Below, in pieces: positions 1 to 64,000 of a DNA stretch of 64,000 nucleotides. Both the position numbers and the translations under genes were made by a program. The DNA is from an uncultured Actinomycetota bacterium (GTDB lineage Bacteria; Actinomycetota; Thermoleophilia; Gaiellales; F1-60-MAGs149): assembly GCA_963767885.1 (NCBI GenBank), contig CAVYFW010000003.1, positions 218,628 to 282,627 on the forward strand. Reading direction: 5' to 3'. Each line of letters opens with the position of its first letter. Positions within the stretch are counted from its first letter, which is position 1. The notes below the pieces were generated by a model. That model was not told the origin of the DNA and searched no databases. It was given only the letters and a program-made list of their open reading frames with translations.

Positions 1-1110
1 TGGAGCTCGGCGTCTCCGGCTTCCGCGTCGACGCCGTCCCGTTCTTCCTGGAGACGGCCGGCGATCGCGGACGGCGACCGGACCTCGCCCGACCCGCACG
101 ACTACCTCCGCGAGCTGCGCGCGTTCCTCGGCCGCCGCAGCGGCGACGCCATCCTGCTCGGGCGAGGTCAACCTGCCGCACGCGGACCAGCGGCGCTTCT
201 TCGGCGGCGACGGACGGCGACGAGCTGACGATGCTGTTCGACTTCATCGGGATGCAGAAGCTGTACCTGTCGCTGGCCCGGCGGCGACGCCGCGCCCGCT
301 GGCCGAGGCCCTGCCGCCGCGGCCGCGGATCCCGCACGACGTCGCAGTGGGCGACGTTCGTGCGCAACCACGACGAGCTGACGCTCGACAAGCTCACCGA
401 CGACGGAGCGGCAGGAGGTGTTCGCCGCCTTCGGCCCGGACCCGGACATGCAGATCTACGGCCGCGGCCTGCGCCGCCGGCTGCCGCCGATGCTCGGACG
501 GCGACCCGCGCCGCATCCGGATGGTCTACAGCCTGCTGTTCTCGCTGCCCGGCACGCCGGTGCTGTTCTACGGCGAGGAGATCGGCATGGGCGAGAACCT
601 CGCCGCCGAGGGTCGCATGGCGGTGCGCACGCCGATGCAGTGGACGCCGGGCCGCAACGGCGGCTTCTCGACCGCGCCGCCGTCGCGCGCTGGCCGGCCC
701 GGTGACCGAGGGCGGGTTCGGCCCGGAGCACGTGAACGTCGAGGACGCAGCGGCGCGACCCCGACTCGCTGCTCTCCTTCGTGCACGCTGCTGGTCCGCC
801 GCTACCGCGAGTGCCCGGAGCTCGGCTGGGGCGAGCTTCGAGGTCCTCGACCAGCCGCACCCGGCGGTGCTCGCCCACCGCTCGCACGTGGGACGACGCG
901 TCGACGGTCGCCCTGCACAACCTGTCGGCCGAGCGCGGCGCACGTGCCGCTGCGGCTGGACGACTGCGACGAGGAGACGCGGCTGGTCGACCTGCTGGTG
1001 GACGGCATCACGCACGCTCGACGCGCGCGGCCGGGTCGAGATCGCCGCTCGACGGCTACGGCTACCGCTGGCTGCGGGTGGTGCCGGCGGGCAGCACGCT
1101 GCTGGCGTAG
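1..1110 (+). pseudogene. GH13 alpha-amylase-family enzyme, trehalose-synthase-like, 3' part (5' end outside window); frame broken roughly ten or more times
   Basis: Family motifs are scattered over all three + frames: GFRVDAVPFFLE (from nt 3), MLFDFIGMQKLYLSLA and FVRNHDELTLDKLTDD (ORF 231..), LFSLPGTPVLFYGEEIGMGEN..RTPMQWTPGRNGGFS (ORF 347..), FGPDPDMQIYGRGLRRRL (ORF 418..), LDGYGYRWLRVV then stop at 1108-1110 (ORF 781..1110). Confidence 0.8.
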
Positions 1111-1127
1111 CGCGGCGGGCCCTACGG

Positions 1128-1427
1128 CTAGCGGTGGTCATCGAGCACGATCTCGTGCCACGTCTCGGAGTGTCCGCCGGCCTCGGCGCCCTCGAGCGCC
1201 TCGCGGGTCTCCTGGAAGCCGGGGCTGTGGTGCCACGCCTCCCAGTCCTCACGGCGCTCCCACGTGCCGATGACGACCCGCTCGTCGCCGTCTTCGACGG
1301 GCGAGCCGAGCTGCACGGCGATCCAGCCGGGCTGGTCGCGAACGCTGGCGATGCGTCGGCGGAAGGCGGCGTCCCAGGCCTCCTCCTGCCCGGGCCGCAG
1401 GCGCACGCGGGTGACGACGGTCATCAT
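1128..1427 (-). CDS. Antibiotic-biosynthesis-monooxygenase (ABM/Dabb) domain protein, 99 aa
   Basis: Intact ORF. The sequence VTRVRLRPGQEEAWDAAF..WIAVQL..VVIGTWERREDWEAWHHSP is typical of the ABM fold. Confidence 0.75.
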   Translation of the reverse strand: MMTVVTRVRLRPGQEEAWDAAFRRRIASVRDQPGWIAVQLGSPVEDGDERVVIGTWERREDWEAWHHSPGFQETREALEGAEAGGHSETWHEIVLDDHR

Positions 1428-1498
1428 GGCTGCCTCGATTCGCTCGGCGGACGGGAGTTGGCTTCCCGGACCGGCCCGGGGTTAGGCATCGGAGCGCC

Positions 1499-2150
1499 TC
1501 AGCTCCCGGCCCGCAGGTACGCCAGCACCGCCAGCACGCGGCGGTGGTCGTCGGTCGACTGCTCGAGCCCGAGCTTGCGGAAGATCTGCCCCACGTTCGC
1601 CTCGACGGTCTTCGGGCTCAGGTAGAGAGCGCGGCAGATCGCGGCGTTGCTGCGCCCCTCGGCGAGCAGGGCGAGCACCTCGCGCTCGCGCTCCGTGAGC
1701 TCGTCCAGCGGACCCGCCTGCCGCGCGCGCTTGCACGAGCCGCGAGACGATCGTCGGGTCGATCACGCACTCGCCCTCGTGGATGCGGCGCAGGGCGTCC
1801 GCGATCACCGCGACGTCCGACACGCGGTCCTTCAGCAGGTAGCCGACCCGCTCCGGCGCCTCCTCCAGCAGGCGCGTCGCGTAGCGCGACTCCAGGTACT
1901 GCGAGAGCACGAGCACGCCGACGGTCGGGTACGCGGCGCGGATCGCCTGTGCCGCCGCCAGGCCCTCGTCGGTGTGCGTCGGCGGCATCTTGATGTCGAC
2001 GATGGCGACATCCGGGCGGCGCAGCTCGACCCGCCGCAGCAGGCCCTCGGCGTCCTCGGCCGTTCCCACCACCTCGAAGCCCGCCTCGACGAGCAGACGG
2101 GCCAGGCCCTCGCGCACCAGCACCGAGTCGTCGGCGATCACGAGCCGCAC
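1499..2150 (-). pseudogene. NarL/LuxR-family response regulator (REC + LuxR HTH), one frameshift near 1725
   Basis: The receiver (VRLVIADDSVLVREG..PDVAIVDIKMP..VLVLSQY..YLLKD) is in the frame of ORF 1482..3857. The HTH (LTEREREVLALLAEGRSNAAICRALYLSPKTVEANVGQIFRKLGL..AYLRAGS, stop at 1499-1501) is in another frame. The GTG start at 2150 (or 2141) overlaps the kinase stop at 2138-2140. Confidence 0.85.
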
Positions 2151-3857
2151 GGGATCTCCGCGCGGATCGTGACGGCGCCGCCCGCCGCACGGGCCACCGC
2201 CAGCGACCCGTCGAGCGCCAGGATGCGATCCTCCAGGTCGAGCAGGCCGTCGGGCTCCGCGGCTGCCTCCACCTCGACGACCAGCACGCCGTCGCGCTGC
2301 GCGGCCGTCACCTTCGCCGGCCCGGCCCGCGACGCCGCCGCGACGACGAGGTACGCCGCCGTCTCGGCAGCCGGCGGGAAGCGGCCCTCCGGGGCGCCGA
2401 GGATGCGGAGCGGGGTCGACGCGCCCTCCGACAGCGACTCGAACGCCGCCGCCGCGCCCTCGTCGGTCAGCACCGCGGGGTGGATGCCGTGCGCGAGCTC
2501 GCGCAGCTCGTCGACCGCCAGGCGGAGCTCGGCCTCCGCCGCCGCGAGCCGCGCCACCGCCTCGGGGTCGGCGTCGCCGAGGCGCCCCCGCAGCAGCCGG
2601 AGGGCCAGCGCGAGCGAGACGAGCCGCTGCTGGGCGCCGTCGTGGAGGTCGCGCTCCAGGCGCCGGCGCTCGGCGTCGCCGGCCTCGACGATGCGCGCGC
2701 GCGACGAGCGCAGCTCCGCGAGCTGCGCGCGCGCCTGCGCCTGCAGCCGCTCGTGCTCCAGCGCCAGGCCCGCGGCCGCGGCCACGTCCTGGACGCGCTC
2801 GGCGCGATCGGCCAGGCCGGGGTCGTGGAGCAGGACGGCGACCGTGCGGCCGTCCCGGACGAACGGCGTCGCCACCCGGTCGGGCCGCGCGTCGAGCACG
2901 ACGGGGCTGCCATCGGCCGCCGCGAAGCGGCCGTCGCCGACGGGGTACGCGACCTCGATGTCGGGTTCGCCGAGCGCGTCCGCGAGCCCGCGTCGCAGCC
3001 CGCCGGCGGACGCGGGGCCGCCCAGCTGCACGACCAGGCCCGCGACGCGGCGGCGCGTGTGCCGCGACTCCAGCAGGCCCCAGCCGACCGCCAGGCCGAG
3101 CCCCGACAGGGCCGCTGCCTGGCCGAGCCACAGCCGGCGCTCCAGCTCGCCGTTGCCGACGAACGCCTGGTCGAGGTTGGCGGCGAACGTCCACGCGACC
3201 AGCGCGAGGTAGGCACAGCCAGTCAGGACCACGGGGCCGACGACCCGGCGCCGGCCGGGGCGCGAGCGCGCGAGCCGCCACGCGGCGACGCCGGCGAGCA
3301 GGACGGCCGAGGCGAGCCCGAGCCACATCCCCGGCCCGGCCCAGCCGGTCGACGAGGTCCGCGTCGCCGTGCACCAGCAGCAGGTTGTCGGGGCACTGGC
3401 TGCACCCCTGAGCGGCCGGGTCGTACGCCAGCGCGGGCAGCACGCCGAGCACGAGCAGCCCGGTCGCGAGCGCCACGGCGACGGCCGCCCGCTCGAGCGG
3501 TGCGTGCAGCCTGCCGTCCGGGTACGCCAGCAGCGCCCAGCCGGCGAGCGCGGGGCACACGGCGCCGAGCGCGAGCCCGATCGTGAACACGACCGGCGAC
3601 CCGACTCCCGGGTTGTCCCACTCGGCGACGAACCAGGCGGCGCCGGTGAGCGCGAGCAGCGGCCCGACGGCGTTGCCGGGACGGCGCAGCGCGAACGCCG
3701 CGCCGCTCGCGATCAGGGCCCAGCCGGCGACGCAGAGCGCGAGGGAGGCGGCGAACGACCCACCCGCCGGCGAGTACGCGGGCGTCGCGCGGGCGACCGC
3801 GAGCGAGTACCCACCGAGCACGAGCCCGACCGCCGCGAGCGGGATCGTCAGCCGCAT
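2138..3857 (-). pseudogene. Membrane sensor histidine kinase, HisKA_3 family (HK1): H-box present, HATPase motifs degenerate; one frameshift near 3330-3350
   Basis: The N-terminal multi-pass sensor (MRLTIPLAAVGLVLGG.. from ATG 3857) is in the frame of ORF 1482..3857. The cytoplasmic part is ORF 2138..3328 with H-box ERDLHDGAQQRL. The C-terminal domain lacks the N, G1 and G2 boxes (YLVVAAASRAGPAKV..VEVEAAAEPDGLLDLEDRI). Confidence 0.85.
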
Positions 3858-3907
3858 GTGGCCATCGTCTCATACGGCACGCGTCCCGCCGCGGTGCTGC
3901 CCTTGCA

Positions 3908-3925
3908 CCGGACCAGGGCTAGCCC
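3908..3925. promoter_or_regulatory. Shared 18-nt motif CCGGACCAGGGCTAGCCC (palindromic core GGGCTAGCCC) in the HK1 / DctP-like divergent intergenic region
   Basis: Its reverse complement matches 17 of 18 nt with 7928..7945, upstream of the second two-component module. A second shared 10-mer, TGTGGAGCCG, lies at 3961..3970 (its complement is at 7918..7927). Confidence 0.35.
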
Positions 3926-4016
3926 CATGCTTGGCGGCAGCTGTCGAGGGGGCGCCCCGATGTGGAGCCGGAGCACCGGGCCTAGCGTCGAGGCGACCCA
4001 CGACAGGAGGTGCCCG

Positions 4017-5901
4017 ATGCAGTCCAGAAGCGTTCTCCGTCTCGCGGCGGCGACGGTCATGACCAGCCTCGTCCTCAGCTCGGCCGGCTGCGGCGACGCC
4101 ACGAGCGGGAGCGGCGACAAGGCCGGCGGCGAGGATCCGGCGCAGCCGCGCGTCCTCACGCTGGCCAGCCAGACCGGCATCCCAACGCAGATCGAGGCGT
4201 TCGCGAGGGAGGTCCAGAAGCGCTCCAACGGAACCCTCACGATCCGCTTCGAGGACGGCTGGCGCCACGGCGAGAACGGCTACGAGCAGGCCGTGCTCGA
4301 CGACCTCAAGGCAGGCAAGGTCGATCTGGCGTGGGTCGGCGCGCGCGCGTTCGACATGGTCGGCGCCGACGACTTCCAGGCACTGCTCGCCCCGCTCCTC
4401 GTCGATAGCTACGACCTCGAGGGGCGTGTCTTCGCCGCCGGCATCCCCGCGCGGATGCTGGCGGGCGTCGACGTCCCCGGCGTCGTCGGGCTCGGCGTGC
4501 TGCCCGGCCCGATGCGCAAGGTGCTCGGCGTCTCCGAACCGGTCGTAGGCCCCGACGACTTCGCGGGCCGGGTCGTCGGCCTCTCGGACGGCGGCGTGGC
4601 GCGGCAGACGCTGGAAGCGCTCGGTGCGACACCGAGGCCGCTGCCGGCGGAGGCGAAGCTCGACGGGCTCGACGCGTTCGAGCAGCAGATCTCGTCGATC
4701 GCCGGCAACTCGTACGACCAGGGCGCCACCGCGGTCACCGCCAACCTCAACATGTGGCCGCGTCCGCTCGTGCTCGTGACCGGCAAGGATCTGCTCGCGT
4801 CGCTCTCGCCGGACGCAGCAGGCCGCGCTCCGCGACGCGGGCGCGGCGACCGTGGACGAGGCGCTCGCGCTCACGAAGGCCGACGAGGCCGAGTCGGCTG
4901 CGATCCTCTGTCGGCGCGGGCTCACCTTCGCGACGGCGTCGGCCGGTGACCTCGCGGCGCTGCGCACCGCGGTCGAGCCGGTGTACGCGAGCCTCTCGGC
5001 CGACCCGGCGACGAAGGCCTACCTGGACGAGATCGCTGCGCTGAAGCAGCAGGTCGCCGCAGGCGCCGACGCGTCCCCGTGCGACGCCTCGTCCTCGACG
5101 GCGGCCGCGGCGACGATCCCGGACGGCCGCGACTCGTCGAAGGACGCGACGATCGACGGCGTCTACCGCACGACCATCAGCCGCGAGGAGCTCGAGTCGA
5201 CGCCCCTGCTGCTCGCCGCCGACGAGGTCAACGACATGAACTGGGGCGACATGACCTTGACGCTCGCCGACGGGCGCGCGACCTGGGAGCAGGCGAACGA
5301 CCTCGCGCACTTCTCGACCTCGGGCACCTACGAGGTCGACGGCGATGCGATCAGGCTCGCGTTCAGCGAGGGCGAGGTGGCCGGCGAGCAGTTCGCCGCC
5401 CACTGGAGCCTGTACCACGACACGCTCACGTTCACCCGCGACGACGAGCTCGGCGTCCTCCCAACGCCGTTCCTGCTGGAGCCGTGGCAGCGCAGCGACG
5501 CGCTGGCGGACGACTCGGACGCCGCGGTCGCCGCGCCAACGCCGATCGACGGCACGTGGGAGTACACGACGACCAAGGCGGACTTCCCCGACGAGCCGAA
5601 CATCGACGAGGAGAACTACGGCTTCTACCGCTTCGTGCTGGACGGCGGCCACTTCGAGATGACGCAGAAGAACGGCCCGTCCGACCGCTGGACGCGGGGC
5701 AGCTACACGGTCACCGGCGACACCGTCGAGTTCGAGGTCGAGGACTACGGCGGCGACGCGCCCAACGGCGCGATCGAGAAGACCGGCGAGCTCTTCGCGT
5801 TCGCGTGGAGCCTCTACCGCGACACGCTCACGATGGGGCCGGTGCCGGGCGCCATCTCGCCCGAGAACTTCACGGCGAAGCCGTGGACTCGGGTCGAGTA
5901 G
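4017..5901 (+). pseudogene. Lipoprotein: TRAP-type (DctP-like) solute-binding domain fused to a tandemly duplicated C-terminal domain; one frameshift near 4812
   Basis: RBS ACAGGAGG precedes ATG 4017, and there is a lipobox LVLSSAGC. The DctP-like body (LTIRFEDGW..LKAGKVDLAWVGARAF..GLGVLPGPMRK..FAGRVVGL) is in ORF 3369..4949 and continues in ORF 4852..5901. The C-terminal region has two similar modules ending WSLYHDTLTF and WSLYRDTLTM. Confidence 0.75.
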
Positions 5902-5948
5902 CCGCGGCCGCGTGGTAGCACGGTAGGGGGCGGCCGGCGCGCCGCCCC

Positions 5949-7530
5949 CTACGGCTGCCCGGACGCCGGGATGCGCGCCTCGAGCTCGGTGCCGCCCGCC
6001 CCGGCGGCACGCACGGCGAGGCGGCCGCCCAGCGCCTCGACCCGGTCGGCGAGCCCCCGCAGCCCCGAGCCCGACGGGTCGGCGCCGCCCCGGCCGTCGT
6101 CCGTGACGGTCACGACCACGTCGCCGTCGACCACCTCCACGAGCACGCTCGCGCGGGTCGCGCCGGCGTGCTTGGCGACGTTCGCGAGCGCCTCCGAGCA
6201 GACGAAGTACGCGGCGGCCTCCACCGCGGGCGTCTGGCGTTCGACGGCGACGTCGAGCTGGACGGGCACCGCGGATCGCGCGGCCAGCTCGGGCAGCGCC
6301 GCGGCCAGCCCGCCGTCGGCCAGCGCGCGCGGCCGGATGCCCTGCGCGAAGTCGCGCAGCTCCCCGCGGGCGCCGCGCAGCTCGTCCTCGACGGCCGCGA
6401 ACAGCGGATCCGAGGGGCCGTCCACCCCCTCGTGGGCCGTTGCGACGAGCTCCTCCACGCGGGCCAGGCGCCGCTCCGCGCCGTTGCGGAGCTCGCGCTC
6501 GATGCGCCGCCGCTGGGCATCGCCGGCCTCGACGATGCGGCGGCGCGAGGCGGCGAGCTCGAGCACGCGCTCGCGCACGTCCGCCTGCAGCCGCGCGTTG
6601 GAGAGCGCGAGCCGCGCCGCGGCGGCGACCGACTCGATCAGCGCCGGGTCGGCCAGGACCGCCTCGTCGTGGACCAGCACCGCGATCGGCACGCCGTCCT
6701 CGGCGAGCCGGGTGACGGCCCGGCCGGCGCCCGGCTCGGGGATCTCGACCGGGCGCCCGGCATCGTCGACGTACCGCTCCTCGCCGGGCAGGCGGTAGCC
6801 GACGACGAGCGAGCGATCGCCGAGCGCGCGGCCCAGCTCGTCCTGCAGGGTGCGCGTGTCGGAGCGCTTGCCGAGGTCGATGACGAGGCCGGCGACCACC
6901 GCCTCCGACCACCGCCCGCGCAGCAGGTCGACGCAGAGCACGACGGCCAGCGCCGGCGATGACGGCGTCGTACGTCCACAGCACGCCGCGGTCGGCGCCC
7001 CAGCCCGCGAGGCGGTCGACGGCGCCCAGCGCCAGCACCCCCGCGTACGCGAGGGCCGCTGCCAGCGCGGGCACGCCCGCCCGGCGCGCGGGTCCCGACG
7101 CGCGTGCGTACCCCTCGATCGCGGCGGCGGCGACCAGTGCGGCGAGCGCGAGCGTCAGCGCGTCGTCGCGGGCGAACGGCTCGACGATCGCATCGACGTA
7201 CGCGAGCACCACGGTGGCGAGGGCCAGGCGGCGCAGCAGGCGCCCGGTCGGGTACGAGATGTGCACGTGGACGAGCGGCCCGCGGTGCAGGTAGAGCGCC
7301 GCGGGCCAGAAGTTGCCCGCGAACCAGGTGAAGCCGGCGAGCGCCATCAGCGCGCCGATGCGGCTCTCGGGCCGTCGCTGCCACGCGACGACGCCGCAGG
7401 TCACCAGCACGCAGCCCACGACGCCGTCGGCGATGAGCAGCGGGAGGTCGCCGCCGTGGTACGACCTCCACTCGGCCGCGACGGCGACCGCGACGGCCAG
7501 CGGCACGAGCGCGAGTCGCAGCGCGCGCAC
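5949..7530 (-). pseudogene. Membrane sensor kinase paralogue, HisKA_3 family (HK2): intact HATPase motifs but H-box His-Asp replaced by Arg-Asn; one frameshift near 6942-6960
   Basis: The N-terminal membrane part starts at ATG 7530 (MRALRLALVPLAVAV.., ORF 4747..7530). The cytoplasmic part is ORF 5949..6941. The H-box position reads ERELRNGAERRL. N box SEALANVAKHA, G1 TDDGRGG and G2 GSGLRGLADR are all present. Confidence 0.85.
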
Positions 7531-7533
7531 GCG

Positions 7534-7890
7534 CTACCGGGGGGCGAGCGCGGCGAGCGCGGCCCCGCTGAGCTCGCTCTTGGGGATGAAGCCCCGCGCG
7601 AGGCTGCGCTGCAGCCGCCGGCGGTAGGACGCCGGGTCGCGGCTCGACGTCAGCACCACCGAGGGCCCGCCGGCGCCGCCGGTGAGCGCGTCGCACACGG
7701 CGAAGCCGTCCATGTCGGGGAGGGCGACGTCGAGCAGCACGAGCTCCGGCCCCAGCCGCGCCGCCTCGGCGATCGCGGACGCGCCGTCGTGCGCTTCGCC
7801 GACGACCTCGAATCCCTCGGCCTCGAGCAGCGCACGGGCGAAGGACCGGAACCCGGCGTGGTCGTCGACGATCAGGACGGTCGCCGCCAC
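7534..7890 (-). CDS. Stand-alone receiver (CheY-like) response regulator, 118 aa
   Basis: GTG start at 7890. Receiver signature: VLIVDDH, LVLLDVALPDMDG, VVLTSS, FIPK. No output domain. It ends 4 nt before the HK2 start. Confidence 0.85.
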   Translation of the reverse strand: MAATVLIVDDHAGFRSFARALLEAEGFEVVGEAHDGASAIAEAARLGPELVLLDVALPDMDGFAVCDALTGGAGGPSVVLTSSRDPASYRRRLQRSLARGFIPKSELSGAALAALAPR

Positions 7891-7927
7891 ACGGTGATCG
7901 TGGCAGGCGGCGGGGCGCGGCTCCACA

Positions 7928-7945
7928 GGGCTAGCCCTGGACCGG
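7928..7945. promoter_or_regulatory. Second copy of the shared motif (GGGCTAGCCCTGGACCGG) inside the 14-nt perfect palindrome CAGGGCTAGCCCTG
   Basis: Lies about 40 nt upstream of the receiver gene start (7890), in the intergenic region divergent from the secreted-protein gene at 8049. Confidence 0.35.
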
Positions 7946-8048
7946 CGGGAGCGGCGCACGGACCCTGCACAGCGCTTCCACACCGGGTCGCCGCACCCTC
8001 CTCGTACGGCGCTGGCAGGGAGCCGGCGCACCGACCAAGGAGTGGGGA

Positions 8049-8654
8049 ATGTCCGACACGGCCACCACCACCAGCGTTCGCGCCGCACGCCTCCGGCGCT
8101 CGTCCGCCGGCCGCCTCCTGCGGCGCGTGGCGCTCCCGGCGCTGCTCGCCACGGCCGCCCTCGTCGCGGCGGCGCCCGCCGGGGCCGTCACGACCACGGT
8201 GTCCAAGGGCGTCCCCGGCAAGGCCGCCAGGCCGCCGGTCTACGGCACGTACGGCGCCAACGGCGACTCCGTCATCACCGTGCCCTGGCGCCGCGTGACC
8301 GAGTCCCGGCGGTACGCCCGCTACGACCAGTGGGTCTGCGTCACGCCGCGCCTGTACCACGCCTACACGCCGGACTGGGGCACGCCGGACTGGGTCCTGG
8401 ACTCGAAGTCGACCAGCTGCGCGTGGATCGCGGCGGGCGCGAGGTACGCCGACATCGACGGCGTCGACTTCACCGGCCCTGTCGGCCTGTTCGGCTACGG
8501 CGTGGACGTCGTCGTGACGTGGTCGCTGAGCAACGGCAGGGTCATCGGCAAGCGCGTCTACGACTACGACCTCCAGAGCGACTACGTGTGCCAGAACGGC
8601 GGCTGCTACACGGGCGACGGCGTCCTCGGCGGGTTCGTCATGATGGACTTCTAG
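8049..8654 (+). CDS. Secreted hypothetical protein, 201 aa, four Cys
   Basis: RBS AAGGAG precedes the ATG. Arg-rich n-region plus hydrophobic signal (RLLRRVALPALLATAALVAAAPAGA). Intact, with a non-repetitive mature sequence. I recognise no family. Confidence 0.7.
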   Translation: MSDTATTTSVRAARLRRSSAGRLLRRVALPALLATAALVAAAPAGAVTTTVSKGVPGKAARPPVYGTYGANGDSVITVPWRRVTESRRYARYDQWVCVTPRLYHAYTPDWGTPDWVLDSKSTSCAWIAAGARYADIDGVDFTGPVGLFGYGVDVVVTWSLSNGRVIGKRVYDYDLQSDYVCQNGGCYTGDGVLGGFVMMDF

Positions 8655-8660
8655 GTCGTC

Positions 8661-8680
8661 GCGTCCGGGGCTCCGGACGC
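8661..8680 (+). terminator. Candidate stem-loop terminator GCGTCCGG-ggct-CCGGACGC
   Basis: Perfect 8-bp stem with a 4-nt loop, starting 7 nt after the stop of 8049..8654. No U-tract. Confidence 0.35.
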
Positions 8681-8838
8681 GGGACGGGCCGTCGGCTCGT
8701 CGGGTGCGCGTCACCCGCGAGCCGGCGGCCCTTCGCGCGTTCCGGCCGGCGCCGGCCGGTCCATCGCATCCCCGCGACCCGGCTCCGTAAGCTCTGGCGA
8801 CCCCGGCGGTTCCACGGTCAGACAACCGGAGGTCCTCC

Positions 8839-11800
8839 ATGCGCCTGGCTGCTCTCACCACCGCCCTGCTCGCGTCGCTCCTCGCCCTCGCCGGCACGGC
8901 GGGCGCGGCCACGTTCACCGTGAACTCCACCGGGACGGCCGACGACGCAGCGCCCGGCAACGGCGAGTGCCGCACCGCCGGCGGCGTCTGCACGCTGCGC
9001 GCGGCGGTGCGCGAGGCCGACGCGGGCGCCGGCAGCGACCGCGTGGTCGTCCCGGCCGGCACGTACACGCTGGCCGCGGGGCTGCAGGTGCACTTCCCGC
9101 TCATCCTCGAGGGCGCGGGCGCGAGCTCGACCGCGATCGACGGCGCCGGGGAGATCGTCCTGCGCCTGCTCGAGGGCGCGACGACGGTGCGGGGCGTGAC
9201 GGTGCGCGGGGGCGAGGCCCAGGGCGGCGCCGGGCTGCTCGTGGAGAGCGGCGCGACGCTGACGCTGGAGGACGCCGTCGTGACCGGCAACGACGCGTTC
9301 ACGGGCGGAGGCGGGATCTACGTCCAGGCCGGCGGCGCGGCCACGATCCGCCGCACGTCGATCAGCGGCAACCACGCCACGGGCGCGTTCGGCGGCGGCA
9401 TCTGGAACCAGGGCGAGCTCGACCTCGTCGACAGCGTGGTCGCCGACAACGAGGCCAACCGTGCCGGCGGCATCCGCAACGAGGGCGAGATGCGGCTGCG
9501 CAACGTCACCGTCAGCACCAACCGCGCGCTCTCCGACGAGGCCGGCGTCGGCGGCATCTCGCAGAACGGCTTCGCGTTCCTGAACAACGTCACGATCACC
9601 CTCAACCACGGCCGCGGCGACGTCGCGGCGTCCTTCCGCGGCGGCGGCCTCCAGACGTCGACCGGCGAGCTCACGGTGCTCCAGAACTCGGTCGTCGCGG
9701 GCAACGACGGCCACGGCGGGCCGGCGGACTGCGTCGGCCCCCTCAGCTCCGACAGCCGCTACGACCTGATCGGCGTCACCACCGCCTGCGGCCTGCCGGC
9801 CGTGACGACGACGTGGAAGCTCGGGGTCGACGCCCGGCTCGGGCCGCTCGCGAACAACGGCTCGTCCCTCCGGGGCCACCTGCCGCAGGCGACGAGCCCG
9901 CTCGTCAACGCGGGCGCGCCGTACACGCCCGGCGGTCCGGCGGCGGGCGCCTGCGAGGGCCGCGACCAGCGCGGCATCGTGCGCCTGCGCTGCGACATCG
10001 GCGCGCTCGAGCGCGAGGTGCCGGTGCCGGCGACCATCACCGTCACCTCGACGGTCGACCAGCCCGACGCGGTGCCCGGCGACGGTGACCTGCGCCACGG
10101 CCGGCGGCGCCTGCACGCTGCGGGCGGCGGTCCAGGAGGCCAACCGGCTGCCCGGCGCGCAGAACGTGGCGATCCCGACCGGCGGGTACGTCCTGTCCCT
10201 CGTCGGGTCCGAGGCCGGCCTCGACGCGGACGCCGCGGGCGACCTCGACGTGCGCGGCGAGCTCTCGCTGACCGGCGCGGGCGCGGCGGCGAGCGTCGTC
10301 GACGGCAACGCGCTCGGCCGCATCCTCGACGTCGAGGTCGGAGCCAGCCTGCGCGTCCAGGGCCTGACGCTGCACAACGGCCGCGATGCGGGCGGCGGCG
10401 CGATCCGCGCCACGAGCGCGCAGGTCACGCTCGAGCAGACGGTGCTGTCCGGCAACGTCGCCACCGGGCCGGGCGGCGCGGTGCTGATGAGCGGCCTGGA
10501 CGAGGTGCTGGTCGTGCTGGAGTCGACGTTCGAGGGCAACCGGACGACGGGCCTCGGCGGCAACGGCGGCGCGATCTCGGCCGGCGGCGACGTGACCGTC
10601 ACCGCGTCCGTCCTCGCCGCCAACCAGGCGGCAGGGTCCGGCGGCGCGCTCGCGGTCACCGGCAGCCTCCTGCTGGAGCGCTCGGCCGTGCGCGACAACC
10701 GCGCCGAGGGCGGCGTGCTCGGCAACGGCGGCGGCGTCAGCGCGACCCAGGCCGCGATCGCGGGCTCCACGCTCTCGGGCAACACCGCGTCCGCGCACGG
10801 CGGCGGCGCCTTCGTGGGCAGCGGCACGCTCGACGACTCGACCGTCTCGGGCAACGGGAGCGCCGACCGCGGCGGCGGCGTCTCGACGAACGGCACGCTC
10901 GCCCTGCGCCACGTCACGCTCGCCGGCAACACCGCGAGCGCAGGCGGCGCCGACCTCTTCGTCTTCGGCTCCGGCGCGTCGCTCTCGCTCGCCGACAGCA
11001 TCCTCGGCAGCGCTGGCGGCGCTGGCTGCGCGGGCGCGGCACCGGCGAGCGCGGGCGGCAACGTCGCCCTCGACGGCAGCTGCGCCCTGGCCGGTCCGAA
11101 CGACCGCCCGGGCGTCGACCCGCTGCTCGGCCCGCTGGCGGACAACGGCGGCGCCACCCTCACCCACCTGCCGCAGGCCGGCAGCCCGGCGATCGACAAC
11201 GGCCTCCAGCCGACGCCGGCGACCGACCAGCGCGGCGCGGCGCGCCCGCAGGGCCCGGCTGCCGACAGCGGCGCCGTGGAGGGCATCGTGGCCATCATGG
11301 GCACGCCGACCGGCGCGCCGACGGCGCTCCTGATCGGCGCCGACGCCGGGGCCACGGGCGCGGACGCCCGCGCGCTGGCCACCCTCCGCGCGCTCGGCCT
11401 GGAGGCGACCGGCATCGAGCCTGCCGCGGCCGCGACGGTCTCGCTGCAGGGCCTGCGCCTGATCGTCGTCTCGCGGACCGCGAAGCTGACGCCGGCGGTC
11501 GCCCGGCGCCTGGCCCGCGCCGGCGTCGGCATCGCGACGTGGTCGCCCGCGGCCGCCCGCCAGCTCGGCCTGGTGCGGGCGCGCGGCACGGCCGGGCTCG
11601 CACGCGGCCGCGCGCTGCGCATCACGGCCCGCGGCGTCGGGCTGCTCGGCGCGCGCGGCCGCGTGCAGCTCGTCGCGGCCAGCAAGCCCCGCATGGTCCT
11701 CGCCCGTCTGACGCCGGTCGCGACCGGTCGCGTGCAGGCGCGCGTCAACGTCCCCGGCCGGCCGGCGGCGCTCGTCACCTTCGGCAAGCGCGTCCGCCTC

Positions 11801-11920
11801 GCGGGCGGGCTGAAGGTGAACGCCCGCCGCGCGGCCCTCCCCTACGGCCCGGGCGGCGCGACGACCGCGCTGGGCCGCCAGCTCGTCGAGCGGGCGCTGA
11901 CGTGGGCGGCGGCGGGGTGA
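8839..11920 (+). pseudogene. Large secreted right-handed beta-helix protein with two CSLREA / choice-of-anchor-Q-like modules and a distinct C-terminal domain; one frameshift near 10083
   Basis: Signal peptide MRLAALTTALLASLLALAGTAGA. Module 1 has GNGECRTAGGVCTLRAAVREA..DQRGIVRLRCDIGALE (ORF 8839..). Module 2 has TCATAGGACTLRAAVQEAN..DQRGAARPQGPAADSGAVEG (ORF 10085..11920). There are many G-rich beta-helix turns. An extra g after GGCGACGGT breaks the frame. Confidence 0.8.
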
Positions 11921-12128
11921 CGATCAGCGCGCCGCGTTGTCCAGCTCGTCGGCGGCGGTGCCGGTCAGCCCGGGTGCTACGGGAGTAAGCCCGCGTCACC
12001 GCTTCTGTCGCCGTAGCGCCGGAATGGCCGTTCCGCGCCGCCGCCGGCTGGACGCCGACGCTGCCTGCCCGCGGCGCGACGTTCCGGCACGCCGACCCGC
12101 TCGTCCCTGAGGTCGTGGCGGCCGTCGG

Positions 12129-12333
12129 CTAGGGCGCGGCTGCACTCGGGGCGGCGGCCGCTGTGCCCCCAACCGACAGGGTGCCGCGCTCGACGTCCGC
12201 CACCGCTCGCCGGGGCGCCGGCGCCGGCGCCGACACCGTCGTCGCCGCTGCCGCCGCAGGCCGCGAGGGCGCCGGCGGCGAGGGCGGCGAGCACGAGCGG
12301 CACGAGCTCGCGGCGCACGCGGAGCACGGTCAT
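12129..12333 (-). CDS. Possible small lipoprotein (about 67 aa, needs one frameshift)
   Basis: RBS CAGGAGG precedes ATG 12333. Lipobox signal MTVLRVRRELVPLVLAALAAGALAAC. Third-position GC collapses after about 45 codons and recovers in another frame that stops near 12129. Confidence 0.3.
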
Positions 12334-12371
12334 GGCGGACCTCCTGCGGGGTGGCGTACCGGGGGAGCGCG

Positions 12372-13211
12372 TCAGGCCGTTCCGGCCCGCGCGTGCGGCG
12401 CGACCACCCGGGCGCGCCGCGGCCAGAGCACGTAGGCCAGCATCGGGATGGCGTACACGAGCCAGCCGGCGAGCTCGCCGACCGTCGGGTGGGGCTGGAG
12501 CCCGAACATGCCCGTCAACAGGGAGCTCGACCAGGCACCCGGAGCCACGAGCCAGCTCAGGTCCACCGCCTCGTCCTGCAGGCCGTTGAGCCAGGCGCCC
12601 TCGTGGGCCGTGTGGATCGCGCTCGCGACGAGTCCGGCGGCGACGAGCACCAGCAGCACGGCCGTCACCCGGAAGAAGCGCCCGAGGTCGAGCCGCACGC
12701 CGCCGGTGTAGATGCCCCAGCCGACGACCACCGCCACCGCCACGCCGAGCGCCGCCCCGAGACCGGCGCCGGTGCTGTCGCCGGACGCCTGGAACGCGGC
12801 GAGCAGGAACACGGCCGTCTCGAGCCCCTCGCGCATCACGGCGAAGAAGGCCATCGCCACCAGCGCCCAGACCGAGCCCTCGACGAGGGCCGCCGACGCG
12901 TGCGCGCGCAGGTCGCCGGCGAGCCCGGCGGCGTGGCGCCGCATCCACACGATCATGAACGTGACCATGCCGACGGCCACCGCCGCCACGACGGTCTCGA
13001 GCCGCTCCTGCTCGCGCTGGGGCAGCGAGCGATCCAGCACCTGCAGGGCCACGGCCGCGGCGGAGCAGAGCAGGACCGCCAGCACGACGCCCGCCCACAT
13101 CGCGCGCAGCGCATCGCGCCGGTTCTGCTGGCGGAGGAACGCGGCGATGATGCCGACGATGAGGGAGGCCTCGACGCCCTCGCGCAGACCGATGACGAAC
13201 GTGGGCAACAC
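12372..13211 (-). CDS. efeU: FTR1/EfeU-family high-affinity iron permease
   Basis: Two REGxE motifs (REGVEASL, REGLETAVFL) and a multi-pass membrane profile. GTG start at 13211 is preceded by GGAGG. No efeO or efeB nearby. Confidence 0.85.
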   Translation of the reverse strand: MLPTFVIGLREGVEASLIVGIIAAFLRQQNRRDALRAMWAGVVLAVLLCSAAAVALQVLDRSLPQREQERLETVVAAVAVGMVTFMIVWMRRHAAGLAGDLRAHASAALVEGSVWALVAMAFFAVMREGLETAVFLLAAFQASGDSTGAGLGAALGVAVAVVVGWGIYTGGVRLDLGRFFRVTAVLLVLVAAGLVASAIHTAHEGAWLNGLQDEAVDLSWLVAPGAWSSSLLTGMFGLQPHPTVGELAGWLVYAIPMLAYVLWPRRARVVAPHARAGTA

Positions 13212-13253
13212 GGAGCAGCCTCCATGCGGTGACGCCCCCGCGATCGGCGCCCC

Positions 13254-13269
13254 CTTAGGGAGCCCTAAG
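13254..13269. promoter_or_regulatory. Palindrome CTTAGGG-AG-CCCTAAG upstream of efeU
   Basis: 7-bp perfect arms in a locally AT-richer patch, about 45-58 nt upstream of the efeU start. The outer TTAGG..CCTAA recalls DtxR/IdeR iron-box half-sites, but the spacing is shorter than the 19-bp consensus. Confidence 0.3.
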
Positions 13270-13331
13270 TATCGGGGGCAGACCCGGCGCCAGGTCAAGT
13301 GACCCGGCGCACCGTGCCCGCCGAGCGGCTC

Positions 13332-14285
13332 CTACTGGAAGCGCGGCAGCACCTCGCTGCGGTAGAAGTCGAGGAAGGCGTCGTGGCCCGGGCCGACGTG
13401 GCCGACGAAGACCTCGTCGAAGCCGGCGTCGACGTACGTCTGGATGGCCGCCGCGTGCACCTCGGGGTCGGGGCCGCAGGCGAAGGAGTCCTGCAGCATC
13501 TCGGGCGTCACGAGCTCGGAGGCCTGCTCGAAGTGCGCCGGCGTCGGCAGGATCTGCGCGAGCTCGCCGGGCAGGGCCGAGTTGGGCCACAGCCGGTGGA
13601 CGGTCCGTAGGCACTCGTCGGCGTCGGGGCCGTAGCAGACCTTGAGGCCGCCCTGGGTCGGCCCCGTGCCGCCGTGCCGGCGATAGTCCGCGATGTCGTC
13701 CGCGTTCGGCTTGGTGGTGACGAAGCCGTCGCCGATGCGCGCCGCGACCTCGATCGCCTCCGGCCCGAACCCGGAGATCAGGATCTCGGGCGGCGTGTCC
13801 GGCAGCGAGTACAGACGCGCGTGCTGGACGAGGTAGAACGCGCCCTCGTGGGACTGCACGCCGCCCTCCCAGAGCAGGCGGATGATCGCGACCGCCTCCT
13901 CGAGCATCGCCAGCCGCTCGTCCGCGTAGGGCCAGTCGTCGCCGAGGACGCGCTCGTTGAGCGCCTCGCCGCTGCCCAGTCCGAGGCGGAAGCGGCCGGG
14001 CATGAGCGTGGCGACGGTGGCGGCGGCGTGGGCGATGATCGCCGGGTGCGTGCGCACGGTCGGGCAGGTCACGGCCGTCACCCAGCCCATGGAGCTCGTG
14101 ACGGAGGCGATGCCGCCGAGGACGGCCCAGACGAACGGGCTCTGGCCCTGCTCGTCGTTCCACGGGTGGAAATGGTCGGAGATCCAGCCGGCGTGGAAGC
14201 CGGCCTGCTCGGCCTTGGCGGCCGCGTCAACGAGCTCGGGACCCGTGCGCTCCTCGCTGGAGAGCGCAATGCCGATCTGTGCCAT
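13332..14285 (-). CDS. LLM-class F420-dependent oxidoreductase (G6PDH-like subgroup), 317 aa
   Basis: Intact ORF. GWISDHFHPW, RFRLGLGSGEALNE and ILISGFGPEA are typical of luciferase-like F420 enzymes. Confidence 0.85.
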   Translation of the reverse strand: MAQIGIALSSEERTGPELVDAAAKAEQAGFHAGWISDHFHPWNDEQGQSPFVWAVLGGIASVTSSMGWVTAVTCPTVRTHPAIIAHAAATVATLMPGRFRLGLGSGEALNERVLGDDWPYADERLAMLEEAVAIIRLLWEGGVQSHEGAFYLVQHARLYSLPDTPPEILISGFGPEAIEVAARIGDGFVTTKPNADDIADYRRHGGTGPTQGGLKVCYGPDADECLRTVHRLWPNSALPGELAQILPTPAHFEQASELVTPEMLQDSFACGPDPEVHAAAIQTYVDAGFDEVFVGHVGPGHDAFLDFYRSEVLPRFQ

Positions 14286-14416
14286 GCCCCCGCCATCCCC
14301 GCTCCAGCCGCCGGGAAACGCTCAGCGGGGCGGGCGGAGCGAGCGGTAGCCGGCCGGCCGCGGCGGGCCGTCCGCGCGTCAGCGCGCGCGGGCCAGCGCG
14401 TGGCCGCGTGCGACGG

Positions 14417-14629
14417 CTACGAGGACTCGTGCTTGCGCGCCGACGCCTGCCCGCCCTTGCGGCCGGCGGCGACCTTCTGCGCGTGGCTGCCGCCGCGGTG
14501 CGACTCGCCGCCGTGCTTGGACGCGTCGGGCGAGTTCGCGATGCGCGCGGCGCGCTCCTTCGACATCCCCTTGTCGCGGAGCGCCTCGTACTGCTCGTCG
14601 TTCTGGATCTGCGGTCGGTCCTTGGCCAT
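14417..14629 (-). CDS. Small basic hydrophilic protein, 70 aa (conserved MAKDRPQIxNxxQYEALRDKGMSKE-type N-terminus)
   Basis: ATG at 14629 inside ORF 14417..14959; the upstream part of that ORF is junk. Gly/Lys/His-rich tail. Confidence 0.6.
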   Translation of the reverse strand: MAKDRPQIQNDEQYEALRDKGMSKERAARIANSPDASKHGGESHRGGSHAQKVAAGRKGGQASARKHESS

Positions 14630-14667
14630 GGCCGGGATATACCCCGCCGACTGCCGGCCAATCACGG

Positions 14668-15348
14668 TCACCCGGCGACGCCGGTCGTGTCGTGAGGCGC
14701 GCCGACCGGCTTGGACTCCGGCGAGCCGCGCTGGCGCAGGAACACCGCGAAGATCGTGAAGGTCCCGACGGCGAGGAACTCCGACTGCCAGTTCTGCAGC
14801 GTCTGCTCCCAGAACTCCGGCGAGACGAGGAACTGCGGCCACGACACCGCGGCCGCCGAGTGCTGGGCCTGCTCCTCGTTGTACTGGCGCCACCCCGCCA
14901 GCGAGTGGCCGAGCCAGGACAGGAGGAACAGCACCCCCATCACCAGCAGGAGCGACCACGAGTAGAGCTGACGGCGCCAGTCCGCCACGCGTGCCCAGAC
15001 CGGCGCGTCGGCGGACGCGTGACGGCCGACCTCCTGCTGCTCGTCGCTCTCGAGGCCCGACTCCCCCGGTTTCTTCGACTCCGGCGAGCCGACCTGGAGA
15101 ACCCAGATCGTGAGCAGGATGAAGAGGAAGAACTGCAGGTACTCCGACTGCCAGTTCTCGAGCAACGCCTGGCCGAAGGCCGACGAGGTCACGTAGTCGA
15201 GGTAGCCCGGGGCGCGCTCGCCGTGCTGGGCGGCCTCGTCACGCTGGACGTGCCAGCCGGCCAGCGACTGGCCGGCCACGGCCACGAGGAACAGCAGCCC
15301 GAAGACGATGCTGAGGCTGTTGTCGCGGAGCGTCCGGCGCACTGTCAC
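14668..15348 (-). CDS. Membrane protein with internal duplication (DUF6766-like)
   Basis: Two repeats, each TM..NWQSE(Y/F)LQ/LA..TM..GSPESK. Intact 226-aa ORF with a GTG start. Confidence 0.75.
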   Translation of the reverse strand: MTVRRTLRDNSLSIVFGLLFLVAVAGQSLAGWHVQRDEAAQHGERAPGYLDYVTSSAFGQALLENWQSEYLQFFLFILLTIWVLQVGSPESKKPGESGLESDEQQEVGRHASADAPVWARVADWRRQLYSWSLLLVMGVLFLLSWLGHSLAGWRQYNEEQAQHSAAAVSWPQFLVSPEFWEQTLQNWQSEFLAVGTFTIFAVFLRQRGSPESKPVGAPHDTTGVAG

Positions 15349-15449
15349 CTACCGGCGAGCGCCAGCGCGATGTAGCCGAGCGTGCCGACCAGGCTCACGA
15401 CGACGTAGATGCAGAAGATGACCCGCGCACCGCGCATGGCGAGGGTCAT
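15345..15449 (-). CDS. Unlisted 34-aa single-TM micro-ORF, translationally coupled to 14668..15348
   Basis: MTLAMRGARVIFCIYVVVSLVGTLGYIALALAGR. Its TGA overlaps the downstream GTG (GTGA). Good third-position GC but only a weak RBS. Confidence 0.35.
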   Translation of the reverse strand: MTLAMRGARVIFCIYVVVSLVGTLGYIALALAGR

Positions 15450-15497
15450 CCCCGTTTCCGTCCGCTTCCGATCAGCGCGGCTCGCTCGACGGACGTG

Positions 15498-15995
15498 TCA
15501 GGCGGACGGCGCGTTCGGGTCCTCCTCCGCTGCGAGCAGCGTCGAGCCCTTCAGGGCCTCCTGCAGGTGGCGCTCCTGGATCGGCAAGGCCCACTCGATC
15601 AGGGCGCGGAGCTGCGGATGGCGTGCGCTCTCGTTCAACGTGCGCAGCACCTGCCAGTGCCCGACCTCGCCCGCCTCGGCCATCGTCAGGAACTCGAACC
15701 CGTCCAGGGCGTCGCTCTCGGCGTCGAGGTAGGTCTTCATCATCTCGGCGCCCTTCGCCTTCACGGTGCGCGCCTCGTCCAGGATCGCGGTCTTCTTGCC
15801 CTCGAAGCTCCCGGCGAGCTGCGTGCCCCGCTCCTCCGTCTCGACGGCCTCGTCGTGGATGCGCTGGAGCGCGTTGACCAGGGACGGGTCGTCCTCCTTG
15901 GCCAGGCCGATCACCTTCTTCGTCGCAGCCTGCCCGGCCATGGCCAGGCCGATGACCTCGCCCAGCTTCGTCTCCAGATTCGTCAGCTCCGCCAT
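15498..15995 (-). CDS. All-helical hypothetical protein, 165 aa (ferritin-like / DUF892-like, tentative)
   Basis: Intact ORF of normal composition. It has heptad-like helices and an EAGEVGHWQVL motif. Family assignment is tentative. Confidence 0.65.
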   Translation of the reverse strand: MAELTNLETKLGEVIGLAMAGQAATKKVIGLAKEDDPSLVNALQRIHDEAVETEERGTQLAGSFEGKKTAILDEARTVKAKGAEMMKTYLDAESDALDGFEFLTMAEAGEVGHWQVLRTLNESARHPQLRALIEWALPIQERHLQEALKGSTLLAAEEDPNAPSA

Positions 15996-16025
15996 GTGGC
16001 ACCTCGCCTCGTGTTCGGTTGGTGA

Positions 16026-16220
16026 TCAGCTACCGGTCGGCTGCGACCCGGTGTCCTTCGTCTGGCTCGTGCGGTCGACGGCGTCCTCGTCCCCGCCGCG
16101 CTCGCCGCCGGCGCGGTCATCGGGATCCGCGTGCGCGCCGCCGACACGCTCGGCGTGGGCGGAGTCCTTCGCGGACTGCTCGTCCTTCAAACGCGCGTCC
16201 TCGAGATGCCCTTCGCTCAT
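16026..16220 (-). CDS. Small acidic hydrophilic protein, 64 aa
   Basis: RBS GCGGAGG precedes ATG 16220. MSEGHLEDARLKDEQSAKDSAHAE.. looks like a low-complexity stress-type protein. Confidence 0.5.
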   Translation of the reverse strand: MSEGHLEDARLKDEQSAKDSAHAERVGGAHADPDDRAGGERGGDEDAVDRTSQTKDTGSQPTGS

Positions 16221-16394
16221 GGTGTCCTCCGCGTTGCAGTGGCCGGTCGCCGCATGGCTACCCGCCAGCGCCCGGAGGCAACCACGGTCGGCGATGGCCG
16301 GGGCGGACGGTTCGCCGGCGGGCGCCAGGCAGGCGCTGCGCGGCTCGGTGCGCGCCACCGCCGGGGCAGCGGTGGGAGCCCGGCGGCTGCGTCG

Positions 16395-17223
16395 CTAGCG
16401 GAGCACCGGCAGCCGGCGCGAGGCGGTGCCCAGCCAGCGGTCGCGGATGCGATGCAGGACGCGCTGCTCGCGCATCTTCAGCAGCACCGGGTCGACGTAG
16501 CCGCCGCAGCGGCGAGCCCTGCTCGAAGACGATGCCGTACAGCTCGTTGGTGGGGATGCGCCCGACCAGCTTCCCGTACCGCGTCGGGTAGGCGGTCCTC
16601 ACCGCAGCGAGGATCGGCGCGTCGTACACCGCCGCCGCGCAGCGCCCATCGGCCAGCGCCCTGAACATGCGCCGCTGGTTCTGCAGCAGGAGCGGCTTCT
16701 GCCGGGGGCGGATGCGGGTGCGGATGGCGTCGGCGCCGGTGGTGCCGCGCCCCGAGCAGAGCCGCAGCCCGCGCAGCTCGGCCAAGGTCCGCGGCAGCTC
16801 GCCGTGGTACTGGCGCGCCATCAGCACGCCCTGGTCGGCGCGCATGTACGGCTCCGAGAAGTCCACCCGCCGTTCGCGCTCCGTGGTGATGGTGGCTTCG
16901 GCGATGGCGAAGTCGTACGGCTTCGGGCGGCCGTTGATGATCGGCAGGAAGCCGGACTCGTTCACGAACTCGACACGCGGGATGCCGAGCCGGTCGGCGA
17001 TGACCTTCACGATGTCGATCTCCGCGCCTTCGGCGACGACGACCTGCGAGCCGAGCACGACCCCGAACTGGAAGTTCGGCACCGGCATGCTGAGTCCGAC
17101 CATCAGCACCCCGGGGCGCTTCGTCGGCACCGCGGTCGAGCCGGCCGGCGCGGCCAGCAGCAGCACCAGCAGGGCCAGGAGGGCGAGCAGCGCGGGGCGC
17201 CTGATCACGCTACGTGTGGACAC
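16395..17223 (-). pseudogene. Family-3 (amino-acid type) ABC substrate-binding protein, one frameshift near 16500
   Basis: Signal peptide, then VLMVGL..YDFAIAEATITTERERRVDFSEPYMRADQGVL in ORF 16258..17223. The true C-terminus GYVDPVLLKMREQRVLHRIRDRWLG..VLR is in another frame, stopping at 16395-16397. Confidence 0.75.
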
Positions 17224-19183
17224 GGGGAGCGGTGGCCTTGACGGTGGCGCCGTTGGCAGCGGTGACCCGCCACGAGATGGTGTACGAGGTGTTCTTCGAG
17301 GGTTGGATGCGGGCCGAGAGCTCCGCCTCCGGCTTCGATCCGCGCTGCTTGATGGTGATCGACGCCGTCGAGACCTTCTGGGCCTTGTTGCCCTTGCCGA
17401 CGAGCAGCTCCACCTCGTGGATGTGGGCCCGCGCCAGACCCTTCACCACGCCGGTGATGGTGAGGCCGTTCTTCTTGGCCACCTTGATGCTGACCGTCGG
17501 CTTCGAGCCGGGCGACATCTCCTCCGACTGGTAGTGCCCGCGCGGGTTGTCGGCCACCAGCTGGAAGCGGGCGTTCTCCGGTGCGTCCTTGACGGCGATG
17601 GAGAAGCTGAGCGCGTCGGTGGTGTGCTTGACGGCGGTGCGCTTCGTCAGCGCGCCCTTCGGGCCGTACTGCACCCACATGTCGGTCGGCCCCTCGGTGA
17701 CCAGCGTGCCGCGCACCGTCGGCACGCCGTCGCGGCTGACCACCCGCGCGTCGCGCACCACCGGCGACGAGACCATCGCCACGGCCCGCCCGGCGTTCAG
17801 GCGACGGCCCTGTTCGAAGTACTTGGTCAGGCCCGGGATCGGGTCGGCACTGCGCAGGATGACGTCCTTCAGCTCGGCGGCCGTCAGCGCCGGCGCGCGC
17901 TGCAGCACCAGCGCGGCGGCGCCGACCACCATCGGCGTGGCCTGCGAGGTGCCGCTGTACGTCTGGGTCTTGGTGCCGAAGCCGGTGGAGATGATGTCCA
18001 CGCCCGGCGCGCCGATCTCCACCGTGGCCGGGCCGAAGTTGGAGAAGTAGGCCAGCTTGTCCTTCTTGTCGGTGGCTCCCACGCAGATCACGTTCGGCAG
18101 GTCGTAGGCGCAGGGGTACGCGGGCTTGGTGTCGACGTTCACGGAGTCGTTGCCGGCGGCGGCGACGAACAGGACGTTCGGGTACTTGCAGAACCCCTCG
18201 GTCATCAGCTGCGACCACGAGGAGCCGGACAGGCTGAGGTTCACGACGCGCGCGCCGTACTCCTCGATGGCGTACGTGAAGCCGGCCGCCACGTCGGACG
18301 TCGAGCCGGACTCCGCCCCCAGCGCGCGTACCGCCACCACTCCGACATGGCTGGCGAGGCCGGTCACCGTGACGCCGTTATCGGATCGCGCGCCGATGAT
18401 GCCGGCCACGTGGGTGCCGTGACCGCCGTCGTCCTTGACGTCCTGCTGGTCGGACACGAAGTCCCAGCCGCGGGTGTCGTCGATCAGGCCGTTGTGGTCG
18501 TCGTCTACACCGTTCTGAGGGTCGTCGGGGTTGCGCAGCACGCCGCCGTCGATGTCCTTCGAGCCCGGGTCGACACCGGTGTCGACGACCGCCACCCGCA
18601 CCCCGGCGCCGTTGGCCAGCGCCCATGCATCCTCGGCTCGTAGGTCGCCCGGGCGGCGCGGCGCGTCCGGGGTGGAGTCGGTGATGAACGGCCACAGCCG
18701 GTGCACGTCCGGGTCGTTGGGCACCACCGTCGACCTGACCGCGTAGTCCGGCTCCGCGAACGCCACCCCGGCCCGATGCGCGACCGCCGCCGCGGCCTGG
18801 GCCGGCGTGTCGCCGGCGGCGTACTCCACGATCCGCTCCGCGAGATGCGGCCGGCGGCTGACGACGTCCGGGTCGACCACCGACAACGCCCCCGCCTGCC
18901 GGGCCGCGCTGGCCGCCGGGTCGAAGCGCACGATCAGCTGGTCGGGGATCGCCGCCCCCGCCGGCAGGGTGTGGCCGGGCGCCGCGGCGAGCGCGTCGGC
19001 GGACAGTGGTTGGACGGCCAGCGGCATGCGCGGCGCCTGCGGGCTTGCGCAGTTGACGGGCACCGCCGCACGGGCGCCGCCCGGCGCCGCGCATGCGGCA
19101 ACCACGCTCAGCGCCAAGACGGACAGCGGCGCCCCGAAGGAACGGAGCACCCCCATGTCTCGCCGGAACGTAACACCCGGCAC
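17210..19183 (-). CDS. Secreted subtilisin-like S8 serine peptidase with a C-terminal beta-rich extension, 657 aa
   Basis: Catalytic triad contexts VAVVDTGVD, HGTHVAGI and GTSQATPMV. It has a signal peptide and an inhibitor_I9-like prodomain. Intact over 1974 nt. The start could instead be ATG 19156. Confidence 0.9.
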   Translation of the reverse strand: MPGVTFRRDMGVLRSFGAPLSVLALSVVAACAAPGGARAAVPVNCASPQAPRMPLAVQPLSADALAAAPGHTLPAGAAIPDQLIVRFDPAASAARQAGALSVVDPDVVSRRPHLAERIVEYAAGDTPAQAAAAVAHRAGVAFAEPDYAVRSTVVPNDPDVHRLWPFITDSTPDAPRRPGDLRAEDAWALANGAGVRVAVVDTGVDPGSKDIDGGVLRNPDDPQNGVDDDHNGLIDDTRGWDFVSDQQDVKDDGGHGTHVAGIIGARSDNGVTVTGLASHVGVVAVRALGAESGSTSDVAAGFTYAIEEYGARVVNLSLSGSSWSQLMTEGFCKYPNVLFVAAAGNDSVNVDTKPAYPCAYDLPNVICVGATDKKDKLAYFSNFGPATVEIGAPGVDIISTGFGTKTQTYSGTSQATPMVVGAAALVLQRAPALTAAELKDVILRSADPIPGLTKYFEQGRRLNAGRAVAMVSSPVVRDARVVSRDGVPTVRGTLVTEGPTDMWVQYGPKGALTKRTAVKHTTDALSFSIAVKDAPENARFQLVADNPRGHYQSEEMSPGSKPTVSIKVAKKNGLTITGVVKGLARAHIHEVELLVGKGNKAQKVSTASITIKQRGSKPEAELSARIQPSKNTSYTISWRVTAANGATVKATAPRVHT

Positions 19184-19285
19184 GCCCTCCTACAACGGCG
19201 TCTCGCTGCGAAACGCGAGCGGCGCATCCGCAAGATCACCGTATCGCGGGACGCGGCAGCGCCGCCGTGCCGCCGATGGAGGCCC

Positions 19286-19796
19286 ATGGAGCACGGGGCG
19301 AGCACGGCACGGCGGAGCACCGTCCGGACGACGGTGATGGGGACGCTCGTCGTGATCTGCGGCCTCTTCGACACGCTGCTGATCGGTCTGCCGATCGTCG
19401 TCCTCGCCGCATGGCTGAACCCGCTCGTCGTGTTCGCGCTCGGCGTGGTCGCGGTCGTCGCCGCCAACGGCCTGTGCTGCACCTGGCTCGATCGGGAGTG
19501 GGACGGATGGCTCGCGGGCCCCGGCCGCCGGATCGAGGGCCGGCTCGACCGGATGCGCACGAGCCGGCTCATGCGTCATCCCGTGGCCTGGATCCAGCGC
19601 GAGTCCGGACCGCTGGTTCGCGCTCGGTGCCGCCGTGACGAACGCGATCACCGCGACGGTGCTCGCGCGACTGCTGACGCCGGAGCCGCTCGGCCCGCGC
19701 CGCATCCTGCTGGCGTCGCTGGCGTACGGGCTCTTCTTCGTCGGCCTCTACACGTTCGTCGGCGTCCTCGTCGGCACGGCCGCGCGCGCGGCCTGA
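19286..19796 (+). pseudogene. Small multi-pass membrane protein, one frameshift near 19615
   Basis: MGTLVVICGLFDTLLIGLPIVVLAAWLNPLVVFALGVVAVVAANG.. is in the frame of ORF 18701... It continues as WFALGAAVTNAITATVLARLL..GLFFVGLYTFVGVLVG in another frame, stopping near 19794. Confidence 0.5.
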
Positions 19797-19868
19797 AGCG
19801 GTCACCGCAGTGCACGTCTACTGTCGTTAGCGGCGCGGCGAGCGCCCCAGCTACGACAGGAGAGCACG

Positions 19869-20561
19869 ATGAGCGACGTACGGAACGTGGTGCTCGTGCA
19901 CGGCGGGTTCGTGGACGGGTCCGGCTGGGAAGGCGTCTACCACCAGCTCAAGCAGGACGGCCTGAACGTGAGCATCGTCCAGAACCCGACGCTCTCGCTG
20001 GAGGGCGACGCCGCCGTGACGCGGCGGGTGCTCGACCAGCAGGACGGCCCCGTCGTCCTCGTCGGCCACTCCTACGGCGGCGCCGTCATCACGCAGGCGG
20101 GATCGCACCCGAAGGTCGCCGGTCTCGTCTACATCGCCGCCTTCGCACCGGATGCGGGCGAGTCGGTCGGCAGCCTCGTGGCCGGCTTCCCGCAGGACGG
20201 GCCCGTGCCGCCGATCCTGCCGCCGCAGGATGGATTCCTCCTCCTCGACCGCGAGAAGTTCCATGCCGCGTTCGCGGGGGACGTGAGCGCCGAGCAGGCC
20301 GCGTTCATGGCCGACTCGCAGGTCCCGTGGGGCGTGGACGCGGCCGGCGGCCCGGTCAGCGAGGCCGCCTGGCGCAGCAGGCCGAGCTGGTACCTCGTCG
20401 CCACCGACGACCACATGATCCCGCCGCCCGCGCAGCGCACGATGGCCGAACGGGCCGGCGCGACGGTCTCGGAGGCGCCCGGCAGCCACGCCATCTACGT
20501 CTCCCAGCCGGCCTCCGTCGCCGCCGTGATCACGCAGGCGGCGCGTTCGCTCGCAACGTGA
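19869..20561 (+). CDS. Alpha/beta-fold hydrolase, 230 aa
   Basis: VVLVHGGF and the nucleophile elbow VGHSYGG; intact. Confidence 0.85.
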   Translation: MSDVRNVVLVHGGFVDGSGWEGVYHQLKQDGLNVSIVQNPTLSLEGDAAVTRRVLDQQDGPVVLVGHSYGGAVITQAGSHPKVAGLVYIAAFAPDAGESVGSLVAGFPQDGPVPPILPPQDGFLLLDREKFHAAFAGDVSAEQAAFMADSQVPWGVDAAGGPVSEAAWRSRPSWYLVATDDHMIPPPAQRTMAERAGATVSEAPGSHAIYVSQPASVAAVITQAARSLAT

Positions 20562-20587
20562 CGGCAGCGGTGTGACGAGCTGATCCT

Positions 20588-20630
20588 CGACCTGGTCGGC
20601 AGGACGCGCGGCGTCCTGCCGACCAGGTCG
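20588..20630. terminator. 43-nt perfect hairpin (20-bp stem, 3-nt loop) between convergent genes; candidate bidirectional terminator
   Basis: CGACCTGGTCGGCAGGACGC-gcg-GCGTCCTGCCGACCAGGTCG lies between the stops at 20561 (+) and 20652 (-). Confidence 0.6.
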
Positions 20631-20651
20631 TTCGAGCACGCTGCCGGGCCG

Positions 20652-21428
20652 TCAGCTCCAGGGCCCGGGCGCCTCGGCCATCTGCCCGCCGTCGACGGTG
20701 ACCGTGCAGCCGGTGACGAACGACGCGGCGGGCGAGCAGAGCCACGCGATCAGCGCCGCGACCTCCTCGGGCTCGGCCAAGCGGGCCTGCGCGTTGTAGC
20801 GCAGGCGCCCCTCGAGGACGTCGGGGCTCAGGCCCGGCTCCGTCATCGCGGTCCGGACCCAGCCGGGTGCGACGGCGACCACGCGCACACCGGCGCTGGC
20901 GAGCTCGACGCCGAAGGTCTGCGCCAGGCTGTGCAGCGCCGCCTTGGAGGCGTTGTAGGCCGCGGTGCCGCGCTCGGCCGCGAGCCCGTTGGCGGACCCG
21001 ACGAGGACGATCGCGCCGCCGCCGCCGGCACGCATGGCGCGGGCGGCCGCGCGGGCGACGAGGAAGGCGCCGACGAGGTTGATGTCGATCACCTCGCGGA
21101 AGGCGTCCGACCCGGTGTCCAGGACGCCCACGGGCGGCGGGTACACGCCGTGCGCGGCGACGACGGCGCGGAGCGGCCGCGCGCGAGCGATGTCCGCCAC
21201 CAGGGCATCGACGCCCGCCTCGTCGCGCGCGTCCAGCGCCGTGACGTGGAAGGCCGGGTCGTCCAGCGCCCGAGCGGCCGCGTCGAGGTCGCCGGCCGTG
21301 CGCGACACCGCCCACACCTCGTGCCCGGCGGCGAGCAGCGCCCGGCAGGTCGCGAGGCCGATGCCGCGCGCGCCGCCCGTCACCAGCGCGGCCGGCCGGA
21401 CGTCGGACGAGCGATCGAAGCGGGACAC
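20652..21428 (-). CDS. Short-chain dehydrogenase/reductase (SDR)
   Basis: TGGARGIG cofactor motif, catalytic YNASKAA, PGWVRT; intact 258 aa. Confidence 0.9.
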   Translation of the reverse strand: MSRFDRSSDVRPAALVTGGARGIGLATCRALLAAGHEVWAVSRTAGDLDAAARALDDPAFHVTALDARDEAGVDALVADIARARPLRAVVAAHGVYPPPVGVLDTGSDAFREVIDINLVGAFLVARAAARAMRAGGGGAIVLVGSANGLAAERGTAAYNASKAALHSLAQTFGVELASAGVRVVAVAPGWVRTAMTEPGLSPDVLEGRLRYNAQARLAEPEEVAALIAWLCSPAASFVTGCTVTVDGGQMAEAPGPWS

Positions 21429-21749
21429 GGACCGGATACGGTACTGCCGAAGGCGTCGTGAGCGCCGCCGGTCAGCGCCCGAGCAGCCGCAGCGAGACGT
21501 CCCAGAGCCGCTGGGCCTGCTCCGGGTCGAGGGCGTACGGCGCGACGCCGAAGCGGCCGGTGCGGGTCGGCCCGCTCGAGCTCGGCTGGGCCAAGCTCCC
21601 GGTGCCCGAGGCCGACCGCCAGCTGCTCGCGGTCTACCACGCCGCGCCGGGGAGCGCTAGCGCGCAGGCCCTCGCCCTTCTGGCCTCGGCGATCGCCGAG
21701 ACACGCGAGCCGGTCCGCTAGGCCTCCGCCAACGAGCTAGCCTGGCCGC

Positions 21750-22661
21750 ATGTCCACCGCCGCGTGGCCGGCCATCCGCTACTCGCTCTGGAGCGCGACG
21801 TGCGACACGCTGCACGCGCACACGCAGGTGCTCGGCAAGCTCGCCGTGCGCCTGGCGCCGGTCCAGCCCCAGCTCCAGCACACCGCGCTGCGGCTCACCG
21901 CCCGCGGCTGGGAGACGGAGCCGTTGCCCGCGCCCGACGGCTCCGGCGTGGTGGTCGTCGCCCTCGACCTCCACACCCACGAGGCCGTCGTCGAGCACAG
22001 CGACGGCCGCAGCCGCCGGGTCCCGCTGACGCCCGATCGCCCGGTCGGGGAGGTCACGCGCGACGTGCTCGGCGCCGTTCGGGCCCTCGCGGGTCCGGTG
22101 GAGATCAACCCGAAGCCCCAGGAGACGCCGTGGAGCGTGCCGCTGGACACGGACGAGGAGCACGCGACGTACGACCCGTCGCACGTCGCCCCATACTTCG
22201 CCGCCGCCACGCGCGCCGCCCTCGTGCTCGCCGCGTTCCGCGCCCCGTACCGCGGGCGATCCACGCCGGTCAACGCCTGGTGGGGCACGTTCGACCTCGC
22301 CACGTCGCTCTACTCCGGGCGGCCCGCCGACCCGCCGGGTGACGGCTACATCGCGCGCAGCGGAGGAAACGTCGAGCAGATCGAGATCGGCTGGTGGCCC
22401 GGCGACGAGCGCTACGACCAGGCCGCGTTCTTCGCCTTCGCGCACCCCACGCGGCCCGGCTACGACGGTGCGACCCTCTCGCCGCCGGCGGCCCGCTGGG
22501 AGCCGCGCCTGGAGGAGTACATCCTCGACTGGGACGACGTCCGACGCTCGCCCGACCCGCACGCCGCGGCACTCGAGTTCGCGCGCTCGGCGTTCCTCCA
22601 CGCCTGCACGGTGTGCGGGTGGGATCCGGAGCTGGCCGCCAGCGCCAATTGGCGGTCGTGA
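21750..22661 (+). CDS. DUF5996-family protein, 303 aa
   Basis: WPAIRYSLWSATCDTLHAHTQVLGKL.. matches the conserved N-terminus of that family as I remember it; intact. Confidence 0.75.
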   Translation: MSTAAWPAIRYSLWSATCDTLHAHTQVLGKLAVRLAPVQPQLQHTALRLTARGWETEPLPAPDGSGVVVVALDLHTHEAVVEHSDGRSRRVPLTPDRPVGEVTRDVLGAVRALAGPVEINPKPQETPWSVPLDTDEEHATYDPSHVAPYFAAATRAALVLAAFRAPYRGRSTPVNAWWGTFDLATSLYSGRPADPPGDGYIARSGGNVEQIEIGWWPGDERYDQAAFFAFAHPTRPGYDGATLSPPAARWEPRLEEYILDWDDVRRSPDPHAAALEFARSAFLHACTVCGWDPELAASANWRS

Positions 22662-22853
22662 CAGCGTGATCAGCTCCCGAGGACGTTGACGGCCCGCGCG
22701 ATGACGAGGATCACGACGGCGTAGGAGATGCGCCCGCGCATTGTGGATCCTGCCCCCTACGCTTCGCACGATCGCTGGTCGACGCCGCGACCCTCTACCG
22801 GTCGCACCGGCCGAGCGGAGGCGGAGCGGAGACGGTGCTGCGATGCTCGTGGC

Positions 22854-23627
22854 ATGACCATGCCGAAGACGCTGAGGCTCGCCGACACGGACGTCGCCCG
22901 GATCGGACTCGGGACGAATCGCCTCACGAACACGCCCGACAACGTCGCCCTCGTCCAGGAGGCGGTCGCCGCCGGCGTCGGCCACATCGACACGGCGCAC
23001 CTGTACACCGGCGGCGCGAGCGAGACCACGATCGGTGCTGCGCTGCCGGGCGGCCGGGACGGTTGCATCGTGGCGACGAAGGGCGGCTACCGCGCCGGCG
23101 AAGGACGCCCCGAGGTGCTGCGGGGGCAGGTCGACGAGAGCCTCCGCCTGCTGCGGACGGACAGCATCGACCTCTACTACCTCCACCGCGTCGACCCGGA
23201 GACGCCGCTCGAGGAGAGCATCACGGCGCTCAAGGGGTGCCGCGACGACGGGAAGATCCGTCACATCGGCCTCTCCGAGGTCAACGTCCAGCAGATCGAG
23301 CGGGCGCGCGAGATCGTGCCGATCGCAGCGGTCCAGAACCACTACAACCTCACCGAGCGCGGCAGCGAGGACGTCATCGACTACTGCGCCCGCGAGGGCA
23401 TCGCCTTCGTCCCCTTCTTCCCCCTGCGCGGCGACGGCGGCCCTCGCCTCGCCGAGATCGCCGAGGCGCATGGCGTGACGCGCGGGCAGATCACCCTCGC
23501 GTGGCTGCTCCAGCGATCACCGGTGATGCTCCCGATTCCGGGCACCCTGTCGCTGGACCACCTGCAGGAGAACCTGGCCGCGCTGGAGATCGAGCTGAGC
23601 CAGGCGGAGTTCGACGCGCTCCGGTAG
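22854..23627 (+). CDS. Aldo/keto reductase
   Basis: GLGTNRL, IDTAHLYTGG, DLYYLHRVD, IGLSEV, AVQNHYNL. Start is ATG 22854 inside ORF 22728... Confidence 0.9.
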   Translation: MTMPKTLRLADTDVARIGLGTNRLTNTPDNVALVQEAVAAGVGHIDTAHLYTGGASETTIGAALPGGRDGCIVATKGGYRAGEGRPEVLRGQVDESLRLLRTDSIDLYYLHRVDPETPLEESITALKGCRDDGKIRHIGLSEVNVQQIERAREIVPIAAVQNHYNLTERGSEDVIDYCAREGIAFVPFFPLRGDGGPRLAEIAEAHGVTRGQITLAWLLQRSPVMLPIPGTLSLDHLQENLAALEIELSQAEFDALR

Positions 23628-23666
23628 GGCGTCGCGGCGGCGGCCGGGACCGCCCATCAACGCGGC

Positions 23667-24167
23667 TCAGCGCGTGATGCGGAAGGTGAAGGAGAACTCC
23701 GTGGCGCTGAGGGCGTGCAGGGTCATCTCGCCCGTTGCGTGCCGGAACTTCCCGGTGCCCCCGGTGACCGCCAGGGTGCTGTCGGCGGATGGCAGCTCGA
23801 AGAACGGGCCTTCGACCGTGAGCGCGCCGCCCGGGAGCGTCGTCGTGAAGTTGCACTCCCACGTGCTGACCGCCGGGCCGAACTCCGTGCGGATGCAGAA
23901 CCCGTTGTCGACGCCGACGGCGGTGGTGTCCGTGCGCTCGAAGACCTGGTTGCGGAAGGTGAGGAGGTCGCCAACCGCATCGCCCGCACCGGGGTGCGAG
24001 ACCGTGTCCGTCGTCGCGTGCTCGATGACGACGATCGTCCGGCTGCCGCTGTGCCCGTTGCCGTGCCCGTTGCCGTGATCGCCGTCGCCGCTCGCGACGC
24101 TCACGCCGGCCACCGTGGCCATGCCGATGATGGTCACGGCGGACGCCGCCAGGATTCGTCGCCTCAT
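23667..24167 (-). CDS. Secreted dirigent / allene-oxide-cyclase-barrel-like protein with a His/Gly-rich N-terminal stretch
   Basis: Strong RBS AAGGAG before ATG 24167. Signal peptide, then GDGDHGNGHGNGHSGS, and a C-terminal LAVTGGTGKFRHATGEM motif. Confidence 0.65.
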   Translation of the reverse strand: MRRRILAASAVTIIGMATVAGVSVASGDGDHGNGHGNGHSGSRTIVVIEHATTDTVSHPGAGDAVGDLLTFRNQVFERTDTTAVGVDNGFCIRTEFGPAVSTWECNFTTTLPGGALTVEGPFFELPSADSTLAVTGGTGKFRHATGEMTLHALSATEFSFTFRITR

Positions 24168-24329
24168 CGCTTGGCTCCTTTGGTGACGAGTGTGACAAGG
24201 GGCGATTCTGCGCCGCTGCCGCCGTCGGTGCAAGCGCGTCGCGATGGGTCGGTTCGGCGCGACGTCCGGAGCGCGGCGATCCGGCACTCGAGCGGGAATA
24301 CGGCCGGAGGCGCGGCGTTGGCGTCAGCG

Positions 24330-24890
24330 GTGGCTCAGAACGGCGACGCGCTCCTGGACATCCCCGTCGAGACCATCGACGGGGAGGCGACCACCCTGGC
24401 GGTGTACCGCGGCAGCGTCCTGCTCGTGGTCAACGTGGCCTCGAAGTGCGGGCTGACGCCCCAGTACGAGGCGCTCGAGGCGCTCTACCGGCGCTACCGC
24501 GGCGACGGCTTCGTGGTGCTCGGCTTCCCCGCCAACGACTTCGGCGAGCAGGAGCCCGGCACGAATGAGGACATCGCAGCGTTCTGCGCGGACACGTATG
24601 CCGTCGACTTCCCGATGTTCGCGAAGATCGGCGTGCTCGGCGAGGGGCAGCATCCGCTCTACGCCGCGCTGACGCGGCAGCAGCCGATCGCCAGCGGCGA
24701 CAAGCCGAGCTTCCGCGAGAACCTGCGCGGATACGGCATGACGCCGACCGAGGATCCCGACGTGATCTGGAACTTCGAGAAGTTCCTCGTCGGCCGAGAC
24801 GGGGAGGTCACCGGCCGGTTCGCGCCGGACATCCTGCCCGACGATCCAGAGCTCGTGGCCGCCGTCGAGCGCGAGCTCGCCCGGCGCTGA
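24330..24890 (+). CDS. Glutathione peroxidase
   Basis: VVNVASKCGLTPQY, LGFPANDFGEQEPG, WNFEKFLV. The GTG start at 24330 is chosen by homology length. Confidence 0.9.
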   Translation: MAQNGDALLDIPVETIDGEATTLAVYRGSVLLVVNVASKCGLTPQYEALEALYRRYRGDGFVVLGFPANDFGEQEPGTNEDIAAFCADTYAVDFPMFAKIGVLGEGQHPLYAALTRQQPIASGDKPSFRENLRGYGMTPTEDPDVIWNFEKFLVGRDGEVTGRFAPDILPDDPELVAAVERELARR

Positions 24891-24901
24891 GCTGACGACT
24901 C

Positions 24902-25120
24902 TCAGCGGCGCACGCCGAGCGAGTCGTAGATCGTCTCCGGGGGCGGGTCGATCCGGTGCAGCCGGCGCCGTGCGCGCCCGATCAGGCCGGACGCGACGCG
25001 TGCGCAGGCGTGCAGGCCGTCGTAGGCCACGCCGAGCGCGACGAGGTGCATGCACGTGTGCACGACCGCCAGCGGGCGGGGCATGACCGGGCGGGCGGCA
25101 GGGGTACGAGCGGCGGACAT
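24902..25120 (-). CDS. Small hypothetical protein, 72 aa
   Basis: Good RBS GAAGGAG 7 nt before ATG 25120. I recognise no family. Confidence 0.4.
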   Translation of the reverse strand: MSAARTPAARPVMPRPLAVVHTCMHLVALGVAYDGLHACARVASGLIGRARRRLHRIDPPPETIYDSLGVRR

Positions 25121-25328
25121 GGGAACGCTCCTTCGGGGGTGGGCGGCAGCGACACGGCCATGTCGGTGCATGACTCGAGGCTACGAACGCGCACGCCGAG
25201 GTCGCGCCCGGGGTACTCCCGGCGCGAACCCTGGAGGAGCCGGCGTGGGCCGCGCCCCGCCGCGCGGCTCGCCGGCCCCGACGGCGACGAGCACGCCGTC
25301 CCGGACCGGCTCTACGCCCGCTGCACGG

Positions 25329-26045
25329 TCACTGCTGCAACCTTGGATCGCGCGTAGGGTTGGCGTACATCGGCGGGCAGCCGTCAGCGATGGCTTCGGG
25401 GCGCAGCTCGTAGTGCCAGGGTTCGTTGCGGTAGATCTGGCACAGCCCGTACTCGGCGCCGTGCTCGGACAGCCACGCCGCGGCGCCGGAGGGCCCGATG
25501 TCGACCGCGTCCCCCGACACGTGCAGCGACGTGTCCGCGGTGGCCACCCATCGGGCAGCTTCCGCTTCCGAGCCGTACTGCGAGACGGCCTCATGGAGTA
25601 GCTGTTCCTGGTACTCCGGGGTACGCCAGCCACTGTTGACGAGGAGCTCGACCCCGTCGTCCGCAGCATCCGTTGCAGCTCGGCGCAGGGCACCGAGCAG
25701 ATCGGGGTCGAGGTTGGTCACGGCCGGAAGCTCGTCGTCGAAGACCGTCACGCCGTGAGGGACGAGGCCGTCTGCCTCGCCAAGTGCACCATCGTGGTCG
25801 CCGTGGAGCGTGGGTGCTGCGGCCGAGGGCGCCGGCGACGATGCCTCGGCCGAGGACGGCGGCGACGGGGGTGCCGCGGCGGAGGACGACGGCGACAGGG
25901 GCTCCGCGGCCGAGGACGCCAGCGCCTGGTACGCGAGGACGACGCCGAGCGCCGAGCTGACGACGACGAGGACGGCGATGATGGTCGATCGGGGACGGCG
26001 AGCTCGCGTTCGTGCTGGTTCGCGGTAGGGCATGCCTGCAGTCAA
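25329..26045 (-). CDS. M15 D-alanyl-D-alanine carboxypeptidase (VanY-like), membrane-anchored with a Ser/Pro/Ala-rich linker
   Basis: LLVNSGWRTPEYQ, SLHVSGDAVDI, EPWHYE metal and active-site motifs, plus an N-terminal TM helix. Confidence 0.8.
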   Translation of the reverse strand: MTAGMPYREPARTRARRPRSTIIAVLVVVSSALGVVLAYQALASSAAEPLSPSSSAAAPPSPPSSAEASSPAPSAAAPTLHGDHDGALGEADGLVPHGVTVFDDELPAVTNLDPDLLGALRRAATDAADDGVELLVNSGWRTPEYQEQLLHEAVSQYGSEAEAARWVATADTSLHVSGDAVDIGPSGAAAWLSEHGAEYGLCQIYRNEPWHYELRPEAIADGCPPMYANPTRDPRLQQ

Positions 26046-26080
26046 CCCAGCGCGGTGTTGTCAGCACGTACGTGGTTTTC

Positions 26081-26098
26081 GATATGCCGACGATATGC
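26081..26098. repeat. Direct repeat GATATGC-cgac-GATATGC (11-nt period) in the VanY-like / SCP2 divergent intergenic region
   Basis: Two exact heptamers one helical turn apart, about 40-55 nt upstream of the VanY-like start. Confidence 0.25.
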
Positions 26099-26318
26099 TC
26101 CGGCGCCCGCCTCAGCGGGCGGCTCGTGCCCGCTCGAGGATCACCCCGTTCGGATGACGGTTCGCGGGCGACGGGTCTCTACAGTCTTGACGGATCGCAA
26201 GGTCGAGCTCGCGTCTGCCGTCGGCGTGTCCGCCTGAGCTGCCGTATCCGTCGGAGACCGAGCCTCTCGCGTCCGGCGTGGAAGCGGCGCCGGCGACGTG
26301 GATCGAAGGAGGAGCACG

Positions 26319-26675
26319 ATGACGGAGGCCACCGCGGCGTTCTTTCACGACCTCGAGGCGCGTACGAACGACCCGCTGCTGGAGAAAGTCAAGGGGACGT
26401 TGCGCTTCGAGCTCGCCCCTGAGCAGGGGGAGCTCGCCGAGCGCTGGGTGGTCGCGCTCAACAAGGGCGCGGTGATCGTCTCGCAGGAGGATGACCGCAC
26501 GGCGGACTGCACGGTTCGCGCAAAGCGGGCGCTCTTCGAGGGACTGACGACGGGCGAGGTGAACGCGATGGCGGCCGTGCTTCGTGGGGACATCGTGGTC
26601 GAGGGCGACCGCGAGTTGATTCTGCGCTTCCAGCGGCTGTTTCCCGGTCCGCCGGCTGTCGGGGGGAAGGGCTGA
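26319..26675 (+). CDS. SCP2 sterol-binding-domain protein
   Basis: RBS AGGAGG precedes ATG 26319. GTLRFEL..WVVALNKGAVIV..CTVRAKRALFEGLTTGEVNAMAAVLRGDIVVEGD is typical of SCP2. Its stop overlaps the next start (TGATG). Confidence 0.8.
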   Translation: MTEATAAFFHDLEARTNDPLLEKVKGTLRFELAPEQGELAERWVVALNKGAVIVSQEDDRTADCTVRAKRALFEGLTTGEVNAMAAVLRGDIVVEGDRELILRFQRLFPGPPAVGGKG

Positions 26676-28756
26676 TGAGCGACAGGGTCGTCAAGATCTT
26701 GGATGGCAACACCTTCGTCGTCAGCGACGAGCGGGGTGACATCGAGGCGTCGCCCACCGATCCGACGGGCCTGTTCGCGTTCGACATGCGCTTCCTGTCG
26801 AAGTGGGTGCTGACGATCGACGGCGAACGGCTGAACGCGCTCTCGACCGACGATCTCCACTACTTCGAGACGCGCTTCTTCCTGGTGCCCGGGACCGGCA
26901 CGGTCTACGTCGACGCGAAGCTCTCGGTGATCCGCCAGCGGGCGGTCGGCAGCGGCTTCCACGAGGAACTGACGATCCTCAACCACGCCGACAAGCCGGT
27001 GAGGCTGAAGGTCCGGGTCGATGCCGGCTCCGACTTCGCAGACCTGTTCGAGGTCAAGGACGCACTCCCGAAGAAGGGCAAGCTCGCCACGAGGGTCGAG
27101 GACGGTCGGCTGGTGATCTCGTACGAGCGCGACGCGTTCGTGCGCGCGACCCACGTGTCGGCGAGCGCACCGGCGACGATCGACGAAGCCGGCCTGACCT
27201 TCGACGTCGCGATCGAGCCCCACGGCCGGTGGTCGACCGACCTCGATGTCGTCACGGCGTTGCTCGGCTGGGGCGAGCGTCACGATCGTCCGAAGTACGC
27301 CCGAGGCGCCTCTCAGGCGCGTCCGAGCATGCAGGAGGACCTCGATCGCTGGATCGGCGACGCCCCCCGCGTCGCGTGCGACTCGGACGCGTTGCGGGCG
27401 ACGTACCGGCGCAGCCTGGTCGACCTGGCGGCGCTGCGCTTCTCGCCCATGACCGCCGGCCGCCGCAGCTTGCCGGCCGCGGGCCTCCCATGGTTCATGA
27501 CCATGTTCGGGCGCGACAGCATCTTCACGAGCCTGCAGGCGCTTCCGTTCACGCCGGAGCTCGCGGCGACGACGCTGGTGGAGCTCGGGATGCGCCAGGG
27601 CGCGGTGGTCGACGACTTCCGCGACGAGGACCCGGGGCGGATCCTCCACGAGATGCGCTATGGCGAGCTGACCGCGTTCGAGGAGCGGCCGCACTCGCCG
27701 TACTACGGCTGCGCCGACGCGACGCCGCTGTTCGTCGTCCTGCTCGACGAGTACGAGCGGTGGACCGGCGACGCGAGGCTCGTGCGCGAGCTCGAAACCG
27801 AGGCGCGCGCGGCGCTCAACTGGATCGACGAGTACGCGAACCTCCGGGGCGACGGCTACATCTGGTACCAGCGCCGGAACGAGCAGACGGGCCTGGAGAA
27901 CCAGTGCTGGAAGGACTCCTGGGACTCGATCTCCTACCGCGACGGCCGGCTCCCCGGCTTCCCGCGCGCCACCTGCGAGCTGCAGGGCTATGCCTACGAC
28001 GCGAAGATGCGCGGGGCGCGGCTTGCGCGGGAGATCTGGAAGGACGCGCCGTTCGCCGCGGAGCTCGAGAAGCAGGCCGAGCACCTCAAGCGCCGGTTCA
28101 ACCGCGACTTCTGGGTCGAGGACGACGAGTTCTTCGCGCTCGCCCTCGACCCCGACGGCAACCAGGTCGATGCGCTCGCCTCGAACAACGGCCACCTGCT
28201 GTGGAGCGGCATCGTCGACAAGTCCAAGGCGAAGGCCGTCGTCCGGCACCTGATGGGACCGCGGCTCTTCTCCGGCTGGGGCGTGCGGACGTTGGCCGAG
28301 GGCGAGCAGCGCTACAACCCGATCGGCTACCACGTCGGTACCGTCTGGCCGTTCGACAACTCGTTCATCGCCTGGGGGCTCCGCCGCTACGGCTTCAAGG
28401 ACGAAGCGGCACAGATCGCTGCTGGCATCCTCGACGCGGCGGAGTTCTTCGAGGGCCGGCTGCCGGAGGCGTTCGGCGGGTACGAACGGTCGCTCACGCG
28501 CTACCCGGTCCAGTACCCCACCGCGTGCAGCCCGCAGGCCTGGTCGACCGGGGCGCCGCTGCTGTTCCTGCGCACCATGCTCGGCCTCGAACCCTACGGG
28601 GAGCACCTCATCGTCGACCCGGCGCTCCCGGCCGGCACGGGTCGGCTCGAGCTGCTCGACATCCCCGGCCGGTGGGGGCGCATCGACGCCTTCGGGCGCG
28701 AGCGCGTCGAGGTCGAGCCGAAGCAGCGAAAGGCTCGGAAGCGGAGCCGGGCCTGA
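26675..28756 (+). CDS. Glycogen-debranching-enzyme-like protein (N-terminal GDE domain + amylo-alpha-1,6-glucosidase (alpha/alpha)6 domain), 693 aa
   Basis: LPWFMTMFGRDSI, ILHEMRYGE, YYGCADATPLF, ENQCWKDSWD, TVWPFDN, EAFGGY; intact over 2082 nt. Confidence 0.9.
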   Translation: MSDRVVKILDGNTFVVSDERGDIEASPTDPTGLFAFDMRFLSKWVLTIDGERLNALSTDDLHYFETRFFLVPGTGTVYVDAKLSVIRQRAVGSGFHEELTILNHADKPVRLKVRVDAGSDFADLFEVKDALPKKGKLATRVEDGRLVISYERDAFVRATHVSASAPATIDEAGLTFDVAIEPHGRWSTDLDVVTALLGWGERHDRPKYARGASQARPSMQEDLDRWIGDAPRVACDSDALRATYRRSLVDLAALRFSPMTAGRRSLPAAGLPWFMTMFGRDSIFTSLQALPFTPELAATTLVELGMRQGAVVDDFRDEDPGRILHEMRYGELTAFEERPHSPYYGCADATPLFVVLLDEYERWTGDARLVRELETEARAALNWIDEYANLRGDGYIWYQRRNEQTGLENQCWKDSWDSISYRDGRLPGFPRATCELQGYAYDAKMRGARLAREIWKDAPFAAELEKQAEHLKRRFNRDFWVEDDEFFALALDPDGNQVDALASNNGHLLWSGIVDKSKAKAVVRHLMGPRLFSGWGVRTLAEGEQRYNPIGYHVGTVWPFDNSFIAWGLRRYGFKDEAAQIAAGILDAAEFFEGRLPEAFGGYERSLTRYPVQYPTACSPQAWSTGAPLLFLRTMLGLEPYGEHLIVDPALPAGTGRLELLDIPGRWGRIDAFGRERVEVEPKQRKARKRSRA

Positions 28757-28816
28757 CGACGAGCAGCGCCCGGACAGGTGATGGATCGATGATCGCGACC
28801 TCCGCTCGCGCGTGAG

Positions 28817-30303
28817 TCAGACGCCTTCGATCGCCGTCAGTCGCCCGGAGCGGATGGCCTCCGTGAAGGCACGGAAGTCGTCCTCGTTCTGATCGGCGTA
28901 GCGCTCGGAGAAGTCGACGAGGGCCCGGGTGAAGGCATCGCTCCGGCCCAGGTAGGCCGCGATCGCGATCGGGTCGCCCGAGCGCGCGTGCGCTCGCGCG
29001 AGCGTCCAGCCGCACAGGCGTCCGTACAGGCTCAGGCCGGTAGCGTCGAGCGACTCCACGTCCACGGACATCTTCATGTCCCGGAGCTGACGCCAGTACA
29101 GGTAGCGATCGGCGTTCGCGTCCCTGGTCCAGCCCAGGAAGATGTCGCTGGCAGCCTGCATCAGCCGCTGGCCCTGCACCACGCGTTCGCCGTGCTGCCG
29201 GTGGCGGCTCCTGGGCAGATGGTCCTCGAGCACCGACGCCGTCGCCTCCTTGACCTGCAGGAACAGGGGGTCCTGCTGGTCGCGGCCCTCGAGCAGCACG
29301 ATGAACGCTCGCGTGCCGACGCTCCCGACGCCGACGACCTTGCGCGCCATGTCGACGAACCGGAACCGCTCGAGCAGCTGGCGCCGATCGTCCTGCAACG
29401 TCGTTCGATAGCCGCGGAACTGCCCGCCGCACCACCTGCTCGAGCTCGGCGCTGGAGATGCCAAAGGTCGCCTCCAGCTCGCGCGCCGGGACGACGATCG
29501 GCGGCTGGCTGACGATCCGGTAGCGCCCGTCCACCTTCTCGGCGAGCTTGGAGAGCGCCTGCAGGCTGTCGCGCGTGCGCGCCTTCGCGGCGCCCTTCTC
29601 GATCGCCTTCACCCGCTCCTGCTGTTCCTTCTTGACGCGGGCGCTCCGCTTCGCTCCCCCCGCGCTGCGAAGCGCGTCCAGCAGCCGAGCCTCGGACATG
29701 TGCGCGTACCAGATGTCGAGCGTCGACAGCTCCGCGAACTCGGCCATCGACTGCTGGTACGCCTGAACCGAGGCCCGTGTCGCGTCGCGGCTCTCGGCCT
29801 GGCGGAAGCCGTTGTTGCGCGCCGCGATGGCGAAGCTCGCGGCCATGCGCATGACGTCGTACTCGAACGGGCCCGGCAGGGTCTCGTCGAAGTCGTTGAG
29901 GTCGAAGAGCAGGGTGCGCTCCGGCGAGGCGAACGCCCCGAAGTTCGACAGGTGCGCGTCGCCGCAGAGCTGAACCGTCAGGCCCGCCCTGGGCGTGCTC
30001 GCCAGGTCGGCGGCCATGATCTTGGCCGCCCCGCGGTAGAAGGTGAACGGCGACACCATCATCCGCCCATGCCGCACCGGCACGAGGTCGGGCTCACGCG
30101 TCGCGTTCTGCTCCTCGAGCAGGGCGAGAGGGTCCGGGCGGCTCGGGGCCGGCGTCCAACCCGCATGGCTCGACCGAGGCACCTGCCGCCGCAGACTCCC
30201 TGCCGCGGGCACGACGCTCCGCGACGCTCGGGTGGTCGACCCGCGCGGGGATCGACCTCGAGGCTCGCCTCCCGGCTTCGGCACCCTCGACCTGGTCGGT
30301 CAT
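28817..30303 (-). pseudogene. DUF2252-family protein, two frameshifts (near 30190 and 29440)
   Basis: RBS AAGGAG precedes ATG 30303. VPRSSHAGWTPAPSRPDPLALLEEQ..LCGDAHLSNFG (ORF 28608..30284) and KVVGVGSVGTRAFIVLLEG (ORF 28817..29464) are family-typical. Confidence 0.8.
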
Positions 30304-30393
30304 CTCTCGGCTCCTTCGCTGTCGTGACGGTACTACCGCAGCGATCGCTGCGTCATCAACCGCGGCCGAGATCCACCGGGCGCCAGCCTCGGA

Positions 30394-31510
30394 TCAGCGG
30401 GCGCTTCCCGTCGTGGCCACGGACTCGCTTCGGCGGCCGTCGACGAGCTCCCGGACCCGCGGGATGACCTGCTCGCCGTAGAGCTCGATCGCCGTCATGA
30501 GCTGCTCGTGGGTGAGGCCCGGCATGCCGAACTTGAGGTCGAAGCGGCTCGCGTCGAGCACGTCGAGATTGGCGGCGATCTTGCGGGCGACGGTCTCGGG
30601 CGAGCCGACGTAGAGCGCGCCCTCGGGGCCGACGTCGAACGCGAAGTACGTCCTCGGTCGGGGCACGGAAGCCGCGCTCCCTGCCGACCCGGCTGATCGT
30701 CTCGTGCCAGTGGGGCCAGAACTCGGCCCGCGCCTGCTCGTCGGTCTCGGCGACGTGGCCCGGTGCGTGCACGCCGACCGGCCTGTCCGGCTGGCCGAAC
30801 TCGCGCAGCGCCTCGCGGTACAGCTGCGAGAAGGGCGCGAAGCGCGCCGGCGGGCCGCCGATGATGGCGAGCATCAGGGAGAAGCCGTAGCGGGCCGCGC
30901 GGATCACGGACTCCGGGGTGCCGCCGACGCCGACCCAGACCGGGAACGGCCCGGACTCGAGGTGCGGGACGACGTCCTGCTGGTGCAGCGGCGCCCGGGT
31001 CGTGCCCTGCCAGCTGACGGGGCCGCCCCGCAGCAGCTCGGCGAAGAGGTTGGTCTTCTCCTCGAACAGGCGCTCGTAGTCGGCCAGGTCGTAGCCGAAG
31101 AGCGGGAACGACTCGATGCTCGAGCCGCGACCCAGGATCACCTCCGCGCGACCCTGCGAGATCGCGTTCAGCGTCGAGTAGCGCTGGAACACGCGGACGG
31201 GATCGTCGGAGCTGAGCACGATCACCGCGGAGCCGAGATGGATGCGGGTCGTCCGCGCGGCGATCGCTGCCAGCGCCACGTCGCCGGCGGGCATCGGGAA
31301 GTCGTTGGTGTGGTGCTCGCCGATGCCGAAGAAGTCGACGCCGACCCGATCCGCCAGCACGCCCTGCTCGACGACGCTGCGGATCGTCTCCGCGTGGCTC
31401 AGCGGCCGACCGTGCTGGTCGTAGATCAGGTCGCCGAAGGTGTCGAGGCCGAGGACGAGGCCGGCCGGCCGGTCGGGGTCTTCGGTGAGGTCGGTGGTTG
31501 CGGTGGTCAT
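30394..31510 (-). pseudogene. LLM-class flavin-dependent oxidoreductase, one frameshift near 30660
   Basis: FFGIGEHH, RIHLGSAV and VILGRGS in ORF 30356..31546 (start ATG 31510). The C-terminus YFAFDVGPEGALYVGSPETVARKI is in ORF 30394..30666. Confidence 0.8.
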
Positions 31511-31550
31511 GTGGGTCTCCGAGGTGATGGTCGAGGAGCGGCGCATCGCA

Positions 31551-31574
31551 TAACTTCTGTTTTCGAAGTAACTA
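31551..31574. promoter_or_regulatory. AT-rich imperfect palindrome TAACTTC-tgttttc-GAAGTAA in the LLM / HxlR divergent intergenic region
   Basis: This is the lowest-GC patch of the 86-nt divergent promoter region, with 6 of 7 complementary arms. Confidence 0.3.
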
Positions 31575-31596
31575 CGATCGTGCTAGGTTCATTCCC

Positions 31597-31980
31597 GTGG
31601 CGAAGACGACCCGCTCCCGACCGGCCGCAGGGAGCGAGGCGTGCGCGCGCAGCGACGCCTCCCTGGTCCGCGCGTTCGAGCTCCTCGGCCGCCGCTGGAC
31701 GGGGGTCATCCTCGGCACGCTCAGCGACCGCTCGGCGAGCTTCCGCGAGCTCGCCCGCGCCGTTCCCGGCATCGGCGACTCGATGCTCTCCACGCGCCTC
31801 GCCTCGCTCACCGAGGCTGGCCTGGTCACCCGCACCGTCGACGAGGGGCCGCCGATCGCGGTCGCCTACCAGCTCACCGACGCGGGCCGCGCGCTGCTCC
31901 CGGCGCTCGAGCAGATCAGCCGCTGGGCCGACGAGCACCTGCCGACCGCCGCGTCGCCTGCGTTGCCACGGCCGGTGTAG
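31597..31980 (+). CDS. HxlR-family transcriptional regulator
   Basis: LLGRRWTGVILGTL..FRELARAVPGIGDSMLSTRLASLTEAGLVTR; divergent from the LLM oxidoreductase. Confidence 0.85.
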   Translation: MAKTTRSRPAAGSEACARSDASLVRAFELLGRRWTGVILGTLSDRSASFRELARAVPGIGDSMLSTRLASLTEAGLVTRTVDEGPPIAVAYQLTDAGRALLPALEQISRWADEHLPTAASPALPRPV

Positions 31981-32235
31981 CTCCCTACGGCTGAGCCGGG
32001 ATCGCCCGATGCTGTTTCAGCCACGCCAGCACGTCGCCGGCATTTCGATCCGGCGGAAACACCGGAGTAGAAGACGTGGCTGATGCGCGCGTCGTGGGCG
32101 TGCCCCACGTCTTCCAGGCCTACTCCGCGATCCTCGACGAGGCGACCGCGGCGCTGGACCGAGCCGGACGGTTCCTGTCGTCGCATCTCGCCGGCGCCGT
32201 CGTCAACCCGGCTCGACTCTAGGGAGCCTCCAGCC

Positions 32236-32700
32236 ATGGCCTCGCACACCGAGCTCACGCCGTCCGAGGCCGCCGACCGGCTTGCGATTCGCGAGCTGTT
32301 CGACGCGTACGCGCACTGCGCCGACCGCCGTGACGCCGAAGGGCAACAGGCGCTCTTCACCGACGACACCACCTTCGCGGTCTACATGGACGGCGAGGGC
32401 AGCGAGCCGACCTACGTCCTCCACGGACGAGCGGCGCTCGCGCCCGTGTTCGACGACCTGAACCGCTACGAGGCGACGACGCACTTCAACGGCCAGAGCA
32501 CGGTCGTCATCGAGGGCGACCGCGCCACCGGCGAGAGCTACACGATCGCGCACCACCTCTTCTCCGAAGGCGGCAACCGCACGATCATGATCGCCTCGCT
32601 CCGGTACCTTGACACGTTCGCCAAGATTGCAGGCAGCTGGTTCTTCGCCGAGCGGAGCCTCTTCGTCGACTGGAGCGAGACGCGACCGTCGACACCGTGA
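32236..32700 (+). CDS. SnoaL-like / NTF2-fold protein
   Basis: ATG 32236 follows AGGGAG. IRELFDAYAHCADRRD..LFTDD..TTHFNGQ is typical of SnoaL_4. Confidence 0.8.
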   Translation: MASHTELTPSEAADRLAIRELFDAYAHCADRRDAEGQQALFTDDTTFAVYMDGEGSEPTYVLHGRAALAPVFDDLNRYEATTHFNGQSTVVIEGDRATGESYTIAHHLFSEGGNRTIMIASLRYLDTFAKIAGSWFFAERSLFVDWSETRPSTP

Positions 32701-32764
32701 ACCTGATCCCGGACGACGCGGATCCGTCGGCTTCCCGCACCACGTGCCGCCACGGAGGAACGAC

Positions 32765-34324
32765 GTGTCCACGCCCCCGAGCCCATTCCTCTCCCCATCG
32801 CAGCTCGGGACGCTCGCCGCGATCGGCGAGGAGCGCACGGCGCCGGTCGGTGAGCTGCTGTACCGGGTCGGCGATCGGACGTATCCGTTCATCGCGATCC
32901 TCGAAGGAGAGGTCGCGATCGTCGACGCCGTCGGAAACGTCCTGGTCCGGCACGGCCCCTCGGGCTTCCTCGGCGAGCTGAACATCCTGTCGGGGCAGAC
33001 GGTCTTCGTCAACGCCCTCGTGACCGAGCCGGTGCGCTACATCGCCGTCGAGCGCAGCGCGCTGCGCTCGCTCCTCAACGAGGACGGCCCGCTCAGCGAC
33101 CTGCTCCTCTCCACGTTCATCGCCCGCCGCGAGGCCTTGCAGAGCGTCGAGGGGATCGGGGTCGAGATCGTCGGCCCCCATGGTTCCGAGCCGACGATGC
33201 GCATGCTCGACTTCGCCCGTGCGAACCGTCTCCCGTACACCTGGCAGGAGTCGGCCCCGCCCGGCGGCGGCGCGCTACCGCTCGTGCGGCTGCCCGGCGG
33301 GCGAGAGCTGCATGGTCCGACCAGCGGCGAGGTGTTGCGCGCGCTCGGGATCGGGCTCGAGCTCGCACCCCGCGAGGAGGTCGACCTGCTGATCGTGGGC
33401 GCCGGGCCGGCGGGCCTCGCTGCCGCGGTCTACGGCGCCTCCGAAGGCCTCGACACGCTGGTCGTCGAGAGCACCGCGCTCGGTGGGCAGGCCGGGTCGT
33501 CCCGACGAATCGAGAACTACCTCGGCTTTCCCGCGGGCATCAGCGGCACCGAGCTGACCAGCCGGGCGGTGGCCCAGGCGCGCAAGTTCAACGCACGCAC
33601 CGCGACCCCGTACCGCGCGCTCTCCCTCGAACCAGGCGACGGACGTCACCTGGTCCGGCTCGAGGACGACCGCGAGATCGCCGCCCGTGCCGTCCTGCTC
33701 GCGACGGGTGCGCAGTACCGCCGGCTACCGGTCGACAGGCTGGCGGAGTTCGAGGGACTGACGGTGCTCTACGCCGCCGGGGCGCCCGAGGCCCACCTCT
33801 GTGCCGGCTCGCGCGTCGCCGTGGTCGGCGGCGGCAACTCCGCCGGGCAGGCAGCCGTGTGGCTCGCCCGCGGCGGCGCGCTCGTCTCCCTGCTCCACCG
33901 CCGTGCCGATCTCCGCGAGACGATGTCCGACTACCTGATCCACGACCTCGAGCGGTATGGCGTCACCATCCACGACGGAAGCGAGATCGCGGCGCTCCAC
34001 GGCGAGGCCGGGCACCTCGAGGCCGTCACGCTGGTGAGCGGCGCGCGCCTTCCCTTCGCGTTCATGTTCCTGTTCCTCGGCGCGCTGCCGTGCACCGAGT
34101 GGCTCGACGACACCGTGAGCCGCGACCGCGACGGGTTCATCCTCACCGGCGCCGCGGCGAACATGGACAGCCTGCTCGAGACCGGCATCCCCGGCGTGTT
34201 CGCGGCCGGTGACGTCCGCTCCGGGTCGACCAAGCGCTGCGCCACCGCCGTCGGCGAAGGGTCGATGGCCGTCCAGCTCATCCATGCCCACCTCTCCCGT
34301 ACCCCTGCCGTCGAGAGGACGTGA
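32765..34324 (+). CDS. Cyclic-nucleotide-binding domain fused to a thioredoxin-reductase-like FAD/NAD(P) oxidoreductase
   Basis: GTG 32765 follows GGAGG. The N-terminal cNMP domain has GFLGELNILSG. It is followed by LLIVGAGPAGLAAAVY, VAVVGGGNSAGQAA and FAAGDVR. Confidence 0.85.
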   Translation: MSTPPSPFLSPSQLGTLAAIGEERTAPVGELLYRVGDRTYPFIAILEGEVAIVDAVGNVLVRHGPSGFLGELNILSGQTVFVNALVTEPVRYIAVERSALRSLLNEDGPLSDLLLSTFIARREALQSVEGIGVEIVGPHGSEPTMRMLDFARANRLPYTWQESAPPGGGALPLVRLPGGRELHGPTSGEVLRALGIGLELAPREEVDLLIVGAGPAGLAAAVYGASEGLDTLVVESTALGGQAGSSRRIENYLGFPAGISGTELTSRAVAQARKFNARTATPYRALSLEPGDGRHLVRLEDDREIAARAVLLATGAQYRRLPVDRLAEFEGLTVLYAAGAPEAHLCAGSRVAVVGGGNSAGQAAVWLARGGALVSLLHRRADLRETMSDYLIHDLERYGVTIHDGSEIAALHGEAGHLEAVTLVSGARLPFAFMFLFLGALPCTEWLDDTVSRDRDGFILTGAAANMDSLLETGIPGVFAAGDVRSGSTKRCATAVGEGSMAVQLIHAHLSRTPAVERT

Positions 34325-34325
34325 C

Positions 34326-34646
34326 GTGACCCAACCTGTGTGCACCCATCTGGACCAGATCGCCGTTCGCGAGCTGCCGGCGTCGGTGGAGGGCTGCGAG
34401 GACTGCCTGCGCATGGGCGGCAAGTGGCTGCACCTCCGGATCTGCCTGACCTGCGGCCATGTCGCCTGCTGCGACGACTCGCCCAACCGGCACGCCACGG
34501 CGCACGCCCACGCGACGTCGCACCCGATCATCCGATCGCTCGAGCCCGGCGAGGACTGGAACTGGTGCTACGTCGACGACGTCGCGTTCCGCATCGACGG
34601 GATCCACGGCGAGACGCGCATCCCGCCGTCGCCGCTGCTGCAGTAA
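34326..34646 (+). CDS. UBP-type zinc-finger protein
   Basis: CTHL..CEDC..HLRICLTCGHVACCDDSPNRHATAHAHATSHP. Starts 1 nt after the upstream stop. Confidence 0.8.
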   Translation: MTQPVCTHLDQIAVRELPASVEGCEDCLRMGGKWLHLRICLTCGHVACCDDSPNRHATAHAHATSHPIIRSLEPGEDWNWCYVDDVAFRIDGIHGETRIPPSPLLQ

Positions 34647-34775
34647 CGGGGCGGCGGGGGCCACGGTGCGGATGGTCATGCGTCGCGTTGCTCGGTGATC
34701 CACGACGCCGCGAACGTCGTCCTCATCGGCGACGCACTGCTGATTCGCAGCCGGCTTCGCCAATAGGATCAACCG

Positions 34776-35685
34776 GTGATCAATCTCGAGGTCTTCGGCG
34801 ACTCGGCCGCGATGTCGACGGTCGCGGGGTGCTCGACGAGGTCGACGGCGTCAGCCGGGTCAGGGTTGTCCACGCAGCGCGGGCGGGGCACTCCATCGTC
34901 TCGGCCGCAGTGCGCCCAGATGCGGTCGACCCGCTGTTGGAGGCGCTGCGCCGGCAAGGCGTGCCCAATGCCGACATCACGCTGACGCGCGTGGAGGTCG
35001 TCGGCACGCTGGCCACCGGACCGGGCGAGGCGAGCCTCGTGTGGGCCGACGTCCTCGGCACGGCCTGGCTGAACGCGCGACCGTTCGCGAGCTACCTGGC
35101 GTTCATGTTCGTGGCTGGCGTGATCGCCTGTTACGGCGTGATCGATGGCAACACGATTCTGATCGTCGGTGCGATGGCGGTCAGCCCGGACCTTCTGCCG
35201 ATCACCGCGATAAGTGTCGGCATCGTCGGTCGTCGGCCGACGCTCGCAGGTCGTGCGTTGCTGACGCTCGCACTGGGCCTCGCGGTCGCGAGCGCCGCGG
35301 CGGCGATCTTCGCGTTGGCCCAGGATCAGTTCGACCTCATCCCGGCTGGCTTCGACCTGCAAGAGACCGGGGTGCTGGGCAGCCTCACGAGCGTCAATGA
35401 CGAGACGATCGCGGTCGCCCTGGCTGCCGGCGTGGCTGGCATGCTGGCGCTCGAGACCCGCGCCAGCTCGGGCGTCGGCGTAGCCATCTCGGTGACGACG
35501 ATTCCCGCCGCCGCGTATCTGGGCGTCGCGGCCGGGCTGGGCGAGTTCGACGGAGTCCGCAGGCGCACTGGGCGTGCTCGGCACGAACGTCGCGATGATG
35601 GTGGTGGGCGCGGTCGCCACGCTCGCACTTCAAGGTGTGCTCTCGCATCGCAACGCCCCCACGCGGCGTCGCGGCGCCCTCTGAA
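34776..35685 (+). pseudogene. DUF389-family membrane protein, two frameshifts (near 34830 and 35556)
   Basis: VINLEVFGDSAAMSTVAG (ORF 34776..) joins LDEVDGVSRVRVVH..VGAMAVSPDLLPI..ALETRASSGVGVAISVTTIPAAAY (ORF 34340..), then a third frame ending ..LSHRNAPTRRRGAL with the stop near 35683. The first break is at a G-run (GCGGGGTGC). Confidence 0.75.
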
Positions 35686-35721
35686 GGCGTCCGCCGGTGA
35701 GGGCGCGCCGTCGAATCACCT

Positions 35722-36327
35722 TCAGCGCGTAGCCGCGCGTGTCCTGGCGCTCGGAGATACGGGCGCCGCATACGGGGCACCGTCCTGCCGCCGGTCGTGG
35801 CGTTCCGCGGCAGCCAGTCCGAGCGTTAGCGCCGTGCCCTCGTCGAAGTCACGCGAGCCGAGCCCCGGGTGCCGCCAGCCCCACTGCGTACGGCGCCAGC
35901 CACGGCGCAGGAGGAACAGCCGATCGCGCATCTCGCGGCGCTCGTCGCCGTTCACGAGTCCCCCTCGCACGCCGACGCGGGACGCGAGCCCGTTTCGTAC
36001 GCCGCCCGCATCGCGCGGAACGAGTCTACAGAGGACATGGTTCGGAGCCTTTCGCAGTGCGTGCTTGCGGCCGCGCCAGGGCGGATTCGGAAGTGACGGG
36101 CCAGCCAACCGTGATTGGCGTCTGCAGACATCCTCCACCATGCGGAGCAACCGCGGTATGACACGATCATGCTCAGCGGCCAGAAGTGCCGGCCACCCGC
36201 ATGCCGAGCAGCACCGCGGGCGCGGCCTCGTCCGCGCCACCGTTCGAGCGGGACCCGCGTCCGCCCTCAGCCGGACGACGTCGTATCGTAGCCGGTCGAC
36301 TACCGCCTCCAGCGGCGGCGCAGGCAA
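35722..36327 (-). CDS. Hypothetical ORF, possibly a degraded gene (start unclear)
   Basis: The 3' half has genome-typical third-position GC. ERREMRDRLFLLRRGWRRTQWGWRH loosely recalls Vsr/DUF559-type C-termini. The 5' half has lower GC and poor composition. Confidence 0.3.
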   Translation of the reverse strand: MPAPPLEAVVDRLRYDVVRLRADAGPARTVARTRPRPRCCSACGWPALLAAEHDRVIPRLLRMVEDVCRRQSRLAGPSLPNPPWRGRKHALRKAPNHVLCRLVPRDAGGVRNGLASRVGVRGGLVNGDERREMRDRLFLLRRGWRRTQWGWRHPGLGSRDFDEGTALTLGLAAAERHDRRQDGAPYAAPVSPSARTRAATR

Positions 36328-36330
36328 CGC

Positions 36331-37092
36331 CTACTCGAGCCGGAGGGCGACGAGCGCGGCGGCCAGCAGGGCGTGGGCGATGGCGAGCGCGAACAGGGCG
36401 TGGTCGGCCGGTCGGGCGAGCACCTCGACGGTCGCTGCCTCCGTGCGCCCGTCGGCGTGCTCGATGTCACCGTGAACCCGAACCGAGCCGCGGCGCAGCC
36501 GGCGCGCCCAGTTCGAGAGGTGTCGCTGGGCGTAGCTCGTCGCGGCGGCGAAGGCCGCCCCGAGGGCGATCGGCACGGTGACCGACCCGCCCTGCGCGAA
36601 GCCGGCGACGACGACCGGGAACGCCCCCCATCCGAGAGCGAAGACGTGGTCGGTGTGGAGCATCCCGCCGGCGAGCTCGAGGTTGTAGGCCACGACGAGG
36701 ACGACTCCGACAGCGACGAAGGCGAGGAGCCACCCCCCGACCTCGCTGACGCCTGCAAGTCCGATGGCTGCCGCCGCGCCGAGCGAGACCGTCGCGGCGA
36801 GCACGAGCACGGGCCGCGGCACCGCCGTGCAGAGCGGTCGATCGTGCAGCTCGTCGAGGCAGTGTGCCGCGATGCCGACCGCGAGGAAGAAGGCCGCGAT
36901 GGTCCAGATCAGGCGACTGACGTCGAGCTGGCTGGCGAGCGAGGCGCCGATCGCCACGTAGGAGAGGTGCCAAACCGTGTACGGCGGATGCAGCAGCGTG
37001 ACGTAGTCGCGCCACCCGCCCGGTCGGAGCGCGTAGAACGAGGCGCGCTGCGTGTCATCGGCCAGCGCGCACACCCCAGACGACGACGCCAC
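36331..37092 (-). CDS. Polytopic membrane protein with the Asp-rich motif HCLDELHDRP (prenyltransferase-like, tentative)
   Basis: Intact 253-aa ORF with about 7 predicted TM segments. It overlaps the upstream methyltransferase by 38 nt. Confidence 0.7.
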   Translation of the reverse strand: MASSSGVCALADDTQRASFYALRPGGWRDYVTLLHPPYTVWHLSYVAIGASLASQLDVSRLIWTIAAFFLAVGIAAHCLDELHDRPLCTAVPRPVLVLAATVSLGAAAAIGLAGVSEVGGWLLAFVAVGVVLVVAYNLELAGGMLHTDHVFALGWGAFPVVVAGFAQGGSVTVPIALGAAFAAATSYAQRHLSNWARRLRRGSVRVHGDIEHADGRTEAATVEVLARPADHALFALAIAHALLAAALVALRLE

Positions 37093-37795
37093 CGCCGAGG
37101 CTCAGGCGCCGTACCTGCACGTCGACCGCTCCGGCCTCCTCACACAGCGACCTGAGGCGCGCGGGCGGATAGCTGGCGGCAAAGGCGCTGATGCTCGGTC
37201 GCAGGTAGCGGCCCACCTCGGCCCAGCCGGGTGAGACCAGCCGGCCCAGCAGCGGCAGCCCGACACCGGTGTACGTGCGCCACAGCGCGCGCGCAACTTC
37301 GTTCGGCGGCACGCCGAAGTCGAGCAGCGCCAGCGGCGCGCCCGGCCTCAGCGCACGCAGCAGACGCGTGAGCGTCGCTCCAGGCTCGTCGACGTAGCGA
37401 AGCAGGTATCCGGCCGTGAGACCGTCGAACGAGGCCTCCGGCAGCTCCAGGGACTCGGCCGAACCGAGACGCAGCTCGATGCGGTCATCCAGGCCGGCCC
37501 GAGCGATGCGTGTGCGCGCGCCGGCCAGCATCTCGGGCGACTGGTCCACGCCGACGACGGTGCATCCGTACCGCTGCACCATGGCGCGAGCGATCGCGCC
37601 CGTCCCCGTGGCGACGTCCAGCACCCGCGCGCCGGGCGCAACGGGCACGCGCCGCACGAGGAAGCGGCGCCACCGTGGGTCCTGGCCGAACGACAGGATC
37701 GCCGCCCAACGGTCGTAGTCGTGGCCCAGCGGAGCGAACAGCTCGCGTGCCACCTCGCCGATCGTGCCCTGCCCGCTCACGCCCGCGCTCCACAT
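37055..37795 (-). CDS. Class I SAM-dependent methyltransferase (UbiE/MenG-like)
   Basis: VLDVATGTGAIA motif I, VVGVDQSPEML, FDGLTAGYLLRY; intact. Confidence 0.85.
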   Translation of the reverse strand: MWSAGVSGQGTIGEVARELFAPLGHDYDRWAAILSFGQDPRWRRFLVRRVPVAPGARVLDVATGTGAIARAMVQRYGCTVVGVDQSPEMLAGARTRIARAGLDDRIELRLGSAESLELPEASFDGLTAGYLLRYVDEPGATLTRLLRALRPGAPLALLDFGVPPNEVARALWRTYTGVGLPLLGRLVSPGWAEVGRYLRPSISAFAASYPPARLRSLCEEAGAVDVQVRRLSLGGGVVVWGVRAGR

Positions 37796-37958
37796 TGACC
37801 GCCGTCCGGACGCCCTCTCGGACGGCGTGGACGGATGCTTGCCCGGCTAGCGTAGTGCAGTCGACGGCGCGATCGCGCGCAGCGGCGCGCCCGCCGGATG
37901 TCTGACGCCAGGGCGTTGCGTCGTCCGCGCGTGACGGGCGCGACCGGCGCGGACCGCG

Positions 37959-38405
37959 TCAGCGACCGACGGTCGGCGTCTGACCGTCACCGTCGTCGCC
38001 CTTCTCGCCGCGGCGAGACTCGTCGTCTCCATCGGGCCCGGCGCGATCGGCCAGGAAGCGTACGTCGAAGCCGGCCGGCGCGTGGATGTTGAGCAGCCTC
38101 GCGTACGCGCCGGTGTGGTTGTGGAAGCCGTGCGCGACCCCGGGTCGGGCGAGGACGAACGTGCCCGCGGCGGCAACGAACGCTCCGTCGTCGCCGTCGA
38201 ACGTGACCTCGCCCTCGAGCACGTAGAACGCGTCGTCCTCGTCCGCGTGCTCGTGCGGCGGCACGCCCGTCGACCACGGGTCGATCAGGATCGTGCAGAC
38301 GTTCAGACGCGGCGTGTCGTCGCTCGTGGCGAGGAACTCGACGTCGCCCGAGCGCTTCCCCGCGCCGGGCCGAACGACGAGGAGACGGTCGGTGCTGGCG
38401 GCCAT
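37959..38405 (-). CDS. Cupin-domain protein with an acidic C-terminal tail
   Basis: PPHEHADEDDAFYVLEGEV..PGVAHGF cupin motifs; intact 148 aa. Confidence 0.8.
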   Translation of the reverse strand: MAASTDRLLVVRPGAGKRSGDVEFLATSDDTPRLNVCTILIDPWSTGVPPHEHADEDDAFYVLEGEVTFDGDDGAFVAAAGTFVLARPGVAHGFHNHTGAYARLLNIHAPAGFDVRFLADRAGPDGDDESRRGEKGDDGDGQTPTVGR

Positions 38406-38511
38406 GGCCCGATGGTGACAGGCCAGGAGGCCGGGCGTGCAGCGTCCCCTTCCGCCGCTCGCCCTCCGACCCGGTCGGAGCCGACGGAGGGCAGCGGTCT
38501 ACCGCGCGGGC

Positions 38512-39372
38512 TCACCCATAGGCCCTCAGCCGCAGCAGGGTGCGGTTCTCGATCTGCCGGACGCGCTCGCGGCTGACGCCGAGGGTGCCGGCCACCTCCG
38601 CGAGCGTCATCGGGTCCTCGCCGGTGAGGCCGAAGCGGCACTCGATCAGCCGGCGATCGCGCGGGGGCAGCGTGGCCAGCATGGTGCTCAGCTCCTCCGA
38701 GCCGACCTTGTCCACCACGGCCACGTCGGGCCGGTACTGCTCGTCGTCCCTGACGAAGTCACCCAGCACGTCATCCCCGTCGTCGCCCACCGGCGACTCC
38801 AGCGAGACCGGCTGCTGATCGACCCGGATGAGCTGCTCCACGCGCTGCGGCGTGAGCTCCATCGTCTCCGCGAGCTCATCGACCGTCGGCTCACGCTCGA
38901 GCTCCTGGGCCAGCCGGACACGCGTCTTGATCAGGCGGTTGACCTGATCGACGATGTGCACCGGTAGGCGGATGGTGCGGGCCTGATCGGCGAGCCCGCG
39001 CGAGACAGCCTGGCGAATCCACCAGCTGGCATAGGTCGAGAACTTGTAGCCCTTGCGCCAGTCGTACTTCTCGACCGCCCGCATGAGCCCGACGTTGCCC
39101 TCCTGGATCAGGTCCAGGAACAACATGCCGCGGCCCGTGTAGCGCTTGGCGATCGATACCACCAGGCGCAGGTTGGCCTCGATCAGCCGTTGGCGGGCCG
39201 CCTCATCGCCGGCCTCGATGGCCTTGGCGAGCGACACCTCCTCCGCCGCGGTGAGCAGCCGGACCCTGCGAGTCTCGCGCAGGTAGTCGGTGACCAGGTC
39301 GTGCTCGCGGTGGTGGACGTCGACGTTGACCGTCGCCACCTGCTCCTCCACCTGCTCCTCAACCAGCAGCAT
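38512..39372 (-). CDS. Group-2 (SigB/HrdX-like) sigma-70 family RNA polymerase sigma factor
   Basis: Regions 1.2-4 are present: [78 protein letters not shown]. Confidence 0.9.
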
Positions 39373-39443
39373 CAGGGCTGAACCCGGGTGCCGTGGGATG
39401 CGAGGCAGAGCACGTCGCAGACGGTACTTTTCTTGCAGTTCAT
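39372..39443 (-). other. Candidate 23-codon upstream ORF ([23 protein letters not shown]) whose stop overlaps the sigma-factor ATG
   Basis: The TGATG junction is at 39370-39374. The ORF has three Cys codons and sits in an unusually AT-rich leader (39373-39560). No obvious RBS. Confidence 0.2.
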
Positions 39444-39774
39444 GGGCGCTAGGTCGTCGCTTTTCACTTCGATACTTGGCAAAACTTCAGAATTGTAGTG
39501 AATAGCAACGCGCGGAGCGAGGGCGTGTCCCCCGAATGCACCGATCGCTGCAATGGGCAGCCGCATTACGAACGGACGCGCAAGCGCGGGCACGGCGCCC
39601 GCGGCCGAGCCTGATCAGATCCGCCGCTCGACCCCGCGGACGTCGTCGCGCCGCCGGTCGACCTGCGCGGCGTCGCCCCGGGGCCGCAAGCACCGAAGTC
39701 GCCTCGCGGCGCCTGGGAACCTGCATCATCGACGGGAGCAGCTCGTGTCGTCCATCCCGGGAAGGAAGCAGCGC

Positions 39775-40326
39775 ATGGCCTCGCTGGTCCTGAAGATGTC
39801 CGTCTCGCTCGACGGCTACGTCGCACCAGTCGACGGGAGCACCGACTGGATCGCTACGGGACGCTCCGATGACGCCCTCAGTTGGACCGTCGAGACCGTG
39901 AGCAACGCCGGCGCGCACCTCATGGGTGCCGCAACCTACGCGGGGTGGGCCACCTACTGGCCCGGCGCCTCCGGGCCGTTCGCCAAGCCGATGAACGAGA
40001 TCCCCAAGGTCGTGTTCTCGCACTCGCTCGCGTCCGCCGACTGGGGCGAGACGACGATCGCCGGCGGCGATCTGACCGCAACCATCATGCGGCTCAAGCA
40101 GGATCGCTCCGACGGGTACCTGCTCGCCCACGGCGGGGTACGGTTCGCCCGATCGCTGGTCGAGACCGGCCTGATCGACGAGTACCGCCTTGTCGTCCAC
40201 CCGGTCGTCCTGGGCGCGGGCGAGCGGCTCTTCCGCGCACCGCTCACCATCGAGCCGATCAGCACCACCGCCTTCAGCGGGGGAGGCGTCGCCCACGTCT
40301 TCGCGGCGCCCCCGGGAACTGCCTAG
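39775..40326 (+). CDS. Dihydrofolate-reductase-family protein (RibD C-terminal domain)
   Basis: MSVSLDGYVA..HLMGAATY..IPKVVFS..LLAHGG..LIDEYRLVVHPVVLG. Confidence 0.85.
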   Translation: MASLVLKMSVSLDGYVAPVDGSTDWIATGRSDDALSWTVETVSNAGAHLMGAATYAGWATYWPGASGPFAKPMNEIPKVVFSHSLASADWGETTIAGGDLTATIMRLKQDRSDGYLLAHGGVRFARSLVETGLIDEYRLVVHPVVLGAGERLFRAPLTIEPISTTAFSGGGVAHVFAAPPGTA

Positions 40327-40349
40327 AGGTCGCCCGACCTCGCGGTCGG

Positions 40350-42048
40350 CTACGCCGAGGGCTCGACGCCGTAGATGCGACGCGCGGCCTCGGGCGAGAC
40401 GTGGCGATCTGCGAGATCCTCGTGCACGAGCCCTGGGTCGCGCTCGGCCGGATCGCCGAAGCCGCCGCCGCCGCCCGTCATCGTGCGGATCACGTCGCCG
40501 CGCCGGAGCGGCATCGTGCTGCACTTGAGCAGCCGTCGCTCGTCGTCGCGACCCGGGTTGACGACGACGATGGGCGGGGTCGCGTCCTGGCCGCCGAAGA
40601 GGCCCCAGGCGGGCGTCCGCGAGCGCTCGAACCAGAGCGACATGACCGCGGCCTCGCCGTCGAGCGTGTACTCGCGGACGACGCCGTTGCCGCCGCGCCA
40701 CTGCCCGGGCCCGCCGGAGTCGGGGCGGAAGCCGTAGTGGGTCATCCGCAGCGGGTACTTCGTCTCCAGCACCTCGATCGGCGAGGTCCTTGAGCGAGCC
40801 GTTGACGTTGTTGATCAGCCCGTCCTGCGCCGTCGGAGCCGTTCCACGCGCCCCAGCCGCCGACGGTCGGCTCGAGGTCGAAGCCACGGCTGGCCGTTGC
40901 GGTGGTCGATGCCCGAGCAGCACGATCACCATCGAGTCGCCGTAGCTCGCGCCGGCCGCCTGCTCGGGCAGCACGTCGGACGAGCGCCTTGACGACGAGG
41001 TCGATCAGCAGGCCGAGCTGCGTGAAGTACCACTGGCACGGCGCGGGCGGCTGGGCGGCGAGCATCGAGCCGGGCCGCACGCGCACCGTGCAGCGGGCGG
41101 AACGCGCCGCCGTTCGGCGGGTTGTCGGGGTTGATCAGGAGCTTGTAGGCGACGCGACAGGCGCGAGATCGCCTGCGCCTCGCCGCAGTTGACCGGGCCC
41201 GGCTGCGGCGTCGTCGGTCTCGGAGAGGTCGATCGTCATCTCGTCGCCGCGCGATCTCGACGGAGAGCCGCACCCAGCACGGCTCGGCCGAGTCGACGCC
41301 GTCGTCGTCCAGGCATCCCTTCGGCGTGGTAGACGCCGTCGGGGATCGCCGCGACGGCCGCCCGCTCGAGGCGCTCCGTCTGCGCGAAGATCTCGTCCCG
41401 CGCCGCGGCGATCGTCTCGGTGCCGTACCGGTCGATGATCGCCGCGCAGGCGCTTCTGCCCGGTGCGCGCGCACGCGATCTGCGCGCCGAGGTCGCCGAT
41501 CGCCGGATAGGAGAAGCGGCTGTTGCGGCCGAGCAGGTCGGTCACGTCCCGGCGCTGGATCGCCTCCCTCGACGACCTTGGTCGGACCGAGCCGGATGCC
41601 CTCCTGGAAGATGCTCGTCGAGTCCATCGGCCCGCCCGGGTCCTTCGCGCCGACGTCGAGCCAGTGCGCGCGGCGACGCGGCGAAGCCGACCAGCTCGTC
41701 GTCGTGGAAGATCGGCCCGAAGACCGTCATGTCGTTGAGGTGCGTGCCGGTCAGGTACGAGTCGTTCATGATCCAGACGTCGCCGGGACGCCACGCCTCG
41801 CGGCCGTACATCTCCTCCGTCAGGCGCGTGCAGATCTCGAGGTTGCCGAGGAAGATCGGCAGGCCCGCCGACTGCCCGAGGACGCGGTGGTCGGCGTCGA
41901 GCAGCGCGACCGAGCAGTCCTTCATCTCGTAGATGACCGGCGTGTAGGCCGAGCGGATCAGCGTCGCGTTCATCTCGTCCGCGGCCGCCGTGAACGCGCT
42001 GCGGATGATCTCGGTCGTGATCGGGTCGACCGCGTTCGTGGCAGCCAT
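40350..42048 (-). pseudogene. hyuB: Hydantoinase B / oxoprolinase family subunit, copy 1; frame broken about ten or more times
   Basis: Co-linear with intact copy 3 but spread over ORFs 41542..42048, 41135..42517, 40926..41627, 40742..41086 and 40350..40772. The first 125 aa are near-identical in pattern (MAATNAVDPITTEIIRSAF..GPIFHDDELVGFAAS). Confidence 0.85.
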
Positions 42049-44124
42049 CAGGCGTCCTCTCCGGTCGCTGATGACGAGCGAGCCGAACGGCGTCGACGCG
42101 CAGGCGTGCGCCGGGCGGGACGACCGTCGTCGCGGTCGTGCTCCGTCGATGATCGCCGGGCCCGTCGAGCACCGCGCCCGGCGCGAGGTCGTCGCGGTGC
42201 ACGATCGTCGTCGGCAGCGCCTGCGCGGTCGAAGACGACCTCCCGCGTACCGCTGCCGGTAGCGTCGTGCGCGTCGACTCCGTGCTGCCGCGCCGGGTCG
42301 GCGCGGCCGAGGTCGCCGAGCGCCGTCGTGCGGACGACGACGAGCTCGACCGGCGCGCCGGGGTTGGCGTGGCCGAAGCGCGTGCTCGTGCGCCTCGTGG
42401 AAGCGGTCGGCGAGCTGCGTCGTCGAAGTCCTCCTCGAGCGGCTCGTCGGCGCCGAGCAGCGGGATCGTCAGGGTGTACTCCTGACCGACGTAGCGGATG
42501 TCGAGCGCATGCTCCACGCGGCCGGTGTCGCGGCGCGATGCCCTCCTCCTCGAGCGAGGCGTCGAAGCCTCCGCCTCGAGCTCGCGCGAGCGTCGCGGCG
42601 AGGTCGGCGTGATCGAGCGCCGCGAGCGGAGTGAAGTAGGCGCGCGCCGAGGTCCTTGCGGATCTCGGTCTCCAGCATCCCCCAGGCGGAGAACGCGCCG
42701 GGGAAGCGGCGGGACGATCGACCTCGCGCGATCTCGAGCTCCCGGGCGAGGAAGACGGCGTGCATCGGCCCGGCGCCGCCGAAGGCGACGAGCGCGAAGT
42801 CGCGCGGCTCGATGCCCTTCTCGACGGTCAGCGTGCGGATCGCCTGCGCCATCTTCGCGTTGATGACGTCGCAGATGCCCTCGGCCAGCTCGATCGGTCT
42901 CGAGGCCGAGCTCGTCGCCGAGCGCCGGCGAGCGCCTGCTCGGCCGCGTCGACGTCGAGCGTCATCTGGCCGCCGGCGAAGTACGGCCGGGTCGATGCGG
43001 CCGAGCGACGAGGTTCGCGTCGGTGACGGTCGGCCGTCGTGCCGCCGCGGCCGTAGCAGGCGGGGCCGGGGTCGGCGCCGGCGCTCTCCGGCCCGACGCG
43101 CAGGCCGCCCGCCTCGGCGTAGGCGAGCGAGCCGCCGCCGGCGCCGATCGTGTGGATGTTGACGACCGACATCAGGAGCGGGAAGCCCTCGAGCGTCGTC
43201 TCGGACGACGACGTCGGGCTTGCCGTCGACGACCAGGCTGACGTCGAAGCTCGTGCCGCCCATGTCGATGCAGATCAGGTTCGGCCGGTCGAGCATGCGC
43301 GCCAGCGCGACGCCGCCCATCGTCCCGCCGACCGGCCCGGAGAGCAGGGTCTGCAGCGAGCAGCTCGCGCGCCGACTGCGGCCGTGACGATGCCGCCGCA
43401 CGACTGCATCACGTGCAGCGGCACGGACAGCCCGCGGCGCTGCAGCTCGCTCTCGAGCCGCTCGAGGTAGCGGCGCACGACCGGCGCGGTGTAGGCGTCG
43501 ATGACCGCCGACGAGGTGCGCTCGTACTCGCGCCACTCGCGCGCGACGCGGTGCGAGAGGGAGACGGTGATCGCCGTCGAGCTCCTCGAGCAGGATCTCC
43601 TCGGCGCGCAGCTCGTGCGCCGGGTTGACGTAGGAGAACAGGAAGCGCGACGGCGACGGCGCCGAAGCCCTCCTCCCGCGCGCGCCGCGCCGCGGCGCGG
43701 ACGGCGTCCTCGTCCAGCGGCTCGAGCTCCTCGCCCGCCCAGTTCGAGCCGGCCGCCGATCTCGACGATGTCGCTGCGCGGGCACGAGCGGCGTCGGCTT
43801 GCGGTAGTGGATGTCGTAGAGGCGCAGTGCGGTTGCCGCGGGCGATGTGGTAGACGTCGCCGGCGCCGCGCGTCGCCAGCAGCAGCACCGCTCGCCGCGG
43901 CGCTGGAGGAAGGCGTTCAGGCCCTGCGTCGTGCCGTGCACCGTGAACGCCGATCTCGGCGGGCGTGTCGACGACGGCGCCGAGCGCCGCGAAGACGCCC
44001 TCGGTGAGGTCGCTTCGGCGTCGTCGACGACTTGCCCGCGCGGTACGTCCCGCTGCTCCTCGTCGTAGGCGACGACGTCCGTGAACGTGCCGCCGATGTC
44101 CATCGAGACCCGGTAGCGGCTCAT
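42048..44124 (-). pseudogene. hyuA: Hydantoinase A / oxoprolinase family subunit, copy 1; frame broken about a dozen times
   Basis: MSRYRVSMDIGGTFTDVV at ATG 44124. In-frame islands (FTVHGTTQGLNAFLQRRGER, FLFSYVNPAHELRAEEIL, LQTLLSGPVGGTMG..IDMGGTSFDVSLVVDG, AKMAQAIRTLTVEKGIEPRDFALVAFGGAGPMH) alternate with off-frame stretches of ORF 42469..44283. The stop overlaps the hyuB start (TGATG). Confidence 0.85.
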
Positions 44125-44366
44125 CCGGCCACCGCTCCGGCCCGGCGTGCTGCCGCGCACCTGCGCAGGAACGCACGCGGCCCGACCCGACGCCGCTCGC
44201 TGCGCGTCCGTCGCGGGCTCGTTCCGGCCTGGATCGCTAGCTCGTTCATGACACGCGCCTCTCCACCTGGGACGGCTCGGCATTCCTGCGCGGGTCAGTC
44301 TAGTAGCGGAGATACGAGAACACCAGACGTCCGCGATCGAGCGCGTCGTCTATGCTTGGACGGCGG

Positions 44367-44924
44367 ATGAACGCGGTGCTGGGACACGTCGGACGCCAGC
44401 TGCGCGCTCTGCGCACGGCCCGGCGGATCTCCCTCGCCGACCTGGCGCAGGACGTCGGCTACTCCGAGGGGTACCTCTCGCAGGTCGAGAACGGCGCCAC
44501 CGTGCCCGCCCTCAGCCTCCTCGCCGCCATCGCGGCGTCGCTGGGCACCGACATGACCGCCTTCTTCCCGCCGGAGGACTACCCGCGCGTGCACGTCTCG
44601 CGCGCCGGCGACCCGCACAAGGTGCGCATCGCGCCGAACGCGCGCGAGGAGTACACCCTGCTGACCCCGCGCGACCCGCAGGCGACGTTCACGGCGCTCG
44701 TCCACCAGCTCTACCCCACGGACGAGACCGTCCAGTACCGCCACGTCGGCGAGCGCTTCGCCCTCATCCTCGACGGCGAGGTCAGCCTCCGGATCGGCGG
44801 CGAGCAGTACGACCTCGGCGTCGGCGACACGATCCACTACTCCTCGCACGCCGAGCACGAGCTGCGCGTGACCTCGAACGGACCCGCCGAGATCCTATGG
44901 TTCGTCAGCCCGGCGATCATCTAG
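44367..44924 (+). CDS. XRE-family HTH + C-terminal cupin regulator (1a)
   Basis: RQLRALRTARRISLADLAQDVGYSEGYLSQVENG plus a cupin domain (HVGERFALILDGEVSL..GDTIHY). Start chosen by co-linearity with paralogue 59836... Divergent from hyuA copy 1. Confidence 0.85.
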   Translation: MNAVLGHVGRQLRALRTARRISLADLAQDVGYSEGYLSQVENGATVPALSLLAAIAASLGTDMTAFFPPEDYPRVHVSRAGDPHKVRIAPNAREEYTLLTPRDPQATFTALVHQLYPTDETVQYRHVGERFALILDGEVSLRIGGEQYDLGVGDTIHYSSHAEHELRVTSNGPAEILWFVSPAII

Positions 44925-44950
44925 CCGACCCGAGCTCGCTGCTCCTGCGC

Positions 44951-45469
44951 ATGGGCAGCCGGCTGCGAGCTCGCCGCCGGGAGCTGGGACGCACCCTCGC
45001 CGAGGTCGCCGGCCCGGCCGACGTCTCGGTCTCCTACCTGTCCGCGGTCGAGAAGGGCACCAACCAGCCGTCCCTGCAGGTGCTGGTGCGGATCGTCCAC
45101 GCGCTCGACCTGCGGATCGCCGACGTGCTGCGAGCCGAGGGCCAGAACCACGTGCGGGTCGCGACGGTCACCGACGCCGCGCCCGGTGGCAAGGTCATCT
45201 CGCACGCCGGCCTGCAGCTCGAGATCGTCGCGCTGACCGCGCGCCCCGGCGACGCCGGGGCGTGCCCCGTGACGCTCGACGAGCGCGACCTCGCGGTCGT
45301 CGTCCACCGGGGTGCGATCGTCGTCTCGGTCGACGGCGACGACCACGAGCTCCACACCGCAGACGCGCTGGACGCCCGTCTGCCCGGCGCCGTCGTCTGG
45401 CGCGTGCTCGGCGACGAGCCGGCGACGACGATCTGGGCGTCGGGACGGGCCTTGACCGCCGGGATCTGA
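44951..45469 (+). CDS. Second XRE-family HTH + cupin-like regulator (1b)
   Basis: SRLRARRRELGRTLAEVAGPADVSVSYLSAVEKG plus a beta-rich C-terminal domain; paralogue of 60405... Confidence 0.8.
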   Translation: MGSRLRARRRELGRTLAEVAGPADVSVSYLSAVEKGTNQPSLQVLVRIVHALDLRIADVLRAEGQNHVRVATVTDAAPGGKVISHAGLQLEIVALTARPGDAGACPVTLDERDLAVVVHRGAIVVSVDGDDHELHTADALDARLPGAVVWRVLGDEPATTIWASGRALTAGI

Positions 45470-45473
45470 CCGC

Positions 45474-46754
45474 TCAGGCGCGCGCCGCGACCAGGCCGCA
45501 CCAGTCCCGCACGAGCGTCACGAGCCCCGCCGTGACGTCCGCCACGGAGGGCAGCCAGACCCGCTCGTCGGCGGCGTGCAGGCCCTCGCCGGTGGCGCCG
45601 TAGAGGACGGTCGGCACGCCGGCGACGAGGCCGTAGGTGCGGGCGTCGGCGGCGCCGAGGACCGCGACGCGATCCGGCTCCCGGCCGGTCACCTCGCGGG
45701 CCGCTGCGGCCATCGCGCCGACGACCGCGGCGTCGTGCTCGAGCACGTAGGCGGGCGCGACGAAGCCCGGCCAGGTGACCTCGGGCGGCCGCGAGCCGAT
45801 GGGCGCGAGCGCCTCCTCGACCCGGCGGCGCACGTCGGCGATGTCGTGGCCCGGCAGGAGCGAGATGCGGCAGCGCAGGCGACAGTCGGGCGCAACGATC
45901 GAGGGGAGGACGCCGGCACCGACGACGCCGACGTTGACGAACACCGGGCGCGGCATGTCGAACGGCGGCTGCGCGTCGCGGTTGAGGGTGTCCTCGACCT
46001 CGCGCAGGGCCGCGAGCGCGTCGCCGATGAGCTCGACGGCGGAGCGGCCGCGCTGCTTCTCCGCGGTGTGCGACGCCGTGCCGATGAGGCGCACGTCGAA
46101 CCACAGCAGCCCGACCTGCGCCGTGCACAGATGACCGCCGGTCGGCTCCACGAGCACGCACGCGTCGACGTCCGCCTGGCCCGCCAGCGCGCAGGCAAGG
46201 GCTCCGTTGCCGCCCAGCTCCTCCTCGACGACGCTGTGCAGCGCGAGCCGGGATGCCGGTTGCAGCCCGAGGCGGCGGAGCACGCGCAGCGCGCCCACCA
46301 TCGCGGCGAGGCCGCTCTTCATGTCGCATGCGCCGCGGCCATACAGCCAGCCGGTGCCGTCGCGTCGCGGCTCGAAGGGCGCGCCGCTCCACAGGTCGGC
46401 GGGGTCCGCCGGCACGACGTCCACGTGTCCGCCCAGGAGCAGCGAGCGCCCGGCCGCCCCGCCGACGTCGGCCGGCGGCTGCCACGTCGCGACGACGTTC
46501 CGCTTGGCGCTGACGTCCCAGTCGAGGCGCGCGTGCAGCGGGTGCGCGCCCAGCACGGCCGGGTCGAGGCCGACGTCGGCCACCTCGAGGCCGACCGCGG
46601 CGAACGCGTCGGCCATCAGCACCTGGCCCGGCTCCTCGTCGCCGCACAGCGTCGGGGCCGCGACCAGCGAGCAGAGCAGGTCCTCGACGCCGGCCCGCTC
46701 GGCCTCGACGGCCGCGCGGATCTCCGCGGCGCCGGGCCGGACGCGGTCGCTCAT
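45474..46754 (-). CDS. M20-family metallopeptidase / deacylase (ArgE/DapE-like)
   Basis: LLLGGHVDVVP, GRGACDMKSG, EEELGGNG; intact 426 aa. Its start overlaps the hyuB-2 stop (ATGA). Confidence 0.85.
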   Translation of the reverse strand: MSDRVRPGAAEIRAAVEAERAGVEDLLCSLVAAPTLCGDEEPGQVLMADAFAAVGLEVADVGLDPAVLGAHPLHARLDWDVSAKRNVVATWQPPADVGGAAGRSLLLGGHVDVVPADPADLWSGAPFEPRRDGTGWLYGRGACDMKSGLAAMVGALRVLRRLGLQPASRLALHSVVEEELGGNGALACALAGQADVDACVLVEPTGGHLCTAQVGLLWFDVRLIGTASHTAEKQRGRSAVELIGDALAALREVEDTLNRDAQPPFDMPRPVFVNVGVVGAGVLPSIVAPDCRLRCRISLLPGHDIADVRRRVEEALAPIGSRPPEVTWPGFVAPAYVLEHDAAVVGAMAAAAREVTGREPDRVAVLGAADARTYGLVAGVPTVLYGATGEGLHAADERVWLPSVADVTAGLVTLVRDWCGLVAARA

Positions 46755-48477
46755 CGGCGGGCGGTGAACGTCTCGGGGCTCACGGTGACGCCGTACTGCT
46801 CGAGCGCCTCCTCGACCGTCACGTAGCCGTTGCGCACGTCGTCGGCGACGGCCTCGGGGTCGCGCTCGTGCGGATCGCCGTAGCCGCCGCCCGTGGCCGT
46901 GACGATGCGCACGAGGTCGCCGGCGCCGAGCGGGTGCCGCGCGACCTTCCCGAAGCGCTGCTCGGAGCCGTCCGCCGTGATCACGTCGACGTGGTTCGTC
47001 GAGCCGTTCTGCGCCGCCGTGCAGGCCCCACGCGGGAAACGCGTGGCGGCCGGCGGTCGAGGTGACGATCCAGCCGTCGCGCAGGATGCGGTACTCGCGG
47101 ATGCAGCCCGGGACCGCCGCGCTGCCGGCCCGCGCCGGCGCCGATCGGGTCGAGGCCGAAGCGCTCGACGCGCAGGCCGAAGCGTGCCTCGGCGACCTCC
47201 GCCTGCGTCACGAACGTCTCGCCGTCGAGGCAGCAGAACTGGCCGACGACGCCGTCGCGCCGACGGGTTCGCGCCCCAGCCGCCGACCTCCGGCTCGACG
47301 AGCACGACGAAGTCGCCGGTGTCGGCGTGCGGGCCGGCGACGATCGTGCCGCAGACCGACGCCATGTGGCCCGCGCCGCAGCCGGTCCGGGCAGGTGCGG
47401 CGCCATCGCCCGCCAGATCAGCTCCGCGCCGAAGGTCAGCGACTCCCAGTAGATCGAGCAGGGCGCGGGCCGCTCGGCGGAGAGGATCGATCCCGGCGGG
47501 CAGATCACCCGCAGCGGCGCGAAGGAGCCGTGGTTCGCCGCCGCGCTCGGCGTTCGTCAGCGCCTTGAACGCCACCTGCGCGGCGGAGAGCAGGCCGGTC
47601 GAGGTGTTGTTCACGGGCCCGGCGACCTGCGGGTGCGAGCCGCGTGAAGTCGCAGATGAACTCGTCGTCGGTGATCGTGACCTTCACCCGCACCTCGAAC
47701 GGGCCGTCTGCCGAGGCCGTCGTCGTCGATGTAGTCGACCGCGTCGAACGTCGCCCTTCGGCAGCTTCGCCAGCTCGAGCCGCGCGATCGTCTCGCCGTG
47801 CTCGATCAGCGCCTCGATCGTCTCGAGCACCGACGTCGACGCCGTACTTGTCGCAGACCTCGCGGAACGCGCGCTCGCCGACGCGCATCGCCGCCGCCTG
47901 CGCCATCAGGTCGCCGATCGTCTGCTCGGGCGTGCGCACGTTCGACGCGATCAGGTCGACGAGCGCCTCGTTCCGCTCGCCGCGGCTCCAGATCTTGACG
48001 TTCGGGAACTGGAGCCCCTCCTGGTAGATCTCGGTGGAGTCGGTCGTGAAGGAGCCGGGCGACATGCCGCCGACCTCGGTCCAGTGCGCCTTCGACACCG
48101 CGAACGCGAGCGAGCTGGCCGTCGACGAAGATCGGCGCGACGAGCGACACGTCCGAGAGGTGCGAGCCGCCGCCGATGTACGGGTCGTTCGTGATCACGA
48201 TGTCGCCGGGCTCGAGCCGGCCCTCCCACTTCGTCCAGCACGGCCTCGACGCTCGTCGTCAGCATGCCGATGAAGCCGGTCACGCCCTGGCCCTGCGTGA
48301 CCAGCCGCGCCGCTCGCGTCGGTCAGCCCGGTCGCGAAGTCGAGCACCTCGTAGATGATCGGGCTCATCGAGGTGCGCAGCAGCGTCGACGAACATCTCG
48401 TCGCCGACGGCGGCGAGGCGCGTCCTTGATGACCTCGATCGTGAACGGGTCGCCGCGTCGTCTTGCTCGGTCTGCAT
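46751..48477 (-). pseudogene. hyuB: Hydantoinase B / oxoprolinase family subunit, copy 2 (a subfamily divergent from copies 1 and 3); many frameshifts
   Basis: Fragments: MQTEQDDAA..LAAVGDEMFV (ATG 48477), ITNDPYIGGGSHLSDVSLVAPIFVDG (ORF 47806..48198), EIYQEGLQFPNVKIW (ORF 47505..), VVLVEPEVGGWGA and IVTATGGGYGDPHERDPEAVADDVRNGYVT (ORF 46751..47614). Confidence 0.8.
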
Positions 48478-48479
48478 CC

Positions 48480-50559
48480 TCAGGCTCCGGTGCGGACGAT
48501 GATGTTGCCGAAGCCGGTCGACGGTCGCCGTACATGCCGGGCGGCACGAGCGTCGTCGTCGCGGTCTCCTCGATCGCGGCGGGCCCGTCGATCTCGGCGC
48601 CCGGCGCCGAGCGCCGCCCGGTCGTAGACGGCCGCCTCGACCCGGCCGCGCTCGTCGAAGTCGATCGACGCGGCTGCCCGTGCGCGCCGGCGTCGCCGTC
48701 GCCGCCGGCGCGATCTCCCGCAGCGGCGGCTTGGCGCACCGTGCCGTACGCCGCGTGAGCCGGAACGTCACGAGCTCCGCCGGGCACGTCGAGCCGGAAC
48801 GTGTAGAGACGCTCGTGCGCGTCGTCGAAGCGGCGCCGCATCTCCGTCGCGCGTCGTCTCGTCGAGCGGCGCCGTCGGGAATCGGCACGGTCACCGTGTG
48901 CTCCTGCCCAGGTAGCGCATGTCCGCCTGGCGCACGAGGCGCACGTCGTCCGCGGCGACCCGCTCGCTCGCGAACGTCGCCGGCATCAGCTCCTCGAGCT
49001 CCGCCCAGATGGCGCCGGTGCGGTCCGGCGTCTGCGCGCGCGTCGAGCCGCATCAGCGACGTGCGCACGACGTCGTGGCGGATGTCGCTCATCAGCATGC
49101 CCGAGCGCCGAGAAGTGGCCCGGCGCCGTCGGCACGATCACCTCCGGGCACCTTCAGCTCCGCCGCCAGGAGCGCGCCGTGCAGCGGGCCGCCGCCGCCG
49201 CAGGCGACGAGCGCGAACTCTCGCGGGTCGCGGCCGCGCCGGACCGAGACCAGCCGGAGCAGGTTGACCATGCTCGCGTTGGCGATGCGCAGGATGCCGC
49301 GCGCCGTGTCCTCGAGCGACGGTGCCGAGCCGCTCGCCGAGCGCGGCCGATCGCGGCCCGCGGCGAGCTCCTCGTCGAGCGGCATGCGGCCGCCCATGAA
49401 GGCGACGGCGCCGATCCGACCGGTGACGAGGTTCGCGTCCGTCAGCGTCGCCTCCGTGCCGCCGCGCCCGTAGCACGCGGGGCCCGGATCGGCGACCGCC
49501 GAGTGCGGGCCGACCTTCAGCGAGCCCGCCGGGTCGATCCAGGCGATCGAGCCGCCGGCCATGCCGATCTCGATGATGTCGACGACCGGCACCTTCAGCG
49601 GATAGCCGGCGTTCCGCGGGGTCGCGGTCGATGTGGTAGTCGGCCGTCAGGCGCACCTCGCCGCCCTCGACCAGGCTCGACTTCGCGGTCGTGCCGCCGA
49701 CGTCGAAGGTGATCAGGTTCGGCCGCCCGATCGCCGCGCCGACGACGGCGGCGCCGATGATGCCGCCGACCGGCCCGGACTCGACGAGGTTGATCGGCGC
49801 CTGCCGGCGGCGACGTCGAAGCGCGACAGCCCGCCGTTCGACTGCATCGCGAAGTGCGTGTCGCGGTCGATGCCCGCGGCGTGCAGCCGCTCCGAGAGCC
49901 GCGTCAGGTACTGGCGGACGGTCGGCTTCACGTAGGCGTCGAGCACCGTCGTCGACGTGCGGTCGTACTCGCGCCACTCGCCGGACAGCTCGTGCGAGAC
50001 CGACAGCGTCGCACGTCGGGCCACTCCTCGGTGACGATCGCCGCCGCGCGCCGCTCGTGCTCCGGGTTGGCGTAGGCGTGCAGGAGGCAGATCGCGACCG
50101 CCTCGACGCCCGCGTCGCGCAGCGCGCGCACGGCCGCCCGGCGCACGCTCTCCTCGTCGAGCGGCGCCGACCACGCGCCCCTGGTAGTCGAGCCGCTCCT
50201 CCACCTCGAAGCGCAGGTGGCGGGGCACGAACGCGCTGCGGCTTGCGGAAGACGAAGTTGTAGAGGTCGGGCCGGTTGCCCTTCGCGATCTCGAGCACGT
50301 CCCGGAAGCCCTGCCGTGGTGATCAGGCCGACGCGCGCGCCCTTGCGCTCGGTCAGCGCGTTGATCACGACGGTCGTGCCGTGCGCCAGGAACGCCGACG
50401 TCGTCGAGCTCCGTCTGCCCGACGGCGTCCAGGACGCCCTCCTCGAAGGCCCGCGGCGTCGTCGCCGCCTTGGCCAGCGCCGACGTCGCCCGTCTCCTCG
50501 TCGAGGTGGACGAGGTCGGTGAACGTCCCGCCGATGTCGACGGCCACGCGCAGGGACAT
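48480..50559 (-). pseudogene. hyuA: Hydantoinase A / oxoprolinase family subunit, copy 2; many frameshifts
   Basis: MSLRVAVDIGGTFTDLV at ATG 50559. Other fragments: FLAHGTTVVINALTERKGARVGLITTAG, VLEIAKGNRPDLYNFVFRKPQ, FDVGGTTAKSSLVEGGEV, PVVDIIEIGMAGGSIAW, and REFALVACGGGGPLHGALLAAELKVP, spread across four frames. Confidence 0.8.
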
Positions 50560-50562
50560 CGC

Positions 50563-51502
50563 CTAGTTCCTCCTGAGGTACTGGTCGCCCGCCACGGCGG
50601 CGAAGATCAGAATGCCCTGGGCGGTGAGCTGGTAGGTGGGGTCGATGCCCAGCAGGTTGAAGCCGTTGCCGATCAGCGCGAGGATCAGCACGCCGACCAC
50701 TCCGCGCCAGACCGCGCCCGAGCCGCCGAAGATGCTCGTGCCTCCGACGACTGCCGCCGCGATGGCCTGGAAGGCGATGGTGTCGTTGAACGAGTTCGAC
50801 GCACCGCTGCCGTAGCGGCCGGCGTACATGACGCCCGCCAGGCCCCCGGCGAGCCCGGCGAGGACGTAGCAGCGGCGTCTGCACCGACATCACGCGGACG
50901 CCGGACAGCCGCGCCGCCTCGGCGTTGTCGCCGACGGCGTACACGTAGCGGCCGAAGACGCTGCGGGCGAGCAGGACGCCGACGACGAGGGCGAAGGCGA
51001 GGGCGATGAAGACGACACCCTTCGCGCCGAAGAGGCGGCCCGTGAAGAGGTTCGTGAGCGTCTCGCGGTCGCCCGGATCCTCGATCGCGACGACGCTGCC
51101 GCCCGAGATCACGATCGCCAGGCCCTTGAAGGCGAAGCCGGTGGCGAGCGTGCCGATGAACGAGTTGACGTGGGTGGCGCCGATCGCGATGCCGTTGACG
51201 AGGCCGAGCGCCGACGCCGGCGGCCGAGCCCCGCGACGATGCCCAGCGGCCAGCCGCCGAGGTTGACCCCGCCGCAGGCCACGATGGCCGCGACGGTCGC
51301 GGTCGAGGCCACCGAGAGGTCGAAGATGCCCGCGATGATGCAGACGGTGATCGCGGTCGTCAGCACGAACAGCTCCGACGACTGATCGAGCACGTTGAGC
51401 AGGTTGTCCTTGCTGCAGGAACGTGCTGGTCGAGACCGAGAGGACCAGGAACAGCATGACGAGGAAGATGACGATGCCGAGATCGCGGGCGCGGGCCTTC
51501 AC
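50563..51502 (-). pseudogene. CUT2-type (ribose/sugar-like) ABC transporter permease; at least 4 frameshifts
   Basis: MKARARDLGIVIFLVMLFLVLSV (ATG 51502), LDQSSELFVLTTAITVCIIAGIFDLSVAS (ORF 51109..), NGIAIGATHVNSFIGTLATGF.. and the C-terminus IFGGSGAVWRGVVGVLILALIGNGFNLLGI (ORF 50563..50829). Confidence 0.75.
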
Positions 51503-53072
51503 CGCCGCAGGCTACCTCTCCGAGCCTGTCCGAAGCACGCCCGCAACACCTCCTCGCTCCCGGCATCCGGCCCGAACTCCCTGACGACCCGGCCCAGGCG
51601 CAGCGCCAGGGTGCGGTGCGCGAGGCCGACCACCTCCTCGATCTCGCTGGAGATGGCGATGATCGCGATCCCGCCGGCGGCGAGCTCGACGAGCAGCTTG
51701 TGGATCTCCCCCTTCGCGCCGACGTCGACGCCGCGCGTCGGCTCGTCCACGATCAGGACGCGTGGTGTGCCGCGCGAGCCAGCGGGCGAACAGCACCTTC
51801 TGCTGGTTGCCGCCGGAGAGCGTGCCGACCGTCGCCTCGATGCCGGTCCCGCGCACGTCGAGGCGGTCGAAGAGGCTCCGCACGCGGCGCGCCTCGCTGG
51901 CGCGCCGGACGAAGCCGGCGCGCTCGTGCTGGTCGAGCGTGGACAGCGTGATGTTCTCCCGGATCGAGCGCAGCAGCAGCAGCCCCTCGTCCTTGCGGCT
52001 CTCCGGCACCATCGCGATGCCGTGCGCGGATCGCCTCGCGCGGGCTGCGCACGGCGATCGGCTCGCCGTCGAGGAGGATCTCGCCGGCGTCGCTCCGGTC
52101 GGCGCCGAAGAGCAGGCGGGCGGTCTCGGTGCGCCCGGCGCCGACGAGGCCGGCGAGCCCGACGATCTCGCCCGCGCGCACGTGCGAGCGAGACGTCGCG
52201 CACGACGTCGCCGCGGCGCAGGCCCCGTCGCCTCGAGCACGACGGGCGCATCGGTCGACGCCGCCTTCGGCGGATACGTCAGGTCGACGTCGCGCCCGAC
52301 CATCGCCGCGACCAGCGTCTGCGGCGTCTCGACCGAGGCCGGGCCCGTGCGGACGACGCGCGCGTCGCGCATCACGGTCACGGTCTCCGACGACGGCGAG
52401 CACCTCGTCGAGGTAGTGGGAGACGAGCACGATCGACGTGCCCTCGCGCGGCGAGGCGGCGGATCACGTTCAGCAGCCGGTCGGTCTCGTCCGCGGTCAG
52501 CGCGGCGGTCGGCTCGTCCATCACGATCATCCGCGCGTCCGCGCGCGAGCGCGCGCAGGATCTCGACCTTCTGCTGGTCGGCCACGCGCAGGCCGCCGAC
52601 GATCGGCGTCCGGCGAGAGTCCGAAGCCGATCCGCTCGTCGAGCGCCCGGTAGGCACGTCCGTAGCGCCCCCCGGTCGACCATGCCGGCCCGTCGCGGCT
52701 CGACGCCGAGGAACACGTTCCCCTCGACCGTGCCCTGGCGGACGAGGGCGATCTCCTGCGCGATCAGGGCGATGCCACAGTCGAGCGCGTCGCGCGGCGC
52801 CGAGAAGCGCACCGGCTCGCCGTCGACGAGGATCTCGCCCTCGTTCGGCTGGTGGGCGCCGCCGATCGCCTTGGCAAGCGTCGACTTGCCGGCGCCGTTC
52901 TCGCCGACGAGGCCGTGCACGGAGGCGCGGCCGAAGGCGACGGACACGTCGCGGAGCGCGCGAACGCCGCCGAAGTTCTTCGAGACGCCGCGAACCTCGA
53001 CGAGGGGGCCGGCCGTCGGGCCGGCCCCCTCGCTCGAGTGGGGCGTCGGATCGCTTCTGGGTCGGAAGCCAC
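51499..53072 (-). pseudogene. CUT2-type ABC transporter ATP-binding protein (two NBDs); about 8 or more frameshifts
   Basis: Walker A GENGAGKSTL, MDEPTAALT, second Walker [19 protein letters not shown] and [15 protein letters not shown] are distributed over ORFs 52378..52947, 51753..52430, 51512..52657 and 51499..52251. The start near 53072 is tentative. Confidence 0.8.
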
Positions 53073-53077
53073 CTGCG

Positions 53078-54306
53078 TCAGCCGAGGTCGGAGTAGACCC
53101 CTTCGACGTCCGCCAGCACGTCCTTCGTGCCGTGCGGATCGTGGAGCGTCTGCGTGTCGAAGGAGGTGGGCGGGTTGAGGTCGTTCGCCGCCAGCACCCC
53201 GACGTCGACCGAGGTGGTGCCGAGGCCGGGCAGGTCCATGTAGTAGAGGGCGTACCAGGTGCCGTCGTTGACGTGCGCGAAGGCCTCGGTGGAGGAGCCG
53301 TTGCCGATCAGCGCGACCTTGCTGGTGTCGACGACGTCGGTGGCTCCGAGGATCGCCTGCGACGAGCCGACCATCACGTTGACGTCCGGGTTCGCCTGCA
53401 TGACGTCCTGCGCGGCCTTCTGCCCGGTCTCCGGCGTGTAGCCGCCCTCGGGCTCGGCAACGAGCTTCGGCGTCGGGCGCCCCCTCGGCCAGCGCGGCCT
53501 TGAAGGCGTCCGTGCGGGCGTTGTCGAGGGGCAGGGTCTTCAGGCCCTGGAGGTACGCGACCTTGCAGGGCGACTTGTCTGCACAGGCCGAGGCCGCGAG
53601 CTCGCCGAGCACCGTGCCGTTCGCGATCGGCGTCTCGCCGACCACGTACGTGCCCTCGACCTGCGGCTCGAGCGTGTCGAACTTGCCACCGAACGGCGTG
53701 AACGCGGCGACGACCTTGACGCCCTTGGCGGTCGCCTCGGCGGCGGCGGAGCCGGCGCCGACCGGGTCGGTCGCGAGCACCACGTAGACCTGGGCGTCGC
53801 CCTTCGCCGTCTGGTCCTGCATCGCCTTCACCTGCGCCGGGCCGTCGTAGGCCGGGCCGGTGAGGTCGACGAACTCGATGCCGAGCTTCTCCGTCTCCGC
53901 CTTCACGGCCTGCGGCGACGGCCTGGGTGAACGAGTTCGACTTCCAGAAGCCGAAGAACGCGAGCTTCTTGACGTTACCGGCCTCGGTCGGCGCGCTGAT
54001 GCCGGCAACGGCCTCGGTCGCAGCCTCGGTCGCCTCCGATGTGGCGGCCTCGGTGGCTTCCGAGGTGGCCTCCTCGGTGGCGGCCTCGGTGGCTTCCGAG
54101 GTGGCCTCCTCGGTGGCGGCCTCGGTCGCCGCCTCGCTGGTCGCGGCCTCCGTGGCCGGCGCCTCCGCGGCGCTCGTCGCGGCCGGCGCGGCGCTCTCCG
54201 CCGACGTCGTGCCATCGTCGTCGCCGCCGCACGCCGCCGCCAGGCTGACGACGCCGATCACGATGACGGTGAGCCACGCCCACCACCTGCTGTTTCGTCC
54301 CATCAT
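53078..54306 (-). pseudogene. Sugar-type (Peripla_BP_4-like) ABC substrate-binding lipoprotein with a Thr/Glu/Ala-rich repeat linker; at least 3 frameshifts
   Basis: Lipobox VSLAAAC after ATG 54306. The body KLAFFGFWKSNSF / VYVVLATDPVG..KVVAAFTPFGG / NVMVGSSQAILGA..IGNGSS is split over ORFs 53374..54306, 52764..54215 and 53078..53401. Confidence 0.8.
54041..54130. repeat. 36-bp tandem repeat, about 2.4 copies, inside the SBP linker
   Basis: GTGGCGGCCTCGGTGGCTTCCGAGGTGGCCTCCTCG occurs exactly twice (54041-54076 and 54077-54112), then once partially. It encodes TEEATSEATEAA repeats on the minus strand. Confidence 0.85.
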
Positions 54307-55457
54307 CCGCTCCCCTCCTCTGAGAGTGGTTCCGCACTGTCGCCCGCGGTCGCGAAGGCCGGCGGGACGACGAGCTCACGGGGCAGCGAGGAGATGATCG
54401 TCGGCTCGCCGTCCGTGACGACGACGACGTCCTCGATGCGAATGCCTCCGATGCCGGCGGCGTAGATGCCCGGCTCGATCGTCAGCACCGTGCCCGCCGC
54501 CATGGGCGCGTCGCCGCGCGGCGTCAGGAACGGCGGCTCGTGCACGTCGATGCCGATCGCGTGGCCGGCGCCGTGCAGGCACGCGCCGAGCTCCGGCGAG
54601 GCCTCGACGACCGTGCGCTGCGCCGCGTCGACGTCGCGGCCCGTGGCACCGGCGCGGGCGACCTCGATCGCGCGGGTCTGCGCCTCCATGACGACGTCCC
54701 AGGCGGCCCGCGCCCACTCGCTCGGCTCGCCGGCCGACCCGCAGCGCGTGAGGTCGGCCCAGTAGCCGTCGATCTGCGCCGAGATGTCCGCGCAGATCAC
54801 CTCCCCACGGCGCAGCTGACGCGCGCCGGGCTTGCCGTGCGGGTTGGCGGCGTTGGCGCCGAACAGCACGAGCGCGTGCGCGTCCGTGGCGCCGGCCTCG
54901 CGCAGCAGGTTCGACACCTTGGCGTTGACGGCGTGCTCGACGTCGCCCTCCCCCAGCTCGTCGAACATCCGCGCCATCACGCGCTCGACGATGTCGACGG
55001 CGTGGCGGATGCGCTCGATCTCGGCGGCGTCCTTCGCCTCGCGCAGCGCCATCAGGATGCGACCTGCGGGCCGCAGCTCCTTGCCGGCGGCGGTCAGCGC
55101 CAGCGCGCGTCCGTAGACGAGGTGGTCCTCCTCGACGCCGACGGCCGCGCCCTCGCCGAGCGCGGCCACGACGTCGGCCATGCCGTCGGACGACGCCGGG
55201 TAGACGACGCGCTCGAAGCTGCGCGGGACGTCGGCGATGGCCTCGGACTCGAGGTGCGGCACGACGATCGTCGGGCGGCCGCGGACGGGCACGGCGACGG
55301 CGAAGAGGCGCTCGAGCTGGATGCTGGAGAACCCGGTCAGGTACGCGATCGAGGCGTCGCTCGTCGCCAGCACGGCCTGGAGGCCCGCATCCGCCGCGGC
55401 GCTCCGCACCGCGTCGAGACGTGCCTCGAACACTCCCGTTGCAGCGGCGTCGCTCAT
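54303..55457 (-). CDS. M24-family Xaa-Pro peptidase (creatinase-like N-domain + metal-dependent pita-bread domain)
   Basis: Metal-ligand contexts ICADISAQIDGYWADLTR, HGAGHAIGIDVHE, TIEPGIY, IRIEDVVVV. Intact 384 aa. Its stop overlaps the SBP start (ATGA). Confidence 0.9.
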   Translation of the reverse strand: MSDAAATGVFEARLDAVRSAAADAGLQAVLATSDASIAYLTGFSSIQLERLFAVAVPVRGRPTIVVPHLESEAIADVPRSFERVVYPASSDGMADVVAALGEGAAVGVEEDHLVYGRALALTAAGKELRPAGRILMALREAKDAAEIERIRHAVDIVERVMARMFDELGEGDVEHAVNAKVSNLLREAGATDAHALVLFGANAANPHGKPGARQLRRGEVICADISAQIDGYWADLTRCGSAGEPSEWARAAWDVVMEAQTRAIEVARAGATGRDVDAAQRTVVEASPELGACLHGAGHAIGIDVHEPPFLTPRGDAPMAAGTVLTIEPGIYAAGIGGIRIEDVVVVTDGEPTIISSLPRELVVPPAFATAGDSAEPLSEEGSG

Positions 55458-55512
55458 CGGCCGATTCCAGAATCGACGGAATCTACGGGCAGCGGCAGGA
55501 ATTGAGCCGCGC

Positions 55513-55878
55513 TCACGACGCCTCCGCCTCGACCGCCAGCACGACGTCGTAGACCGCGCCGCGCACGGCCGCGTCGAAGTCGCCTTCGACGAGCTCTGCG
55601 AGCATCGGCCGGGTCGCCTCCCGCAGCGGGTTCGCGAGCCACCCCTCGTAGGCGCCGGCGTCGCGCCAGAGCGCCGTCACGAGGATCGGCGCACCCGGCT
55701 CGCGCGGCACCTGGAGCTCTGCCGACAGGCAGCCCTCCTGTCGCAGCGCGGTCTCGAGGATCTCCTCTCGACGGTACAGACCGACGATGTCGTCGCTGCC
55801 GCCCGCGCGGGGCGGCAGGTAGAGAACGCTGCGGATCAACGCCGGCTCGCTTCCGGGTCGGAATTCCTGTTCGCGCAT
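55513..55878 (-). CDS. Small ABM/Dabb-like protein, 121 aa (tentative)
   Basis: ATG 55878 inside ORF 55513..56061. ILVTALWRDAGAYEGWLANPLRE resembles ABM-domain proteins. It lies between hyuB copy 3 and the M24 gene. Confidence 0.55.
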   Translation of the reverse strand: MREQEFRPGSEPALIRSVLYLPPRAGGSDDIVGLYRREEILETALRQEGCLSAELQVPREPGAPILVTALWRDAGAYEGWLANPLREATRPMLAELVEGDFDAAVRGAVYDVVLAVEAEAS

Positions 55879-55948
55879 CCTACTTTCAAACCAACAGGAA
55901 TCGCAAGGGGCGGCGACCCCGTCCCGTCGGTCGCTGTCGCGATCCCGG

Positions 55949-57634
55949 TCACCGGCCGTCCCAGCCGTACGTCGAGCGCGCCTGCTCGCGGCTGACGACG
56001 CCGTCGCGCACGTCGCGGGCGATCGCCTCCTGCTGCCGCTCCGCCGGATCGCCGTAGCCACCGCCGCCGCCCGTCAGCCCGCGGATCACGTCGCCCCGCC
56101 CGACCCGTAGCCGCGCGGCCTTGAGCAGGTGGCGCTCGTCCTCGCGGCCGGGGTTGACGACGACGTCGGGCCCGGCGCCGTCAGCGCCCCCGGCGAGGCC
56201 CCAGGCGGGCGTGCGCGAGCGCTCCCACCAGAGCGACACGTACGCCTCCTCGCAGTCGAAGGCGAACTCGCGGATGACGCCGTGGCCGCCGCGGAACCGT
56301 CCCGCTCCGCCCGAGTCCGGACGGATGCGGTACTCCGTCATGCGCATCGGCAGGCGCGTCTCGAGCACCTCGATCGGCAGGTCCTTCATCCCGGCGTTGA
56401 CGCTGTTGATGAGCGCGCTCTCGCCGTCGCCGGTCGACCACCCGCCCCAGCCGCCGGTCGTCGGCTCGATGTGGAAGAAGCCGCCACCCGTGCGGTGGTC
56501 GAGGCCGGCGACCATGAAGATCATGGAGTCGCCGTAGCTCGCCGCCGCGGCTCGCTCCGGCAGCACCGGGGCGAGCGCCTTGACGACGAGGTCGATGAGC
56601 AGGCCGAGCGGCGTGAAGTACCAGGCACACGGCGCCGGCGCCTCGGCGGCCAGCACGGAGCCGCGGCGCACGCGCACCTCGAGGGCGCGGAAGGAGCCGC
56701 CGTCGGTGGGCCGCGCGGGGTCGACGAGCAGCTTGAAGGCGACGCGGCAGGCGGAGATCGCCTGCGCCTCGCCGCAGTTCACGGGCCCGCCGCGCAGGTC
56801 GCTGGACTCGCCCAGGTCGACGATCATGCGGTCGCCGGCGACCTCCACGCGCACGCGCACCCAGACGGGCTCGCCGAGGCGGATGCCGTCGTCGTCGAGA
56901 CAGCCCTCGGCGGTGTACACGCCGTCGGGGATCGCCGCGACGATCTCCCGCTCGAGCCGCTCCGTCTGCTCGTAGATGCGGTCGCGCGCGGCGGTCACGG
57001 TCGGCATGCCGAAGCGGTCGATGATCGCGCCGAGCCGCTGCTCGCCGATGCGCACGCAGGCCATCTGCGCCTGCAGGTCGCCGAGCATCGGCTGCGGGAA
57101 GCGGGAGTTGCGCGACAGCAGGTCGAGCATGTCGCGGCGGGGCACGCCGCCCTCGACGAGCCGCGTCGGCCCGAGGCGCAGGCCCTCCTGGAAGATCTCC
57201 GTGGAGTCCATGGGCGCGCCGGGGTCCTTCGCTCCGACGTCGAGCCAGTGCGCGCGCGAGGCCGCGAAGCCGACGAGGGCCTCGTCGTGGAAGATCGGCC
57301 CGAAGACCGTGACGTCGTTGAGGTGGGTGCCGGCGAGGTAGGAGTCGTTCATGATCCAGACGTCACCGGGTCGCCACGCCTCGCGGCCGTACCACTCCTC
57401 CGTCAGACGCGTGCAGATCTCGAGGTTGCCGAGGAAGATCGGCAGGCCGGACGACTGGCCGAGGACGCGGTGGTCGGCGTCGAGCAGCGCGACCGAGCAG
57501 TCCTTCAGCTCGTAGATGATCGGCGTGTACGCGGACCGGATCAGCCCGGCGTTCATCTCGTCGGCGGCGGACGAGAACGCGCTCCGGATCACCTCGGTGG
57601 TGATCGGGTCGACGGCGATGCTGGTGGCGGCCAT
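55949..57634 (-). CDS. hyuB: Hydantoinase B / oxoprolinase family subunit, copy 3, intact (561 aa)
   Basis: Uninterrupted ORF. DPITTEVIRSAF, NDSYLAGTHLNDV, GGWGG, GGGGYGDP. Confidence 0.9.
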   Translation of the reverse strand: MAATSIAVDPITTEVIRSAFSSAADEMNAGLIRSAYTPIIYELKDCSVALLDADHRVLGQSSGLPIFLGNLEICTRLTEEWYGREAWRPGDVWIMNDSYLAGTHLNDVTVFGPIFHDEALVGFAASRAHWLDVGAKDPGAPMDSTEIFQEGLRLGPTRLVEGGVPRRDMLDLLSRNSRFPQPMLGDLQAQMACVRIGEQRLGAIIDRFGMPTVTAARDRIYEQTERLEREIVAAIPDGVYTAEGCLDDDGIRLGEPVWVRVRVEVAGDRMIVDLGESSDLRGGPVNCGEAQAISACRVAFKLLVDPARPTDGGSFRALEVRVRRGSVLAAEAPAPCAWYFTPLGLLIDLVVKALAPVLPERAAAASYGDSMIFMVAGLDHRTGGGFFHIEPTTGGWGGWSTGDGESALINSVNAGMKDLPIEVLETRLPMRMTEYRIRPDSGGAGRFRGGHGVIREFAFDCEEAYVSLWWERSRTPAWGLAGGADGAGPDVVVNPGREDERHLLKAARLRVGRGDVIRGLTGGGGGYGDPAERQQEAIARDVRDGVVSREQARSTYGWDGR

Positions 57635-59674
57635 CAGGCCTCCTTCCCGATCCGCATCAGCAGCGCCCCGAGGGCATCCACCACGAGCGTGGTGCCCGGC
57701 GGGACGACCGTCGTCGCGGTCTGCTCGTTGACGATGGCCGGCCCGTCGACCGCGGTGCCGGGGGCGAGATGGGAGCGCTCGAGGATCTGCGTGTCACGCG
57801 GGGCGCGGCCGAAGACGGCGGCGCGGCGAGGGGCGCTGCCGTTGCCGGAGACGACGTCGGGTGGCGCCGGTGCGGCGCGGCCGAGGTCGCCGAGCGCCGT
57901 CGTGCGGACGACCACGAGCTCGACGGGCGCGCCGGGGTTCGCGTGCCCGTAGCGGGTCTCGTGCGCGTGGTGGAAGCGCTCCTCCAGGCGGTCGAGGAAG
58001 GCGTCGCGCTGCGGGTCGTCGGCGCCGTCGATGGGGATCGTCAGCGTGTACTCCTGGCCCACGTAGCGGACGTCGACCGGCATGCAGCAGCAGCCGCGTG
58101 TCGGCCGGCACGCCCTCCCGATCGAGCGCTGCGACGCCGTCGCCCTCGAGCGCGGCGCACGCGGCGGCGAGCTTGTCCAGCGGCGCCTCGCGCGCGACGG
58201 CGTAGAACGGCTGGCTGAAGTCCTGGCGGATCTGCGTCTGCAGCATGCCCCAGGCGGAGAACGCGCCCGGGTCGGCCGGGACGATGACCTCCGCGATCTC
58301 GAGCTCGCGGGCGAGGAAGGCGGCGTGCATCGGGCCGGCGCCGCCGAACGCGACGAGCGAGAAGTCGCGCGGCTCGATGCCCTGCTCCACCGTGAGCGTG
58401 CGGATCGCCTGCGCCATCCGCGCGTTGATGACGTCGAGGATGCCCTCGGCCAGCTCCTCCACGCCGAGTCCGAGCTCGCCCGCGAGGTCGGCGACCGCGG
58501 CGCGGGCCGCCCCGACGTCGAGCGTCATCGTGCCGCCGGCGAAGTGCTCCGGGTCGACGCGGCCGAGCACGAGGTTCGCGTCCGTCACGGTCGGCCGCGT
58601 CCCACCGCGGCCGTAGCAGGCAGGGCCCGGGGCGGCCCCGGCGCTCTCCGGGCCGACGCGGAGCCCGCCGGCCTCCGAGCGAGCCAGCGAGCCGCCGCCC
58701 GCGCCGATGGTGTGGATGTTGACGATGCTCATGAGCAGCGGGAAGCCCTCGAGCGAGGTCTCCGAGGCGACGTCGGGCTGTCCGTCGACGACCAGCGAGA
58801 CGTCGAACGAGGTGCCGCCCATGTCGATGCCGATGAGGTTCGGGCGCTGCAGTGCCTCCGACAGCGCGACGAGCCCCATGGTGCCGCCGACGGGTCCGGA
58901 GAGCAGCGTCTGCAGCGGCCGGTCGCGCGCGCTCTCCGCGGTGAGGATGCCGCCGTTCGACTGCATCACGTGGAGCGGCACGGCGAGGCCGCGGTCGCGC
59001 ATCTCGTCCTCGAGCCGCCGCAGGTAGCGGCGGACGACGGGTGCCGTGTAGGCGTCGAGCACCGTCGAGGCGGTGCGCTCGTACTCGCGCCACTCCCGTG
59101 CGACGCGGTGCGAGAGCGAGACGGGCACCTCGCCCAGCTCCTCGCGCAGGATCTCCGCCGCGCGCAGCTCGTGGGCCGGATCGACGTAGGAGAAGAGGAA
59201 GGCGATCGCCACGGAGCCGAAGCCCTCGTCGCGCACCCGCTGCGCCGCCGCCCGGATCGCCGCCTCATCGAGCGGGGCGAGCTCCTCGCCGGTGTAGGTG
59301 AGGCGACCGGGGATCTCGACGATGTCGCCGAGCGGGACGAGCGGCTCGGGCTTCTCGTAGTGCAGGTCGTAGAGGCGGTGGCGGTCGCCGCGCGCGATGT
59401 GGTAGACGTGGCCGGCGCCGGCCGTGGCGAGCAGCAGCACACGCTCGCCGCGGCGCTGCAGGAAGGCGTTCAGCCCCTGCGTCGTGCCGTGCACCGTGAA
59501 GTCGATCTCGGCGGGGGAGTCGATCACCTGCGCGAGTCCCGCGAGCACGCCCTCCGCGAGGTCGTGGGGGGTCGTGGACGACTTGCCGGCGGCGTAGCGG
59601 CCACGCTCCGTGTCGTAGGCGACGACGTCGGTGAACGTGCCGCCGATGTCCATCGAGACCCTGTACGCGCCCAT
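57634..59674 (-). pseudogene. hyuA: Hydantoinase A / oxoprolinase family subunit, copy 3; single frameshift near 58085
   Basis: ORF 57794..59674 (MGAYRVSMDIGGTFTDVV..) carries about 530 good residues. The C-terminus VDVRYVGQEYTLTIP..LMRIGKEA is in ORF 57634..58083. RBS AGGAGG precedes ATG 59674. Confidence 0.9.
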
Positions 59675-59785
59675 CCGGCCTCCTACTCGCCGTTCCGCTC
59701 CTGCTTGATGACTCCCGGCAGAAGAGGAAGGGCACTGCCGCGAGATCCCGGATTCGAGCTGTGCATTACTCCCTGGGTGAAGATA

Positions 59786-59805
59786 CGTTCTCTGAGAAGA
59801 GAACG
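59786..59805. promoter_or_regulatory. Perfect 20-bp palindrome CGTTCTCT-gaga-AGAGAACG; candidate XRE operator in the hyuA-3 / regulator divergent promoter
   Basis: 8-bp arms with a 4-nt spacer, 30 nt upstream of ATG 59836. A TAGACT -10-like hexamer (59823-59828) lies 7 nt before that ATG. Confidence 0.4.
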
Positions 59806-59835
59806 CAAGCGCCTCGCTGAGCTAGACTCGCGGCG

Positions 59836-60393
59836 ATGGACTCGGTGGTGATGGACATCGGTCGGCAGCTGCGCGCGCTGCGCCGCGCCCGTCGCCGGAC
59901 GCTCGAGGAGCTCGCCGCCGAGACCGGCTTCACCAGGAGCTACCTGTCCCAGATCGAGACGGGCGAGGCGACGCCGAGCCTCGGAGCGCTCGCCGCGATC
60001 GCGGCTGCGCTCGGCACCGAGCTCGCAGCCTTCTTCCCGCTCCGGGCCGGCCCGGCAGTCCACGTCTCGCGCGCCGGCGACCCGGTGAAGCTGCGCGTCG
60101 AGCCGAACTCGCACGAGGAGTACGTCGTCCTCGGCGGACGCCGGCCGGGGGCCGCCTTCACCGCCGTGCTCGCCCGCTACTTCCCGGGCGAGTCGGTGGG
60201 CCGCAACAGCCACCTCGGAGAGCGCTTCGCCCTCGTGTTGTCAGGTGACGTCGCGATCAACGTCGGCGGCGAGCGGCGGACGCTGGCCCCGGGCGAGTGG
60301 CTGCACTACGCCGCGCAGCCGGAGGACACGCTCGAGGTCGTCTCCCACGGACCTGCGGAGGTGCTTTGGCTGGTCGTGCCGGCGATGATCTGA
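59836..60393 (+). CDS. XRE-family HTH + cupin regulator (3a)
   Basis: RQLRALRRARRRTLEELAAETGFTRSYLSQIETG plus a cupin domain (HLGERFALVLSGDVAI..GEWLHY). Paralogue of 44367..44924. Confidence 0.85.
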   Translation: MDSVVMDIGRQLRALRRARRRTLEELAAETGFTRSYLSQIETGEATPSLGALAAIAAALGTELAAFFPLRAGPAVHVSRAGDPVKLRVEPNSHEEYVVLGGRRPGAAFTAVLARYFPGESVGRNSHLGERFALVLSGDVAINVGGERRTLAPGEWLHYAAQPEDTLEVVSHGPAEVLWLVVPAMI

Positions 60394-60404
60394 ACGGAGA
60401 CGGG

Positions 60405-60930
60405 ATGGCGCTCGCCGCGAGCGTCGGCAGCCGCCTGCGCGCCCGCCGCGCGGCACTCGGCTGGACGCTCGCGGAGACGGCCGCCCAGGCCGACGTCTCG
60501 GTCTCCTACCTCTCCTCGATCGAGGTCGGACGCAGCGTGCCGTCGCTGCCGATCCTCGCGCGGGTCTCGACGACGCTCGGCCTCTCGCTCAACGAGGCGC
60601 TGCGCGGCCTCGGTCGCAACGTCGTCGACGGCGGGCGGCTCGACAGCGGCGCGCCGGGAGTCGAGCGCACCTCCAGCCCGTCCCTGGAGCTGGAGATCGG
60701 CACGCTCGTCGCAGACCCGGGCAGCGCCGGCCCGAGCCCTGTGCCGGTCAGCGGCGGCGAGCTCTTCGTCTACGTCGTCGCCGGTGCACTCGAGGTGGAG
60801 CTCGACGGGACGCCGCACATGCTCCGGCGGGGCGACTCGATCGACGCGGAGGCGCCCGGCGTCCGCCGCCTACCGCGTTCCGGACGAGGAGCGCTCGGTC
60901 AGCGTCTGGTCGACCGTGCCGGGCTCCTGA
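60405..60930 (+). pseudogene. Second XRE-family HTH + cupin-like regulator (3b), one frameshift near 60850
   Basis: ATG 60405 follows GGAG. SRLRARRAALGWTLAETAAQADVSVSYLSSIEVG. The C-terminus ASAAYRVPDEERSVSVWSTVPGS is in another frame, with the stop at 60928-60930. Confidence 0.75.
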
Positions 60931-60974
60931 CCTCAGCACGATCCTGACAGCCGACCTCGAGGGGTCGGCATAGC

Positions 60975-61955
60975 GTGACGGCCGTGATCGTGCGGAGTTT
61001 CGCGGTGCTCATCGGTGCGGCGACGGGCCGGTTCCGTGGCCGCACCGGGCGAGCCGAGGGGCGGCGGGTGGCTGCACGGACGGCGGTGTCGGCCCCCGAC
61101 GGCACCGTGCTCCTGCTGCTCGCGCTCTATGCGTGCTGGGGCTCGGCGATTCCGGCGATGAAGCTGATGGTCGACACGGTGCCGCCGCTCGGCGGGGCGA
61201 CGCTGGTCTTCCTGGTCGCCGGGCTCGTGCTCGCTGCGGCGGCGCGTGGGCGGCCTGCGCCCACGCGCGCGCAGGTGCGCCACTTGGCGGTCGCCGGCGT
61301 GTTGCTGCTGGTCGGTGGGCAAGGGCTCGCGATGGTGGCGCTGACCGAGGTGACCGCCAGCCTCGGCGCGATCCTCGCGGCGACGATCCCGCTGTGGGTC
61401 GTGCTCTTGAGCGGGTTGACCGGCACCCCTGTGTCGGTCGCGTCGCTGGTGCGGCTCGCGGCCGGGTTCGGCGGCATCGCGATCGTGGTGGCGACGGCGC
61501 CGGACAGCGCGATCGGCGGGGCGCCGTGGGCGGTCGCGGCGTTCTGCGTCGCGCCGATCCTGTGGGCCGCGGGGAGCCTGCTGACGGCGCACGGCGACCG
61601 ACCGCCCGATCGAGTGGTCGCCAATGCGGTTCAGCTGCTCGCCGGTGGCACGGTGCTGTTGCTGCTCGCGTTGTCGCTCGGCGAGCTCGATCCGGCTCGT
61701 TGGTCGGACGTCAGCTCGACATCCGCCGGGGCGGCGGTGTTTCTGCTGGTCTTCGACTCGCTCGTCGGCTTCATGCTCTACACGCGCCTACTGGCCAGCG
61801 CGCCGGCGCCGCTGGTCAGCACCTATGCCTACGTCACACCGCTTGTCGGCGCCGTGGTGGGCGCGACCGTGCTCGACGAGCCGCTCTGGGCCGGCGCGTT
61901 TGTCGGAGCGGCCCTGGTGACCGGCGCGGTCGCGCTCGAGCTGCGCGGGCGATGA
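60975..61955 (+). CDS. EamA/DMT-family transporter (true start probably downstream of 60975)
   Basis: About ten TM segments in two EamA-like halves (LLLALYACWGSAIPAMK.., ..FLLVFDSLVGFMLYTRLL). Confidence 0.8.
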   Translation: MTAVIVRSFAVLIGAATGRFRGRTGRAEGRRVAARTAVSAPDGTVLLLLALYACWGSAIPAMKLMVDTVPPLGGATLVFLVAGLVLAAAARGRPAPTRAQVRHLAVAGVLLLVGGQGLAMVALTEVTASLGAILAATIPLWVVLLSGLTGTPVSVASLVRLAAGFGGIAIVVATAPDSAIGGAPWAVAAFCVAPILWAAGSLLTAHGDRPPDRVVANAVQLLAGGTVLLLLALSLGELDPARWSDVSSTSAGAAVFLLVFDSLVGFMLYTRLLASAPAPLVSTYAYVTPLVGAVVGATVLDEPLWAGAFVGAALVTGAVALELRGR

Positions 61956-61999
61956 GGCGCGCGAGGTCGAGCAGGCGCGGTCGGGCGAGGCAGCCGCGA

Positions 62000-63004
62000 T
62001 CAGAGCGAGATCGTCGTTCCGACCGCGCTCTGCACGAACGCGTCGGGGAACCGGCGCGCAAGACGGTGCACCGCTTTCCAGCCGGTGCAGTGGGCCGGCA
62101 TCAGCAGCCCGGGCTGGAGATCGTCGAAGGCCGCGACGGTCGGTTCGATGATCGGCTCGAACATCGGTCCGCTGAGGTGGAAGCCGCCGATCACGGCGGC
62201 GATGCGCGTCTCGCCCGTGAGCCGCTGCGCGTGCCGCACGACGTTGATGATCCCGGCGTGCCCGCAGCCGGTGAGGACGACGAGCCCGCGCTCGGCGAGG
62301 CGCAGCACGATCGCCTGGTCGTCGAGGATCAGCGGGTCGGGCTCCCAGCGATCGCGAACGTGCGCCTCGTGTCCCAGGAAGCCGGTCTCGAACGGCGTCG
62401 TGCGATCGACCTCGCCTGTCACGAGCAGCGACCCGTCGAGCAGGAACGACGGTTGCTCGTCCTCGACGATCTCGAAGCCGACGCCCTCGAGTGCGGCGCG
62501 GCTGGTCGCGGGCAGCTCGGCCGGCTCGAGGCCCGGAATGGCGATCCGGCGACGCCGCCAGAAGGCAGGATGGATGAGCACGGGGAGGTTGACGCGTCCG
62601 AGCTCCCTCGCGATCCCCTCCATCCCGGCGACGTGGTCCCAGTGGCCGTGGCTGAGCACGATCGTCTCGATCTCGCTCGGCGAGAGCTCCAGCCGGCGCA
62701 TGTTCTCGACGACACCGGTCGGCGTGACGCCGGCATCGAAGAGGATCGTCCGCTCGCGGCCGCCGGTCGTCACGCGAACGAGCGCCGAGAAGCCCGGCTG
62801 GGCGATCAGCGCATCGGGCAGGCCGTCGTCGGTGAGAGCGGAAGCTGCGCGTGGCTTCGCGAGGTGGTACAGCCAGGTCGTGCGCCCGACCTGCTGCGTG
62901 GGGAACAGCAGAGGGTCGGTCACGTTGTCCATCAGGATCGTGATCCGGACGGCGTCGACCGGGGCGAGCGGAACGGCGGCCATGGCCACCGCCAAGGATG
63001 CCAC
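62000..63004 (-). CDS. MBL-fold metallo-hydrolase
   Basis: LSHGHWDHVAGM, TGCGHAG, plus other beta-lactamase-fold motifs; intact 334 aa. Confidence 0.85.
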   Translation of the reverse strand: MASLAVAMAAVPLAPVDAVRITILMDNVTDPLLFPTQQVGRTTWLYHLAKPRAASALTDDGLPDALIAQPGFSALVRVTTGGRERTILFDAGVTPTGVVENMRRLELSPSEIETIVLSHGHWDHVAGMEGIARELGRVNLPVLIHPAFWRRRRIAIPGLEPAELPATSRAALEGVGFEIVEDEQPSFLLDGSLLVTGEVDRTTPFETGFLGHEAHVRDRWEPDPLILDDQAIVLRLAERGLVVLTGCGHAGIINVVRHAQRLTGETRIAAVIGGFHLSGPMFEPIIEPTVAAFDDLQPGLLMPAHCTGWKAVHRLARRFPDAFVQSAVGTTISL

Positions 63005-63055
63005 AGCGCCGCCGACTGGAGTCCGCGAGTCGACAGCCTCGACGGCGGATTGCCG

Positions 63056-63794
63056 TCAGTTGATCTCGGCGATCTCCGCGGCTAGCTCGATAGCCACGGT
63101 CTCATCGATGTTCGGCCCGCTGAGCGACCACCGACGCTTCCCGTCGATCCAGACGAGGGTGGTGTTCCCGCCGAGGTCCTGGCCGTAGAAGCCAGGTTGC
63201 CCATCGATCGTTCACCTGGTGGACGCACGTACAGCTCTCGTCAAGGGACCGGAACGAGCCCACCTCTTCGTCGACGGGCATCGCTCGCTCGCTGACCAGA
63301 GCGGCGTTCGCGACTCCTCGCTGCTCGTGCAGGAACGCCGCGACTCGTCCCTCCGGGTGGGCGGTAACGACCTCCGGCACGACCCCGGCGGGCAGCCGGA
63401 ACGTCGTGCCGGCCGCTCGCGCCGCTCCCTTCGGCGTCTCGAACGTCCGTGCGCTCCCGCCTTCCACCCAGGCACGAACCTCTAAGGGACTACGCGTATC
63501 GGGCGCGACCGTCAAGACGTCGTCGCCGCCGCAACCAGTGAGCCCTGCAGCCGCTACCGCCAGCGCACCAACGACCCGTCGAGCGCCACGACGCGCGGCC
63601 CGCGGGCACGCTTCGGTGTGGTTGACGATCCGCACCTCGGCGAAGTGCCACTGCGTCGGGTACGCACCTTGCCAGTGCCCCTCGCGCACGAGGAGCCGGG
63701 GACGCCGAGCACGTTCGAGGACGACTGCGAGAAGGCCGAGCACGAGGCCGGCCGCGCCGCTCCCGAACCCGACGACCCGCCACGCCTCGCCCAT
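63056..63794 (-). pseudogene. Hypothetical lipoprotein-like protein, one frameshift near 63205; start uncertain
   Basis: Lipobox-like VVGALAVAAAGLTGC lies inside ORF 63102..63827. The C-terminus IDGQPGFYGQDLGGNTTLVWIDGKRRWSLSGPNIDETVAIELAAEIAEIN is in another frame, stopping at 63056-63058. No in-frame start sits directly before the signal peptide. Confidence 0.4.
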
Positions 63795-63842
63795 GTGCGC
63801 ATTGTGACGGACGCTCGGGGAGCGCACGCCCGCCGCGGCGGC

Positions 63843-64000
63843 TCAGGCGCCGTGGAGCGCCTGCATGTTCGCGCTGCATGATCGCCTCGACCGGGGCCAG
63901 CTGCTCCGCCGGGCTGAAGATGACGAACTCGGTGCCGGCCTCGGTGAACGGCGTGTGGCCCGGGCGGCACGTAGAACGCGTCGCCGGCCTCGTAGACCTC
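63843..64000 (-). pseudogene. Cupin-domain protein, C-terminal part only (runs off the window), two apparent frameshifts
   Basis: EVYEAGDAFYVPPGHTPFTEAGTEFVIFSPAEQLAPVEAIMQ..NMQALHGA can be read only by switching frames at a CCCGGGCC run and near 63860. Confidence 0.45.

Follow-up and report, generated by a model that had tools for sequence, protein, structure and literature searches.

Genes at the locus

In the window (the whole 64-kb stretch of DNA that was analysed), hyuA3 and the gene of regulator 3a lie back to back on either side of a 161-bp intergenic region. Regulator 3a (59836-60393, plus strand) is a protein of 185 aa with an XRE helix-turn-helix (HTH) domain and a cupin domain, as seen from its profile matches (HTH_31, 3.6e-15; HTH_3, 4.8e-14; Cupin_2, 6.1e-08). 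Its tandem partner on the same strand, regulator 3b (ca. 60405-60947), has an XRE HTH domain and a weak cupin signal; the start of 3b is approximate, and the gene calls of orthologs use an overlapping upstream start. A similar pair, regulators 1a and 1b, is found in module 1. The initial annotation had described these proteins as XRE-cupin regulators. The description is correct for 3a and 1a, which show clear Cupin_2 matches (7.7e-13 for 1a), whereas the Cupin_2 match of 3b was below the cut-off and 1b gave none.

On the minus strand, hyuA3 (57649-59674; Hydant_A_N and Hydantoinase_A) is followed by hyuB3 (55949-57634), an intact gene with a Hydantoinase_B profile match, by a small ABM-like ORF (55513 to ca. 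55880) and by an M24/Creatinase_N gene (55457-54306). The frame of hyuA3 changes near 58079-58242. Compared with an intact ortholog, residues 1-532 were aligned in one frame with 78% identity and residues ca. 482-675 in another frame with 42% identity, and no Hydant_A_C match was obtained in hyuA3. The frame change is either that of a real pseudogene or an assembly error. Hence, the statement that the hyuAB genes of module 3 are essentially intact applies to hyuB3 but not to hyuA3. Module 1 (40368-44124) and module 2 (46790-50556) contain many frame changes. Both regulator pairs, 3a/3b and 1a/1b, are divergent from hyuA/hyuB. Separately, an AT-rich patch 5' of the ABM-like ORF contains TTGCGA-18 nt-TAGGAT (55877-55906, minus strand), a possible promoter inside module 3. 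A member of the ABM-like gene family is also the divergent partner of the regulators at two related loci (L019 and L020), where it lies behind TTGACA-18-TACTTT.

A protein search retrieved four close relatives of the locus (L002, L003, L005 and L095; 92-99% identity) and about 20 independent orthologs (43-66% identity), the latter from soil, other metagenomes and MAGs named Gaiellaceae. The gene order of the window, with the regulator pair divergent from hyuA-hyuB-(ABM)-M24, is found in L086 and L093. The divergent gene of L004, L085, L088 and L091 codes for a periplasmic binding protein; at these loci, hyuAB is located downstream of the regulators. In the window, the regulator gene adjoins its candidate target genes and has the intergenic region in common with them; the same applies to L086, L093 and L001. 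A b-type paralog directly follows the a-type regulator in every ortholog locus with downstream DNA covered. Such tandem a and b genes are present in the window at 59836-60947 and 44367-45469, and in L004, L085, L086, L088, L090, L091, L093, L094 and others. This arrangement suggests that the a- and b-type regulators form an obligate pair, possibly acting as a heterodimer. In many gene calls, the a- and b-type genes overlap by ca. 28 nt. The b-type proteins have a weak cupin signal or none, and their recognition helix (SVSYLS[SA]IE) varies less than the a-type helix.

Predicted promoters on the two strands

The hexamers TAGACT (59823-59828, plus strand) and TATGCT (44351-44356, plus strand) are candidate -10 elements of regulators 3a and 1a, respectively. 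They are located 7 nt before the ATG of 3a (59836) and 10 nt before the ATG of 1a (44367), and re-reading of the letters confirmed both hexamers and both distances given in the initial annotation. Of the 20 orthologs with at least 47% identity, 19 have a TAnnnT whose distance to the start codon is 6-10 nt (mostly 6-8 nt); L093 was scored from a GTG three codons upstream of its called start. Across the window, TAnnnT occurs with a background frequency of 4e-4 per position. No credible ribosome-binding site was seen before the a-type regulator in any of the 20 orthologs, and none of GGAG, GAGG and AGGA occurs before regulator 3a. A conserved -35 element of the regulator promoter was not recognisable. 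The conserved TAnnnT, together with the missing ribosome-binding site, indicates that the mRNA of regulator 3a would be leaderless, a prediction that is well supported and forms the best-supported part of the present finding. The earlier wording, leaderless or near-leaderless, can thus be divided: 3a is predicted to be leaderless, while the 10-nt gap of regulator 1a predicts a leader of a few nucleotides. L019 and L020, the nearest relatives of 1a, share TATGCTTGG with a gap of 6 nt.

The upstream regions were aligned on the regulator start, and a second conserved unit appeared, which reads AA[CG]ATA, 19 nt, [GA]CAA[CG] on the plus strand. In module 3, this unit corresponds to the AGATA and GCAAG that flank the inverted repeat described below; read on the minus strand, these flanks form a -10 and a -35 element, which the initial annotation had overlooked. 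The predicted hyuA3 promoter is TTGCGT-17 nt-TATCTT on the minus strand, with the -35 hexamer at 59808-59803 and the -10 hexamer at 59785-59780. The -35 hexamer is aligned with TTGnnn in 12 orthologs, and TATGTT, TATCTT or TACTTT is found in orthologs at the spacing of 17-18 nt from it. With a spacer of 17 nt, the hexamers are TTGCGT and TATGTT in L086, TTGCCT and TATGTT in L093, TTGCAT and TATGTT in L001, TTGCAT and TATCTT in L006, TTGTCT and TATGTT in both L004 and L085, TTGACA and TAAGTT in both L013 and L014, TTGACA and TAACTT in L011, and TTGCGT and TACATT in L018. With a spacer of 18 nt, they are TTGACG and TATGTT in L019 and TTGACA and TACTTT in L020. In L020, the -10 precedes an AGGAGG that is separated by 8 nt from the start codon (ATG) of the divergent gene. 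L016 also keeps the hexamers at the fixed spacing of 17-18 nt, and the -10 of the close relative L095, TATCCT, still fits TAnnnT. Thus, the hexamers and their spacing are kept among the orthologs, and the sequence of the spacer varies.

In three orthologs (L093, L019 and L020), the minus-strand unit is 10-12 nt nearer to the start of the regulator. This shift relative to the regulator start suggests that the unit is an independent promoter of the divergent gene and not a part of the regulator promoter. TTGCGT and TATCTT match the consensus of E. coli at only 7 of 12 positions. A strict sigma-70 consensus scan with a cut-off of 9 of 12 detected no promoter in the intergenic regions of module 1 and module 3, so that the promoter calls are based on conservation rather than on the strength of a consensus match. 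The predicted start of hyuA3 transcription is near 59773, which would give a leader of ca. 100 nt. This leader ends with a ribosome-binding site, AGGAGG (59684-59679, minus strand), 4 nt before the ATG (59674), and the block is conserved in the hyuA-divergent orthologs.

The inverted repeat between the predicted promoters

The sequence at 59786-59805 is CGTTCTCTGAGAAGAGAACG, directly preceded by AGATA, in agreement with the initial annotation, which had taken it for a perfect 20-bp palindrome. A repeat finder gave two arms of 8 nt, CGTTCTCT (59786-59793) and AGAGAACG (59798-59805), which are 100% complementary and 4 nt apart. The perfection of the arms was thus confirmed, but the GAGA centre is not self-complementary, so the element is an 8-4-8 inverted repeat rather than a 20-bp palindrome. 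The centres of the two arms are 12 bp apart. Within the element, there are also a perfect 5-1-5 palindrome, TTCTC-T-GAGAA (59788-59798), and a direct repeat, GAGAA-GAGAA. The whole 17-nt spacer of the predicted hyuA3 promoter (59786-59802) is taken up by the repeat, which also extends over three bases of the -35 element. With the +1 of the regulator promoter at 59836, the repeat spans about -50 to -31 of that promoter, including the -35 position, and the -10 of the regulator is found 17 nt downstream of the repeat.

The G+C content is 72.9% in the window, 61% in the hyuA3/regulator 3a intergenic region and 50% in the repeat element. There are 78 perfect inverted repeats with 8-nt arms and spacers of 0-10 nt in the window, almost all of them GC-rich; arms with a GC content of 50% or less were found in only two of the 78, the present repeat and one at 24769-24786 (GGAACTTC-GA-GAAGTTCC). 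The second was rejected as a comparable case, as it lies inside the coding motif WNFEKF(L) of a glutathione peroxidase and is probably determined by the coding sequence. The repeat at 59786-59805 is, therefore, the sole non-coding AT-rich perfect repeat with 8-nt arms in 64 kb. A perfect 8-nt-arm repeat was contained in 3.0% of the trials in which the 161-nt intergenic region was shuffled, and 0.06% of the trials reached such a repeat when the 29-bp promoter core was shuffled. The repeat is real and modestly unlikely by chance.

These values bear on the main rival to an operator, namely that the repeat is a by-product without a protein partner, generated by slippage (GAGAA-GAGAA) in a T/C- or G/A-rich spacer, and that the regulators bind elsewhere or to a conserved core, CTCWGAGAA, only. 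The element lies in a purine/pyrimidine low-complexity tract (GAGAAGAGAA) in which slippage could have made the second arm; the nested direct repeat, a 1-nt change in the length of the tract in L003 and the ca. 3% of shuffled intergenic regions that give such a repeat are all in line with this origin. On the other hand, the uniqueness of the repeat in 64 kb and its exact placement across the promoter elements, together with the 0.06% obtained for the core, argue against a by-product, as does the fact that XRE-cupin regulators normally use palindromes beside their own genes.

We considered whether the repeat could function as RNA, that is, as a hairpin with an 8-bp stem and a GAGA (GNRA-type) loop in the 5' leader of the regulator mRNA, or as its complement in the hyuA3 leader. 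The folding energy of -15.9 kcal/mol (z = -3.6 vs shuffles) is favourable for this. However, judging from the conserved -10 elements, both transcripts are predicted to start outside the repeat (the regulator at ca. 59836 and hyuA3 at ca. 59773), a comparison of 59500-60000 with Rfam yielded nothing beyond a meaningless match (E = 0.94), no U-tract is present at the repeat, and the orthologs have neither the hairpin nor compensatory changes. An RNA function thus appears highly improbable. Since the flanking genes are divergent, no terminator is needed at the repeat; a terminator-like match at 59817-59805 (minus strand), a 5-bp stem between the divergent genes, was dismissed.

The 8-4-8 dyad was kept only in the relatives with at least 92% identity (92-99%). 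It is identical in L002, L005 and L095; in L003, a contig from noisy long reads, the 4-nt spacer is longer by one base. In these four relatives, 16 intergenic columns are variable and none of the 16 arm positions is changed, which counts for an operator; however, we estimated that zero arm changes would occur by chance in ca. 19% of cases, which counts against it. The substitutions and indels of the four relatives cluster at 59810-59820, between the repeat and the -10 of the regulator. From the -10 to the -35 of the minus strand, the close relatives show two variable columns, one of which keeps TAnnnT, the other being a 1-nt spacer indel in L003.

The dyad was absent among the orthologs of 43-66% identity. 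L086, L093 and L001 (61-66% identity), which have the gene order of the window and a near-identical recognition helix, are without a comparable dyad, and this counts against an operator. The part of the repeat common to these three is only the core CTCWGAGAA(C/G) of the nested palindrome, which is displaced by 2 nt within the spacer as compared to the window; the loss of the arms while the core is kept would be expected of a by-product. Two other orthologs, by contrast, possess perfect dyads of their own in the spacer of the divergent promoter: CATCCTCT-N7-AGAGGATG in L092 (upstream of 2059) and AGTTTGC-N5-GCAAACT in L014 (upstream of 2501). Independent perfect dyads at the equivalent place count for an operator and against a by-product. 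The dyads of L092 and L014 are unrelated in sequence, and L014 also has GGCAAAC-TTA-GTTTGCC overlapping the -10. Overall, the spacers of 14 orthologs, with the window excluded, were not significantly enriched in dyads (Fisher p = 0.31), which counts against an operator and is what a by-product would predict. A search of the 20 ortholog upstream regions for a shared dyad motif (half-sites 3-5 nt long and 0-14 nt apart) gave nothing above the shuffle level, a further point against an operator; GTTC-N10-GAAC, which occurs in two loci, is at chance level. Taken together, an origin of the repeat as a by-product of a low-complexity spacer is conceivable but somewhat doubtful. The dyad sequence itself appears to be lineage-specific, the orthologs retaining the promoter frame and not the arms.

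At the start of the recognition helix, where all ca. 20 orthologs read T-[A/T/S/P/E]-G-YLSQIE, regulator 3a reads GFTRSYLSQIE. The R-S codons of 3a are at 59932-59937, and this change is common to the close relatives that carry the dyad. In our own alignment, the two residues correspond to what we take to be base-contacting positions of the 434 repressor. Such a change at the start of the recognition helix fits a lineage-specific site. The spacer dyad differs between the window, L092 and L014, and that of the window co-occurs with the R-S change of 3a; a binding site whose sequence turns over within a fixed promoter frame would give this pattern, though we regard such turnover as unlikely. If it did take place, an a/b heterodimer might place the invariant helix of the b-type regulator on the conserved core and the variable helix of the a-type on the lineage-specific flanks.

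The near invariance of the a-type recognition helix among the orthologs, against a site that is not invariant, may also be read as a sign that another dimeric regulator, for instance a global one of nitrogen or carbon use, binds the repeat instead of the adjacent XRE-cupin pair. There is a precedent in Corynebacterium, where creatine and hydantoin-type genes are reported to be under the global regulator AmtR (PMC8864220). However, when the window was searched for CGTTCTC-N6-GAGAACG, one exact match was found, and the number of sites with two or three mismatches was near chance (11 observed vs 5.6 expected); hence, the 64-kb window contains no second copy or near copy of the site, which also weighs against the operator reading. 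The half-site AGAGAACG at 55821 was rejected as a second site, since it lies inside the ABM-like coding sequence and in a conserved S-V/L-L-Y peptide. Local control by the adjacent gene is, moreover, the rule for the XRE-cupin family. The repeat also does not seem to fit the orientation of the LexA box (CGAAC-N4-GTTCG), and the LexA/Cheo box, CIRCE and HAIR were considered and rejected by their sequences. Control by such a different regulator, therefore, seems quite improbable.

The initial annotation had also proposed that the counterpart of the repeat in module 1, at 44310-44321, is the homologous site with 12 nt missing. The string AGATACGAGAAC is literally present there (plus strand), without a dyad partner, and is a candidate counterpart of the module-3 site. 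However, a global alignment of the two intergenic regions left the two sites unpaired. The best local alignment, whose score was reached by 6% of shuffles, pairs GAGATACGAGAAC of module 1 with GAGA-A-GAGAAC in the right half of the module-3 element. AGATA precedes the regulator start by 56 nt in module 3 and by 58 nt in module 1, as compared with 58-61 nt in most of the closer orthologs, so module 1 shows no 12-nt shortening, and a deletion would require a compensating insertion. In an ungapped alternative, TGGTGT-17-TAGACT (44325-44297, minus strand) is in register with TTGCGT-17-TATCTT, and GTTCTC is found at the matching place. Three alignments of module 1 with module 3 thus compete (the 12-nt gap, AGATA with AGATA ungapped, and GAGAAC with the right arm ungapped), and none is significant. 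The 12-nt gap is not supported; it appears to be a coincidence of strings among three equally weak alignments and is to be dropped. In all three, module 1 has no partner for the dyad, and its promoter hexamers are poorer. This state of module 1 is consistent with its decayed hyuAB genes but does not by itself imply that the two are causally linked.

Two further elements were seen in the intergenic region of module 1. A GC-rich near-palindrome of 22 nt, GACGTCCGCGATCGAGCGCGTC (79% complementary; 44326-44347), lies upstream of the -10 of regulator 1a and over the -35 position; it could be a chance product in GC-rich DNA or a module-1 site. A direct repeat, TCGCGGGCTCGTTC and TCGCTAGCTCGTTC, 23 nt apart (44211-44247), is located in the presumed hyuA1 leader and includes CGTTC, a string found in the module-3 arm as well.

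A candidate operator and its likeness to known systems

Based on these observations, the 161-bp hyuA3/regulator 3a region would contain two back-to-back promoters with the inverted repeat at their junction. TAGACT (plus strand) would drive a leaderless mRNA that encodes both 3a and 3b, and TTGCGT-17-TATCTT (minus strand) would drive hyuA3-hyuB3 and probably also the ABM-like and M24 genes. We propose that the two 8-bp arms are contacted by a dimer of the XRE-cupin regulator, made up of 3a, of 3b or of one of each, that the bound dimer would block RNA polymerase at both promoters, and that a small molecule in the cupin domain would free the regulator and thereby induce the operon.

The initial annotation had named the palindrome the obvious operator of the adjacent regulators. 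Its place is indeed right: the repeat lies beside the regulator genes, in the classical position for a repressor of two divergent promoters, where it overlaps core promoter elements of its target (both promoters being predicted only), and the 12-bp spacing of the arm centres suits an HTH dimer. It is not obvious, however, given that L086, L093 and L001 lack the dyad despite their near-identical recognition helix. We therefore describe the repeat as an ordinary but well-placed candidate repressor site, for which the operator reading is plausible. That it serves as the operator of the adjacent XRE-cupin regulators, repressing both promoters, is in our judgement evenly balanced between true and false.

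If true, the control of a hydantoinase/oxoprolinase-type operon from a little-studied, uncultured, high-GC actinobacterial lineage related to Gaiellaceae would be mapped in concrete and testable terms: one site, a pair of overlapping divergent promoters and a regulator mRNA without a leader. The advance would be modest, because XRE-cupin regulators are already known as local repressors that act on palindromes beside their own genes. The comparative result is more useful: the promoter frame is conserved over ca. 20 loci, which fixes the start codons and promoter positions of the family, and the comparison also shows that the dyad itself is lineage-specific.

The regulator promoter resembles the leaderless promoters of actinobacteria. 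In M. tuberculosis, TANNNT -10 elements are centred 7-12 bp upstream of mapped starts, without a conserved -35 (Cortes et al. 2013, PMC3898074). Similarly, TAGACT is centred ca. 10.5 bp before the A of the ATG, without a ribosome-binding site. Whereas the starts of that study were mapped, the 3a promoter is predicted from sequence comparison, and unlike the strictly leaderless case, the 10-nt gap of regulator 1a probably corresponds to a short leader.

The XRE-cupin factors of Pseudomonas (ErfA, PsdR, PauR, PA4987 and others) are local repressors whose dimers bind palindromes in the intergenic region beside their own gene, with a consensus that differs by member (Trouillon et al. 2021, PMC7901475). 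Like them, regulator 3a combines an XRE HTH with a cupin sensor and is encoded beside, and divergently from, a small catabolic operon; the adjacent intergenic region contains a palindromic candidate site placed to repress the target and probably the regulator too, and site sequences vary between the members of the family. E. coli PuuR is a further local repressor of the XRE-cupin type. The present locus differs from the Pseudomonas systems in having a conserved tandem a and b pair instead of a single gene, in its high-GC actinobacterial host (the nearest named relatives being Gaiellaceae MAGs) and in the predicted leaderless regulator mRNA; moreover, the site in the window is a candidate predicted from sequence, and its dyad is not conserved among orthologs. 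A last comparison is with the operators of phages 434 and lambda, which are bound by HTH dimers of the Cro/cI fold. Unlike these, the module-3 site is single and not one of three, and its context is not that of a phage; like them, it is a short inverted repeat, the centres of its half-sites being separated by about one helical turn (12 bp), and it overlaps predicted elements of divergent promoters.
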